From Caecitellus pseudoparvulus (taxonomy: Eukaryota; Protista; Bigyra: Bicosoecida): a stretch of 64,000 nucleotides of DNA. This document shows, one piece after another, positions 1-64,000 of the stretch. The DNA lies in contig CBFFRQ010000067.1 in assembly GCA_965644315.1 (NCBI GenBank), positions 558,001 through 622,000 of the forward strand, in the 5' to 3' direction. Numbering within the stretch: position 1 is the stretch's first letter; each line of letters starts with the position of its first letter. The notes under the pieces were generated by a model. That model saw only the letters and a list, made by a program, of their open reading frames with translations, had not been told where the DNA came from and ran no database searches. Position numbers and translations under genes: made by a program.

Positions 1-438
1 CCCTGGAGCGAGTAGCCTGGCTCGGTACATGCTGGGCTGGGAGTATGGGCGGTACATTGCTGTTTGTTCTGCATTCAGGTGCAGCCGCCACGCGAGTCCG
101 GCGTTTGCTGGGTTGGCGTGGAGGCCGGCCAAGCAAACTTGCACTGCACCGCTTGCAACAGGGCAGGGCGTGTACACATGGACACGATGCACCACATGCT
201 TCACCCAAGGCAGCCACCAGCATGGCCTGAAGTGCCAAGAGCATTGCAGGCGAGCACTGTATCTAGAGCAGCGCAAATGACCGATCTGTGGCGCGTACAA
301 GCCCGTTGTGTAGCTGCAATGAGTCCGCCTGCCAGGCTGCACTCCATCTCTGCACTCCTGAACCAACCACAGCCGGTGCAAGTCCCGTACAACCACCCAT
401 TCTCGTCATGCACACTCGGCATGTGTGGCAAGGCGGGC
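1..438. repeat. Long-spacer segment, copy 1 (truncated by window start)
   Basis: Bases 1-44 are identical to 5528-5571, the middle is diverged, and ~225-438 is again highly similar to ~5750-5963. Confidence 0.85.
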
Positions 439-472
439 GATCTTGACATTCTCCTTTTGCCGTCCCCCCTGC

Positions 473-1471
473 TCACTCTGACCGTGAAGCCTTCCCTGCC
501 GGAGATGCTCTTGCTGACCGTCTGTGTGGCCGTGGCTGCCTCCGCGCTCTCAAGGTTGCGCGCAGCAGCACCATGGACCGCCGCCCTTGCCGAGTGCTCG
601 TGCCGCCCCACACAGCATCCTTGCCGAGCCGCACAGCTGCCTGTCCGGCCTCAAGTCGTGCTTGCAGTGGGATGGAGCGATGGCCGGTAAGGGCCAGAAG
701 CTCTCGAATCACGTCCGCCTGTGCTCTTTCCCAGGCATAACGGAAAGCAATGTCACTCTCGCCCCCAACTCCAGCATGCACGTCCACGGCTCGGTGCCCA
801 GTCAATGCGAGCAGCTCGCGCACCACATCCACGTGACCCTTAATACAGGCCCATAGGAAGCCAAACTCAGGCTCACCCACAGGCCCAGCGTGCACATCCA
901 CCTCACGGTGCCCAGTCAGCGCCAACAGCTCGCGCACCACTGCCGCATGTCCGTACTGACAGGCCCATCGAAAGCCAAACTCAGGATTACCCTTACAGCC
1001 AGCATGCACATCCACCTCACGGTGCCCAGTCAGTGCCAGCAGCACACGCACCACTTCCAGATGCCCATTGCGGCAGGCATACCGGAAGCAATACTCGGGG
1101 TAGCCCTTGGGTCCAGCGTGCACATCCACCTCGCGTTCACCTGTCAGAGCCAAGAGCTCGCGCACCACATCAATGTGTCCGTGCACACATGCAGCTCGGA
1201 AGCCAGCCTCGGGCCCATCATCATCCCCAGTATGCACATCCACAGCACAATCCCCCTCCAACGCCAGAAGCTTGCGCAGCAAATCCGCGTGCCCTGTCCT
1301 GCATGCAGCCAGAAACACTGCTGTTGACTCGCTACTCGTCAAGCCTTCCACCTCCGCCTCCACACCACCCCCATTCCCCTGCAACAAGCTTAGCAGTTGA
1401 CTCGTCTCCTCAGCATCACATGCGGTCCGCCACTTCGCAAAAAAGAAGTGATTGCCGCTGTCGTCAGCCAT
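473..1471 (-). CDS. Variable ankyrin-cassette protein, copy 1 (76-aa N-cap + 5 x 38-aa repeats + 66-aa C-cap; 332 aa)
   Basis: ORF 473..1504. True start taken as MADDSG (ATG at 1471) by alignment with the paralogues. Repeats VDVHAGxxxxxExGFxxACxxGHxDVVRELLALTGxRE carry the ankyrin AxxGHxxVVxxLL core. Intronless. Confidence 0.88.
   Translation of the reverse strand: MADDSGNHFFFAKWRTACDAEETSQLLSLLQGNGGGVEAEVEGLTSSESTAVFLAACRTGHADLLRKLLALEGDCAVDVHTGDDDGPEAGFRAACVHGHIDVVRELLALTGEREVDVHAGPKGYPEYCFRYACRNGHLEVVRVLLALTGHREVDVHAGCKGNPEFGFRWACQYGHAAVVRELLALTGHREVDVHAGPVGEPEFGFLWACIKGHVDVVRELLALTGHRAVDVHAGVGGESDIAFRYAWERAQADVIRELLALTGHRSIPLQARLEAGQAAVRLGKDAVWGGTSTRQGRRSMVLLRATLRARRQPRPHRRSARASPAGKASRSE
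674..1243 (-). repeat. 5 x 114-bp coding tandem repeat (copy 1)
   Basis: 114-bp periodicity of cagctc(g/c)cgcaccacat and cagcatgcacatccacctcac. Confidence 0.9.
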
Positions 1472-1711
1472 GGTATGTTGGATCCAGTTTCCGCACTTCC
1501 CCACCTCTCACCAACCTACGCTACTGCACGGGTAGCACAGGCGGTACAGGCAAGAAGCTTGATCGCCTGTGCACACTGCACAACCATAGAAGGGTGTATT
1601 GTGTCTGACCAAGGGCATTGAATGCCCGGCATTGCGTGTCATGCCCATTTGAATGTGCTTGGCTCACGGCGTGTGCATTGCCCAGGTCACAGACCACGCC
1701 TGCGCCCCCGC
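1472..1711. repeat. 240-bp intergenic spacer, type A, copy 1
   Basis: Nearly identical to 3395-3634, with the same length. Confidence 0.9.
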
Positions 1712-3394
1712 TCACTCTGACCGTGAAGCCTTCCCTGCTCGCGACCCCACTGCACTGCCTGCGTGTGGCCGTGGCCGCTTCCGTGCTCTCAAGGTTGCGC
1801 GCAGCAGCACCATGGCGTGCCGCCCTTGCCGAGTGCTCGTGCCGCCCCACACGGCATCCTTGCCAGGCTGTACAGCTGCCTGACCAGCCTCAAGTCGCGC
1901 TTGCAGTGAGATGGCGCGATGGCCGGTGAGGCCCAGCAGCTCACGCACTACGCCAACGTTTCCATGCTCACAAGCAATTTGAAAGCCATCCTCAGACGTC
2001 GCCCCACCCTCAGCATGCACATCAACCTCACGATGTCCTGTCAGTGCCAGCAGCTCCCGCACCACATCAATGTGCCCATTCTGACAGGCAGCTCGGAAGC
2101 CATCCTCAAGCTCACCTGGTAGCCCAGCATGTACGTCCACCTCGCGTTCCCCAGTCAGCGACAGCAGCTCACGCACCACATCCACATGCCCTTTCTGACA
2201 AGCAAGTTGAAAGCCCTCCTCGGGATCGCCCTCAGGCCCAGCATGCACGTCAACCTCACGATCTCCGGTCAGAGACAGCAGCTCCCGCACCACAAAGACA
2301 TGCCCATTCGCACAGGCACCTAGGAAGCCGTCCTCAGGACAACCCTCCGGCCCAGCATGCACATCCACCATGCGATGCCCGTCCAGAGCCAGCAGTTCTC
2401 GAACTACATCGACATGCCCATGGTAACAGGCAAGTCGGAAGCCAGCCTCAGGCCCGTTCTGATCTCCAGCATGCACGTCAACCTCACGATCGTCCGTCAG
2501 CGCCAGCAGCTCCCGCACCACATCAATGTGCCCGTTCCAGCAGGCAAACCGGAAGCCATACTCCTCCTGATCTTCACGCCCAGCATGTACATCCACCTCA
2601 CGATGCCCACTCAAAGCCAATAGCTCCCGCACCACATCAATGTGCCCATTCTGGCAGGCAAGCCGGAAGCCAGCCTCAAGTTTACCCTCAGGCCCAGCAT
2701 GCACATCTACCTCACGATGCCCACTCAAAGCCAGTAGCTCCCGCACCACACCAATGTGCCCGTTCCAGCAGGCAAGCCGGAAGCCAACCTCAGACCTGCC
2801 CTCAGGCCCAGCATGCACATCAATCTCACGATCTCCAGTCAGCGCCAGCAGCTCCCGCACCACATCGACATGCCCATTCTGGCAAGCAAGCCCGAAGGCA
2901 AACCCAGGCTTGCCCTCGGGCCCAGCATGCACGTCTACCTCACGATCTCCGGTCAGCGCCAGCAGCTCTCGCACCACATCAATATGCCCGTTCTGGCAAG
3001 CGAGATGAAAGCCTGCCTCAGGCCCGTTCTGATCTTCAGCGTGCACGTCAACCTCACGATGTCCTGTCAGCGCCAGCAGTTCCCGCACCACATCGACATG
3101 CCCGTTGGCGCATGCACACCGAAAGCCACGTTCAGGGTGGCCGTCGAGCCCTTGATGCACATCCACAATAAGCTCCCCCTCCAACGCAAGTAGCCCACGC
3201 AGCAACCCAACATGCCCAGTTCTGCACGCAACCAGGAAGCCAGCCGTTGTCTCGTCACTGGTCAAACCTCCCAACACCGTCGTTCCACCATCTCCACACA
3301 CTTGCAGTATGCTCAGCAGTACAGTTGCCAGACTATTGTCACAGGCTGCCACCAACCGAGCCGCCAATGAATGCACGTTGCTCGCATCAGCCAT
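1712..3394 (-). CDS. Variable ankyrin-cassette protein, copy 2 (11 repeats; 560 aa)
   Basis: Intact ORF; 76 + 11x38 + 66 = 560 aa exactly; same caps as the paralogues. Confidence 0.9.
   Translation of the reverse strand: MADASNVHSLAARLVAACDNSLATVLLSILQVCGDGGTTVLGGLTSDETTAGFLVACRTGHVGLLRGLLALEGELIVDVHQGLDGHPERGFRCACANGHVDVVRELLALTGHREVDVHAEDQNGPEAGFHLACQNGHIDVVRELLALTGDREVDVHAGPEGKPGFAFGLACQNGHVDVVRELLALTGDREIDVHAGPEGRSEVGFRLACWNGHIGVVRELLALSGHREVDVHAGPEGKLEAGFRLACQNGHIDVVRELLALSGHREVDVHAGREDQEEYGFRFACWNGHIDVVRELLALTDDREVDVHAGDQNGPEAGFRLACYHGHVDVVRELLALDGHRMVDVHAGPEGCPEDGFLGACANGHVFVVRELLSLTGDREVDVHAGPEGDPEEGFQLACQKGHVDVVRELLSLTGEREVDVHAGLPGELEDGFRAACQNGHIDVVRELLALTGHREVDVHAEGGATSEDGFQIACEHGNVGVVRELLGLTGHRAISLQARLEAGQAAVQPGKDAVWGGTSTRQGRHAMVLLRATLRARKRPRPHAGSAVGSRAGKASRSE
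1913..3166 (-). repeat. 11 x 114-bp coding tandem repeat (copy 2)
   Basis: 114-bp periodicity with no indels. Confidence 0.92.
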
Positions 3395-3634
3395 GGTGTG
3401 TTAGATCCAGTTTCCGCACTTCCCCACCTCTCACCAACCTACGCTACTGCACGGGTAGCACAGGCGGCACAGGCAAGAAGCTTGATCGCCTGTGCACACT
3501 GCACAACCATAGAAGGGTATACTGGGTTTGACCAAGGGCACTGAATGCCCGGCATTGCGTGTCATGCCCATTTGAATGTGCTTGGCTCATGGCGTGTGCA
3601 TTGCCCAGGTCACAGACCACGCCTGCGCCCCCGC
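3395..3634. repeat. 240-bp intergenic spacer, type A, copy 2
   Basis: Nearly identical to 1472-1711. Confidence 0.9.
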
Positions 3635-4975
3635 TCACTCTGAGCGTGAAGCCTTGCCTGCCAGAGATAATCTTCCCGATCTTGTGTGTGAACGTGGCCG
3701 CTTCCTCGTTGACAAAGCAGCTCGCAGCAGCACCATGGCGCGCCGCCCTTGCCGAGTGCTCGTGCCGCCCCACACGGCATCCTTGCCCAGCTCCACAGCT
3801 GCCTGTCCAGCCTCAAGTCGTGAATACACTGAGATGGTGCGATGGCCCGTGAGGCCCAGAAGCTCTCGAACCACATCGACATGCCCATTCTGACAGGCAA
3901 CATGGAAGGCAAACTCAAGCCATTCCGCAGGCCCTGCGTGTACGTCCACCTCACGATGCCCACTCAAAGCCAGTAGCTCTCGGACAACATCCGCGTGGCC
4001 GTTTGCGCAAGCTGCTCGGAAGCCAGCCTCAGGAACACCCCCAAACCCAGCGTGCACGTCCACCTCACGATGCCCAGTCAGCGCCAATAGCTCCCGCACC
4101 ACATGAACATGGCCATTCTGGCAGGCAGCTCGGAAGCAATACTCTGGTTCTTCCTCAGGCCCAGCATGCACATCAACCTCACGATGTCCGGTCAGTGCCA
4201 GCAGCTCCCGCATCACATCAATGTGGCCGTTCTGGCAAGCAAGTCCGAAGCCAGCCTCAGGCCCGTTCTCATCTCCAGCGTGCACGTCCACCTCACGATG
4301 CCCACTCAAAGCCAGTAGCTCTCGGACAACATCCACGTGGCCGTTTGCGCAAGCTGCTCGGAAGCCAGCCTCAGGAACACCCCCAAACCCAGCGTGCACG
4401 TCCACCTCACGATGCCCAGTCAGCGCCAATAGCTCCCGCACCACATGAACATGGCCATTCTGGCAGGCAGCTCGGAAGCCAGCCTCAGGAACACCCCCAA
4501 ACCCAGCATGCACATCAACCTCACGATGCCCGGTCAGTGCCAGCAGCTCCCGCACCACATCAATGTGCCCAGTCTCACAGGCCAGCCGGAAGCCAGCCTC
4601 GGGCCCGTTCTCATCTCCAGCGTGCACGTCAACTTCACGATCACCTGTCAACGCCAAAAGTTCACGCACAACCTCCACATGCCCGAGTGTACATGCTTGT
4701 CGAAAACCAAACTCGCGTTCTCCCTCAGGCCCCTCATGCACATCCACCTCGCTGCTTCCCTCCAATGCCAGCAGCCCACGCAGCAACCCAATATTTCCAG
4801 TCCCGCACGCAACGACAAAGCTAACAGTCGAAAAGTTGCAAGTCTTTCCTCCAACATCAACACGCACGTCACCTCGACACCCCTGCTGCATGCTCAACAG
4901 TATACCTGCCTCCGCATCATCGCATTCAGCCACCATCTGTGCCACCCAAGACTGCTCGCTGTCCGCATCAGCCAT
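3635..4975 (-). CDS. Variable ankyrin-cassette protein, copy 3 (8 repeats; 446 aa)
   Basis: Intact ORF; 76 + 8x38 + 66 = 446 aa. Confidence 0.9.
   Translation of the reverse strand: MADADSEQSWVAQMVAECDDAEAGILLSMQQGCRGDVRVDVGGKTCNFSTVSFVVACGTGNIGLLRGLLALEGSSEVDVHEGPEGEREFGFRQACTLGHVEVVRELLALTGDREVDVHAGDENGPEAGFRLACETGHIDVVRELLALTGHREVDVHAGFGGVPEAGFRAACQNGHVHVVRELLALTGHREVDVHAGFGGVPEAGFRAACANGHVDVVRELLALSGHREVDVHAGDENGPEAGFGLACQNGHIDVMRELLALTGHREVDVHAGPEEEPEYCFRAACQNGHVHVVRELLALTGHREVDVHAGFGGVPEAGFRAACANGHADVVRELLALSGHREVDVHAGPAEWLEFAFHVACQNGHVDVVRELLGLTGHRTISVYSRLEAGQAAVELGKDAVWGGTSTRQGRRAMVLLRAALSTRKRPRSHTRSGRLSLAGKASRSE
3836..4747 (-). repeat. 8 x 114-bp coding tandem repeat (copy 3)
   Basis: 114-bp periodicity; near-identical block repeated at a 342-bp offset (3979 vs 4321). 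Confidence 0.92.
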
Positions 4976-5212
4976 GCCGTTGCGAATGCAGATTCCGCAC
5001 TTCTGGCGCCCACCTACCTACACTTTTGCACGGGTTGCACGGGGGGTACAGCACAGTGTCGTATGAGCAGCTGCGATCCATAGCCTGTAGCAAGTGGAAG
5101 GAGTGGGTGTTGTTTTGACCAAGACGGTGAAGTGTCCTGCCTGCCCAGCCTGCGTTGCTGAACCGCCACCCCCCTCGATCCTCAAACGGCGCCGGTACAG
5201 TGTCGCTCCTGA
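4976..5212. repeat. Upstream region type B, copy 1 (5' of ankyrin copy 3)
   Basis: Highly similar to 7985-8221 (gccgttgcgaatgcagattccgcacttctggcgcccacc ... gttttgaccaagacggtgaagtgtcctgcctgcccagcctgcgttgctgaaccgccaccccctcgatcctcaaa). Confidence 0.85.
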
Positions 5213-5235
5213 TGCGGCCTGCGCCAGGCCGCATC
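5211..5235. other. Perfect 10-bp inverted repeat (GATGCGGCCT-gcgcc-AGGCCGCATC)
   Basis: Read directly; lies where high similarity between the two type-B upstream regions ends. Confidence 0.6.
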
Positions 5236-5267
5236 CAAGCGCCGCTCGGCTCTGCAAGGCATCGAGG

Positions 5268-5805
5268 ATGCAGCGGAAATGCTGCCGCTGGTCTCTGCTG
5301 CGTCAGCCTCCCCCCCGGGCGGGGGTCAGGCGACCTCCTCGTCCCAAATCACTCACGAGGGAGGGCGGGAAGCTCCACCTCTCCTTGCCCCTGCCGCCGT
5401 TCGCGCTGGACGTGCACCTCGAAGCCCAGCGCGGAGCCTTACGACGCCCCATGGAGACGAGACTCCCCTTCAAGCGACGCCCGACGCGCAAGGGCGACCA
5501 GGCGCGGTGCTGGGAGCGACAGGGACACCCTGGAGCGAGTAGCCTGGCTCGGTACATGCTGGGCTGGGAGTGTGGGCGGCAAGCACTGTGTGGCAACTCA
5601 CTTATATGCAGCGTCTTGGCAAGGCGGGCTTGCCCTTTGTTAGCGGGGAGGCTTAGCACACACACTTGCACGGCACCGCTTGCAACAGGGGCAGGAGTTG
5701 CGCGTGGATACTGCGCACCATCCGCTTCAGGAATAAGAAGCCCATAATGGCATGAAGTGCCAAGAGCATTGCAGGCGAGCACTGTATCTAGAGCAATACA
5801 AATGA
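5268..5805 (+). CDS. Putative small spliced gene or gene fragment in the long spacer (hypothetical)
   Basis: High-GC3, coding-like stretch (GGKLHLSLPLPPFALDVHLEAQRGALRR...ARYMLGW). A possible intron 5570-5774 joins it to ERALYLEQYK*. The same GT, TTGCAG and stop are present in the copy at 43-280. Confidence 0.3.
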
Positions 5806-5963
5806 CCGATCTGTGGCGCGTAGAAGGCCGTTGTGCAGCTGCAATGAGTCCGCCTGCCAGGTTGCACTCCATCTCAGCACTCCTGGAACAGCCACAGCCT
5901 GCGCAGGTCCCGTACAACCACCCACTCCAGTCATGCACACTCGGCATGCGTGGCAAGGCGGGC
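5528..5963. repeat. Long-spacer segment, copy 2
   Basis: Homologous to 1-438. Confidence 0.85.
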
Positions 5964-6187
5964 ATTCTCGAAGCAGACCCGGTGCCTCTACTTTCAATAC
6001 CACACAGCAAACCTGATACGCCTCCACACCTTCCCCCTTCTCCGCGCCCAAGTATGCGTCTGAGGAATAGTTAATCCGCATCCCTGCCATGCGACCACGT
6101 GGCTGTAAGCATGAACATCTGCCCAGGGGTATGCTTTGCTGGGAATATGTGCATTGCTCGGCACACAGTCCATGCCTGCGCCCCCGC

Positions 6188-7984
6188 TCACTCTGACCGT
6201 GAAGCCTTCCCTGCTCGTGACCCCACTGCACTGCCTGCGTGTGGTCGTGGCCGCTTCCGTGCTCTCAAGGTTGCGCGCAGCAGCACCATGGCGTGCCGCC
6301 CTTGCCGAGTGCTCGTGCCGCCCCACACGGCATCCTTGCCAGGCTGCACAGCTACCTTTCCAGCCTCAAGTCGCGCTTGCAGTGAGATGGCGCGATGCCC
6401 CGTGAGAGCAAGAAGCTCTCGAACCACATCGACATGCCCTTTCCGACAAGCAAATCGGAAGCTCGCCTCAGGCCCTTCCTCACACCGAGCATGCACGTCA
6501 ACCTCACGATCTCCTGTCAGTGCCAGCAGCTCTCGCACCACATCAATGTGGCCGTTCCGACAGGCATACCGGAAGCCATACTCCTCCTGGTACTCACGCC
6601 CAGCATGTACATCAACGGCCCGAGGTCCGCTCAGAGCCAGCAGCTCCCGCACCACATCGACATGCCCATTCCGACATGCCCACCGAAATCCAGCCTCAGA
6701 GGTCCCATTGGCCCCAGCATGCACATCAACGGCCCGAGACCCGCTCAGAGCCAGCAGTTCACGCACCACATCGACATGCCCTTTCCGACAAGCGAGCTGA
6801 AAGCCTGTCTCAGGCCCTTCCTCACACCAAGCATGCACATCTATCTCGCGATCTCCGGTCAGCGCCAGCAGCTCCCGCACCACATCAATGTGGCCGTTCC
6901 GACAGGCATACCGGAAGCCATACTCCTCCTGGTACTCACGCCCAGCATGTACGTCAACCTCACGATCTCCGGTCAGCGCCAACAGCTCCCGCACCACATC
7001 GACATGCCCTTTCCGACATGCCCAACGAAATCCAGCCTCAGGCTTGCCCTCGGTCCCAGCGTGCACGTCAACCTCACGATCTCCGGTCAGCGCCAGCAGC
7101 TCCCGCACCACATCAAGGTGCCCGTTCTGGCAGGCTAGCCGGAAGCCAGCCTCAGGCCCGCTCTGATCTCCAGCATGCACATCAACGGCCCGAGGCCCGC
7201 TCAGAGCCAGCAGTTCCCGCACCACATCGACATGCCCTTTCCGACAAGCGAGTTGAAAGCCAGCCTCGGGCTTGCCCTCAGGCCCTGCATGCACGTCAAC
7301 GGTTCGAGGCCCGCTCAGCGCCAGCAGCTCCCGCACCACATCGACATGCCCATTCTGGCAAGCAAGTCCGAAGCCAAACCCAGGCTTGCCCTCGTGACTT
7401 GCATGCACGTCGACCTCACGGTGCCCAGTCAGCGCCAGCAGCTCCCGCACCACATCGACATGCCCGTGTTGGCAGGCGAGATGAAAGCCTGCCTCAGGCT
7501 TGCCCTCAGGCCCAGCGTGCACATCAACCTCACGATCTCCGGTCAGCGCCAGCAGCTCCCGCACCACATCGACATGCCCATTCTGACAGGCAAGCCGGAA
7601 GCCAGCCTCAGGCCCGCTCTGATCTCCAGCATGCACGTCAACCTCACGATGTCCTGTCAGCGCCAGCAGTTCCCGCACCACATCGACATGCCCGTTGGCG
7701 CATGCACACCGAAAGCCACGTTCAGGGTGGCCGTCGAGCCCTTGATGCACATCCACAATAAACTCCCCCTCCAACGCAAGTAGCCCACGCAGCAACCCAA
7801 CATGCCCAGTTCTGCAAGCAACCAGGAAGCCAGCCGTTGTCTCGTCACTGGTCAAACCTTCCAACACCGTCGTTCCACCATCTCCACACACTTGCAGAAT
7901 GCTCAACAGTACAGTTGCCAGACTATTGTCACAGGCTGCCACCAACCGAGCCGCCAATGAATGGTCACTGTCGGTATCAGCCAT
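6188..7984 (-). CDS. Variable ankyrin-cassette protein, copy 4 (12 repeats; 598 aa)
   Basis: Intact ORF; 76 + 12x38 + 66 = 598 aa. N-cap, repeat 1 and C-cap are nearly identical to copy 2. Confidence 0.9.
   Translation of the reverse strand: MADTDSDHSLAARLVAACDNSLATVLLSILQVCGDGGTTVLEGLTSDETTAGFLVACRTGHVGLLRGLLALEGEFIVDVHQGLDGHPERGFRCACANGHVDVVRELLALTGHREVDVHAGDQSGPEAGFRLACQNGHVDVVRELLALTGDREVDVHAGPEGKPEAGFHLACQHGHVDVVRELLALTGHREVDVHASHEGKPGFGFGLACQNGHVDVVRELLALSGPRTVDVHAGPEGKPEAGFQLACRKGHVDVVRELLALSGPRAVDVHAGDQSGPEAGFRLACQNGHLDVVRELLALTGDREVDVHAGTEGKPEAGFRWACRKGHVDVVRELLALTGDREVDVHAGREYQEEYGFRYACRNGHIDVVRELLALTGDREIDVHAWCEEGPETGFQLACRKGHVDVVRELLALSGSRAVDVHAGANGTSEAGFRWACRNGHVDVVRELLALSGPRAVDVHAGREYQEEYGFRYACRNGHIDVVRELLALTGDREVDVHARCEEGPEASFRFACRKGHVDVVRELLALTGHRAISLQARLEAGKVAVQPGKDAVWGGTSTRQGRHAMVLLRATLRARKRPRPHAGSAVGSRAGKASRSE
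6389..7756 (-). repeat. 12 x 114-bp coding tandem repeat (copy 4)
   Basis: 114-bp periodicity; repeats 8 and 11 encode identical peptides at a 342-bp offset (6559 vs 6901). Confidence 0.92.
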
Positions 7985-8221
7985 GCCGTTGCGAATGCAG
8001 ATTCCGCACTTCTGGCGCCCACCAACCTACACTTTTGCACAGGCGGCACAGGCTGTGCGGCACAGGGTCGCAAGAATAGTTGCGATCCAAAGCCTGTTGC
8101 AAGTGGAGGACGTAGGTGTTGTTTTGACCAAGACGGTGAAGTGTCCTGCCTGCCCAGCCTGCGTTGCTGAACCGCCACCCCCCTCGATCCTCAAATGGCG
8201 CCGGCACATCGTTGCTCCTGA
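7985..8221. repeat. Upstream region type B, copy 2 (5' of ankyrin copy 4)
   Basis: Highly similar to 4976-5212. Confidence 0.85.
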
Positions 8222-8549
8222 AGCCCCCTGTGCCGGCCTTTCTGCGGCACCCCGCCTCTGCAGCCCTTCCACCAGCCACACTCAAGCACATACAAACACA
8301 AGGGCGCCCATGGCTGTCACGGAGACCTGCATGAGACCCTTCTTCGCCATTCTGGCCAAGCGCAGTAGGTAAAAGGGCCACCCGCTGTGGGAACTTGCTG
8401 GCACTCCACCTTATGCACTACACCTCCATCACACCGACACGCTCCCAGCCTACTATCTTAAGAAGCCTGGGCGTCGGGGACGCACGCACTTTGCTTGTGA
8501 TGCTTGCATTCAAACCCTGGGACATGGACATGCTTGCCCCGAGCGCTGC

Positions 8550-11500
8550 CTACGCCAACTCAGCGTCATCGCCTTCGTCGGCGCTGTCTGGTCCCTCCTC
8601 GACAGTGAGGTGGAAGTCGTACTCTTGATCGCAGCCCAGGTATGAGTCACACATGAGGTACAGCGTGAGTTCGTGCTTGCCCGGGCTGGCGGGTGCAGGG
8701 AATGCGAGCTTGACGGATTGCTTGGCTCCAAACGCGACGCGCTTGATGGCGTACAGCTTGTTGGCAGGGAGGTTGCCCAGCACCACCCACCATGACTCGG
8801 TCTTGGCTTTGGGATAGCGCGGGGCAATGACTGACCCCAGTCCGGCCCCCTCGTCCATGCCTTCAGTGGTGGACTCCCGCGTCAACTCCACTCGCAGGGA
8901 GACGGTGTCAGCTGTGGTCACAGAGGCTGTGACAGGCGTGTCTTCCTCGGCAGCAGAGCCGCCGACAGTGCCGTCGCCGCCTGACGTGGCTGTGAAGGCC
9001 AGGTCCACCTGCGGGTACCGGTTGCAGAAGGCTGCGACGTCTGCGAGCTGGGCGGGGGCGAGGCCTTCCAGCAGTTGCAGGCGCTGGGGCCCCTCCATCT
9101 CCATGAGGTCCAGAACGCTTTCGATGCCGCCTTCCTCTTCATCGCTGCCGCCCTGCGCCCCCCACTCCAGGGCCCGTTTGGCCAGGGCAGGTGTAAAGTG
9201 GGGGATCTGCAGCAGCTCTGCGCCAGGCTGTGTGATCCACACGCCCTGCACCACCATCTGTGTGAGCTCCATGCAGGCCAGCGCAGGCTTGATCCAGCCG
9301 GAGAGGGCCACCACGTCCACTAGCGCTTGGAGCAAGGGGATGGTTTGTGGCAGGATGGCGGCCGTGTCCACCATGAGGTTGGAGGGCAGGCGCTTGCGGG
9401 AAAAGTGTGCCTGGAGCAGCATGTTGGTCTTGACGTGGGGGTCGGTGTACATGCTGCCCCCGGCTGCCGTGGTGGCGGACAGGGCCACTTTGGCGTGGCG
9501 GGCGAGGGAGCGAATGGTGGCTTCCTCTCCGTGCCGCACAGGCACGGCCTCGAACTCCGCGGCGTGTGAGAGGATGTCCAAGAAGCCCTTCAGGCGGCTC
9601 TCAGCCTTGACGCTGGAGGCAAAGACCTCCAGGGTGGTGTAGGTGAGGTAGTAATACGCGGCGATCATGCCCAGGTTGAGGGGCAGCAAGTCCATCTCAT
9701 CTTCGATCTCCACGCACCCGCTAGCCTCCAGGTCAGCCAGCGTGCTTTCCACCAGCTCGGACAGGTGGTGGGACAGGTGCTCCGGTGTGGTGCCGGTGAG
9801 GGCGTAAAAGTTGGGGTTCTGGTTCAGGCGACGGTAGTACAGCGTCCACGTCATCCAGTCCACTGCATCCTGCTTCGTCTCCACCATGCCTGACACGACC
9901 TCTGCGTTGAGGTGGTCGTGCAGGCGTGCATCCAGGTGTGACTCCACCGGCAGGGGCTCGAAGAGGAACTTCTTCAAGTACTGCCGGCGGTGCGAGGCGG
10001 CGAAGATCGCCACACGGGCGTTGCCGCTGGCGCCCGGCACTGTGGCCAGCTGCATCATCTGCACAAGGTCCGTGATGGGGTAGTCCACATACCGGTGTGT
10101 GGCGCCGTCGTACCGCTGGGTGCCCAGCACCACCACCAAGTGCGCACGCAGGGGGCAGCCCCACGCGCCACTGGCCTCCATGGCCACGACGCCCAGGCGG
10201 CGCTCACTCCACAGGGCCCGCACCTTAGCTTGGTGGGCCTCGGGCATGCCGTCGTGGAGGAAGGCCACGCCGCCCTTCAGGCAGGCGGCGAGGCTGGGGT
10301 CCTGTGTCTGCACCTCTTCCGCTGCACGGGCGAGTGCTGCCAGGGCCTCGCCACGCCCGTCGCTTGTGCTGCCACTGGGGATGAAGCGCGTGGCATCGCC
10401 GTCCGCTGCGGCAAAGGTGACTGCGTCAATGGCGCTGAGGACGGCTTGCTTGCGGGAGGGGGCCATGAGCAGGGCGGGGAAGTCGGCGCCAGGCGCCTGC
10501 GCGCAGTGTGCCGAGACGGTGGCAAACACGGGACGGGCCATGGCCAGGAGGCGCGATGCAAAGTCGGGGATGTCCATGCCTGTGATGTCGATGTCCAAGG
10601 GGGTGGGGCGCACCTTGGGGTGGAAGTTGAAGATGCTGCGGCCAGGCCGCGCGCCCAGCCACCCGCCCACATCCACGGCGTTGGCAATGGAGGCGGCTGT
10701 GGCCACGATGCGGGGTCGTGCGTCTTCCGGCAGCCGCGCAGCCACGTAGCGCATGCGGGACACCACCACCTCCAGCACAGCTCCCTCGGGCGAGGCAAGC
10801 ATGTGCAAGTCCTCCACCAAGAACAGGGCGACGGCCGTCACAGCCTTGCGCTTCTGCCACATGCGCGAGAGGCGGTCCCAGGCCTCAGGCGTGGCCAGGG
10901 CCAGGTGCGACCTGCCCAGTAGCTTGCTGTCAGCGACGGCGTCGCCGGTCAGCTCCACGACACCCTTGCCAAGCCCCTTGCCGAACTTGAAGTCCCACAG
11001 GCGGAACACCTCAGCCACCCGCCGGGCGTTGGCGCCGATGTACACTGCCGTGGCGTCTGGCCTGTCGTTGTACAGGCGGATGAGCGCCAGCTCCAGGAGG
11101 CTGAGCAGGCCAGAGCCAGCTGGCCCCGCGACGAGGACGTTCTCGTCGCTCTCGTACACGGCGGGGAAGGCCTGTGTCTGGATGGCGTTGAAGGTGGAGG
11201 TGATGACGGAGTCCCCAGCAGAGCCGTGCAGGCCGCCGCGGGTAGCCGTGGACAGCACCGCCTGGCCCTCAGCGGAGCGCAGGGCGGACAGGGGCATGGG
11301 CTCCAGGTCCAGCAACTCCGTCGTGGGGGGGTACTTGGCAGGCAGGATGAGGTGGCGGAAGGAGATGGGCAGGGCGGCAGAGCAGCCCAGCCACCGGTCA
11401 GCCAGCACCCGGACAAAGTACTGCGGCGGCATGGGGTCGGTGAGTGGCACCGTGAAGGTGACGACGTGCTCCTCCCCTGCATACCGGCGCTGCAGGAACC

Positions 11501-14500
11501 AGGGCTGGGCGTGCAGGATGACGGCCGAGTCAGCGTCCTCCACGAGCACCCAGAAGGCCAGGGCGCCACCGTGGTAGCGTTCGTCCCACGTGAAGTCGGG
11601 GACCAGCGTGAGGTCCACGCGCAGGGTGGACCGTGTGATGGGCTGCACGTGCGCTGCAAGCTCCAGGCGGGGGAAGGAGTGCACGAGGCGGTGCATGACC
11701 TTGCCCACGCTGGGCAGGCGCACGAGCTCCCCCAGCTCCACACTGGTGAGGTCCCAGTACCGCTCCCAGTCCAGGTCCTTCTTCTCAATGCTGCGCAGCA
11801 GCTCTTCAGGCAGGCCGGGTGTGAACTGGCGCAGGGGGGTCGACGCGCGCCACTGCCGGTGCTGGATCATGTTCGAAAGGTCCAAGGTGCGCTTGGCCAG
11901 TGCGGCCCAGCCGCGCTTCAGGCAGATTTCGAACATGGCCCGCACCAGCCGACCTGCAGAGCCACGGATGTACACCATGTCCGCGTTCAAGGCGTAGCCG
12001 TCCAGGGGCAGGCGGGAGATGTACGCCTGCAGCAGGGCATTCACCTTGGCAGTGGGCTCCTCCACGCCCTCCTTCACGGGGACAGGCACGCGCTCCAGCA
12101 CTTTGCGCAGCTCCTCCCGCTCTGCCTGGCGGATGACGATGTTGCGGAATTCGTGGGCCAGGGAGAAGACCCGGAAAAGCTCAATTTCACTCATGTGCGG
12201 CTTGAGGTACTGGTTGAAGGCGGCGATGGTGGGGTGCACGACGTAGTAGTGCGAGGCCACCTTGCCCAGCGGCGTGGGCTGGATGACGCCGCCCCGACGG
12301 TCGTATCGGATGAGGTTGTGCTTGTCCAACAGGACACAGGCAGAGTGCGCCAGGTCCAGCCGGCGCTGGTGCAGGGTGGGGTCGGCGTCCACCGCGTCCA
12401 CCGGCAGGCCGTACAGCTGCGGCGACTGCAGCATGCGCCAGTACAAGTAGGAGTAGGTGAGCCAGGTGGCTGCGTCTGCCAGAGTGCCCACGTTGCCTGC
12501 CACGATTTCCGCGTTCAGGCAGTCGGGCAGGCGGGACACCATCTGGCTCTCAATGGGCAGCTGCTGCGTCATGAGGGACAGGTAGTACGGCAGTTGGGCG
12601 TGCTGGGTGATGATGATGCCCTCCCCGAAGGTGTCGTACTGGGGGCGCCCGGCTCGCCCCAGCATCTGCATGACATCCTGAGGCGACAGCTCCAGCCAGC
12701 AGCCAGCCTCCGGGTTGTAGATCTGCGTGCCCTTGATGATGACGGCATGGGCAGGCAGGTTCACGCCCCACGCCAGCGTGGCGGTGGACACCAGCACCTG
12801 CACGTGCCCATCTGCAAAGAGCTCCTCCACCAGCGTGCGCTCGGCGCGCGTCATGCCGGCATTGTGCATGGCAAAGCCGTGCGGCAGCACGTTGCGCAGG
12901 TCCTCCGACGTCACGGCGTCGCTGTCGGCCTCCTCGATGAGGATTTCGCGGCTGGCGGAGTCTTCGCGCAGGAAGCGCGACAATTCATCGCGCTCCAGGG
13001 CCGTGTCGCGCAGGAAGCGGGCAGTGGCGGCGGTGTCTTTGCGCGTGTGCACGAACACCAGCACCTGGTTCTTGCCAGCCTGCTGCAGCACCTTCTCGTA
13101 CGTGATGTCGTTCATCACCTGCAGGCGCTTCAGCGGCTTGCGCTCCGTCACGCCGATGTACTGCTGCTGCAGCGGGCAGGGGCGGAAGGAGCCGTCGAAG
13201 AAGAACAGCCCCGAGGCGGGGTCCACACCCAGAAACGTCGCGACGTCCTCATAGTTGGGCAGGGTCGCAGACAGGCCCACGAGGCGCACGTGCTCCTTCG
13301 TCGTGGCCTCCTGGCGGCGTGTGCGAGCCACGAGACACTCCAGCACTGGCCCGCGGTCATCGTGCAGCAGGTGGATCTCGTCGATGATGACACACCGCAC
13401 AAGCTGCGTGAACAGGCGGTCGCCAGCTTTGCGCGTCACGACGTCCCACTTCTCAGGGGTGGACACGATGATCTGCGTGTCGGCAATTTCCGCCTTGCTC
13501 AGGTTCACGTCGCCACTCAGCTCCCGCACATTCAGCCCGTAGGGCTCCCCGATGCGCTGGGTGAGGTTGGCCACCACCTCCTGCACGAGGGCCTTCATGG
13601 GCGCAATGTACACGATCTTGAAGCTGGCCTTGTCAAAGACCCCCGTCTCGGCGTCCCGCCACGCACCCATGGCTTGCAAGATGGTCAGCACTGCGACGTT
13701 GGTCTTGCCCGCCCCGGTCGGCGCGCAGAGCAGCAAGTTCTCATCCCGCTCAAAGGCGCAGGGGCGCAAGCGGGACTGCACACGGTTCAAGGTCGTCATG
13801 CCCTTGAACGCGGCATGTGTCCACGCCGGCAAACTGGAGATGGGAAACAACTCCCCAGCCTTGGGGGCGGGGGCGGCCTTGGCTGGCACGTGCACCTCCT
13901 CATACCCCGGCTTGGTGGAGCGCCACGCTCCCTCGGGCAGGCTGACGTCCCCATTGGTCATGGTGCGCGCGCCTGCCTTGAACTTGAGTGACTCCAGGTC
14001 CAGCAAGGACGCAGAGACGGTGGGCCCACCCGCACCACCGCCAGCTGCCGCACCACCGCTGCTGCCGCCCTCTCGCCCAGTCCGCGCCTTGCCCCCCACC
14101 CCGCCCTGGCGCCTACGGTCCAAGGTGTCCACACGCCCCCCCGGCAGCGTCCCCGTGGCCACCGCAGCCCCAGTGCCCTTCAGCTTGGCCAGGATGCGGG
14201 GCCCCTCGCCGCTGGCATCCCCCAGCATGGCGCTCTCCAGCTCAGCGCGGTCAGCGTCCGAGTCAGCCCTGCGCCAGGAGGTCACCCACACGATCTTCCG
14301 CCGGTTGTTCAGCAGCAGCTTGATGAAGTCGAACTTGTCGTAGTCCAGCTCCAGCACCAGCGCCTGCTCAGCGGCTCGCATGTCCTCCTGCTGCAGCGCC
14401 TGCATGACGGCTGCCGCCTTAGCTCGGGCGTCGGCGGCGTCCGCGTAATACGTCGCCATCTGCCGCTGCACCCAAAAAGCGTCAATGTCCTTCACTGGCA

Positions 14501-15661
14501 AGCCAGCCTCATCCTCCTCCCCGTCCGCTCCACCCTCGTCCTCAGCGGAGCCCCCGCCCGCCAGCTCGCGCCCCGTATCAGCCTCCTCGCCCTCGTCGTC
14601 TGCTGCCTCATCGTCCTCCTCCTCCACCACGGCAAAGTGCATACCAGTGCCCGCCTCCTCCTCCTCGTCGTCATCTGCGAGCACGACGATGGCGTCGCCC
14701 CCAGCGCCAGTTGACGCTGCGGCGCCCTCGCCATCGCCCTGCCCAAAGTCCGTTATGCGCTTGGACATGTTCACCAACTTGTTGAAGTCTTCGGGGCTGT
14801 ACGCCGTGCCCAGCAGCGCCTCCACCTGCCCCTTGCACGCAGCTGGCCCGCCCGCCGCCCCCCCTTTCAACACAGCCAGCACCTCCTCCGCAGCGCTGGC
14901 CAGCACGTCACTGGGCTGGTCTCCTAAGCGCCCAGCCAGTTCCCCCAACAGCGTCTCGTACACGGCCCGGGTCTCCCGGGTCGAGGGCCTGTACGAGGTG
15001 GCAGTGATGTCTGCCGACGCGGCCAACACGTCGTCGGCCTGGCGCACGTGAAACGTCAGGCCACCATCATCACCGCCACGCCTGCGTTTTGTGCCACCTG
15101 CAGCCACTGCATCCGACTGCCCCGCGCTCCTGCGAAGTGAGGGGCGTGGCGGGTGGAACAGAGCGGGCCAGCGGCAGGTAGCAATTGCCGCAGGCCAAGC
15201 CACCCACTTGGCGCCCCCCCGGCGCCCCACAGCTGACGCGAGCAAGGCGCGGCACACGATCGCGTGTATCATGCTTCAAGCCATGTGCTGCAGAGGGCCA
15301 TCTCGCGCTGCAGCCCGCAGGGCACGCGTAGCAGAACTCACTTGGCTTTCGTGTCCTTGAGCTGCTTCAGGGCTTTGGGCATGGCCTCACGCGCCCGGTC
15401 ACCCATGGGAGCTAAATCCCTCCCACGCAAGGATTCAGGATCTCCAGTGGGTTCCCTTCCTCGCTTGCCATCGCGCTCTGCTCGCAGCACCAAGTTTGAG
15501 TTCTGCAAAGGGGCAGGGCAGCCAAGTCAGCAATTCCGCACGGCTGCTCTGCTTCCGTTGGGCGCTGCCACGGAGCAGGCACGACAGCAGAGCAGTGCAG
15601 TGACCGCGTCACGCACTGCCTGGTATTCGTACAGTCGACTGCGCAACACTTCGTCAGCCAT
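8550..15661 (-). CDS. SNRNP200: U5 snRNP 200-kDa RNA helicase Brr2 (3 exons)
   Basis: Exon 1 MADEVLRSRLYEYQA and exon 2 NSNLVL...EPTG..MGDRA match the Brr2 N-terminus. The main exon starts at 15129 and has APTGAGKT, DEIH, Sec63 domains and a second degenerate helicase cassette. Confidence 0.97.
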
Positions 15662-16210
15662 GACTGACGCTCACTGGGCGCCCGGCAGGCCTGGACTGGT
15701 GCAGCGGTCACCCTGAACGGCGTGTCACAGGCCACCCTGCTCTGGCACAGACCTTACTCAAGGAAGGGTGCACTGCAGGCCTCAAGAAACCTGCACGTGC
15801 ACAGGCTGGCTGTTTTTGGTTTGCGCAGCCCCGGGACTTGGCGCTGCGGCGACACGGAGCCAGGCCAACGTGCACAGCCAAGCAGTGCAATCAGAGGCCC
15901 AATTTCTGGCAAAGAAAACACTTACGCAGCATGTCATTGGTGCGCCTTGTGTGTGTTGGGACTGCGCTGCCTGTGCCATTGCGTGCCGAAACTTGCCTGC
16001 GCCTGCCAGGTGCACTCGCTGGGCTGCAAGTTCCGCTGCTCCACCTCCAAGCTCGCCCGAACAGAGAGGGACGCGGCGCCTGTTCAGCAGGGAGATAGTT
16101 CACTCTTTTTAAGTGTGTATCGGTGTTTTGCAAGCGCAGACCCTCGCAGGTGCCCGGTTCCGCAGCGTTTCACTCTGACTCTGCTCACCCCTCCATCGCA
16201 GGCTGACGCC

Positions 16211-18121
16211 ATGGCAACTGCAGCAGACGGCAGACTTCGGGAGGCCGTGCGGAACTCCAACCTGCAGCAAGTGAAGTCTGCATTGCAGCAAGGTGCCTCG
16301 CCCAACGCATTTAGCAGTGAACCGCTGCTCATGTGTGCTGTGGAAAAGCGCAGCGAGGAGGTGGTGCAGGCGCTGCTGGATGCGGGGGCGCTTGTGAACG
16401 AGACCTCCTCCTCCTTGAACGTCACAGCGTTCTGGAAGGCGTGCATGCTGGGCGAGGTTGGTCTGGCTCGCCTGCTCCTGGACCACGGTGCTGACCCCGC
16501 CCTGAAGTCCTCCTCTGGCGCCTCGGGCGCCCTGGTGGCCATTGAGTTCGGCCACGAGGGCATCATTGACCTGCTCCTGGAAATTGGCGCTGACATTTTC
16601 GAACCCAGGGATGACGGCAGCACGGCACTGGGCGTGGCCATCAGCTGGGACCAGACGGCCCTGGCGCTGCGTCTGCTTAACTTAGGCGCTGATGCGCAGC
16701 AAGCCAGCGCAGGCGGTTGGCTGCCGCTGCACATCGCGGGGGAGAAGGGCAACGTCCCCGTCATCAAGGCTCTGCTGCTGGCCGGCGCAGAGGTGGACAT
16801 GCCGGGGCCGCAGGACGAAACTGCCCTGTGGACAGCCTGCCGCGGTGGGAACTTGGAGGCTGCCAAGGTGCTGCACGAAGCTGGCGCTGACCCCAGCGCC
16901 CTGACTGGCTACGGCGCTAGCTGTGCATTCATCGCTTGCGAGTCTGGCAGCCTGCCTGTGCTGAACTGGCTTGCAGGGCTGGGCGTGGACGTCTTGGTGA
17001 AACGCAGCGGAAATGACGCCACCCCCCTGGGCATTGCCCTGTCCAAGAACCACACTGACGTGGCTCTGCGCCTGCTGGAGCTGGGCGCTGACCCAAACCA
17101 GGTTGGAGAAAACGGATGGTTTGCCCTGCACATTGCGGTGGAAAAAGACATGGCCACGGCGCGGCGGGAGCTGCTGCGCGCAGGTGCCAAATGCGACATG
17201 CCCGGTGGGTCAGGTGGCCTCACGCCGCTGGGCATTTCCCTGCGCCTGACCGACACTGCAGTGCTGTCTGAGCTGCTGCAGCACCACGGAGATGCAGACG
17301 CTGCGTACGATGACGAGCAGAGCTGCTTGGAATGGGCCATTGAGCATGGCATGTGGGCCCACGTGCGGGCGCTGCTGGAGGCTGGCGCGCGCATGGGCCC
17401 AGCGCCAGGTGACTCGGCGGAGTCACCTGGTGAGAAAGCGGCGCAGGCTGCCCTGATGCACGCCCCGGCTGGGGAGCTGCAGCGCTGCTTCGAGTATGGT
17501 TGGGACGCATCCGTGCCGTTTCACAATGGCGACTCGGTGCTGCACGTGCTGGTGCGGCGTGAGGAGTCCCTGAACGGCGTGATCAAGGTGCTGACCCAGC
17601 ACGGCGCTCAAGTGCAGGCTGAAAACGCGCAGGGCCTGTCGCCTTGCATGCTGGCGGTGATGGCTGGCAAGGCCGACGTCGTGACCGCACTCTTGGAGGC
17701 CGGCGCTGACGCAGCAGAGCCGTTGCCGACGGGCGAGTCACTGCTGCACCGTGCGTTGGAGGAAAAAGCTGAAGGCTGTGTTTTGGCGCTTCTGGAGCAC
17801 GGCGCGGAGGTGGACGGCACCTTCAAATATGGCGACGGGCCGCTGCACCACGCCATTCGGCACAACATGCCCCGTGCAGTGGAGGCACTCCTGGCACACT
17901 CCGCCAGCGCCACGGAACCGAACGCACAAGAAGACACGCCCCTGCACCTTGCCGTGCAGTTCTGCCTGCAGGTGTGCGCGCCTCTCGTGCGCCGTGGGGC
18001 AGATTTGCACGCTGAAGATGGTGAAGGGCTCACAGCGGCGGAAGTTGCCGAGTCGCAAGGCCTGACTGAGGCGGTGCAAGAGCTGGAGCAGCTGGAAGCA
18101 CAGCAGCCGTCAAGCTCATGA
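16211..18121 (+). CDS. Ankyrin repeat protein (conventional, diverged ~33-aa repeats)
   Basis: Many TPLH/PLHIA..G...V..LL..GAD motifs. Start taken at MATAADG; there is a CAG acceptor just upstream, so an upstream exon is possible. Confidence 0.85.
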   Translation: MATAADGRLREAVRNSNLQQVKSALQQGASPNAFSSEPLLMCAVEKRSEEVVQALLDAGALVNETSSSLNVTAFWKACMLGEVGLARLLLDHGADPALKSSSGASGALVAIEFGHEGIIDLLLEIGADIFEPRDDGSTALGVAISWDQTALALRLLNLGADAQQASAGGWLPLHIAGEKGNVPVIKALLLAGAEVDMPGPQDETALWTACRGGNLEAAKVLHEAGADPSALTGYGASCAFIACESGSLPVLNWLAGLGVDVLVKRSGNDATPLGIALSKNHTDVALRLLELGADPNQVGENGWFALHIAVEKDMATARRELLRAGAKCDMPGGSGGLTPLGISLRLTDTAVLSELLQHHGDADAAYDDEQSCLEWAIEHGMWAHVRALLEAGARMGPAPGDSAESPGEKAAQAALMHAPAGELQRCFEYGWDASVPFHNGDSVLHVLVRREESLNGVIKVLTQHGAQVQAENAQGLSPCMLAVMAGKADVVTALLEAGADAAEPLPTGESLLHRALEEKAEGCVLALLEHGAEVDGTFKYGDGPLHHAIRHNMPRAVEALLAHSASATEPNAQEDTPLHLAVQFCLQVCAPLVRRGADLHAEDGEGLTAAEVAESQGLTEAVQELEQLEAQQPSSS

Positions 18122-18190
18122 GGGTGTGCGCAGCTGGATCCTCCTGCTTCAATGCACACTGCTCGGCGCATCCGAAACGCCCACCCACAT

Positions 18191-19785
18191 TCATCGTGCG
18201 TTTCCCCACGTGCCACCTGGCGTGCTGCGTGCCAGGGCCAGTGTGGCTGAGCGGTCTGTGAAGCGCACCGCTGCCTTCCCTGCCGCCTGCCCTGCTGCCT
18301 CCTCCGCTGCGAGGATGGCCTTGCTGCCCTGCCAAGTCACCAGGTCGTCCAGCGCAACACCCGTGTCAGCCATGTGCTGCAGTGCACCTGCCCGCCCGGC
18401 GCAAGGCCCGCTGCCCAGCACCCCAGCGTCAATGTCCTGCACCACTGATGCCACCACGCTGCGTGCATCGGGGATGTTGGAGTTGATGGTGCCACTGGGT
18501 CCCCGGCGCAGCCACCCTGTAACGTACAACCCCCGCTGCACACCTGCCTCCCCCACCACACGCCCTTTCTCACTGGGCACCACGCCTCTCGCAAAGGGGG
18601 CACCATCCAGAGGTTGGCAGGAGTACCCAGTGCTCATCAGCACCATGTCCACAGCGGGCAGCGACAGGGGCTCGCGGTCCGTGTAACGCATGAGGCGCCC
18701 GCCTGGCGGCCCCTCCATCTCCGTCTCGCGAGCCGACACCTGCAGGCGCCCGCCCTCCACCTGCACCACGTCCACAGGCTCCTTGTAAAACTGAAATTCC
18801 GCACGCACAGTCCCTGCCGCCGCCTCCTCTGGCAGGCTCTGCAGCAGCTCAAACTTGCGCCGCAACGCACGTGCCCCCGCCGCCTCCTCACCGCACGCAC
18901 TGTTCGCGGCTTTGTCGATGTCAGCAGAGGCGACCGTGCACGACACCCCCTCCAGACGAGTCAATTCTCTCATTTCCTTCGTGCTGAAGGCAGCCTGCAC
19001 GGGGCCACGTCGGGCGATGATATCCACACGCTGCACGCGACACGCTTGCAGGAGCTCCAGGGCAGGCGGCGCGATGTCTGTGGGGCGCAGGTGCTCCAGG
19101 GGCGCCAGCAAAATGCGCACACAGTCCATGGCGACGTTGCCGTTGCCGATGATGGCCACACGCTGCACGGCCCCGGCTTCGAACCGAGCTTGCAGCGGGC
19201 TGGGCAGGCGTGTGACGTCAGGGTGGTTGTTGTACCAGTGCACAAAGTCACGGGCAGGCAGGACTCCCGGCACGCCCTGCCCCACGTAACGTTTCTGGCT
19301 GCCCTGGGCCCCTGTGGCCAGCACGACTCCGGCGTAGTGCTGCTGCAGCTGCGGCACAGTGATGTGCTGCCCAACTCGCACGCCGCAGAGCAAAGACACT
19401 CGGTCATCGTCCGCCACAGCGGCAAAGTCGTTGGCCACGTTCTTCACTTCGGGGTGGTCTGGAGCGACACCCGTGCGTACCAGTCCTGCGCAGGGTGGCA
19501 CAAGCGACGCGTGACGGTGCTGGCGAGCTGTGGTGGCGATCTGCGTGTTTCGCCTGCGTTTCGTGTGGCACGTCAAACGCTCGGCTACGCACCAAACGGC
19601 ACATTCTCCTCCTCGTACAGGTCCACTGCCACATTCGGGTTTGCAGCTAGCAGGTACTTGGCCGTGTAAAATCCAGCAGGGCCAGCCCCAACTACCGCAA
19701 TGGGGATTCTGCCTGCTCCCGAGGCGGCCGTGCTCAAGCTCCGAACGCAGTGACCGCCACGGCTCCACCTTGCGAGCGAAAGCAT
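18191..19785 (-). CDS. FDXR: NADPH:adrenodoxin (ferredoxin) oxidoreductase, mitochondrial (2 exons)
   Basis: IAVVGAGPAGFYTA, PFG|LVRTGVAPDHPEVKNV, IIGNGNVAMDCVR, GWLRRGPSGTI; Arg-rich presequence. Confidence 0.93.
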
Positions 19786-20113
19786 GGCTCAACGGGGTCA
19801 GGAGAGCTGCTAAGTGATTATAATCTGATGTGATTCTGTTGGTGAGGCGTTTGCAGTTTTCACAGGTCATTGCGTTTGTCGACCTGCCTCGTTTTGCCAA
19901 GCTTGGCTGGACCGCACGCCCAGCACGAATCCCACCGCTGCATCAAATCGTGAATTCCATAATTCACACAAGACTCAAGTCTCCCTCTTCGCATGCTGCA
20001 TCCGTATGACTGCTTCTTTCTTCAAGTGTCGACCCCAGCGTGCTGCAATCGGGGTCGGCTGGGTGCGGTAATTGCGTGCCTCACACGCCAGCCAACCACC
20101 CCAGCAGGCAAGC

Positions 20114-21138
20114 ATGGCTGCTGCTGCGAGCGACCTGGCGCTGCCCGCAGTGGAAGTCGACGCAGAATGGGTGTCTGCAGAGGCCATTGCCGCCCTGCGT
20201 GCCTGCCTGCAGAAGGTGGATGCAGGGCAGCCCATGGAGCCTGAGAGCGAGGCCATCGACCCCGCCCTGTGGCCCAGCTGGGCTGCCTCGGAGCGCTGGG
20301 ACGCCTACGACCTGCGCAGGTTCCTCATTGCCCGACAGGGCGACGTGCAGAAAGCCGCTCGCATGCTCACACGCCATGTGCAGTGGCGTGTGGAGAGCTG
20401 CCCGTGGTTCCCGCAGGCCAAGCCCCCCTTGACACCCCTCGCCAAGCCCCTCGCCACTGGCAAGGTGTACCGCCATGGCTGGGACAAAGTGGGCCGCCCT
20501 GTCGTGTACGTGCACGGCAGCAGGCACATTGTCAGCGACACGAGCCCTGAGGAGAGCGAGGCGCTGGTCAGGTTCGCCATTGAGGATGTTGTGTCGGCAG
20601 CGGTGAGCGCGGAGGCGGCAGCTGCAGGGGGGGCAGCGGGGGAAGCATACCCCCCTGGCCAGTTCGTGGGTGTCGTGGACATGGCCGAGTTGGGCTGGTC
20701 CAACATGGACACCGGCATCATGAGCGTCATCTTCAACACCCTCAGCCGGAACTACCCCGAGCGCCTGGGCCGCCTGCTCATTCTGAACGAAGGCTGGGCC
20801 TTCTGGGTGTTGTGGAAGGTCATCGAGGGCCTCCTGGACGCCCGTGTGCGCAGCAAGATCGAGTTCCTCGGCACAGAGCACACGTGCGTGCGCCTGCGAC
20901 GCTCTGAAGCGTGCCACGCTGCCGCGGATCCAGCGACCCCTCACTCCCCTCCTGTCCTCACAGCGAAAGACTGCTGGAGCTCATTCCCAAGGAGCAGCTT
21001 CTGGAAGCGTATGGCGGCTCGTCGACGTTTGCCTTTGACTTTGAGACGTGGAGGGCGCAGTACGAGGCAGGGCAGGACAGCGCACAGGTCAACAGCAGCT
21101 TCACAGCACCAGTGCAGTGCCCACCCAAGCAGGCGTGA
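20114..21138 (+). CDS. CRAL-TRIO (Sec14-like) lipid-binding protein (2 exons)
   Basis: LRRFLIAR, GWDKVGRPV, NYPERLGRLLILN, and exon 2 LLELIPKEQLLEAYGG; intron ~20885-20963. Confidence 0.9.
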
Positions 21139-21160
21139 GCGAACAAGAATGCATTCCAAG

Positions 21161-21675
21161 TCAGCCAGTCTTCTCAGCCAACTGTGCCTGCTTGTGGGCC
21201 TCCAACAAGTACTGCCCCAAGTATTCCAGGGGGTTTGCAGGCCTGTGTGTGCCCCGAGAGTGCCATGCAGTGGGTGCGGAAACGCGCATGAAACGGCGCG
21301 AAGACGCACCGCTCAGTGGACAGCTTGGACAGGCCCTGGAGGAGGGTGGGGACCACTGTGCTGTCTAGGTACTTCCGCACAGGCAGCGCGTGCTGGCCTT
21401 CCGCAGAAGCCCCAGAGGAGCCAGCAGCCTCCGTCGCCTGAACCTGAGACACGCAAAACCGGCAGCACAGGTGCAGGGCGAGAGATGGGGACAGCAGGTG
21501 GTAAGCACAGCACTGCGTCAGGCACGCACTGTCTGCTCATCGACACCCAGCAGGGCTGCGTTGGAGGTGTCTGTGGTGGCAGGCGCGGGTGCAGGGTGGA
21601 GAATGCACGGCGTTCAAATCCCGCATCAACACTTGGCCACGCACCTGCAGGTGCACTGGGCGCTGATCCTTCCAT
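21161..21675 (-). CDS. DPY30: Dpy-30 motif protein (spliced)
   Basis: LPVRKYLDSTVVPTLLQGLSKLSTER|PANPLEYLGQYLL is the Dpy-30 dimerisation motif; 5' exon structure is uncertain. Confidence 0.85.
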
Positions 21676-21799
21676 GGTCCAAATGAGCTGTGTAATTACT
21701 GTGTATGCAAGCGCCAGATAGCTTGTTCTGCAACTTGGGATGCATGTTGGACTGGCAAGCGGAGTGTGGCGGTCGTCGACTGGTGCATTGCCGGTCGCC

Positions 21800-24700
21800 T
21801 CACGCGGCCGTGTCAGCCCAAATCAACGCTTCGACGTTGTAGAAGGCGCCGATCTTGCGGGTATCCCCATCACACAGCTTCTCAATGGTGGCCTTCACCT
21901 TGGCCGCGATGTCAGGTCGCGCCAGGCCGTCTGGGCCACCCCCCTTCGCGTACGCATCGCGCCAGAACCGCTGCGCAGTCTCAAACAGCCCAGGGCCCAG
22001 CCGGCGCAGATTCTCCTCGCTCTGCTTGGACCGCTCCTCGCGCAGGAAGTGCTTGACGTCAATCTGCACCTTGGACGGCTCCTCGCCACCCTGCTCAGAG
22101 GCAGGCGGAAAGCCGGCGGCAGGCGCCTCGCTGCCCACCGGCCCGATGCCGGGCGCCTGCACACCAGCTGCCGGGTTGGCCAGGCCAGGCGCACTCGCAT
22201 GCGGACCTGCCTCCTCCGCCTCCACATCCACCTGGGAAGCCATGAGCTCCATCATGGCACTGCGCTCCTGGTTCCGCTCCCCCCGCATCTTGTTCATGTA
22301 CGACGGCACGACGAACTCCAGGTCATCCTCCTCTCCGGCCAGCGCCTCCAACTGGAAACCCTGGTCGTACGCCGCCTCCCCCTCACCCTCCTCATCTCCA
22401 AACTCAGTGTACACTGTCTCGATTGTGCCGGAGGGGTCGAACCCGTCACCAGCCGTGCCAGTGGCAGCGGAGGGCGCCTCGGGGACGACGGGCGGCGCAG
22501 CGACCTTTCCAGGTCGCTGCGCGACCTGCACGCCATCCCGCGACCCGCCCCTCGCACCCTGCACGGGCGTCGAGGCAGGGGGAGCACCGCCCTGCGCCAT
22601 GGGCGGGGCGTCGGTGTAGGACAAGCTGCCGAGGTGGGAGAGGACCCCCCCCTCCACCTCCCGAGCCACCCCCCCCTCCTCGTCCGTGTCGTCATCCTGC
22701 ATGCTCCACTCCGGTGCGCGGTGGGCTGACATGCGTGCCAGGCTGGACTGCGCACGGGGGGTGCTGCCTGCACTGCCCCCTGGCTCCAGCACTGACAGCC
22801 CAGTGGCCGACACTGGCCGGCTGCTGCCCCTGCTGCCACCTCCCCGCCGTGGCGTGCGGTGCACCGTAATACCCGCCCCGCCGGACGTCGGCGCGACGTG
22901 TGCAGTGGCCTTGTCCACCTTGAACCCGGCAGCACCACTGGCACCTGAGCTGGGGCGGCTGGACCCCCCCGCTGTGGGCAAGCCCCCTGCACTGACGCTG
23001 CGGTCCCGCTGCGTCTCGCCTTTGCGCTTGTGGGCACCTGGGGTCCGGGCGGGTGTACCGGCACTGGCGTCTCCCAGGCTACGAGGGTCTGTGTCGGGCT
23101 CGTCCAGGTGGACAGCTGACGTCAGCTGCTCCATGCCCACGCCCGGACCCAGAGTGCCGCCCAAAGCGTACCTGCCCGTGCTCACGATGGGGCGGTCTGT
23201 GGACGCCGGGGCACGACCTTGCATCGTGCCCCGCGCCACGGACATCGGACTCGTGGGCGCACTTCGTGCCGGCGCTGTGGCTGGCGCCTTCGCCACTGTG
23301 GGCAGCGAGTCACCCCCCGCACCAGTGCCCTGGGCAGGCGCAGGTCCTCGTCGCGGCGTGCGACCTGAGCTGCCCGTCGCATAGCGACCCACCTGCCCTT
23401 CCATGCCCCCCAGCCCAGGCACGCTGCTGGCTGTGTGTCTGTGCGCGTAGGCTGCTGCCGTGCCTTGGCGCTCTGCTGCGTTGGCGTCAGCTGCAGCTGC
23501 CATGCGTTTCATCTCCTCAGCGGCCCGGGCCGCTTTCCGGGCAGCCAACCGCTCCTTCGCTGAAAGATGTGCTGTCGATGGTGCTGGGGCTGGGGCTGGG
23601 GCTGGGGCTGGGGCAGGTGACTCCGTGGGGGCTGGTGCTGGAGCTTGCTCGGGGCTGCCACCCGCCGCCGCTGCCGGAGGTCCACTGGGTGCTGCAGGAG
23701 TCACCACTTCGCGTGTGCTGCCGCCCTGTGCCAGGCGTGCTGCAGCTGCCCGCGTGAGGTCGTGGCGCAAGACGTCCTTGGCAGTGGGGCGCTGTGTGGG
23801 GTCCTTGTTCAACAGCCACTGCACCAGCTGCCAGAGGGAGTCAGAGAAATGGTCCGGGATGCGTTTCGGCGTGTCCTGCGGCGGGGGGGGCAAGGCGGCA
23901 GTCAGGGCCCGTGCCATGAGAGGGGGGCTTGCATCACGCAAAGTGCCGGGCGCGCTGTCTCACCGTGACGATTTTGAACACCAAGCCGAGCAAGTTGGAC
24001 GCCTCGAACGGATGCCGCAGCGTGCACAGCTCGTACAGAATGCAGCCCAGCGCCCACATATCGCTCTCGGGGCCATAGGGCTTGTTCTCGCACACCTCTG
24101 GCGACATGAAGTAGGGCGTGCCCGCGACTGTCTGTGCCTTGTCCATGGTGTTCTCAAGCACCCGAGCGATGCCAAAGTCACCCAGCTTCACTTGATTTGT
24201 CGCAGTGAGGAAGATGTTGCCAGGCTTGAGATCGCGGTGCAGCACGCGGTGTGAGTGGCAGAAGTCGATGGCAGACGTGAGCTGGCAGAACCAGTCCATG
24301 ACTTGCTGCGGTGGGAGGGTGGGGGGGCACAAAGCGTGAGCGTGTTGCCAGGTCGCCGCGACCCAGTCACGAGCAAGGACCGAGGGCGCCGCACTGCGGC
24401 ACACAGCTTTCGCGGCACGCACAGCCTCAGAGAAGTAGCGCTTGGCCTTCCTTTGCTTCTTCACGAGGCGGGACAGGTCGCCCCCTTCGCAGTACTGCGC
24501 AGCCAGGTGCAGCGGCAGGGGTGTGCGTGAAGCCACCATGAAACGTGCGACTTACAGCGCACAGAGCAGCCGCTGGCGCCCTGCCCGCGCTGCCACGCAC
24601 CTCCATGACGATGTACAGATTGTTCTTGCTCTTGAAGGAGTCCTTGTACCGCACGATGAAGATGTGCTTCAGTGTCGCCAACAGCGCTGCCTCGGCCAGT

Positions 24701-24846
24701 GCCGACTTGCTGGCCCGCTCATCCAGACCCTCCAGGGCCACCTCCTTCATGACGAACCACTCCTGGCTACGCACGTCCTGCACCAAGTGTGCTGCGCCAT
24801 AGTTGCCGCGGCCCAGCACCTTGTGCTTCACGTAGCGCTGGCTCAT
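21800..24846 (-). CDS. NIMA-related (NEK) Ser/Thr kinase with long disordered C-terminus (4 exons)
   Basis: LGRGNYG, IVME|YCEGGDL, HRDLKPGNIFL, VKLGDFGIARVL, GTPYFMSPEVCENKPY, SDMWALGC. Confidence 0.92.
23584..23614. repeat. (CTGGGG)n coding microsatellite (Pro-Ala run in NEK)
   Basis: Five tandem hexamers read directly. Confidence 0.8.
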
Positions 24847-24855
24847 GCTGGACAG

Positions 24856-24864
24856 GTGCGGAAA
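24856..24864 (-). promoter_or_regulatory. Candidate gene-proximal motif WTTCCGCAC (representative instance, ~10 nt upstream of the NEK ATG)
   Basis: Recurs near ATGs or in introns of many genes in the window (see findings). Confidence 0.4.
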
Positions 24865-25187
24865 ATGGACGCAGTCGATGAGCTGCGGAGTAACCGCAGC
24901 TGCCCTGCCCACTGCCGGTCAGCAGGGGTAGGCACACGCAGCGGCCAGTGCCAGTGAATCGCAAGACACGCGGGAGTGGCTTCGTGTGGGTTGTCTCTGC
25001 CTGGCGCGTGCGGGGTGGGGCGGCACGGTGCAACGCCACCACGCTGTGTTGCCGCTGTGCCTAACCTTGTGCAACGCTGCTCAGGCACACAGAGCGGACC
25101 CCATGAGGGGGTTGAATGCAAAACTGCGCTTTGTGTGTGTGAATTTGATTCTTCTCCCACTCACACTGGCGCCTTGGCCGAGTCAGA

Positions 25188-27882
25188 TCAATAAAAGGAC
25201 ATGTCGCCGAGCTGCGCAGTTGGACTGGCTTGGGCGGGGGGAGGCGTGGTCTGCCCGGGCTCGCCCCCCCCTTGCACAGTGGATGCAACCGAGGCCAGGG
25301 AGACATCCAGCCTACTCGCACCTGAGCCGCCAGTCCTCCCACCCGACGCCCATGGGTCGTGGAGGGCCGCACCCTCCCACTCGGCACTGCCCCTGTGAAG
25401 TGTTGCAGTCGCAGGGGAAGAGAGGGGGGGTGTCTCCCCTCCCCAGACCCCCCCCCTCCGACCGTCCAGGGCCTGCCGTGCCCACACACGCCGTACGGCT
25501 GAGGGGGGGCCTGTGGCGACCGCGCTGGGCAAGCCAGCGGCCAGGCCAGTGGCGGTGGGCCCACCCCCCCCTCTTCGTGCAGGTGGGGACGTGGGACTGG
25601 CAGCCAGAACAGCACTCCAGCGCCGAGGCCGGTCGGGTGTTCGGGGTGGGCCCATCCCCACTTCCAGGGCCCCTTGAGGGAGCGGGACTGGGGAGGCGGG
25701 GCCCCTCCACACCGACGAGTCCTGGGCCGTGACGCCGCCCCCATCGGAGCTGGCACCCCCCCCTCCACTACCACTACCCCCCTCCTGGTCCAAGCTGCCT
25801 CCCCAACCACTGGCCAGCCAGGATGGCCGGGAAGAGGGCGTGCGAGGGGTGTCGAGGGGGGCTTTGCCGCCCCCTCGCCGCCGCCGCCGCTTCTCAGCCG
25901 GGGCCTGGAACGAGCCGTACGAGGGGGGTCGCGACCCCCCTCCCCGGCCGGCAGCCTGCGCGCCCAGGGGTGTGGACGCCCCCGAGTGCAGCAGGGACGC
26001 TGTGCCTTCCCTGCCAGCGGCCCAGCCCCATCGAGAGGCGGGGGCAGTGGAGCTGGTCACGAACTCCTTGTGGGCCAGGCCGGGCCGCCGCAGCCAACAG
26101 TTCACAAAGGCAGCCTGCAGGAAGACCAGGAAGCTCCCGCCGCTCACCACACTCGTGAACACCGTGCCCAGATTCCGTGTGATCCACTGCCCCAAGTCCT
26201 GCAGGAAGGACGCTCGCACGCGGCACTTGCGACCTGCCCAGCCGAGGTCGCAGATGCACTGGCCAGGAAGGCGGCAGAAGCCGTGCTGGCAGCCATCCAG
26301 ACACCGCGGCGTGGCACAGGCACCCCCTTCCCACCCTGCATCGCATGCACACCGCGTTCCGGTGGTGTTCAGCACTTGCCCTGGCGGCAGGCAGTGCCCG
26401 TGGTCGCAGTTGTGCGCGCCACACTCGGTCACGTTGCACCGCGGCGGCAGCCACCCCCGACTGCAGGCACAGGTGGCCCCCGGCACAAACGGGGGCACGT
26501 CCACTGCCTGGGAGCCAGGGACAGAGCAACTGCCGTGTCGGAAGCAGACTGCGCCTTGCGCCTGGCACAACAAGTTCAGCGTGGAGCTCCAGACATCAGC
26601 GGTCATGTGAAGGGGCGCACCCCCCTCGCGCCACGCGGCACCCCCCACGAGGAACAGAAACGCCTGACCTGAGATCGTGGTGGAGGTCGAACGCACGAGC
26701 CCATAGTTGTACCGCGCGCCCCAAGGCAGGGCGGGAGTCACTTGCACCCAGCCACGCCCATCAGCGGAACGCCAGAGGCCCCCCTCCACGCCCCCGCCAC
26801 TCCCCCCACTCGTGGACGTGCCGGACGTGGCGCTGTCGTCAGTCACAGGCGCAGTGGACGTGCCGGTGCGCGCCGCTGCGGTGAGGTGCCCCCGTGGCCC
26901 CAGCCCTGGCCCCACCCACAGCTCACCCTGATACCACTCACAGCCGAAATTGGACCGGGGGGCCCACGTGGCCGGGTCGGCAGGTGCGACGAAAACACTG
27001 GCGTCGTCGCCCCCTGGCGGCTCGGGTGGGGCGAACGTGTCGTCAGCGGCGCTGTCGCTGGATGTTGAGCCAGGTCGCACCGAGCCAGTCTTGGTCGCAG
27101 ACCACGACCGCCCGCCAGTGTGGCTCACCCACACATCGCCGTACACAGTGCCGGTGGCGACATCTGCGCCGCCCAACAGCCACATGCCGCCGGCGGGGTC
27201 CACTGCCGAGCAAGCAAATGCTCGGCCAGGCCACGGTGCCGTAGGCACCACCTGGCTCCACACGCTGCCGTTGCTGGAGGACCAGACGTCAGACACCGCG
27301 CGGCCAAAGGCGTCCATGCCGCCCACCAGCAGCACCTCGCTGCCTGTCCACTGCACGGACATGCCCCACCGGGCTGACCAGGGCGCAGCACCAGTCAAAC
27401 GCACCCACTCCGCGCCCTCTGCACTGTACCACACGTCGTGCATGGGGTAGGAGAGGAAGGGGTTGGACAGGTCAGCATACTGCCGACCTCCCATCAGCAG
27501 CAGGCCAGAGGGGATGCCCACCAGGGCTGCACCTGTGCGGCCCAAGAAGGGTCCCTGAGCCGTGCGTTGCTCCCAGTGCACGCCGTCTGGACTGCTCCAC
27601 ACGTCGGCGAAGATGTGGCTGCCGTTCGTGCCTCCCGCCAGCCACAGCTGGTCGTTGAAGGCCGCAATATCCCCCACTTCCCGGGCTGACCAAGCCTTGT
27701 GGCCGCCCAGGGAGGTCCACGTTGCTGCAGCGACGGCGCGGAGAGCAGGGTGGCTCCAGCGAAACACACGTGAAACGCAGACTGCGCCACCACGCACCGT
27801 TGGACGAAACTGATTGCGATGAGGAGCACGTGAACAGCACCAGGTGGATGATCAAGGGTAACAGCACTGAGAAACTAGCCAT
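25188..27882 (-). CDS. Predicted type I membrane protein: signal peptide, kelch-like W..R...GG...DVWSS.DG repeats, EGF-like repeats, TM helix, low-complexity tail
   Basis: Exon 1 MASFSVLLPLIIHLVLFTCSSSQS; repeated LWLAGG/DVWSS motifs; Cys-rich C.HG.C...C.C..GW.G..C units; hydrophobic VFTSVVSGGSFLVFLQAAFVNCWL. Confidence 0.75.
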
Positions 27883-28151
27883 TACGGCCCGCCCCCGTTG
27901 GGTGGCTCCGCTGTGCGTCGCCCAGCGCGCTCCGATCCCCTCCCGTCCAGCTCGCTGCAGGCTGAACTGCGCCGTAAGCAAACACCAAATGCAGACAGGC
28001 GCACTGACCCAGTGCGCGCCACGCCCCATGCAGGGCGTGTTGGAGCCTGGCCGTTCAGGATTTTGCGACTTGGCCATTCCGGCCTCGGATCAGGCAGTGG
28101 CTTGCATTTCACCACACATCACACCAGAGCACAAGCAGGCATGCGCAGCAC

Positions 28152-30559
<2,408 letters not shown>

Positions 30560-30708
30560 GGTGGGCAAGAAGGGGGGGCTTTGTAGCGCACAACTACATG
30601 CCGTGTGGGCACACTGAAGTTGGCCTGTGGCGGTGCATTTGGAGAGTGGCGCGGCGCGCTCAAATGTGCCGCTACATCGTGTGCGGCTTTTGCAGCAGGC
30701 TGCACACC

Positions 30709-32793
30709 TCAACCCCTCTCGCAGGGCACCGCCGCAGACAGCAAGCACAGCATGCTCACCATGCACTCTGCCAAGTGCGCCCGAGTGCTACCCACGCTGT
30801 CAGCGGCCATGGCCAACAGGGCCGACAAGCCCTCGCTGGTCTGCCCCTCCACCAGAGAAGCGACAGCTTCAGCCCGGTTGATGGGGTGCAGCGTCATGGA
30901 GAAGGGGAAGACCACCTGCGCCACCTCGTGTGTGTGCAAGGGCAGCTGCTTCCGAGGCGGTGCCGGTGCACGGGCCCCCGAGGCGTGCAGGGCCCCCGCC
31001 AACGACACGAAGTCTGCCAAGTACTTCTTCTGCACAGTGGGGGTGGTGAAGCCCACGCCCGTTTTCGTGACACCTGCAGACGGCCGGTTCGCACGGTGCC
31101 TGCGCAGGGACACGGTGCTGATGACACTGCCCTCTTTGTCGCGCTGTGCGCCAAAGCCTGTGCTGCCGCCGCCCGCCTCCGAATCCGCCAGGGAGTGCCA
31201 GCCAGAAGCAGTGACGATGGTGCTGCCGTCCCCCTCCCCCACGCCGCCTTCCTCGGCGCCCTCCCCTCGAGCATCCATGAGCAGTGCGTGCAACCTCCAT
31301 CTTGTAAAGGCTGCTTTCTCGCCACCGCCCTTCTGCACCTTGTTCGTCCCTGTCGCGGCAAGGCCAGGCAACGCAGCACCCCCGTGCAAAACGCCCCGCA
31401 ATGCCTCGCTCAGCTGCAGCGAACTGTGTCTCCAAACGTCGCGCACAGACAGGGCTTGCTCCTCACGCCCCTGCCAGCCTCCACCGTCGCTGCCTTCTGC
31501 CGCCCCGTGCAGAATGCTGCATGCAGCAGCTGCGCGTAAATCCCACGGTGGCACTGGCGCGGCAGCTCGAAACCCCTCGCGGTCACAGGCACTCCACCCC
31601 GCAGCACAGGCCCGCCGCAGCGCCTGTGTGCACCAATACCCCAGCCCCGGGTGTGTCAGCGCCACACACAGCAGCAACGCCATGCAGCCCGTGGCGGAAT
31701 CGGCACGCTGCCACGCTGGCGCCATGCTCACTGCAAGAGGCGGCGTGCCAGCACACCCTGGCAGCGTGGCAGCAGACGGCGGCGTGTGCAGTGCATCCCG
31801 CACCCGCTGTGAGTGTGGCGCGGACAGCAACACCTCCGGGACGCTGTCGACTGCCCGTGCACATCGCCGGGTCATCTCCGCCGACCCCAGGCCCAAAGTG
31901 TGGCTCCACGCCGCCAAAATCAGAGCACGGTTGGGCTGTGGAAGGGCAATGCCGAGGCAGGCGCACAGCAGGCTGGTCAGGTGCTCCAGGGAGCCGCAGC
32001 TGGGCAGTGGCCGCGCGCCGGGTGTAAAGAAAGTGGCTGCGAACGTGCAGTGCTCCCGTAGGTGCGCAGGCAGGCCCCCCCACGCAGCCATGTATGGGAA
32101 CTCCCCCTGCGCCGCCCCTCGAAGCACCTCCACTGCTGTCAAGGGCAAGTGCGCCATGCGCACAGCTGCCAGCGTCACCGCCAGAGTCAACTCACAGCTG
32201 ATGCCGGGGATCCAGGGGCTTGGGACGCCAGCCGGCAGAACCGACACGTACCGCCGGTCATGGGGCAGCACCATGTCCCCATTTATGATCGCGAACATGG
32301 GGTACGCGTGCCGTGCACGCTGCCCCGTGGCTGACCCCACGCCGACACGCTGCTCGCCACTCCACCACTTCAGGTATCGCTTCACGATGCCACGCACGTT
32401 TGCCGCGTGCTCTCGCCGCAGTTCGCGTGTAGGGAGGAGGCGAGACAGCCAATCCACCTGTTGCTCCATGATGTACAGCCAAGAAGACAGCACCCGCCGC
32501 TGGACTTCCCCAGATGTCGGCAACCTGACCACGTCTGAAACGGTGTTTCGCCTGCGTTTCGTGGCTGCACGCACGTTCAGGTTGCCGTCCTCCACGTCTT
32601 GGGCTTGCAGCCGGACGTCTTTGGACTGTGTGCCACAGTTTCCACATGCCCACACGCCGAAGCCAGTGTTCACAAAGTTGCGAGAGCCACACACGTCGCA
32701 CAGCCGCGAAGCCCGGGACTGCTGTGAGGAAGAGTGGCCCACCACCTCGCTCTCTTCAAAGTCGCCATACCCCACTGCAGCGAGCCCGCTCAT
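30709..32793 (-). CDS. RNA polymerase I initiation factor TAF1B/Rrn7-like protein
   Basis: N-terminal Zn ribbon CDVCGSRNF...GVWACGNCGTQ, plus TLAVTLAAVRMAHLPLTAVEVLRGAAQGEFPYMAAW resembling the conserved Rrn7 cyclin-fold segment. Confidence 0.65.
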   Translation of the reverse strand: MSGLAAVGYGDFEESEVVGHSSSQQSRASRLCDVCGSRNFVNTGFGVWACGNCGTQSKDVRLQAQDVEDGNLNVRAATKRRRNTVSDVVRLPTSGEVQRRVLSSWLYIMEQQVDWLSRLLPTRELRREHAANVRGIVKRYLKWWSGEQRVGVGSATGQRARHAYPMFAIINGDMVLPHDRRYVSVLPAGVPSPWIPGISCELTLAVTLAAVRMAHLPLTAVEVLRGAAQGEFPYMAAWGGLPAHLREHCTFAATFFTPGARPLPSCGSLEHLTSLLCACLGIALPQPNRALILAAWSHTLGLGSAEMTRRCARAVDSVPEVLLSAPHSQRVRDALHTPPSAATLPGCAGTPPLAVSMAPAWQRADSATGCMALLLCVALTHPGLGYWCTQALRRACAAGWSACDREGFRAAAPVPPWDLRAAAACSILHGAAEGSDGGGWQGREEQALSVRDVWRHSSLQLSEALRGVLHGGAALPGLAATGTNKVQKGGGEKAAFTRWRLHALLMDARGEGAEEGGVGEGDGSTIVTASGWHSLADSEAGGGSTGFGAQRDKEGSVISTVSLRRHRANRPSAGVTKTGVGFTTPTVQKKYLADFVSLAGALHASGARAPAPPRKQLPLHTHEVAQVVFPFSMTLHPINRAEAVASLVEGQTSEGLSALLAMAADSVGSTRAHLAECMVSMLCLLSAAVPCERG

Positions 32794-33377
32794 GCTGACT
32801 ATGGAGTACTGCGTGCAGAGAGGTCCGCCCCTGCCAGCAGGACTTCGCTGGCCCGCCCTCTGCCGCCGCTCTAGTGCTCAGCTCGGCTGCTCGGGCAATC
32901 CTGCCTACTTCGCCCGCACTTGCATGAGCCAATACTTCGTCCAGGGCCCCTGCTCTGGATGGCAAACGGGTGGAGAGGGGGGAACTTATACTTGAAATTC
33001 CTGTCAAAGTGCTTGTGGAGGGAAATGGTTTGAGCAAAGGTTGCATTTGGAAGGAGTAAGTGAACGCGTCTACGATGATGCTTTTGCCATCCCGTTAGCA
33101 TTCGTAGTTCTCGCAACTCGAAGTCTGGACCCTCGCAAATTCAATTGCACTACCGTTTGATCCACAACCACGAGCATCGTAAGCACGCTGGCTCCAACCT
33201 TATGAGCCCAGATTCCTGTTTTGAAGTGCTTGCCAACGGAAGGCACAACAATGCTCGGCACTCCAAGTCGGCTTGCGCTCTCGGTGCGTGGGGGCGATAC
33301 CTTCCCGCGCAGTGTGGAGTCCACTGCAACGTGCAATGCTTCCTGCGCAGCCCCTGGCTGGCAACTCTTCCCAGTCC

Positions 33378-34628
33378 ATGCTCTCCAGCAAGCGGTCCGG
33401 AGGGGCGCGGGGCGGAGCAAAATCCGCTCGGAAGCGCAGCACTGCTGCCAAAGCAGTGCACCCTTCGCCTCTGAGGCAAGAGGCTACCCCGGCGCGGCCC
33501 TCATCGACGCACCAAGACACGACGGCACGCAAGCTCACTTTTGTGACAGAAGCTCAGCAGCATCAAGTTGTGTCCGAACGCTCCTGCTTGGATCAGAGCA
33601 CACCGCCACGTCAACGGCAGCAGTGCTCGACACCCACACCCATCGCGCCAACACCAAGCACAGTGCGACACGTCCCACCTCCAGGACTGTCATTGACCGG
33701 CGCGGCGACACCGTACATGCAGCGGTACCTTGCCGTGAAGCTGAAGGAGGCACAGCAGCGCATCGAAGCATTGGAGGCAGGCGAGCCGAGTGCTGCACCA
33801 CCGGCCATGCCAGATGTCGTGGTGAAGCTGCAGGGAAAAGTGCAGTGGTTACTGGCTGAGAACGAGCGACTCCGAGATGCGCTTGCATGTGCAGTGGCAA
33901 AGGCGTCGCCAGGGCGAGGCAGCAGCATTGCAGCTTCGCAGCTGGCTCGGCGCATGCTGGCAGACGCCCTGAAGGGCAAGCGAGCCAAGAGGCCGGGAGG
34001 CATGCCAGACCTGATAATCCGCGCTGGGAAGCACAGTCCGAGGCAGACGTTCAACACGCCTGGAAGCCTGCCCGGCACTCCTGCAACACAAGCACAGAGT
34101 TGCAGTGGGCTCAGCTTTCACTCACCCGGGACACCGCCAACACGCAGCACCCAAGGCTCCCCCGCCGAGACCCTACGCCACCCGGCTGTGACACCCGGCA
34201 TTTTCTTCTCGTCGCTGGCTTCTGCGAGTCCTGCCGGCGTTGCGGCCGTGGCACGGGCTGGGTCCCGGGCTCACTTGACGGGTCTCGTGCGAGCTCGTGC
34301 TGCTGCGTCACCATGCCCGGCGTTGCCACCGAAGCTCTCCTTCATTGAGCGAGCATTCCTAGCAGCTGGAAGCGGAGACGCCTCTACGCTCCAGTGCCTT
34401 CTGGATGAGGGACTCTGCCCTGATGTGATGGACGCGCAGGGGGCCACCCTACTCGTGACTGCAGCAAGCGGCGGCTGCGCAGAATGTGTGCATGCTCTTC
34501 TGCAAGCGGGCGCCGACGTGGCGCTGCACGCAGGCGGTGCCACGAACACCAGTGCATTGAAGGCTGCGGTGTCTGGGAATCATCTAGAGGCTGCACGTCT
34601 CCTCATCCAGGCGGGCGCGCCGTGGTAG
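33378..34628 (+). CDS. Hypothetical protein with coiled coil and ~3 C-terminal ankyrin repeats
   Basis: KLKEAQQRIEALE / LLAENERLRDAL coiled coil; AAGSGD..LQCLLDEG, AASGGCAECVHALLQAGADV, AAVSGNHLEAARLLIQAGA. Start codon uncertain. Confidence 0.7.
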   Translation: MLSSKRSGGARGGAKSARKRSTAAKAVHPSPLRQEATPARPSSTHQDTTARKLTFVTEAQQHQVVSERSCLDQSTPPRQRQQCSTPTPIAPTPSTVRHVPPPGLSLTGAATPYMQRYLAVKLKEAQQRIEALEAGEPSAAPPAMPDVVVKLQGKVQWLLAENERLRDALACAVAKASPGRGSSIAASQLARRMLADALKGKRAKRPGGMPDLIIRAGKHSPRQTFNTPGSLPGTPATQAQSCSGLSFHSPGTPPTRSTQGSPAETLRHPAVTPGIFFSSLASASPAGVAAVARAGSRAHLTGLVRARAAASPCPALPPKLSFIERAFLAAGSGDASTLQCLLDEGLCPDVMDAQGATLLVTAASGGCAECVHALLQAGADVALHAGGATNTSALKAAVSGNHLEAARLLIQAGAPW

Positions 34629-34651
34629 AGCACAGCGCCACCTTCGGCGCA

Positions 34652-37600
34652 TCAGGCTTGCGAGGCACCCAGCACCACTTCGCGAGCCGGCTCCCGCATG
34701 TTGTAGCTGCTGGCCATGACTCGGCCATATGCTCCAGCATTGGTGATGAGCAGGACGTCCCCCGGGGCCGTGCTGCTGGGCAGCAGGACGTCTGTGCCCA
34801 GCACATCGCCGCTCTCACAAATGGGCCCCACCACTGTTACGCTCGCGTCCGGTTCACTTCCGGCACGGGAGAGATTCACAATGCTGTGGTATGATCCGTA
34901 CAGTGCTGGGCGAATGAGGGAATTCATGCCGGTGCTGGCGCCGACGTACCGCCGGCCGCCCTTGGTGCGTTGCTGCGTGACTCGAGTCAGCAGCACGCCA
35001 GCTGGCGCGACACAGTACCGCCCAGGCTCCATGCGGATCTCAAGGGGGCGCTCGAGGCCCCGCGCCTGCTCTGCAACTGGGGCTAGGGCAGCGGCGAGGG
35101 CGCCAGCCTGCACGGCGACGCTGGGCTGCACCACAGAGGCGGGAGGAGTTGATGCGGAGGTGATGGTGTGCAGAGTGCTGTGCTCGTGGCCATGCTCCAC
35201 ACCCAAGCCACCGCCCAGGTCCACCCACTGCAGGTGCGGGAAAGCAGCCTGGCCATCCTCTTTCAACAGAGCAGCAGCTTGGAAGTGTGCTTGGGCCACC
35301 CGCACCCAGTTCTGCGGGTCACGAATGCCCGAGCCTGAGTGTGCGTGCAAGCCCACAATGAGGCAGCCCACTTCCTCCGCTGCTGCGGCTGCATCCAGCA
35401 GAGATGCTTGGTCACAGCCGAACTTCTGCCCTGGGCCGGAGGTGATAACTTTGTTGTGGTGGCCGTCCCCCGCGTTGGGGTCGATGCGCAGCCCAACGCG
35501 CTGCCCCTTGAACACACCCGGCGCCTGCAGCAACACTTCAGGGCCATCGATGATGACCTCTGCGCCGGCAGCGAACGCAGCAGCGTACTCTGACACTGGG
35601 CAGAAGTTGGGCGTGAACACGAGCCGTGCGCCTGGCGTGCCGTGTTTCAGGCAGTGCTGCACCTCGGCGTACGAAACGCACTCGTACCCGAACCCCGCGT
35701 CGCCCATCGCACGCAGCACAGCTGGGTGGTCATTCGCCTTCATGGCGTACAGCCAGGTGTTCACTGCCGGAACACCGCTGCGCAAGTGCGCCGCACGTGC
35801 GCGCACCTGGGCGACATTGTAAACGTATGCGCAGTCGCCGTCTCCGCTCAGCACACCCAGCAGCTGCTGCCGCACGCTGGCGTCTGTCCACCACTGCACA
35901 GGCACACGCCCCTCTCCTTCAGAAGGGGGCAAGTCCAGTGGGGGCAGGGGCGGCGGCTCCACTGCCGCTGCTGCTCCAGTGTGCACATGGCCCCCCGCGA
36001 CGAGGGGGGAGGTGCGCGCTCGTTCCGCCAGAGCCGACCATGACATGCCGAACTGCAGCTGGGCCGCCGAGGTGGCCAGGCCAGCTTGCGGCGTGGACAG
36101 CAGGTTCTCGTGCAGCGCCTTGAGCAGCGTGTCCCCATGCTCGCCGTCCACGACGAAGGACAGGTTCAGGTCTTCCGTCGCCTCACTCAGCATGTGCACG
36201 GGGATGCCTTGCATCACGGACATGGACAGCCCCAGCTGTGGCAGCACAGTGCGCAGGGCGCGCCCGACGATGGACACCACGGCACAGTCATGCTGCACAG
36301 TCACAGAGCAGACTTTCTTCAAGTCCAGCAACACGCGCTGGAAGGGCGTGCCAGTGGGGCCGCCTGGGATGTAGTCCAGCGTCACGGACACGGCGTACTG
36401 CGACGTGGCAATGAGGTCCACAGACACGCCTGCGTCGGAGAAGGGCTGGAACACCTTGGTCAAGAAACCCGCCTCGCCCCACATGCTGAAGGCGGCCATA
36501 GTGATCATGGTCACTCCCCGCCGCCTGGCCACCGCCAAAATCCGCGCAGCTGGCACTCCCGTCTCCCCCACCGTCAACGAGCCGTCGGCAGTGCTAGCGA
36601 CGGAGGCCAGGGCCTCGCCTGGGATGCTAGCGGCAGAAGGGATGGAGTGGCGCTTGTTCTGCATGCTGCTGGGCACCACGAGGCTGCCTGCTTCGCCTGC
36701 TGCCGCTGCTGTGCCGCTGTCAGTAGATTCGGCGCAGTCGACGCCGAGGGCGACGCCAGACACGCCAATGCGTGTGCGCTGCAGCACCACCTCTGCGCCG
36801 TCCTCCCCCATCAACTGTGGGTCCAGCGTGTTGCGGATTTCCACCGGAACCTGTGCCACGCGTGCAGGCGGCAGGCACCGTGCGTGCAGCACCTTGGCGC
36901 CCATTGCCGCCAGCTCTTGCGCTTCACGGTACGACAGGTGGCGCAGGAGGCGGGCACCAGGCACCAGGCGGGGGTCTGCTGTGAACATGCCGTGGACGTC
37001 AGTCCAGATTTCGATGCGGTGCGCGTCCAGCAGCGCGCCGAAGAGGGACGCAGACGTGTCGGATCCGCCCCTGCCCAGCAGTGCGGTCTCTCCCTTGGGC
37101 GTCGTGGCCAGGAAGCCCTGCGTGATGACGATGCGGGACTCCGCAGGCACGTGCTTGTTGATGCGCTGGGGGTCCACGACGGGCTGCACGTCGGCCTCCA
37201 GGAACCGGTCTGCCTCGCTCAGGCGTGGGTCGTCCACTGTGACCAGGATGTCCCGAGCATCCAAGCGCAGCGTATCCAAGCCGTGGTGGCGCAGGTACGC
37301 CAGGCCAAGGTGGCTGCTCATCAGCTCGCCAAAACTGGACACACGTGCTTGCAAGCGAGGGGACACTTCCCGTGTCAGCTGGATGCCCTGCAGCAACTTG
37401 TGCAGCTCAGAAAGCAGGCCGGCGACGGGTTCGAATTCCGCATCTGCCAAGCCCATGGCTTCCGCCAACGCCTTGTGCTTTGTAGCGACAACCTCGTACG
37501 CTGCAAAGGCCGCCTCATCTTCGTGGCTGACAAGGTGTTCCAGTGTCTTCTCCAGCGTGTTCGTCACCTGCGTGCAACGGAGGGGGAGGCGGGGATGCCT

Positions 37601-37784
37601 GCGTCGCTGTGGTCTGTGCTCTTTCTCACTGGGCATGCCTCACCTGGCTGAGGGCAGAGACGACGATCCACACTCGGTGCCGGGGCAGGAGGCTGCGGAC
37701 ACGCTTGGCGATGACTTCCCACCCGCCTTCCGCCGCCACGGACGTCCCTCCGAACTTCAGAACAACCCAGTCAGTGCTGGGCAT
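34652..37784 (-). CDS. lysAC: Bifunctional aspartate kinase / diaminopimelate decarboxylase (LysC-LysA fusion; 2 exons)
   Basis: VLKFGGTSV, LGRGGSDTSA, WTDVHG and ACT domains, followed by YAMKAN (PLP lysine), EPGRY, GPICESGD and GAYG. Confidence 0.93.
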
Positions 37785-38095
37785 GGCGCGAGAGATTCTG
37801 TGCGCTGAGGCAGGTGGCTGCAGAGACCTAGCGAGCGGAGCGCCGAGTGTGGCACGTCGGCAGGGGAAGTGGGGCAAGATTACGCCTGTGGGGGGCCTGG
37901 GTGCGCTGGCGCGACGCTCAGCTTGGATTCGTGGCGTTGTGGAAGTGTCCGCTCCGCAGGAGTGAGGTGCTGAGGCGCGCTGGCGAACAGCACCAGTTGC
38001 GTCAAAACACAAAATATCACACGACCCTGCACCCGCACCTCGCCCAGCTCCCTACCCCCTTCTTTTGTCCAGCACTCCTCACCTCGCCCGCCAAC

Positions 38096-38563
38096 ATGGT
38101 GCGTCCTGCCTCGCCGCCCGGGAGACGGCGCTTCAAACAACCGGCGCCGCCCAACCGTGCAACTGCGCAGTCCATGCCCCCAGCGCCACGCGTGAACAAG
38201 GCCACTCTGGACGGCTTCATCGGGAAGCCCATCACACTTGTTGGGAAGGTGGTGTCTGCTGATGCCTCGAGCATCACTTTGTCTGCGTCTGTGGGTGCTG
38301 GCCGTGCAGGCTTAGCGTTTCGGCAGCGTTGCCACGCCCCGCAATTGCCTTCGCCTGTGCAGGACGGACCCAATGTGATCGCCACGCGACCTGCTGGCAC
38401 AGCCCAGCCATCCCCTGGTCAGGTCTTGGAGTGCCTCGGCACCGGCACTGCCACAGGTGTGGAGACCATCCGCATTGTGGACCTTGGCGAATCGTTCGAT
38501 CTGTCCAAGTACGAGCTGCTGGTGCAGGCCATCCACGGCAAGCACAAGAGCCTCTTCATGTGA
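38096..38563 (+). CDS. RPA3: Replication protein A 14-kDa subunit (3 exons; first coding exon is ATG only, or start at the next Met)
   Basis: PAPRVNKATLDGFIGKPITLVGKV...S|DG...DLGESFDLSKYELLVQAIH...LF; introns 38099-38170 and 38291-38362. Confidence 0.85.
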   Translation: MVRPASPPGRRRFKQPAPPNRATAQSMPPAPRVNKATLDGFIGKPITLVGKVVSADASSITLSASVGAGRAGLAFRQRCHAPQLPSPVQDGPNVIATRPAGTAQPSPGQVLECLGTGTATGVETIRIVDLGESFDLSKYELLVQAIHGKHKSLFM

Positions 38564-38721
38564 AGGGCCACATGCCCATGGCACAGCCACGGCTTTGGCA
38601 GAGTAGCCGTGCAGTGGCTTGCCTACTTTCCGCCAGCCCTCACATGGCAGCGCGAGGCGCTACTGCGCTGACTCCACCCCCGCATCGAAGCACAAGCCGC
38701 GCACTGTGTGCCGCGCCCCGC

Positions 38722-41700
38722 TTAGAAAATGCATTTCCACTCTACGACCTGCCCCTCCACACCACCTGCCGTGATGCCAAGGCAGTACTGGCCCTCCCCT
38801 TCCGCCTCACGCGTCAAGGTTGCAGAGATACTCGTGAATGCTGGCTGGCCCGAGGGCGTGTGCACGTGAATGTGGTGGTCCACGCTGGCTTCCCCAGTGC
38901 TGGATGAGCCCACAAAGCCTTCCTTCACGTGGCCTTTCCGGTCACGCACGAGGGGTGTCGGGAACGCAGTCGCGGCTTCAGTGTCAGCAGCGGGCGGCAC
39001 AGCGAACAGCGTGGCCACCACGACCCGTCCTGCAGGGACACTGGGCAACCACAGCTCCGCCTGCTCCTCCTCTTCGCCGCTGCCGTCAGGCAGACGCCCC
39101 TGCTCATCCTCGCCGGCCGCCGCCAGGGCCGAGGCTTGCACGAGGCGCACAGTGCCGTCGGCACACGCGACAGCCACCAACCCGCCTGCGCTGCCGTGCA
39201 CAACGCAGAGCGCCATGGCTGGCACGCCCAGCAGTGTCAGGCAGACCAAGTCACAGTCGCAGTTGAACAGTGCGACAGTGCCATCGGCTGTGCAGGCCAC
39301 CACGCCTCCGTCGCCAGGCAGGAACGCAATGCCCTGCACGCCATGAGCGACCTGCTGTGAGTTCCGCACTGCCGGCTCGGCCCACGCCTCTTTGAAGCCA
39401 GGCGCAGACACCTCCCACCGCCCAGCCAGTATGTCTTGAGCCACAAGAGCCTGGCCTCTCAGCGCGTCGAACCACACCAGGGTGCCGTTGCTCTCGCCCC
39501 ACACGCCGAAACAAGACGTTGAACCGCCGCTGCGACTCGTTCCCTGCCCCGCCCCGCCCCCACGCACCAGGCTTGTCAGGTCCACAGCGCCCAGCGGAAT
39601 GGGCTCCAAAAAGGTACAGTGTGTGCCCGGTGGCGCCATGGCCAGACACGTGACGGCCTGTGGGGACGGTGCGCTCTCCAACTGCGACACGGCAGTGCTG
39701 AGGCTCCACAGAGGTCGCAAGGGTTGTTCGTCCGACGTCGTCACGACCTTGGGTCGTGTCCCAAGTTGCACGGCACCCGTCCGCTCAAGAACACCCCGGA
39801 GCTGCTCTGCAGGCATCGGGATGAGGGCGTGGGATGCCGCCTCTTCATCGCCTTCCCCTCCCACGGGCTGCCCTCCCCACGCAGTCTGTTCGGCAGAGCT
39901 GCTCGCCCCACCTGACTGCCCAGGCGCTGCCACTGCGGAAGGCTGCAGCGGAGTGCGTGCCAGACCCCAAATGCACACCTCGCCTGCAGCAGAGGAAGAC
40001 GCCAGGAGCAGGGGCTGGGCGCCGCCTTCGCCTGGCACACACCCCACGGCCAGGCCCGTCACATGCACAGGGTGGGGCAGGAAGCTGTGCAGCAGCAGGG
40101 CAGCCTTGGCAACGTCCCCACAGTCAGAATCAATCCATGCCATGCTGGTCACACGGCCCACAACATCGCCTGTGAAGCAGCACTGGCCAGGCTCGCCAAG
40201 CAGGCAACTACTGGCAACGGCGGCAGCCGTCACTCTGTGGCGGTTGGGATTGACGCATGCTTGCAGACAAGGCACTGTGGGCGCAAGCAGAGGCAGAGGC
40301 ACGCAGGAAGCCCCCCCAGGCTGGGCGTCTCCAGGCGCTTCCCGGCGAAGCACTGCCAGTGCATCAGAGCCGAGGGATAGGACGCTACGGTCGCCGCTGT
40401 CCATGTGCTGTACGCGACCCACCCACAGGACACGCCCATGGTGACAGCAAGCAACGCCACCCTCAGGCTCATCCTCGAAGGGTACAACGACACCATGTGT
40501 TGGGCGAGGCGGCAGACCCTTGACCAGAGGGGGCACTCGGAATGCGCCTGTTGCCGGGGACACATGGGTCCAAACTTCTGACCCGCCACACCTCGCGTGC
40601 CATCTTGCATCCTGCAGAGTGCTGCGCCACCACTCCACACTGTCTGGAAGGTCAATTTCCTCCCCTTCGGCCTGCCTGGCAGGTCTTCTCGAGACGCTGC
40701 GGGTCGTTCCACCGCCTCCCCCTCCCTCACCTTCATCGTCCGACGTTGCTGCCGGTGCTGCAGAGCTGGTGGAACTCACAGACTCTGGGGCAGGTGCCTC
40801 CACATCCACCTTCTCCACTCCTTCCCCCGCTCCAGCTGCCGCAGGGGTGGCACCCGGCTGCGGTGGCTCACCTGAAGTAGCCGCTGCTGCCAGTGAACTC
40901 GAAGCTTCCGGCGTGCCCATGCCCAGTTCCGCCGCGTCCACTGGCGCCACATGCCGAGTGAGACGTGGGCCCACGCGTCCTGGGTGCGGGTTTTTGAACA
41001 GCTGGCGTGGAGTCTGCCCGAACTCGGCGATTTGGTGCTGCAGTGCCACCCGCCGCGCAGGGTCCGTCACGCTCTCCATGTCCACTGCCCCTTCGTACGA
41101 GAGGTAGTGGAAGACATTCACCGACAGCTCAGCCTCTCGCCCCTGCTGTTTGAAACCAAACACTAAGTCAACCCACTTGTGCAAGTTGGCTGACACGTGC
41201 TCGCTCTCCAGCGCCGCTCGCATGCCCGCCACGAACGCCGCGGCGCTGCCACCCGCCCAAGGCGGCAACTCCACAGAGTCAATGGCGCTGCCATCCATGC
41301 GTGTTCCCAGTGCCAAGTTGTTCGGGTTGTGCAGCCATGCGGCAGGGTGCACGCCAAACACGCCTGGGCAATCCACACCTCCGCACGTGCCGGCTGGAGT
41401 GCCGCTCAGACTGGGCGGCATGGCTGTCCCCAGCGCTGAACCTGCCTCCCACGCAGCATGCCCCGTCAAAAATGACGTGTCGTAGAACTCGTGGATGAGC
41501 TCCTTGATGTCTGCACCATTTCCTGTGACACCCGCCCAGGTCTGGGCAATGCTACAGAACTGGCGATCGGGGGAATCGAACTTGCCGGCCTGCAGCTTTA
41601 GCTGGTGCTGTGGCGCGGCACGCAGGAGGAAGAACAAGACATACGCCGGCGTGGAGTAGTGTGTGCCATACATGAAGGGCGGTTCCATGGCATCCTCTCC

Positions 41701-43448
41701 TCGGGGCATCTGCTCGTACCGCTCCAGGAACCGAGCCAGGCGAGCAGAGTTCAGTGCGCCGATGGGCTTGGACAAGTCTCGGAAAATCTCTGGGTCGCTC
41801 AAGTCCAGCTGGGAACTGGTGTAGTTCGATAGGACCCACGGGAAGACGGGGTACTGCGTCAAGTCCAGGGGACTCCGATCTGCAGCGGAGTTCAGCAAGC
41901 ACAGGTACTCGTAGTTCGACAACGCTCCCTCTCGCCACGCGAGAAACGCCGCCTCCACCTGACCCTTCACCTCTGGATCCAGGCGCCCCATGCTGCGAGC
42001 AGGCACTTGCTCGAAGTTGCCCTGCCCCAGCATGGGCGGCGGCGGTGCCGTGCGCACCGGACTGGCAGCCAGATCTTCGTCTGTGTCTGACGAATCTGAC
42101 GAGTCACCTCCGCTTGCTGCGAAATGCCGCCGGGCCCCAGCTCGCGGCCTGCCCCCGCCTGCGCCTTTCCGCCACTTTCGCGCATACTCCACAGCTGCAG
42201 TCAGCAAGGCATACGCCGCGTCTCGCTGCGAGGGCCGCTCAAACGTCAGCAGGACTGCCCTGCCGGCCTCACCTGTCCCTGCACTGCGCGTCGGCGCCGC
42301 GCTTCCGAGCAGAGCGCCGGAGCCCGCACCGCCTGCCCCAGCGCGAGTCTGCGAAGGTATGGCTGCCGAAATCGACGCTTCACTGGTCATGCCCAGTGCC
42401 TGGGCATGCGAAATGAGCCCATTGCCAGCCAGGGCAGCGGCGCTGGCTGCTGCATGTGTCTGCGCTGCTACAACGGACGGCGCCGAGGCAGTGCGCACTG
42501 GCACGTCAGCTGACTGTGCGAGGCAGCGCACTTCCAAGCCCACTTCCCGCATCAGGCGACGGCGCCGCAGCACCGCCGAAACCCGCGCCAGTGGCCAGCG
42601 CAACACCCCCTGAGCTGCCGCAGTGGAGCTGCCGCTGCCCAGCAGGTGCGCGAAGTTGTTGATGGGCGCAGGCTGGAAGTACAACGCAGTGTCAGAGATG
42701 ACCACTCGGCCTGGGCAGTCCACAAGGGGCTCCACGCGGTGCACGAGCCAGGGCGCCTTGGCGTCGAGAAGGAGCGTTTCTGTGTAGTCCGCTAGGCCTG
42801 AGCGGTCAAAGGGGCCCTCATGGCGCTCCCGCAGCAGAGGAGCCAGCGCCTCTCGCTCTGCGTCAGAGCCCTTGCCCCGGCTGCCTTGTGCGATGTCCCA
42901 CAACTGGCCCACGGTGGCGAGGAGTGACTCTGCGCTGCTGTGTGCGAGAGTCAGCAAGACGACAGCACCCGCGTCCTCTGTCGGCGTGAAGTCGGGCACC
43001 TCCTCCAAGGGCACATTGCGGAGGTCTTGCGGCTCGCTGGGCCCTGGCACGCGGGGCAGCAGCCACCGCTTGCTTGACATCCACACGACCCTGCTCGCCT
43101 CATCCGCCATGCCGCGAGGCTCCTGTGACATGTGACGCAGGGGGTACTTGAACACCTCCTGGCCGCCCTCTGGGTCAAAGTACAGGCACCGTGTGCAGAT
43201 ATACAGGCGCCCATTCAGCTCCGTCCTGCAGGAAGCGCAGGGAACATGGGGGCTCGGGTTGCACGCCTGGCGTGGCTGTGCGGAAATTGCATGCGCTGAG
43301 GCACGCACCCCTCCAAGTGCCTGTCCAGAACGGCGTCGTCGTCCTCTGCGTCGTCAACCTTGCTCAGCACTGCGAGACTGGCTTGCACATCTTCAAAGTA
43401 CCACTCCCCCTCCTCCATCATCAACAGGTTGAAGCTTCCGGCTTGCAT
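38722..43448 (-). CDS. FAN/NSMAF-like BEACH-domain protein (PH-BEACH, degenerate WD40; 2 exons)
   Basis: FNLLMMEEGEWYFED and GRLYICTRCLYFDP (FAN-like N-terminus); BEACH motifs SNYEYL..LN..ADRS..DLTQYPVFPWV, RDLSKPIGALN, YGTHYS, WVDLVFGFKQ, FGQTPRQLF. Confidence 0.9.
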
Positions 43449-43627
43449 GGTTGCGTGCCCTGGTGCTGCCAAACCGAGCTGCCTTCGCTGTGCAGTGCCA
43501 GAGTCTTGAGAGCGGCAAGGGTGTAGGGACAGGCACAGCGTGCAGCGTCTGAACATTGCATTTTAAACGGAGGGGCACCATGCCCAAGGCCAGCTGCCGA
43601 GTCATGGGGGGAGTCGGTTCGCGCCCT

Positions 43628-46034
43628 TCACCGCACCGTCTGGCTCTCCACGTTGAAATGGAAGGCGGAGCTGCCGTCCACGACTGTGGCCTCAGCATGC
43701 GTGCCTTGTCCCTGTGCATGGGCGCTGCGCTGCCGCATTTGGGCGCCTGACACGGCGCCAGCCTCGAAGTCTGCAGAGTCTTGCAGTGGCACTGCCTCTT
43801 CGTGGTAGGAGAAGTGCTCGGCCAGCTTGTCGGCTTTGCTGACCATCTTGGACGCTGCTGCGTTGAGCCGCATGACTCGGAACACCTTGCCTGCCTTGGC
43901 ATACTTCTCCCCCACGCTGTTCAGCATGTCCATGCCTGAGAAGTCGTGCACTTGCACCTTGCTGTACGCGTGCATATGGAGCTCCACTACACTGGGGTCT
44001 GCCTTGGGCGTGAACAGCTTCGACAGCGCCGGCGCAGAGGCGAAGAACAAGGGGCCTGTCAGGTGGTACTGCTTCACCAGGCGGAAGTTGGGGCCTGGAC
44101 AGGGGGGTGCGTCCGCGGGCACCACGTCGCCCTCCCCCTCCCCTGCACCATCCTCCGTAGCCGCGGAGCTGGTGTCACTGGCCGTGTCCACCACCCCTGT
44201 CGTCTCCTCCACAGTGCTGTCAGCTTCGTCTGCCTTGGGCGTGTCCACATGCACCACAGCACTGTCCTTGGGGGCGGCAGGTGGCGTGGTGGCACCAGGT
44301 GTGTCAGGGGCCGCGTCAGCCGTGTCGGGGCGCGGCTCCCACACGTAGGAGTGCACAACGTCCACTTGCTGCCCCGTCTGCCAGGCGTACACCGCAGCAC
44401 TGAGCAGGACGCCTGCCAGGGTGGCAATCATGAGGTCTGTGACCAGTGTCAGGACAGTGACCAGGATGATGACGATGGCGTCGGACCGTTTGATTTTGCG
44501 GGCCGAGTCCAGCCACTTGTGTTCCCGCACGGACTGGGGCAGGAGGGTCGTCAGGACGATGGGAATGGCAGACCACTCGAAGGTCTGGTACACCACGATG
44601 CACATGACGCCGACAAGGGCGGAGGTGGGCACGAGGGCCACCACCGGTTCCGCCACAAGTACGTACAGCAGCATGCACAGCCCCGCAACGATGGTGCTGA
44701 TTTTGTACTTGCCGTTGGCGCCCGCGCCGATGTTGACAATGCTGGGGCCAATGGTGGCACCGCCGCCCATGGTTCCCAGCAGCCCCCCAACAAAGTTGCC
44801 AATGGACAGCGCGATGAGCTGTTGGTTGGGGCGGGGATTCTCCGTTTCCGTCATTTCGTCGATCACGTTCATAGTCAGCACAGCCTCCACGCCGCCTGCA
44901 GCAGCTGCAACAAAGGCGGGCCACGCGACTTTTTGCAGGACTGCCCACGTGAAGGGCGGGACGTCGTACTGTGGGTCCAGGAAGAACAGCTTCGGGAAAC
45001 CGCCTGAAACAGTGGACACCTCCCCGATAGTGGGCGTGCCAGGGCCGCCGGTGGGCCGCACGATGCCGTGCTCGATGAGGATGCACAACAAGATGGCGAT
45101 GAGTGTGGCTGGCAGGCGCACCCCCGTCAACTTGTCCAGCGCTGGGACGCCGAAGGCGATGGTGAGCACCACCACGACGATGTGCGTGATCATGATGCCC
45201 AGGCGAGCGTCGTCGATGAAGACCTTGTCATCCGGCGTGCAGACACCGTCTGGCAGCGTGTCCAGGGGTGGGCACTCCTTGAACTGAGGGATTTGCCCCA
45301 TGGCCATGATGACGGCCAGCCCGCAGACGAAGCCCATCATGACAGTGCGCGGCACCATGCGCACGAACCGCGCCAGGCCAAACACGCCGGCGAGGAACTG
45401 GTACACGGAAATGACGAGGATAATGTAGAACAAGAACCCCACGCCGAATTCCTTCACGTAGGGCGCAATGACGGCGGCGCGCACGCCTGTCGCGCCGTTC
45501 ACCATGCCTGGGCGAGAGCCGAAGATGGCTGTGGCCAAGCCGACGATCCACGCGGCATGCAGCCCCACCAGCGGCCCCACCCCCGCGATGAAGGCAAAAG
45601 CGATGCTGTCACTCAGTTGTGTGAAGGACACGGTCACTCCCGCGAAGAACTGTGGAGGAGGCCGGGGGCAGGGCGTGCAGGTGGGGAAAGCCAGGCGGTG
45701 CGCTGACCCGGTCGCGCCTCACCTCTGTGCGGACCTGCACCCAGTCCTCGGCATAGTGCGACCACTTGTAGGGCAGGATGTGATATGGCTCTGTCGCGTA
45801 CTCGAGCGCCAGCTCTCTCTGCAGCCGGGCCGCTGTTCGGGCACAGCAGTCTCCCTGGCCGCCCTCTGCGCCACCCGTTTCTTGCAGAGCCGAAGCGCTG
45901 GCAGCGGCACCAGGGCCTGAGGCGGCGCCTGCGGCAGGTGACTGTCCAGCAGGGACAGCCACGAGCTCTATGTCCACTGAGGTGGCGTCCGCTGCCTGGT
46001 CAGGGGCACCTGCAGCAGGGGCATCCGTCGCCAT
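43628..46034 (-). CDS. SulP/SLC26 family anion permease with STAS domain (2 exons)
   Basis: E|FFAGVTVSFTQLSDSIAFAFIAGVGPLVGLHAA, GSRPGMVNGATG, many TM segments, and STAS motif GPLFFASA...DFSGMDML. Confidence 0.92.
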
Positions 46035-46199
46035 GGTGATGCTGCGGAAATCGGTTGCACACCGCGTGTTCTCCTGGCTCGGCCGCGGGGCGGGCTGCGC
46101 GAATGGGACAAGGCCACCACTCGCCAGCATTCATGCAACTACGTGAGAGTGTGTTTTGAATGTGGCAGTCGCTTCCGTGTGCATTTGGTGCGGCCAGGG

Positions 46200-49100
46200 T
46201 CACTTTCGCTTCTTGCGGCTGCGCCGGGGCTTCCAGCGTGTGCCGATGCGTGCGACGGGCTGCGACTTGGACACCGGCAAGGCCTGCACCGCTGGCAGGT
46301 CCTGCTTCGGTGTTGGTGAGGGGCTGGCCGCCGTGTCAGTGGCACTCTCCTGCAGGGCCGTGGCCAGGGCTGCCGCGGCGGAGCCCATGGCTGACATGGC
46401 CGCCAGCTCCTTCTGCAGCGCCACGGCCTTCTCTGTGAACTTGCGAATCCACTGCTCGGCAGCTTGCGCGGCCTTGGCACCCTCCTCACCTCGGGCCTGG
46501 TGAATGCGCAGGGCAGTCTTCTCTGCCTCCACTGCCTTGCGGAAGTTGCTGCGAGCCGACCAAGTCATAGCAGTGGCGTGGGCGCACGCGGCGGCCTGTG
46601 CGTCGTCAGCGCATCGCGACTGCGCGACGCTGAAGGACTGCAGGGCCAGGTTTGAGTGCCGCGCATCGTGTGCCAGCATGCCCACGCGAACGTACGTCGC
46701 CACACTCATGGGGTGGCGTGGGCCCACCACCACCTCCAGCAGGTACAGCACGCGGTGGTAGTGGTGAATGGCTTGGGAAAGCATGCCGGCGCCCGCCAGC
46801 ACCGCTGCCAGTGTGTCATGGGCCCGGATCGTCTCTGAGGCATCCAGGCCCAGCAGCTGCTCGTACAGGGTGACAGCTTGGCGTTGGCAGGCCACCGCCC
46901 CCGCTCTGTCCTTCAGGTGCCACAGGATGAGCGCTTGGAGGGAGCAGCACTGGGCCGTGTCGGGGTGGGCCACGCCGACGACGATGTACAGCACTCCGAA
47001 GGCGTCGTTGGCCTTGGCCAGCGCCTCCTCGTACTTGCGCTGGGCCATGAGGCTTCGTGCCTGCACCATGAGAGCCTGCGCGTCTGGGCTGATGGGGCTT
47101 GGGAGGCAGTGCTTCACCACCGGCACGAGCCCCACAATGTGCTCCAGGGTGATGGGGTTGGCTCGGGTCCAGTCAATGGGCAGGGCTGCGAGCTGCAGGC
47201 CCGCCTTCTGGGCGATGCGGCGGAGGAGGGCGGGCCGGTGGCACCGCTCGAAGCAGGTGATGGAAGGCACGGGTGGCGGGGGGTGGGATGACCCATCGTC
47301 GTCGGTGTACTTCCACCAGTGCTTGAAGGAGCAGTCCGTGTTGGGCCTTTTCAGCACCGAGCTGTACCCACCCGATTCCCAGAACAGCGACAGCCGCGTT
47401 TTAAAGTGACTCTCGATCTCCCGCCTGATCCAAGACCACAAGAGCATGGGGCGCATGAACTGCCTGTCTGCATCGATGACTCCGAGGATGTGGGGAGGGC
47501 AAAACTGGGGCGGCGAACCCGCCTCGGCTTCTGCGAGGAAGCTGGCGATGGACTTGCGCCACGCCTTGGGCAGGGAAGGAGACGCCGGGATCCCGCCTTT
47601 GTGAAGATGCTGTGGCCCCTTGCCGTCTGGCGCCCCCAGCACCGCGTTCAGGAACAAGGCCGTGGCGTAGGCTGGCGGCAGGAGGTCTCGCCCGGTGGAG
47701 GCGAGGAAGTGGTGCAGCTTGCGCCGCACCATGCGTGACACCATCTCCACCTCCAACAACTCACGCACGACAAGCGGCACGTCGCCCCGCGCCTCGCCCT
47801 CCACAGCCATGGTGTGCAGGATGCCCATGTGGCGCATGTTCACGCCCCGGGCGTGCAGAAACGTCGTCAGCGCTGCACCGTCCGTGATGTGTGTAACAGC
47901 GGCACATAGCTCTTTGAACGCACGAGGCAGGACGACATCATGGTAGAAGCTCTGCAGTTTGACCAGCACTTCGCCATCTGCCTCAGCACAGGGCTCCCCT
48001 GCTGGGTCTGTGCAGCGGTCTTGGAAGCGCGTGATGAGGTTCACGTTCAGCGCCAGGGGTGGTGGCTCAGTCTGCCCTTCCTTGCGGGCTTCTTCAGCCC
48101 AATGCCGGGCAAACGCCTGGACCAGCTCGGGCCGGTACAGGGCGACGTAGCCCGTTTCGTTCTGCGGCAGCACACTGGGCAGGCAGCGCATGCGCGTGTC
48201 TGGGCTGGCCAGTTCCTTGGGGGGGTCCGGCCAGTAGTCCGATGGCTGCAGCACACTCTGAGGCGAGCCGTCGTCGAACCAAAGGGTGTACCTCAGCGTG
48301 TCGTCACGAATGTAAAAGTGCCGGTCGGGGGGGCTCAGGCGCCCCAAGTCCAGCAGGTAGCTCCGCCCGTCGCTGCCGACGATGCCCTTGCACTCCACTG
48401 GGCCCACCAGTGGCACTGGCTTCATGCTGTGCATGGGCTCGGAGCCTTCCGGTAGCATGTCGCTGGCGAGGGGCCTGACGATGCGCTCTGCGACGTGCAG
48501 GCGGTCGCAAAGCGTGCGCATGAGGCCGTGCATCTCGGGGTCGCTGACGATAGTGATGCCGTTCGTAACGGAGCCGTACACGAGGCTGGAGGCGTGCTCG
48601 CCCTGCATGATGCCGGGGATGATGCTCTGCGCCACGAAGCGCAGGCCTCCAATGTTCACGAGGGTCGTGGCCAGGGTGTGCAGGCCCGGCACGCCACACG
48701 CGTTCACCACCTTCAGCATGCGCAGGTCGTGGTTGGAGTCGGAGACAGAGGCAGCTTCGGGGGGCACATCCCACTTGACAGCTGCAGCCATGTCACCCCC
48801 TGCCCGGGCAGCGCCCCCGCCCCCTTCCGAGCTGCCCAGCATGCTCGCCAGTCCAGTGCCCTCCGTATCCGCCTCCGACAGCTGCAGCCGCGCCTCCGCC
48901 TCCCGCTGCTTCTGGTGCCGGTTCAGCGCCATGGAGAAGAAGATGTTGTTGAACACGTACACGCGCTGGCCGTGGAAATCCCCCGGGTTCAGCGGCAGCA
49001 CATGGCCGTGCTTGATGGCCATGGCGCCCTGTGCCGCCGCCTCCACAAAGTCCACCAGAACCTTGTGCTGGCCCCGGCTGCGCATGGCGCGCTCCTCGGC

Positions 49101-50468
49101 TGTCGACGTGGGGAACTCGAAGCAGGCCTGCAGCTCCTCGTTCCACTCCCGCAGCGTACCCCGCTCGTCCATGCCGTAGGAGCTGGTGAGGTCGTCTTCA
49201 GCTCGCTGGGGGTCAAAGCCGTGCCCTTCGCCGAAGCTGTCAGGAGGTGGCACCAGCCATGGCATGGTGCTGAACGCCAGGCCACTGCCGATGGAAGACA
49301 ACGCGCCGTTGAATGCCGGCACTGTCCCGTGGCCGTGCGTGCGAAAGCCTGGGTAGGAGTTGCGGTCCAGCAGGCGCCCCCTCCATGGGGCCGTGGCGGG
49401 GTGCATCATGTTGTCATCTTGCGCACTCGGCAGGCAAGGCACCCTGCCCTCGATGCGGCCAGACGTAGACGCTTCAAGGAGCGCCTTGAAGCCTGACGCG
49501 AAGGTGGGGCTCACGGCCCGCAGCAGGTCGATGAGATTGGCGGCGAAGTGGCTGTTGGCAGGCTCGGGGGAGAGGGGGCCGCCTGACTGGGTGCTGTTTA
49601 TGAAGAAGCCGTGCGTTGTGCAGGTGATGCAGAGGTAGGAGCCCTCCAGCGTCTCCACATCAATGTACATGAGGTCACCCACTGCTGCACGCAGGGAAGG
49701 TGGAGGGTTGTACCCGCTGAAGGTCACATACCGCAGACACGGCGGCAACTTTGGGTTGGCGACGGAGCCTCCTCCGATGCTGGTGCCTGGGCAACCGCCC
49801 GAGACAGTGTGGAAGGCAGTCAGGTCAGCCTGCACGGGCAGGGTGAGCATGGGCAGCGCTGCCTCTGCTTCCTTCTGGACGATCTGTGAACGCAGGAGGG
49901 CATTCACCATGCCACCCGACGCTCCCAGAGAAGAGGCTGAAGACAGCGTCGACGCGTCACTGCCACCATCCCCTGTTGCAGACTGCGCAGCGAACTCTTT
50001 GGGCAGCTTGTGCAGGCGCATGGCGCTGCCAGGGGGCGGTGGCGGCGCTGCAGCAGCTTGCGTTGCTGAGGCCGCTGCGGTGCCAGCTGCGGTGGCGGCG
50101 CCTGCGTCCTCATCGCCGCCACTGGTCAGCGTGCGGGCCATAGGAATGCCGTGGCACAGTATGTGTCGCACTCTGCGCAAGTGTAACCGGGCGCCCCGCT
50201 TGTCATACACCGTGGGGCGGACGTGCAGCTTGGCATTCGACAAGTCATATTCCGCAAAGTATGCGTAGTCGTGGAGGACGACGGAGCGCTCACCACGCTG
50301 CAGCTCCAAGATGAAACTCGTCCACATGCACGTTTCAGGGTACATCGTCAGCATGCTGCGTGCCTGTGCCACTGACACTTCCATGAGCGGTTCCGGGTCA
50401 ATCTCCAGTTCAGTGCCGTCTGGCAAGCTCAGACACAGCCTGTCCCTTCCTGCCTCTTTCTCAGCCAT
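46200..50468 (-). CDS. CLU1: Clustered mitochondria protein (Clu1/CLUH), intronless
   Basis: SGYNPPP..RAAVGDLMYI, REWNEELQ, YVFNNIFFS, AQSIIPG, ECKGIVGSDGRSYLLDL.R, LHARGVNMRHMG, and C-terminal TPRs. Confidence 0.95.
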   Translation of the reverse strand: MAEKEAGRDRLCLSLPDGTELEIDPEPLMEVSVAQARSMLTMYPETCMWTSFILELQRGERSVVLHDYAYFAEYDLSNAKLHVRPTVYDKRGARLHLRRVRHILCHGIPMARTLTSGGDEDAGAATAAGTAAASATQAAAAPPPPPGSAMRLHKLPKEFAAQSATGDGGSDASTLSSASSLGASGGMVNALLRSQIVQKEAEAALPMLTLPVQADLTAFHTVSGGCPGTSIGGGSVANPKLPPCLRYVTFSGYNPPPSLRAAVGDLMYIDVETLEGSYLCITCTTHGFFINSTQSGGPLSPEPANSHFAANLIDLLRAVSPTFASGFKALLEASTSGRIEGRVPCLPSAQDDNMMHPATAPWRGRLLDRNSYPGFRTHGHGTVPAFNGALSSIGSGLAFSTMPWLVPPPDSFGEGHGFDPQRAEDDLTSSYGMDERGTLREWNEELQACFEFPTSTAEERAMRSRGQHKVLVDFVEAAAQGAMAIKHGHVLPLNPGDFHGQRVYVFNNIFFSMALNRHQKQREAEARLQLSEADTEGTGLASMLGSSEGGGGAARAGGDMAAAVKWDVPPEAASVSDSNHDLRMLKVVNACGVPGLHTLATTLVNIGGLRFVAQSIIPGIMQGEHASSLVYGSVTNGITIVSDPEMHGLMRTLCDRLHVAERIVRPLASDMLPEGSEPMHSMKPVPLVGPVECKGIVGSDGRSYLLDLGRLSPPDRHFYIRDDTLRYTLWFDDGSPQSVLQPSDYWPDPPKELASPDTRMRCLPSVLPQNETGYVALYRPELVQAFARHWAEEARKEGQTEPPPLALNVNLITRFQDRCTDPAGEPCAEADGEVLVKLQSFYHDVVLPRAFKELCAAVTHITDGAALTTFLHARGVNMRHMGILHTMAVEGEARGDVPLVVRELLEVEMVSRMVRRKLHHFLASTGRDLLPPAYATALFLNAVLGAPDGKGPQHLHKGGIPASPSLPKAWRKSIASFLAEAEAGSPPQFCPPHILGVIDADRQFMRPMLLWSWIRREIESHFKTRLSLFWESGGYSSVLKRPNTDCSFKHWWKYTDDDGSSHPPPPVPSITCFERCHRPALLRRIAQKAGLQLAALPIDWTRANPITLEHIVGLVPVVKHCLPSPISPDAQALMVQARSLMAQRKYEEALAKANDAFGVLYIVVGVAHPDTAQCCSLQALILWHLKDRAGAVACQRQAVTLYEQLLGLDASETIRAHDTLAAVLAGAGMLSQAIHHYHRVLYLLEVVVGPRHPMSVATYVRVGMLAHDARHSNLALQSFSVAQSRCADDAQAAACAHATAMTWSARSNFRKAVEAEKTALRIHQARGEEGAKAAQAAEQWIRKFTEKAVALQKELAAMSAMGSAAAALATALQESATDTAASPSPTPKQDLPAVQALPVSKSQPVARIGTRWKPRRSRKKRK

Positions 50469-51004
50469 GGTGACACTTCAGGATAAGGCGCTGCTACTCC
50501 GCTTACGATGATTAAGCAGAAGGATCGGGAGGGGTGCCTGTGAGCGCCGTACTCTCCTCGCTTGGCCGGCAGTGGCTGTGAGTCGCTTCGAATTACGCAG
50601 CTCGAATACCGCAGCCACGTCAGAGTGGCCCACAGAAAGCCTTTGCAGCGCGTGCAGCTGGTTGCAGAGTCCACCACTCTGCTCTAGTGATACCATGGCG
50701 GGCTGAGATTCCTGCGGGCTTCGTGAAAGTGGCGCCATGATGGTTTTGCGGAGCCCGGCGCCGAGCTGGTCAGGCACATGTGTGCGCCACAGTGGCGGGG
50801 GCGCGGCACCCCCCTCCATGCGAGGAAGGCACACCAAGAATGGACCGACAATTCCACGCACACGCAGCCGGCAGGACACATCGCCGCGCGCTCAGCCCCT
50901 GCCGTCCTTCTCTGCTTGCGCCCACTCGCCCCGTTCCCACCTCCGGGCAAGGCCCAATTCCGCACGAGGAGACAGACACCGCCACTGGCTCCACCTGCAG
51001 CACC

Positions 51005-51680
51005 ATGGCTGCAGCGGGCGACACTCCAGCTGAGCTCTTGAATGACATCTTCACCGTGACGGCCGTCAACCCCGACGGCAAGAAGTTTGACAAGGGTTGG
51101 TCGAGCAGGGAACGCCAGGCGCAGTTTCCGCAGCGCCACTTCTCGCCTGCCCCCCGCCTGCCGCAGTGAACCGACTCATCTGCAAGTCCGAGACATATGG
51201 CATTGACATGTCCATTGACATTGCCTCGGAGGTGTACCCGCTCAAGAAGGACGAGAAATTCGCCATGGTGCTGCGGTCCACGCTGCGCCTGGATGGCAAG
51301 CCTGACGATGGCACGTACGACCAGTCCACAAAGGTGGGTAGGGGCCAGCCGAGCCAGGTACTGAACCAACCCCATACCCTGACCGGGACCACTCCTTCCT
51401 CACTTGTGCAGGAGTCTGCTCTGGACGCCTTCGAGTACGGCATGAGCGGCAAGATTTTCAAGTACGACCACGCAGAAGACGCCAGAGTGTACGTGCAGCC
51501 ACACCCTGCCTCATCGCTGCGTGCATTGACTCCACAAGGCGCTCACGCCACAGGTCCATCTACGCTTCCTATGGCGGCTTGCTCATGCTGGTGCAGGGCA
51601 AGGCTGAGCATCTCAAGGCACTCAAACTCGACTCGCGTGTGTACTGTCTCATGCGGCGGGCAGCGTCAGGAGGCATGTGA
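51005..51680 (+). CDS. RPB8: RNA polymerases I/II/III shared subunit RPB8 (4 exons)
   Basis: DIFTVTAVNPDGKKFDK|VNRL, DIASEVYPL, FEYGMSGKIFK, SIYASYGGLLMLVQG, RVYCLMRR. Confidence 0.95.
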
Positions 51681-51707
51681 GCGCCCCACGCTACACGCGC
51701 CTCCCAC

Positions 51708-53950
51708 CTACTTGAATCCATCATGTTGCACTCGTCCCCGGCGCCGCCCCTTGCCGCGCCGCCCACCACCACCACCACCACCACCGCCCGCCGCTCCTCG
51801 ACCTCGCCCAGCCCCCCGCCCAGCCCCCCGCCCAGCCCCCCGCGCAGCCCCCTTTGGCTGCCCTCGGTGGGCCATGAGCGTCACGATGGGGCGGGGGTAC
51901 GCAGCAGCGCCTGCACTCGGGTCCCCCAGCACTGCATGGCGGGGGTCATGCAGGTGCTGGGTTGCCGCCCCAGCGACCTCAGGACACCACAGTCGCATGT
52001 ACTCCCCCTCCCCATCGTAGTTGCGGCTTTGCTTGGGGATGAGGAAGTACCTGTCGGCTCGCGGGTCAGCTCCTACACCTGCGACGTATGTCCAGTTTCC
52101 GTAGTTTGAGGCGGGGTCGTGGTCCAGCAGCAAGCTTTCAAACAGCTCGGCGCCCAGGCGCCAGTCCATGCCTAGGTCTTTCACGAAGAAGCTAGCGACG
52201 TTCTGGCGGCCTCGGTTGGACATGAACCCCGTGGCAGCCAACTCTCGCATGTTGGCGTCGACGAACGGGTACCCTGTGCGGCCCCACGCCCAGGCAGCGA
52301 GTTTGGCTCCGTCCCGCAGCCACGTGCGAGGTGCAGTGCTGCGCTGCGGGCCGCTGAGCCAAAACATGGTCGTGCCCCACTTCAGCGCGGAAAACCGGAA
52401 GAAATCACGCCACAGCAGCTCGAACAGCATCCAGTAGGTGGACTTGTTGGCCACACGGTGCGCTTCGTACGATGCAACGTGTTGGGCGATGAGACGCGGG
52501 CTGATGTTGCCGTGTGCCAGCCACGGCGAGAACTTGCTGCTGTAGTCCGCGCCCACCAGTCCATTGCGTGTGTCCTTGTACGTGCGCAGGCAGTCCCTGT
52601 CCCAAATATACCCTTGCAGCCGAGCGAGGGCGGCGGCTTCCCCGCCAAGGAAAGTGTGCGCAGCACGTGGGTCGTGGAGTGCTGCAGAAAAGTCTGCTTT
52701 GCTCTCTGCTGGCACGTCCAGGGCATCTGCAATGGCTGGAGGAGGGGTGATGCCTGCCGCCTTCAGCAGCTGTGCGGCGCCGTCTGAGCTGCCAGGCGCC
52801 TGCGCAGAACCACCACCTGCCACTGGCTTGCCACCGTCAGCGGCGCTTCCAAGCCACGTCAGTGCCAGGGCTTGGGCAGGGCCGGTGGAGGGGGGCACAG
52901 GTGGGACCTCGGAGAAGGGTGCCACTGGCGGCAGTGGGGCCACTCCCAGCTCCGCGAGGGTTGGCAATGTGCCATTGCCCTCATTCGCTGCTGCACCTGC
53001 TCGAAACGCAGCAGGCATGGGAAGAGAGCCTTTGATGAAAGGGGCAGGCTTCAGCACTGCCGGGGTCGGCAACGGCTCCCGCAGCGGGCTGTTCTTCTCC
53101 ACTGTTTTCCTGAACGCCGTGAACACCGCAGGCGTCTCCGTTTGAGGGTCGAATGGCAAGTCGTCAATGTGGTACATGGTGCCACCCCACACCTTGTGCC
53201 ACAGAGGTGCGCAGCCTTGCTTGCGCAGACCTCGCTCCACTGCTGCATCAATGTCCAGCTCTTCTGAGCACACCTGCGCCACACAGCGAGGAGGTGCGGA
53301 CGATTCAAGCCATTGCGTGATGCCAGCCGCATGCGCGTGCGTCACACATACCTCTCGGTGGCTGTACAGGCTGCAAGCTGAAGTTTCCGCACACAGCGCT
53401 GGAATGGCGTGCTCTGCCTTGCCCATGCGTATGACAAGGGAGGAACCCTTTGCCTCAAGGCTCTGCAGGGGGGTGCAGCGGTGTGCCTCGTTGCCAGGCC
53501 CAATCAGGTGCGGATTTTGCCGGCCTCACCTGACGCAAGTTTGCCACACTTTGGAGGAGGAAGCGGGCCCTGTGGGGCCCAGTTTTTGGGAATCCAAAAG
53601 CAGTGCTCCCAAACCAATGTGGATCGAAGCAGAAGACGTGCACCACTGAGTCGTTTTCCTCGTGGGCCTTTGTCAAGACTTCATTGTCGTGCAGCCTCTG
53701 TGAAACACGCCACGTCACTGCATCAGGTTCAGGCTGAAACCCGCTCAGGAACGCCTGCGCGACGCACCTGGTCAGTGTGCTTGAACCAGACGAGCCCAAC
53801 CCGTTCCCCCTTGCTCTCGACACTTGCTGCCATGCCTTGCTGGTTGAAGTGCTGCAGGAAGATGGACGACCTCCTCACGCACGCAGCGCTGGGGGTGTTG
53901 GACCGCAGTTGAAGAGTCCTTGCTGACCACCGCAGAGCTGCAGCAATCAT
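51708..53950 (-). CDS. Cryptochrome DASH (4 exons; alternative start at 53833)
   Basis: LVWF...RLHDN, FGFPKTGPHRARFLLQSV, YKDTRNGLVGADYSSKFSPWLAHG, STYWMLFELLWRDFF, GFMSNRGRQNVASF, SNYGNW.YVAGVG.DPR.DRYF. Confidence 0.95.
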
Positions 53951-54134
53951 GAGAACAGCTGCATTGATGTGCGCGGCATACCGAGTTAAGCCAGGCGAGC
54001 GAATTTACCACGTGCACGTGTTGTGTGGCGACGAAATGAAGGCACGCGTGTGTCGCTTTGAACTGCCTCGTCCTTCCACACGGGCCCACACCAGCTTGGC
54101 TTCCCAACATGGACACGTCCAACTCCTCAGAACT

Positions 54135-55279
54135 TCAGTACCCGTCCCCGTCATCATCGCCTTGCGGCGTCCCGTCCTGTCGCGGCGTGCTGCCTCTCCC
54201 GCCCCGTCGCCTTCCAGAGCCTCGCTGCGGGCCAGTTGGCGAACTGCCAGCCAACCGCGCAGTGCCCTCGCGCAGGATATCCGACATGGTGACAACCGGC
54301 TGCCCACGCCCACGCGGCGTAGCTTCTGCTTCGTCCCCGGCAGTGCCTGCATCGCCCTGCTCTGCGTCTCCACCCCTGCCCCGGCTCGGCCGGTGCCTGC
54401 GCCGCACTGGCCCTGGCTGTGCCCGCCCTGCCACTGACTCCTCCTCACCGCTGCTGGAAGTGTCTGAAGACTGCGATGCCGGTTGAGGTGTAGCTTGGCG
54501 TCTGTGGCGCCGGGCATCCTGCAGCACACCCGCTCGCAGGCGAGCTGGGGGCACGCCAGCTGAGCCCCCCACCTCGGCCCCCACGACCCCCCCCCGCGCA
54601 GCGATGGCATCCTCCTGCACCAAGCGGTAGAACTGGGCCGTCTGCGAGCGGACAAAGGAAGTCACGGCGGCGTACGCCAGGAAGATCTCCACGATGGTGA
54701 ATGCCAGCAGAGGCCACCCAAGCAGCCGCTCAATGGGCAGCGTCTCCCCTGGGGCGACAGCCAGAAGGGCCACCAGGGGCAGATTGGGGAAAATCGTCAC
54801 AAGGAGAAATGCCGAAATATCAGGCACCTGCATGGGAATGGCGGTTCATTATGCAGCTGGAGCCGGCAGGAGAGAGGTAGCAAGCTTGGCTCACCTTCTC
54901 CTTCAGGTTCCCAGAGACGCCCAGGTTCAGTCTAAAAGGCTCCATGATGCTCCACAACGAGAAGACAATAGGTCCCAGAATCTTGGTCAGGCGCCGCACA
55001 TTCTCGAACTGGGTTGTCTGCAGCGCATCAAGGCACAGCACGGGATCTGCTGAGCCAGCGTTTCAACGGCAGCGAAACGCCAGGCCAGCCTCTCACCTTG
55101 TACGCCAGTGCTGTCAAGAGGCAGGCGAAGGCAAGGAAGCTGAACAAGCGGTTGAAGTACAGCACCTTCTGCAGTGCCAGACTTGCGAGGATGGGTTTGG
55201 CTGTGAAGAAGGGGCAGGTCGGGGTGGGCGGCTGTGGGGGAAGTGCGAAGCTGCATGGCAGCTCACCCTGCAGCGGCAT
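54135..55279 (-). CDS. TMEM17: TMEM17-like ciliary transition-zone membrane protein (4 exons)
   Basis: ILASLALQKVLYFN, IMEPFRLNLGVSGNLKEK|VPDISAFLLVT, LPIER, QTAQFY. Confidence 0.8.
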
Positions 55280-55460
55280 GTTGAGCGGGAAGGGGGGGGT
55301 GTCGCGCACAGATGGCGGGTGGGGGAGTGCAGTGCACCGGTCCCCTCCACAACATGTAGGACGCAGGTCACGGTTTTGACCGCGCGGTGGAATGCTGCCA
55401 AGACAGCCTGGCAGCACGCGTGGCAACAGACAAGTGACTTGCGGTCAGCGGGGCTGCACC

Positions 55461-58400
55461 ATGGATGCCTCTCCGCAAAGGCACACTCACAGCACCACCA
55501 GGCACCAGCTCGATCGAACACTCGTGCTCAGTGAGTTTTCCTCCCTCGAACAGCACATCCATGACTTGGAAGAGGTGGAGGAGACGCGGGCAAGTCCCCA
55601 GCAGAGCGGCCGTGTCGGCTTGCTGATGCGCATGGCAAGCATGCCGAAGCTCCTCCCACCGCAAGCATCGTCTGGGAGGTCTAGTTCATGGGGATCTCTA
55701 CAAGGGGGCAATGTACGCTCAGAAGGCACTGAGTTGCCCCCTACACGTCCTGCCGCCCAGCCCAGCTTTCTGCCTTCTCCGCGAAGTCACCAGCCCAGCG
55801 CGGGTAGCGTTTCATCCCGGCCCCAACGCAGTCACTCCCGAAGCAGCCTGGACGACGAGGCAAGCTCCCAACTGCGCATAGAAGAGGCTGCTTTGTTTGT
55901 TGAAGACGTCCTTGCCCACCGGCAATTGAGAGTGCGCACGAGTGAGGCATGGGCCATTGCCCTGTACAAGCTGTACTACACAAGTGCAGCCAGGGTATTC
56001 ATTCAGTCCATCAACATCCTGCACATGGTGCTGGTGTTCTTTGAACCCAACGACAATGACGGCGAGACGTACGAGATTGTTCTTGGCATGAAGGCTTCCA
56101 GGTCGACCCTGGGTGTTGCAGTACTGTGGGTAGAGCTGCTTATCTTGCTGGCGCTGACGGCGGACATGGTGGCCAAGATGCTGGCCATTGGGCTGGACTC
56201 CTTCTTCAACTGGTCGTGGATGTTCCGCCGTGCGGCCAGGTCGCTCAGCTGCCCGCGCATCTGCAAGGGCTGCTGCACGGGAAGGCGGGGACTGGACCCG
56301 CGCCTGTCAGGCGGGCCTGTGCGCAAGCACCGCCCAACCCGCAAACAGCGAGACTCAGGGCGAGGAAGCATGCCACCACCGAAAGGGGAGGAAGGGCATC
56401 GTATGCCACACTTTCTCACTGAGAAAGGGCACTTTTGGGATGCTGTGCGTTGCCTGAGCCTGGCGTTGTTCTGGGTGGACCTGCTTGGCATGGTGGCGGT
56501 GCCTGGGCACTTCCAGTTCAGCCGGGTCCTGCGGCCCATCGTCTTCATCGCCTACAGCGGCGAGCTACGCCGGTGGGTCTTCCTCATTGCCTCCCTCTTT
56601 CCCAAGTTTGTGGAAATGCTGACCCTGCTGCTCCTCGTCGTGGCGGTGTGGGCCACGTTTGGCTTGCTCCTCTTCTACGACGACGCCGCATACTGCGGAG
56701 ACACGGCGGGGCAGAACTTCAACACTTTTTGGTCTGCCTCCCTGGCCATGTTTGCGCTGTACACGTCGGAGTCGTACCCAGACATCATGTACCCATCGTT
56801 CGGGAACGGCGCCGCCTTTTCTCGCATGTACGGCATTTACTTCATCGTGTTCGTCGTGGGCGTCCTGTTCGTGCTCAGCAACCTCATCATTCCCACCTTG
56901 TACGCATCTTTCAAGTCCAAGCGCCGGCTCTTGGCCCTGTACATGCACGTGTCACAGCGTCGTGGGCTCATGGCGGCGTTTGCGAAGCTGAATGTGCACG
57001 GGGACAACCTCATCCGCTTGCACACTTTCCGCAGTCTGCTACAGCGCTTGCGCCCAGACCTGCTTGTGGGAGGGGATGTCAAGTCAAAAGACTTCCGCTG
57101 TGCTGTGCAGCTCATGGTGGTGGAGATGCAGACAATGGCTGGCGCGGAGGGCGATGCTGATGTGGCCCTGAGCGAGTCACTAGATGCACGGTCCGTTTCA
57201 ACGAGGCAAGGGTCACATGGCAGGCAGCGCAGCTGGGATGTGGATGCCCTTGACCACGGAGGTGATGCCCGGGAGCTGCTCCATGCACGGCGGGTGCCAA
57301 GCACCCGTGCCTCCATCATGGAACTGCCTGAGCCGACCTTGCTCCTGGATTCGTCAGACAGCGAGGCAGACGATGTGGAGATTGTGAACGTTTTGAGCAC
57401 CTCCCACAGGTATCCCTTTGCGCGCTCCCACAGCATATCTACCAGTAGGCCGCTGGAGCTGTCACCTCGGGCGAGTTCCAAGGCTCATGCGGAGACTCCC
57501 CCCCGCCTACGGGACCCCAGTTTGCGAGGACTGTCCGTCGTGCAAGAGGAGGACGGGGAGTGTCGATCCAAGCGCTCCAGCACAGTGCACGGCGCTCCCA
57601 CACGCGCGAGCACAACAGTTGGCTCGCCGCGCGCCTCGGTGCAAGTGCAAGTGGTCAACCCGTTGCAGGGGCGCGCAGACCTGCGCAGGCCTCGCCTGCC
57701 CCCCCACCTGCGCGAAGGGCCAGCCAAGGTGCCCCTACAGTCCCCTGGCACGCTCCCAGGAGCGTCCAGAAGCTTGATCTCTAAAGATCTGGCCGTCTCA
57801 TCTGCACCAGCCGTGTTGGGCGTTTCGCGAGGCACGCGCGTGAGTCGAGCAGGTAGCATGTCAGCCGCAGCGCAGCCCATCGGCGTGCCTGAAGCGAAGG
57901 CGACGACGAAGAAGGGCATGAAGCGCACGTCAACAATAAAACGCTCAAAGTCCCGCCCGAACCCTCGGCTGCAGAGCTTTGCAGTGGTGTCAGAGGCGGA
58001 CATCGAGGCCGACCTGCGAGGGGTGGCAATGCCGCCCTCCAGGCAGCCATCAGTTGTTGCCGAGGCGGACGAGAGCACGCCATCTAACCCATCTGTATCT
58101 AGACAGGCATCGACCTTTGCCCAACCCAGCCCCAAGGTTGGCCTGCACCGGGGTGCCCGCCGTCGCTCGGCTGGATCAGCAGGCACTGCGAGCACGGGGG
58201 CTTGGGAAGACGCGTTGGACTTGTTCGAGTTCTTCCAGCTTGTGGACGTGATTGGGCGCTCATACAAACGCATCAGCCAGCGTGAGTTCATGCGCAGCCG
58301 CAGCTCCAGGCGGCGTGTTTCCCGCGCGCTTCTTCGGGCGTTGATGCTGGTCACACCTGGACTTGGGCTGCTCTTGGCAGCTCTCATGCCAGTGAACCCG

Positions 58401-59933
58401 CCCAGGGTTCGGATGGCACTGTTGGCCGTGATTGGACTCATTGTTGTGGAAAAAGCAGGCCTTGTTTGGATGCACACGTGGAAGGGCTTCACTAGGCGCA
58501 CGGCGGAACGGGTGGATGGCCTGCTGCTGGCGCTGGGGTGCCTGGCGTTTACGGCGCAGCAGATTTGGGGACCAGGAATTCTAGCCGTGAACCCCCCTGG
58601 GGATGGACTGGCATATCCAGCCCTGCAGGTTCGACAGGCAGGAGACTTGTGGGTCATGCTGCTGGTGCTGCGTGGCTTCCGCATCCTGAACCTGGTGCCC
58701 AATTACCGTGAGATGCTGGTAACAACGCGCTCCGTCGCACGGTTCCTCATGGTAGCGGCGCTGCTCATTGTACTGCTCATGTACTGCTTCGGGCTACTGG
58801 GCGTGTTCCTGTTTGCAGGGGAGCTGCGCTATCGAAAACCCGCTTACGAGGTGTGCTTCGTCTCGGACGGCCTGACCACGTCCATGCAAGCCCACCAAGG
58901 AGTGCAGCGGGACGACAATGCCACGCAGATCTGCAGCGCGCTCCCCAGCTACATTGACGACAACATCCACTTCGACTCCTTCGGCTCTGCGCTGTTCACT
59001 CTGTTCCAAGTGCTCACGACGTCCAACTGGCACGAGGTCATGTACGGCTTCATGTGGGGGGTGCAGGCAAAGGTCGCTGCAGCGCTGTACTTTCTCGCCT
59101 TCTACGTCCTGGCTGTCTCCTTTATCTTCAACCTCGTCATTGCAGTCTTCATTGACAGCTTTGAGAACGCACGCACTGTACTGCGTGAAAAGCGCCGCTA
59201 CATCCGCGACGCGTACACGGGAGGGGGCACCGACGTGTACTGGAAAATCAAGGGCCTGAACAACCAGAGCACCCTCACGGCGTTCTTGGACTCCCAAGAC
59301 CAAGCAGGCGGTTTGCAACCAGCCATTGACTCGCTGAGCCAGGAATTGACGCACAGTGCGCTGCCACACATGTTCAACTCTCGAGCCGGGACAGTGTCGG
59401 GCAGAGTCGGTGCGGCCAACGCGAGCGTGGCTGCAACACGTCCAGCGAGGTACCAAGTAGACTCGACAGCCTTGTCGACGTCCAGCCTTCGGCACCTTCG
59501 GGAGACCATCACACGGGTCGAGGCGGAGCAAGAGCGCAAGGCGCAAGCGACGCGGTTACCACACCCCGACCTGCCGGCATCCTCGCCCCGAACTGTGCAG
59601 GCGTACAGTGCACTGCAAGGAAAGCACATTCAACCACCGCCCATGGGTGCACCACTAGCCTCCGCCAAGCATGCGCGCAGGGCTTCGCCTGCTCCCGAAC
59701 AGTCCTGTCGCAGGCGCCTCAGCACGCAGGACAGCAGCTCCCTGCCACCATCGCACCAACCCGTGTCTTCGCTCCTGTCAGCGTCTGGGGTGTACCGCTC
59801 CCACCGCTCCGTGACCACACCCACGTCAGAGGGCAGCTCAGGCTCCGTCAAGCAGGGCCCTGCTTCTGCCTGCCCAGAGTCGGTCCACGCCGCTGACAGC
59901 GACGCCGACGATGATGACATTTATCCAGCTTGA
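55461..59933 (+). CDS. Two-pore channel-like cation channel (two 6TM domains, long cytosolic linker)
   Basis: AALFVEDVL..R, S4 FSRVLRPIVFI, pore I LYTSESYPDIMYP; S4 LRGFRIL, pore II FDSFGSALFTLFQVLTTSNWHEVM, S6 FNLVIAVFIDSF. Confidence 0.85.
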   Translation: MDASPQRHTHSTTRHQLDRTLVLSEFSSLEQHIHDLEEVEETRASPQQSGRVGLLMRMASMPKLLPPQASSGRSSSWGSLQGGNVRSEGTELPPTRPAAQPSFLPSPRSHQPSAGSVSSRPQRSHSRSSLDDEASSQLRIEEAALFVEDVLAHRQLRVRTSEAWAIALYKLYYTSAARVFIQSINILHMVLVFFEPNDNDGETYEIVLGMKASRSTLGVAVLWVELLILLALTADMVAKMLAIGLDSFFNWSWMFRRAARSLSCPRICKGCCTGRRGLDPRLSGGPVRKHRPTRKQRDSGRGSMPPPKGEEGHRMPHFLTEKGHFWDAVRCLSLALFWVDLLGMVAVPGHFQFSRVLRPIVFIAYSGELRRWVFLIASLFPKFVEMLTLLLLVVAVWATFGLLLFYDDAAYCGDTAGQNFNTFWSASLAMFALYTSESYPDIMYPSFGNGAAFSRMYGIYFIVFVVGVLFVLSNLIIPTLYASFKSKRRLLALYMHVSQRRGLMAAFAKLNVHGDNLIRLHTFRSLLQRLRPDLLVGGDVKSKDFRCAVQLMVVEMQTMAGAEGDADVALSESLDARSVSTRQGSHGRQRSWDVDALDHGGDARELLHARRVPSTRASIMELPEPTLLLDSSDSEADDVEIVNVLSTSHRYPFARSHSISTSRPLELSPRASSKAHAETPPRLRDPSLRGLSVVQEEDGECRSKRSSTVHGAPTRASTTVGSPRASVQVQVVNPLQGRADLRRPRLPPHLREGPAKVPLQSPGTLPGASRSLISKDLAVSSAPAVLGVSRGTRVSRAGSMSAAAQPIGVPEAKATTKKGMKRTSTIKRSKSRPNPRLQSFAVVSEADIEADLRGVAMPPSRQPSVVAEADESTPSNPSVSRQASTFAQPSPKVGLHRGARRRSAGSAGTASTGAWEDALDLFEFFQLVDVIGRSYKRISQREFMRSRSSRRRVSRALLRALMLVTPGLGLLLAALMPVNPPRVRMALLAVIGLIVVEKAGLVWMHTWKGFTRRTAERVDGLLLALGCLAFTAQQIWGPGILAVNPPGDGLAYPALQVRQAGDLWVMLLVLRGFRILNLVPNYREMLVTTRSVARFLMVAALLIVLLMYCFGLLGVFLFAGELRYRKPAYEVCFVSDGLTTSMQAHQGVQRDDNATQICSALPSYIDDNIHFDSFGSALFTLFQVLTTSNWHEVMYGFMWGVQAKVAAALYFLAFYVLAVSFIFNLVIAVFIDSFENARTVLREKRRYIRDAYTGGGTDVYWKIKGLNNQSTLTAFLDSQDQAGGLQPAIDSLSQELTHSALPHMFNSRAGTVSGRVGAANASVAATRPARYQVDSTALSTSSLRHLRETITRVEAEQERKAQATRLPHPDLPASSPRTVQAYSALQGKHIQPPPMGAPLASAKHARRASPAPEQSCRRRLSTQDSSSLPPSHQPVSSLLSASGVYRSHRSVTTPTSEGSSGSVKQGPASACPESVHAADSDADDDDIYPA

Positions 59934-59979
59934 GCATATCGCCGCTGCTGGCTCCAGGGAATGCATTGGCGACCGTGCC

Positions 59980-61129
59980 TCACTTGCCACGCCTGCGCTT
60001 CTTCCCACCCGCGCGAGCTGCCACGATGATGCCGTCCCGCTTGCCTTTCTTGGCTGTAAAGTCCACGTTCCCGCCCAGGCTCGTGCCCATGCCCTCGCCC
60101 ATACCGGATCCCAGCACCATCTTTAGCGCCTTGCGGTTGCGCTCCGTCTCGGCGCTGCCTGCCATGAGGGGCATGCGAGCCTTGCGCGACTTGGCGCTGT
60201 AGCTGGGGCGGGGCGCCTCCCCCGTCACCTTCTTGTCGAACTTGCCGAGAGACGCGGTGGACACTTGCACGGCTGCCATGCGAGCCTTCTTCGCAGCGAG
60301 CGTCTCGCCACGAGGCTTGCCCTTCGCTCGCTTGCCCTGCCCAGTGAGGCCACTCACTTCTCCTTCCCCCAGCCCGAGCTGCAGGGGGATGCCGGCAGGC
60401 ACAGCCGGCGCCAGGGCCTTGCTGCCTTTGCGGCCTTTGTTGCCGCGCTCCAAATTCCGCAGCTGGTTCAGCTTGTTGTTCACCACGCGCTCCTTCTTCT
60501 CCAGCTTGGCCTTTTCCCACGGGTCAGCATATGGGTCCTGCCCACGTTTGACGGGCACCGCCCAGTCCGACAGGTCCTCAGCCCCCTCCTTGTACCCGTA
60601 TCGGGCCTTCCACTCCCCGGCATTGTCGTCCCACACCTTGCGGCTCTTCTTGCGCTTCTGCAGGCCCTTCTCCGCCGCGAACAGGTCCCAGCGAGTGGGC
60701 GCCTTAGGAACAGGCACGGGCTTCTCACGGGGCAGGTCCGATGACGGCAGGGGCAGCTTGGCCTGCGCAAGGCCGGAAGATGGAGCCAGTGAAGAAGGCG
60801 CAGTTCCAGGCGCGGCGCAGGCGGCAGGCACTCACCACTGGCCCCTGCTCTGTGCGCTCCACAGGCAGGGCAAACAAGTGCTTCATGAGAAGCTGTGCGT
60901 TGCTCTTGGCCAGCTTGTGCAGGTACCCCTCCTTGTTCTTCCGCAGGCGCTCCAAATCCACCTGGTGTGTGTCCACTGCTGTCAGGGAACCCAAGTCGTA
61001 CTGCAGGTCATCGGCCTTCCCGCTGCTGTCTGTGCGCCCCGCAGCGCCAAACGTGGAGGGCAGCAGGTCCACAGCCTTGACCACGCCTCCAGTAGCAACA
61101 GCGCCGCCGGTGCTGCTCGCGGTGGCCAT
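59980..61129 (-). CDS. RRS1: Ribosome biogenesis regulatory protein RRS1 (2 exons)
   Basis: YDLGSLTAVD, NAQLLMKHLFALP, LPREKPVP..K.PTRWDLFAAEKG, WKARYGY, QVSTASLGKFD. Confidence 0.93.
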
Positions 61130-61403
61130 GGTGAGCCTGGGTGGGTTGGCGTTCTGGGCTGTGCGATGCAATTTCCGCACCAGCCTGCTTCGTGGCTCTC
61201 GCCACACAGCTCAGCACGTTGGTGTGCCTGCTGATTGAGGACCGTGCAGGCTGATGTGTGGTTGAAGGGAGTCTATCTTTGTGTGTATTTTGTCGTTGCC
61301 GGGCAGGATTGCCCAGCCTGCAGGAGCGGCACGTGTGCCGCGATCCACCCTGACAGACCAGTCCCGGGCACTTTTGAAGCCCCGACCTGCCTCCCAACCA
61401 AGC

Positions 61404-64000
61404 ATGCTGGCATCTCCCTGCATTGCCCTCATAAGGCCCCTCGCCAGAGCACTGCCCAGTGTTTGGTTGCCCGGCATTCGCCCTGCAAGGCCGTGTTTGC
61501 AGCACCTGCCAGTGCCCAGCTCACCAGCGTCCACTCGTCGTGTTACCATGTCTGCTGCAGCTGCTGAGGGTGTGAAACAGCCCACTGTGGAGGAGATTGA
61601 CGCTCTGCGCGCCAGCATCGCCCAGCAGGGCGAGCTGGTCAAGACTCTGAAGAAGTCTGGAGCCGCAAAGGTGTGTGGCAGATTGGCATGCTGGCGTTTT
61701 CTGCGTGCCGCGCCTTGTGTGCCCCGGTGGGCCTGCACTCCGCGTGAACATGACATGCCGGCATGCCGAACGCAGGAGAGCGTGATGGAGGCGGTGGCCA
61801 AGCTCAAGGCGCTGCGTGAGGAGCTGAAGGCCGTGCAGCCTGCGGACATGGTACGGCGGCGTGCTGGGGTGTTGGCGTGCCGGCGTGCACGTTCTCGATC
61901 GCGCCGACGCTGTGCAGGTGGAGGCCTGGAAGGTGGACAAGACCGCCATGGACATGGTCATGATCCGGCGCATGTTCGTCGTGCCTGCCTTTGAGGTGTG
62001 TGCCGCGGCCTGGCGAGGAGGGCGTGCCTCTGGTTCTGTCTGCGGAAATCGACAAGCGCCTCGCTCCTCGCCTACGCACAGATCTACTCTGGCGTGGCAG
62101 GCCTGTACGATTTCGGCCCCCCCGGCTGTGCCCTGAAGGATAACTTCCTGAACAACTGGAAGCGCCACTTTGTGCTGCAGGAGGGCATGCAGCAGCTCGA
62201 GTGCACGACGTTGACTCCGTACCACGTCCTGCAGGCGTCAGGGCACGTGGAGAAGTTCTCTGACCTGATGGTGAAGGACACCAAGACAGGCGAGTGCTTC
62301 CGCGCGGACAAGCTCCTGGAAGACACCATTGACAACCTCCTCACGGGGCCCGGCGCCGAGACCATGCTGTCTGCGCAGCGTGAGGCGCTCAAAACCACCC
62401 GTGCCCAGGCCGATGCGTTCACGCCAGAGGAGCTGCACGCAAAGCTGACGGAGCTGGAGGTCGTGTCTCCCTCTTCTGGCGCACCCCTCACGGAGCCCTT
62501 CCCTTTCAACCTCATGTTCGCGACGTCCATCGGCCCCGCTGGCAACATGCCAGGCTTCCTGCGCCCCGAAACGGCTCAAGGCATGTTCGTGAACTTCAAG
62601 CGCCTCCTGGCCAGCGCAGGCGGCAAGGTGCCCTTTGCCGCAACACAAATTGGCACTGCATACCGGAATGAGATTTCCCCCAAGAACGGACTGCTGCGTG
62701 TGCGCGAGTTCACGATGGCGGAAATTGAGCATTTCGTGCACCCTGAGGAGAAAGACCACGCCTCCTTCGCCACGGTGGCAGACCTGGTCCTGACCCTGTT
62801 CCCCGCAGACAAGCAGCTGGGCGATGGCAAGACTGTGCAGATGACCGCTGGCGAGGCCGTTGCTGCTGGCATCATCGCCAACGAAACGCTGGGCTACTTT
62901 GTGGCACGCACGGCGCTGTTCTTGACGCAGTGCGGCATCCGCCCCGAAGGCCTGCGCTTCCGCCAGCACCTGGCCAACGAAATGGCGCACTATGCCTGTG
63001 ACTGCTGGGACGCTGAGATCCTCATGGCCTCCGGGTGGGTGGAGTGCGTGGGGCACGCGGACCGCAGCGCGTACGACCTCAAAGTGCACTCTGCCGCGTC
63101 AGGCACCGACCTGAGTGCCAGCCGCGTCCTGCCCACGCCCCGAGTGGAAGACATCGTGGAGATGAAGGCCAACCGCGGCAAGATGGGCAAGACCTTCATG
63201 GGCGACAACAAGGCCGTGCAGGCTGCGCTCACGGCGGCGGTGGAGGCGGGCCAGCCTGCGCTGGACCTGGAGGCTGCTCTGGCTGCTGACGGTGAGGTGG
63301 CTCTGGACATCGGCGACGGCAAGACCGCCACCCTCACGCGGGACATGGTGTCCTTTGCACCCGGCCAGCGCAAGGTCTTTGAGGAGACCTTCACGCCCTC
63401 TGTCATTGAGCCGTCTTACGGCGTGGGGCGCATCCTGGAAGGCATCTTCCAACACACCTTCTACGTGCGACCTGAAGTCGGCGCGGGCGGCGACGCCCCT
63501 GCCGAGGCGGCGGACAAGCCCGCCAAGAAGGCCAAGAAGGCCAAGAAGGCCAAGAAGGGGGCCGCCTCGTCAGGCGGCGGCATGGAGATGGAGCGCACGG
63601 TCTTTGCATTCCCACCCGCCCTGGCGCCCACCAAGGTGGCAGTGTTCATCCTGGACGGCCGTGTCCCTATGACGGTCGTGCAGCCCCTGGTGGCAGGCCT
63701 CACGCGCCTGGGCGTGACCTCCGTCACTGACAACGCCACTGCAGCCATCGGCCGCCGCTACGCCCGATCTGACGAGCTGGGCATTCCCTTCGGTGTCACG
63801 GTGGACTTCGATACCGCCACCACAGGCAAAGTCACCCTGCGTGAACGTGACAGCACTGCACAGGTGTACCTCACTGTGGCCGAGGCACCAGCCGTCATCC
63901 GCGACCTCGCCGAAGAAACGCTCTCCTGGGCCGACGTCTTCGCGAGTCGGGAGGTCAAGTCTGAGGGCATGCCGCTGCACCCCTTCGCAGCACGCCCTGT
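61404..64000 (+). CDS. GARS: Glycyl-tRNA synthetase (eukaryotic alpha2 type, WHEP domain); runs off the window end; second ATG at 61548
   Basis: WHEP IAQQGELVKTLK..AVAKLKALR; FE|IYSGVAGLYDFGPPG, SGHVEKFSD, FLRPETAQG, RNEISP, GLLRVREF, IEPSYGVGRI, IGRRYARSDELGIPF. Confidence 0.97.
63521..63557 (+). repeat. (GCCAAGAAG)x4 coding repeat (AKK run in GlyRS insertion)
   Basis: Read directly. Confidence 0.8.

Follow-up and report, generated by a model that had tools for sequence, protein, structure and literature searches.

Four co-oriented ankyrin genes lie side by side in a 64,000-nt stretch of the genome of the bicosoecid Caecitellus pseudoparvulus (the window, contig CBFFRQ010000067.1, positions 558,001 to 622,000), and the question that they raise is whether such an array encodes a set of recognition proteins or only a repeat that multiplies by itself. 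The four genes are members of a large ankyrin gene family, and we consider it somewhat probable that the products of this family are stand-alone intracellular proteins that make up a repertoire of protein binders.

Layout of the array and extent of the family

All four open reading frames are on the minus strand, in the same frame and free of stops, and their translations comprise 36 cassettes, each length being given exactly by 76 + n x 38 + 66 aa, with n = 5, 11, 8 and 12 (Table 1). A previous reading of this locus from its letters (the sequence-only reading) had described four intact co-oriented genes differing by whole 114-bp cassettes, and was exact in this respect. It had also called the caps fixed, which holds for their length only: N-caps share 43-53% identity among the window genes, with the exception of g2 and g4 (92%), and C-caps share 73-97%. 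Cassette 1 of g4 is identical to cassette 1 of g2, and cassettes 4 and 7 of g3 are 1 nt apart. No fifth gene of the array was found in the 10 kb to the left of the window.

Table 1. Features of the array (window coordinates).
Feature	Position	Strand	Details
g1, 332 aa	473-1471	-	N-cap 1244-1471; 5 cassettes, 674-1243; C-cap 473-673
g2, 560 aa	1712-3394	-	N-cap 3167-3394; 11 cassettes, 1913-3166; C-cap 1712-1912
g3, 446 aa	3635-4975	-	N-cap 4748-4975; 8 cassettes, 3836-4747; C-cap 3635-3835
g4, 598 aa	6188-7984	-	N-cap 7757-7984; 12 cassettes, 6389-7756; C-cap 6188-6388
C-terminal motif, g1	557-622	-	D-A-V-W-x-G ... G-R-R-x-x-L-L-R; also 1796-1861, 3719-3784, 6272-6337
Spacer g1-g2, 240 bp	1472-1711		near-identical to spacer 3395-3634
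Spacer g3-g4, 1,212 bp	4976-6187		partial repeat left of g1 (window 1-472 and beyond)
Hexamer GCGGAA upstream of g1	1489-1494	-	starts 23 nt before ATG
Hexamer GCGGAA upstream of g2, g3, g4	3412-3417, 4993-4998, 8002-8007	-	

The expectation of a large family was borne out by counts over the whole genome, which gave at least 125 N-caps, at least 150 C-caps and 1,792 cassette motifs, versus 90 motifs in the control, with 3 to 45 cassettes per gene. Family statistics were drawn from about 80 ORFs, and contigs C56, C68 and C202 were assessed by coordinates and yes/no junction patterns only. A motif test detected both caps in 44 of 70 uncut ORFs, the remainder including interrupted, frameshifted and merely divergent ones. 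In most members the C-cap stops after about 43 residues, and the basic 23-residue tail of the window genes is missing. Related repeats were found in proteins labelled viral metagenome. Brr2 from the host genome matched no named relative at more than 67% and clusters with a EukProt entry. Many family copies are located near contig ends, adjoining retroelement arrays.

Upstream of the genes, 49 of 62 family members carry the hexamer GCGGAA no more than 45 nt from the start (expected 0.02 per gene); it is a candidate promoter element, common descent being the alternative cause of its conservation. Both the hexamer and the C-terminal motif are kept across proteins of 40-60% identity. The motif was seen only at the ends of this 38-aa ankyrin family and has no match in Pfam or PDB, where searches for an F-box, SOCS or VHL box in it were also negative, and it appears to be lineage-specific; a recognised adaptor-binding box (F-box, SOCS, VHL or PRANC) is likewise missing. 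The possibility that the C-cap is a known domain was discarded, given that no match scored above 0.81 in Pfam, PDB or Atlas. In agreement with the earlier statement that no catalytic domain is visible, neither catalytic nor NTPase nor signalling domains were found in the window proteins.

The 38-residue repeat and its variable face

Pfam Ank_2 matches the window proteins with E values from 4e-22 to 5e-57, above the cut-off, indicating that the ankyrin pattern is not due to chance. An AlphaFold2 model (pLDDT 85) gives a solenoid of helix-turn-helix and hairpin units that superposes on a designed ankyrin with Z of 20.8 and rmsd of 3.4 over 225 residues, while prediction from a single sequence was poor (pLDDT 58). 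The ankyrin fold proposed earlier is thus backed by both Pfam and the model, and the protein is predicted to be an ankyrin of a variant repeat type: the unit has 38 aa (34 in some) instead of the canonical 33, and x-G-F-x replaces TPLH. Alignment to consensus ankyrins resolves the 38 residues into 33 plus four linker residues after helix 2 and one hairpin residue, the four-residue insertion being a conserved linker on the back side of the solenoid. The additional residues, formerly ascribed to a loop longer by 5 aa, are therefore split between two places, and a long-hairpin (LoopDARPin-like) reading was ruled out because the hairpin gains only one residue.

Among the 35 distinct window cassettes, positions 2, 3, 4, 15, 18, 26, 28, 30, 31, 33 and 37 are invariant, entropy is maximal (2.3-3.2 bits) at 7, 8, 10, 13, 17 and 20, and positions 9, 16 and 21 reach 1.6-2.0 bits. 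These peaks fall within the blocks 6-13, 16-17 and 20-21 that had been singled out as variable, but positions 6, 11 and 12 in the first block are rather conserved (0.5 bit for E12). The variable residues appear to be 7, 8 and 10 of the hairpin and 13, 17, 20 and 21 on one face of helix 1, and their placement on the concave face is based on alignment and secondary structure, which upheld the earlier assignment of variability to the hairpin and the exposed side of helix 1. These seven sites form 457 different words in 595 cassettes. Aromatics account for 12% of their residues, twice the 6% of host proteins, and for 0.5% of those on the back face.

As predicted by the sequence-only reading, dN/dS is low (<0.15) on most scaffold positions. 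It is 0.4-1.2 in the hairpin and about 1 at positions 20-21, and exceeds 1 at positions 13 and 17 only, contrary to the prediction of values above 1 throughout 6-13, 16-17 and 20-21; a blanket excess at variable sites was ruled out by the per-site rates, which are neutral or lower at 7-10, 16, 20 and 21. In a tree-based test that ignores recombination, omega is above 1 at positions 13 and 17 (2dL of 12.3 and 20.8), and in a pairwise test, which also ignores recombination, position 13 exceeds 1 between close pairs (1.4-2.1). Back-face positions 24 and 34 are about 1 in the pairwise test, suggesting that shuffling by itself inflates the rates.

Cassette turnover and inserted elements

Apparent alleles vary in both number and order of cassettes, as the sequence-only reading had anticipated. 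Contigs C157 and C54, with flanking genes at 96%, have 45 versus 9+20 and 24 versus 19 cassettes, and g1, with 5 cassettes in the window, has a 3-cassette form that lacks cassettes 2-3 and that contig C175 and five independent short-read metagenome assemblies all contain. Linkage decays within 6-15 nt: r2 starts at 0.34 and is down to 0.05 by 16 nt (p = 0.001 by permutation for five gene sets). The diversity arises by recombination, probably of the ordinary kind: germ-line unequal crossing-over would gain, lose and reorder whole 114-bp cassettes and duplicate or fuse entire genes, with the near-identical 240-bp spacers providing homology for exchange between genes, and short gene-conversion tracts may recombine hairpin and helix variants inside one cassette. 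Short genes retain identical cassettes in independent assemblies, a stability more in keeping with fixed partners than with rapid turnover.

The window genes are complete, and no dedicated diversifier or recombinase was found for the family or within the window, in line with the earlier claim. A recombinase-encoding retrotransposon was rejected as the shuffler, since the Ngaro-type element in a cassette of C183 has at least 17 near-identical copies, most of them away from known family loci, and its insertion phase differs.

Outside the window, a Helitron2-like element of 2,200 bp occupies one and the same scaffold position in four or five family genes. Its ends are those that define Helitron2/HLE2 (PMC3627910), with short asymmetric inverted repeats (13 bp, one mismatch), a 3' hairpin, a 5' T and no target duplication; the fold z of its hairpins is only -1.1 and the 5' hairpin is weak. 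The target site is G then T, which departs from the Helitron2/HLE2 rule of insertion between T and T (PMC11417382). No RepHel transposase was found inside the element, and five PIF1 loci lie outside it, one within a 2,092-aa frame on C180. The insert was ruled out as an intron (canonical splice ends are missing), as a ribozyme (no Rfam family above cut-off) and as a coding element (no Pfam match), as was 5' truncation at microhomologies (both patterns are absent), and no copy was found in JGI metagenomes.

Competing explanations and known systems

If the family is a repertoire of binders, the constrained scaffold would present the variable hairpin and helix 1 residues as a protein-binding face, positions 13 and 17 would be driven by selection for new specificities, the ligands may be non-self, such as proteins of giant viruses or bacteria, and each binder would be coupled to a single common partner through the basic C-terminal motif that the members conserve. 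An unlikely but serious alternative is that a stable, self-similar repeat was amplified by unequal crossing-over while purifying selection preserved the fold and the surface drifted, the proteins having a generic or dosage role and their variety being incidental. Omega of 0.5-1.0 at most variable sites, transposons tolerated within family genes, the copies near contig ends by retroelement arrays and the fact that recombination can fake omega >1 are all consistent with such neutral expansion, which nevertheless sits poorly with a concave face that, by entropy as well as chemistry, is far more variable than a back face exposed to the same degree, with positions 13 and 17 above neutrality, and with the conserved hexamer and C-terminal motif. 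It is scarcely credible that the cassette-number differences are assembly artefacts: 114-bp tandem units are difficult to assemble, but 34 of the 36 window cassettes are distinct in protein sequence, usually >10 nt apart, reading frames remain open, and the short form of g1 recurs in independent assemblies. TALE- or PPR-like nucleic-acid binders with a repeat code, imported into the nucleus via the basic tail, are very improbable. Their regular repeats, up to 45 units, and the tail of the window genes would fit, but instead of 1-3 code residues and a basic track there are seven variable positions, of which 13 and 17 hold hydrophobic and aromatic residues, each repeat has 2 to 4 net negative charges, and most members are without the tail. 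VLR-like receptors are assembled somatically by a dedicated enzyme from an incomplete germ-line gene and donor cassettes that flank it, and differ from cell to cell. Acidic repeats argue against DNA binding, and complete genes with no such enzyme in the window give no sign of somatic assembly; the analogy with VLRs and TALEs drawn earlier is not supported as stated.

FEM1, ASB and poxvirus ANK/PRANC proteins are cullin-ligase substrate receptors that join an ankyrin solenoid to a short conserved terminal module. The family shares this plan of variable ankyrins with a single conserved terminal motif but not a recognised adaptor-binding box, and it is doubtful, although compatible with a repertoire of binders, that its ankyrin face selects targets for a cullin-RING ligase whose adaptor or cullin docks on the motif. 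The best Foldseek matches are FEM1B/C and giant-virus F-box/ankyrin proteins, but the match is confined to the ankyrin part (TM about 0.5). On a gene-dense, putatively virus-like contig, a cullin gene directly adjoins a related repeat whose terminal motif is similar, a single neighbour that may be due to chance. We give little credence, too, to a bolder scenario in which this marine grazer would hold a combinatorial, antibody-mimic ankyrin repertoire against giant-virus proteins, with sub-repeat recombination each generation and an undescribed C-terminal motif, also that of giant-virus ankyrins, leading to one common effector such as a cullin ligase. To our knowledge, protein-level immunity is almost unknown in free-living heterotrophic protists. 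Because the members are small, soluble-looking and modular, ligands of a binder repertoire could be sought by pull-down.

The repeat-shuffling regime itself is already known. The ANK repeats of Podospora fungal NLRs (Dyrka et al. 2014, PMC4986451) likewise have high internal repeat identity, number polymorphism, concerted evolution and variable sites at the inner helix and hairpin. However, fungal NLRs, which respond to a ligand by triggering cell death or defence, contain a central NACHT/NB-ARC NTPase and an N-terminal effector domain, both absent from the window proteins, which come from stand-alone genes in tandem arrays with a 38-aa unit; five repeat sites are reported as selected in the fungal proteins, against two (13 and 17) that pass a selection test ignoring recombination here, and it is the fungal proteins that are linked to allorecognition. 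The candidate ROCO-LRR and NB-ARC-TPR receptors of Ectocarpus (Zambounis et al., PMC3341825) combine repeat shuffling, gene birth and death and diversifying selection, and resemble the family in shuffling and gene birth and death outside animals and plants; in Ectocarpus every repeat is encoded by an exon of its own, next to a GTPase or NB-ARC domain in the protein, whereas here cassettes are intronless and lack a switch domain. If our reading is true, the family extends this fungal and brown-algal regime to genes without a signalling domain. Bodo saltans virus has 148 ankyrin genes with 4-17 repeats in gene accordions (PMC5871332), similar in their tandem co-oriented ankyrin genes, variable repeat number and recent duplication, but the present family is in a host genome amid ordinary nuclear genes.

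DARPin and ANK-N5C libraries (PMC4308713) also have a fixed scaffold with caps and variable hairpin and helix 1 positions, cassette positions 20 and 17 being their randomised positions 13 and 10. The identity with randomised DARPin sites proposed earlier stands for 20, 21, the hairpin tip and, in the later library, 17, but cassette position 13, apparently the most selected site here, corresponds to the framework Thr of TPLH. Unlike DARPins, these proteins are natural, with x-G-F-x for TPLH, a four-residue back linker and 3-45 repeats, and binder design can draw on the hundreds of surfaces that nature displays here on an ankyrin scaffold with a non-canonical unit of 38 aa.

Repeat architecture and predicted fold

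The four minus-strand ankyrin ORFs (g1 to g4) at positions 473-7984 of the window all follow the length rule put forward in the sequence-only reading, 76 + n x 38 + 66 residues for N-cap, cassettes and C-cap, with n = 5, 11, 8 and 12. The near-fixed scaffold noticed there was also recovered, since it is almost invariant around entropy peaks at cassette positions 7, 8, 10, 13, 17, 20 and 21, and the same peaks occur in the window cassettes and in about 600 distinct cassettes of other loci. Of the 5-aa longer loop originally proposed, alignment with structurally characterised consensus ankyrins left one extra residue in the hairpin and placed four after helix 2; the 38-aa capped form is a lineage-specific elaboration with four extra residues. 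The suggested match to the sites randomised in DARPins was likewise partial. In a published ankyrin library, positions 2, 3, 5, 10, 13 and 33 were randomised, together forming one concave surface (PMC4308713). Cassette positions 17, 20 and 21 align with consensus positions 10, 13 and 14, so that 17 and 20 fall on randomised sites, whereas cassette position 13 occupies the place of a framework Thr, because x-G-F-x stands in place of the usual T-P-L-H.

Structure prediction on g1 returned the expected ankyrin solenoid (pLDDT 85, 49-row alignment), whose best structural match is a designed ankyrin (Z 20.8). In this model helix 1 begins at cassette position 13, the linker holds a three-residue helix, and the N-cap forms two additional helix pairs. 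The 19-residue hydropathy maximum of 1.1-1.6 in g1-g4 indicates no clear membrane segment, and a signal peptide appears unlikely in g2 and g4, since their mildly hydrophobic stretch (residues 14-32) aligns with the amphipathic cap helices.

Selection and exchange among cassettes

All selection tests (pN/pS, pairwise and tree-based) are pushed upward by recombination; with this bias, close-pair counting put pN/pS at 0.07-0.11 in the core, and the eight sites that vary most had values of 0.8-1.35, whose intervals include 1. Pairwise likelihood gave 1.0-2.1 at position 13 and 1.0-1.5 at 17; values were about 1 at positions 20 and 21 and 0.4-1.2 at 7-10, and back-face positions 24 and 34 also reached about 1. 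In the tree-based test, a replacement excess was detected at 13 and 17 only (2dL 12.3 and 20.8) with site-specific synonymous rates, and 13, 17, 20 and 21 were all at 1.0 with a single shared rate. The prediction of dN/dS above 1 at variable sites and far below 1 on the scaffold stands for the scaffold and probably for 13 and 17, but not for 7-10, 20 and 21, where values are about 1 or lower. A strongly constrained scaffold with a released concave face is the defensible reading, and diversifying selection is probable at two helix-1 sites, 13 and 17.

Linkage between variable bases decays within 6-15 nt (significantly in five of five sets, p = 0.001), four-gamete violations reach 50-60% beyond 16 nt, and one gene pair draws on 12 x 4 x 8 x 6 module variants for the 33 combinations present in its 43 cassettes. 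The nearest relatives of a cassette lie mostly within the same gene, its allele or the neighbouring gene. Contigs C157 and C54 have two flanking genes in common (96% identity), and C157 is most simply the other haplotype of the C54 region; under the same caps they carry 9+20 versus 45 and 19 versus 24 cassettes, with just 12 (45-cassette gene) and 9 (24-cassette gene) collinear. On C175, an array that is either allelic or paralogous to the window genes includes a g3-like gene with unchanged cassette order, a g1 from which just cassettes 2 and 3 are missing, and a g4-like gene of 13 cassettes, 7 of them collinear. The 3-cassette g1 was found again in five metagenome proteins, which are no proof of separate populations because the assemblies may come from one study; one metagenome contig has a tandem pair of such genes, and in the first of them both tail and spacer are of the g2 type. 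Short family genes are stable between assemblies and long ones labile. Unequal crossing-over and short conversion tracts would generate both the changes in cassette number and order and the mixing within cassettes, and since they would yield all observed patterns, a special enzyme is unnecessary.

The family and its inserted elements

The proposed genome-wide count gave at least 125 N-caps and at least 150 C-caps in the 30.6-Mb, 215-contig genome, where the cassette's first five codons have 1,792 exact matches, against 90 for the reversed pattern. In the loci examined, genes carry 3 to 45 cassettes, mainly of 38 aa and some of 34 aa, and follow one another head to tail, separated by 200-400 bp; an upstream hexamer beginning at -23 is retained in most family genes. 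A literature search found no paper on this 38-aa ankyrin family, which is real, large and demonstrably reshuffled, with a putative binder role. The rest of the window, which spans C67:558001-622000, holds ordinary eukaryotic genes, mostly without introns (Brr2, CLU, BEACH, photolyase, RRS1, RPB8), and the same species is present in ENA metagenomes ZHEN20-1 (DNA identity 98-99% over 4-7 kb). A contaminant-type label in a database and the Brr2 tree tentatively hint at a heterotrophic marine stramenopile. About 50 non-LTR-type reverse transcriptases are grouped at contig ends (first 50 kb, many contigs), with family genes just internal.

Coordinates of inserted elements and other features (C, contigs; L, stretches studied outside the window)
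Feature	Location	Remarks
2,200-bp non-coding Helitron2-like element	C157:11231-13430 (L038:1231-3430)	internal 31-bp hairpin
Further copies	C175:37-2236; C68 about 668933-671132; C202; C56	
Related element family (65-75%)	C69:488543; C68:1026213; C209:1912 and 4608; C151:981 and 3665; C23:46930; C50:158891	at least C69, C68, C209 and C50 copies adjoin family genes, same orientation
Candidate autonomous Helitron-like element	C180:15608-16087	PIF1 helicase in 2,092-aa frame
Ngaro-type retrotransposon	L046:2953-8777 (C183)	split direct repeats; inside cassette; genome-wide, 17 or more full copies, near-identical
Solo Ngaro-type repeat	C54:242930	
Two more ankyrin genes	window 15722-18121 and 33273-34628 (+)	without 38-aa cassette motif
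457-aa frame	window 28152-29525 (-)	histone fold confined to residues 352-453; N-terminal part a long extension or upstream open frame
Aspartate kinase/diaminopimelate decarboxylase fusion gene	window 34652-37636 (-)	protein cluster includes Symbiodinium sp. KB8 entry, probably a contaminant in KB8 assembly
Sel1-repeat gene	C54:250178-260100 (L040-L041)	partly duplicated along with adjacent ankyrin gene
Related ankyrin gene and cullin gene	L062:10001-14576	tail-to-tail; gene-dense 175-kb metagenome contig, additionally encoding kinases and cyclin

In four or five different family genes, the 2,200-bp element interrupts the scaffold at codon 27, without target duplication; both junctions place it there on C157, C175 and C68, the right junction on C202 and phase on C56. 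Its copies on C157 and C175 differ at 2 nt, while their host cassettes have 21 differences in 114 nt, reaching as close as 2 nt to the junction; because the hosts are far more different than the elements, these are independent insertions. The ends are Helitron2-like, yet the element is not inserted at T-T. What explains the repeated site is an 8-nt target that 60% of cassettes contain and that is seldom found outside them, together with tolerated insertions in redundant genes. Nothing observed indicates that the element drives cassette shuffling.

The C-cap and comparison with known systems

NTPase, kinase and other enzyme domains are all absent from g1-g4, as the initial reading had stated for catalytic domains. 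In the C-cap motif W and G are invariant and G-R-x-x-x-L-L-R is near-invariant, and its profile matched 30 clusters among 1.8 billion proteins, in which the scanned full-length members are ankyrin proteins and the others short fragments. Looser versions of the motif terminate ankyrin proteins on virus-like contigs, one of them encoded next to a cullin gene; this is at most a lead towards a ligase-adaptor role for the motif. Because the repeats are acidic and the C-cap basic, the cap could possibly fold back onto the groove.

The family shares its evolutionary regime with the ankyrin repeats of fungal NLRs (PMC4986451), and the likeness to these domains suggested at the outset stands in this respect, but g1-g4 are not NLR members because they have no NTPase. 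The same regime has been described for brown-algal repeat receptors (PMC3341825), and the gene arrays resemble giant-virus ankyrin accordions (PMC5871332). It is plausible that the family proteins work like NLR sensor domains.
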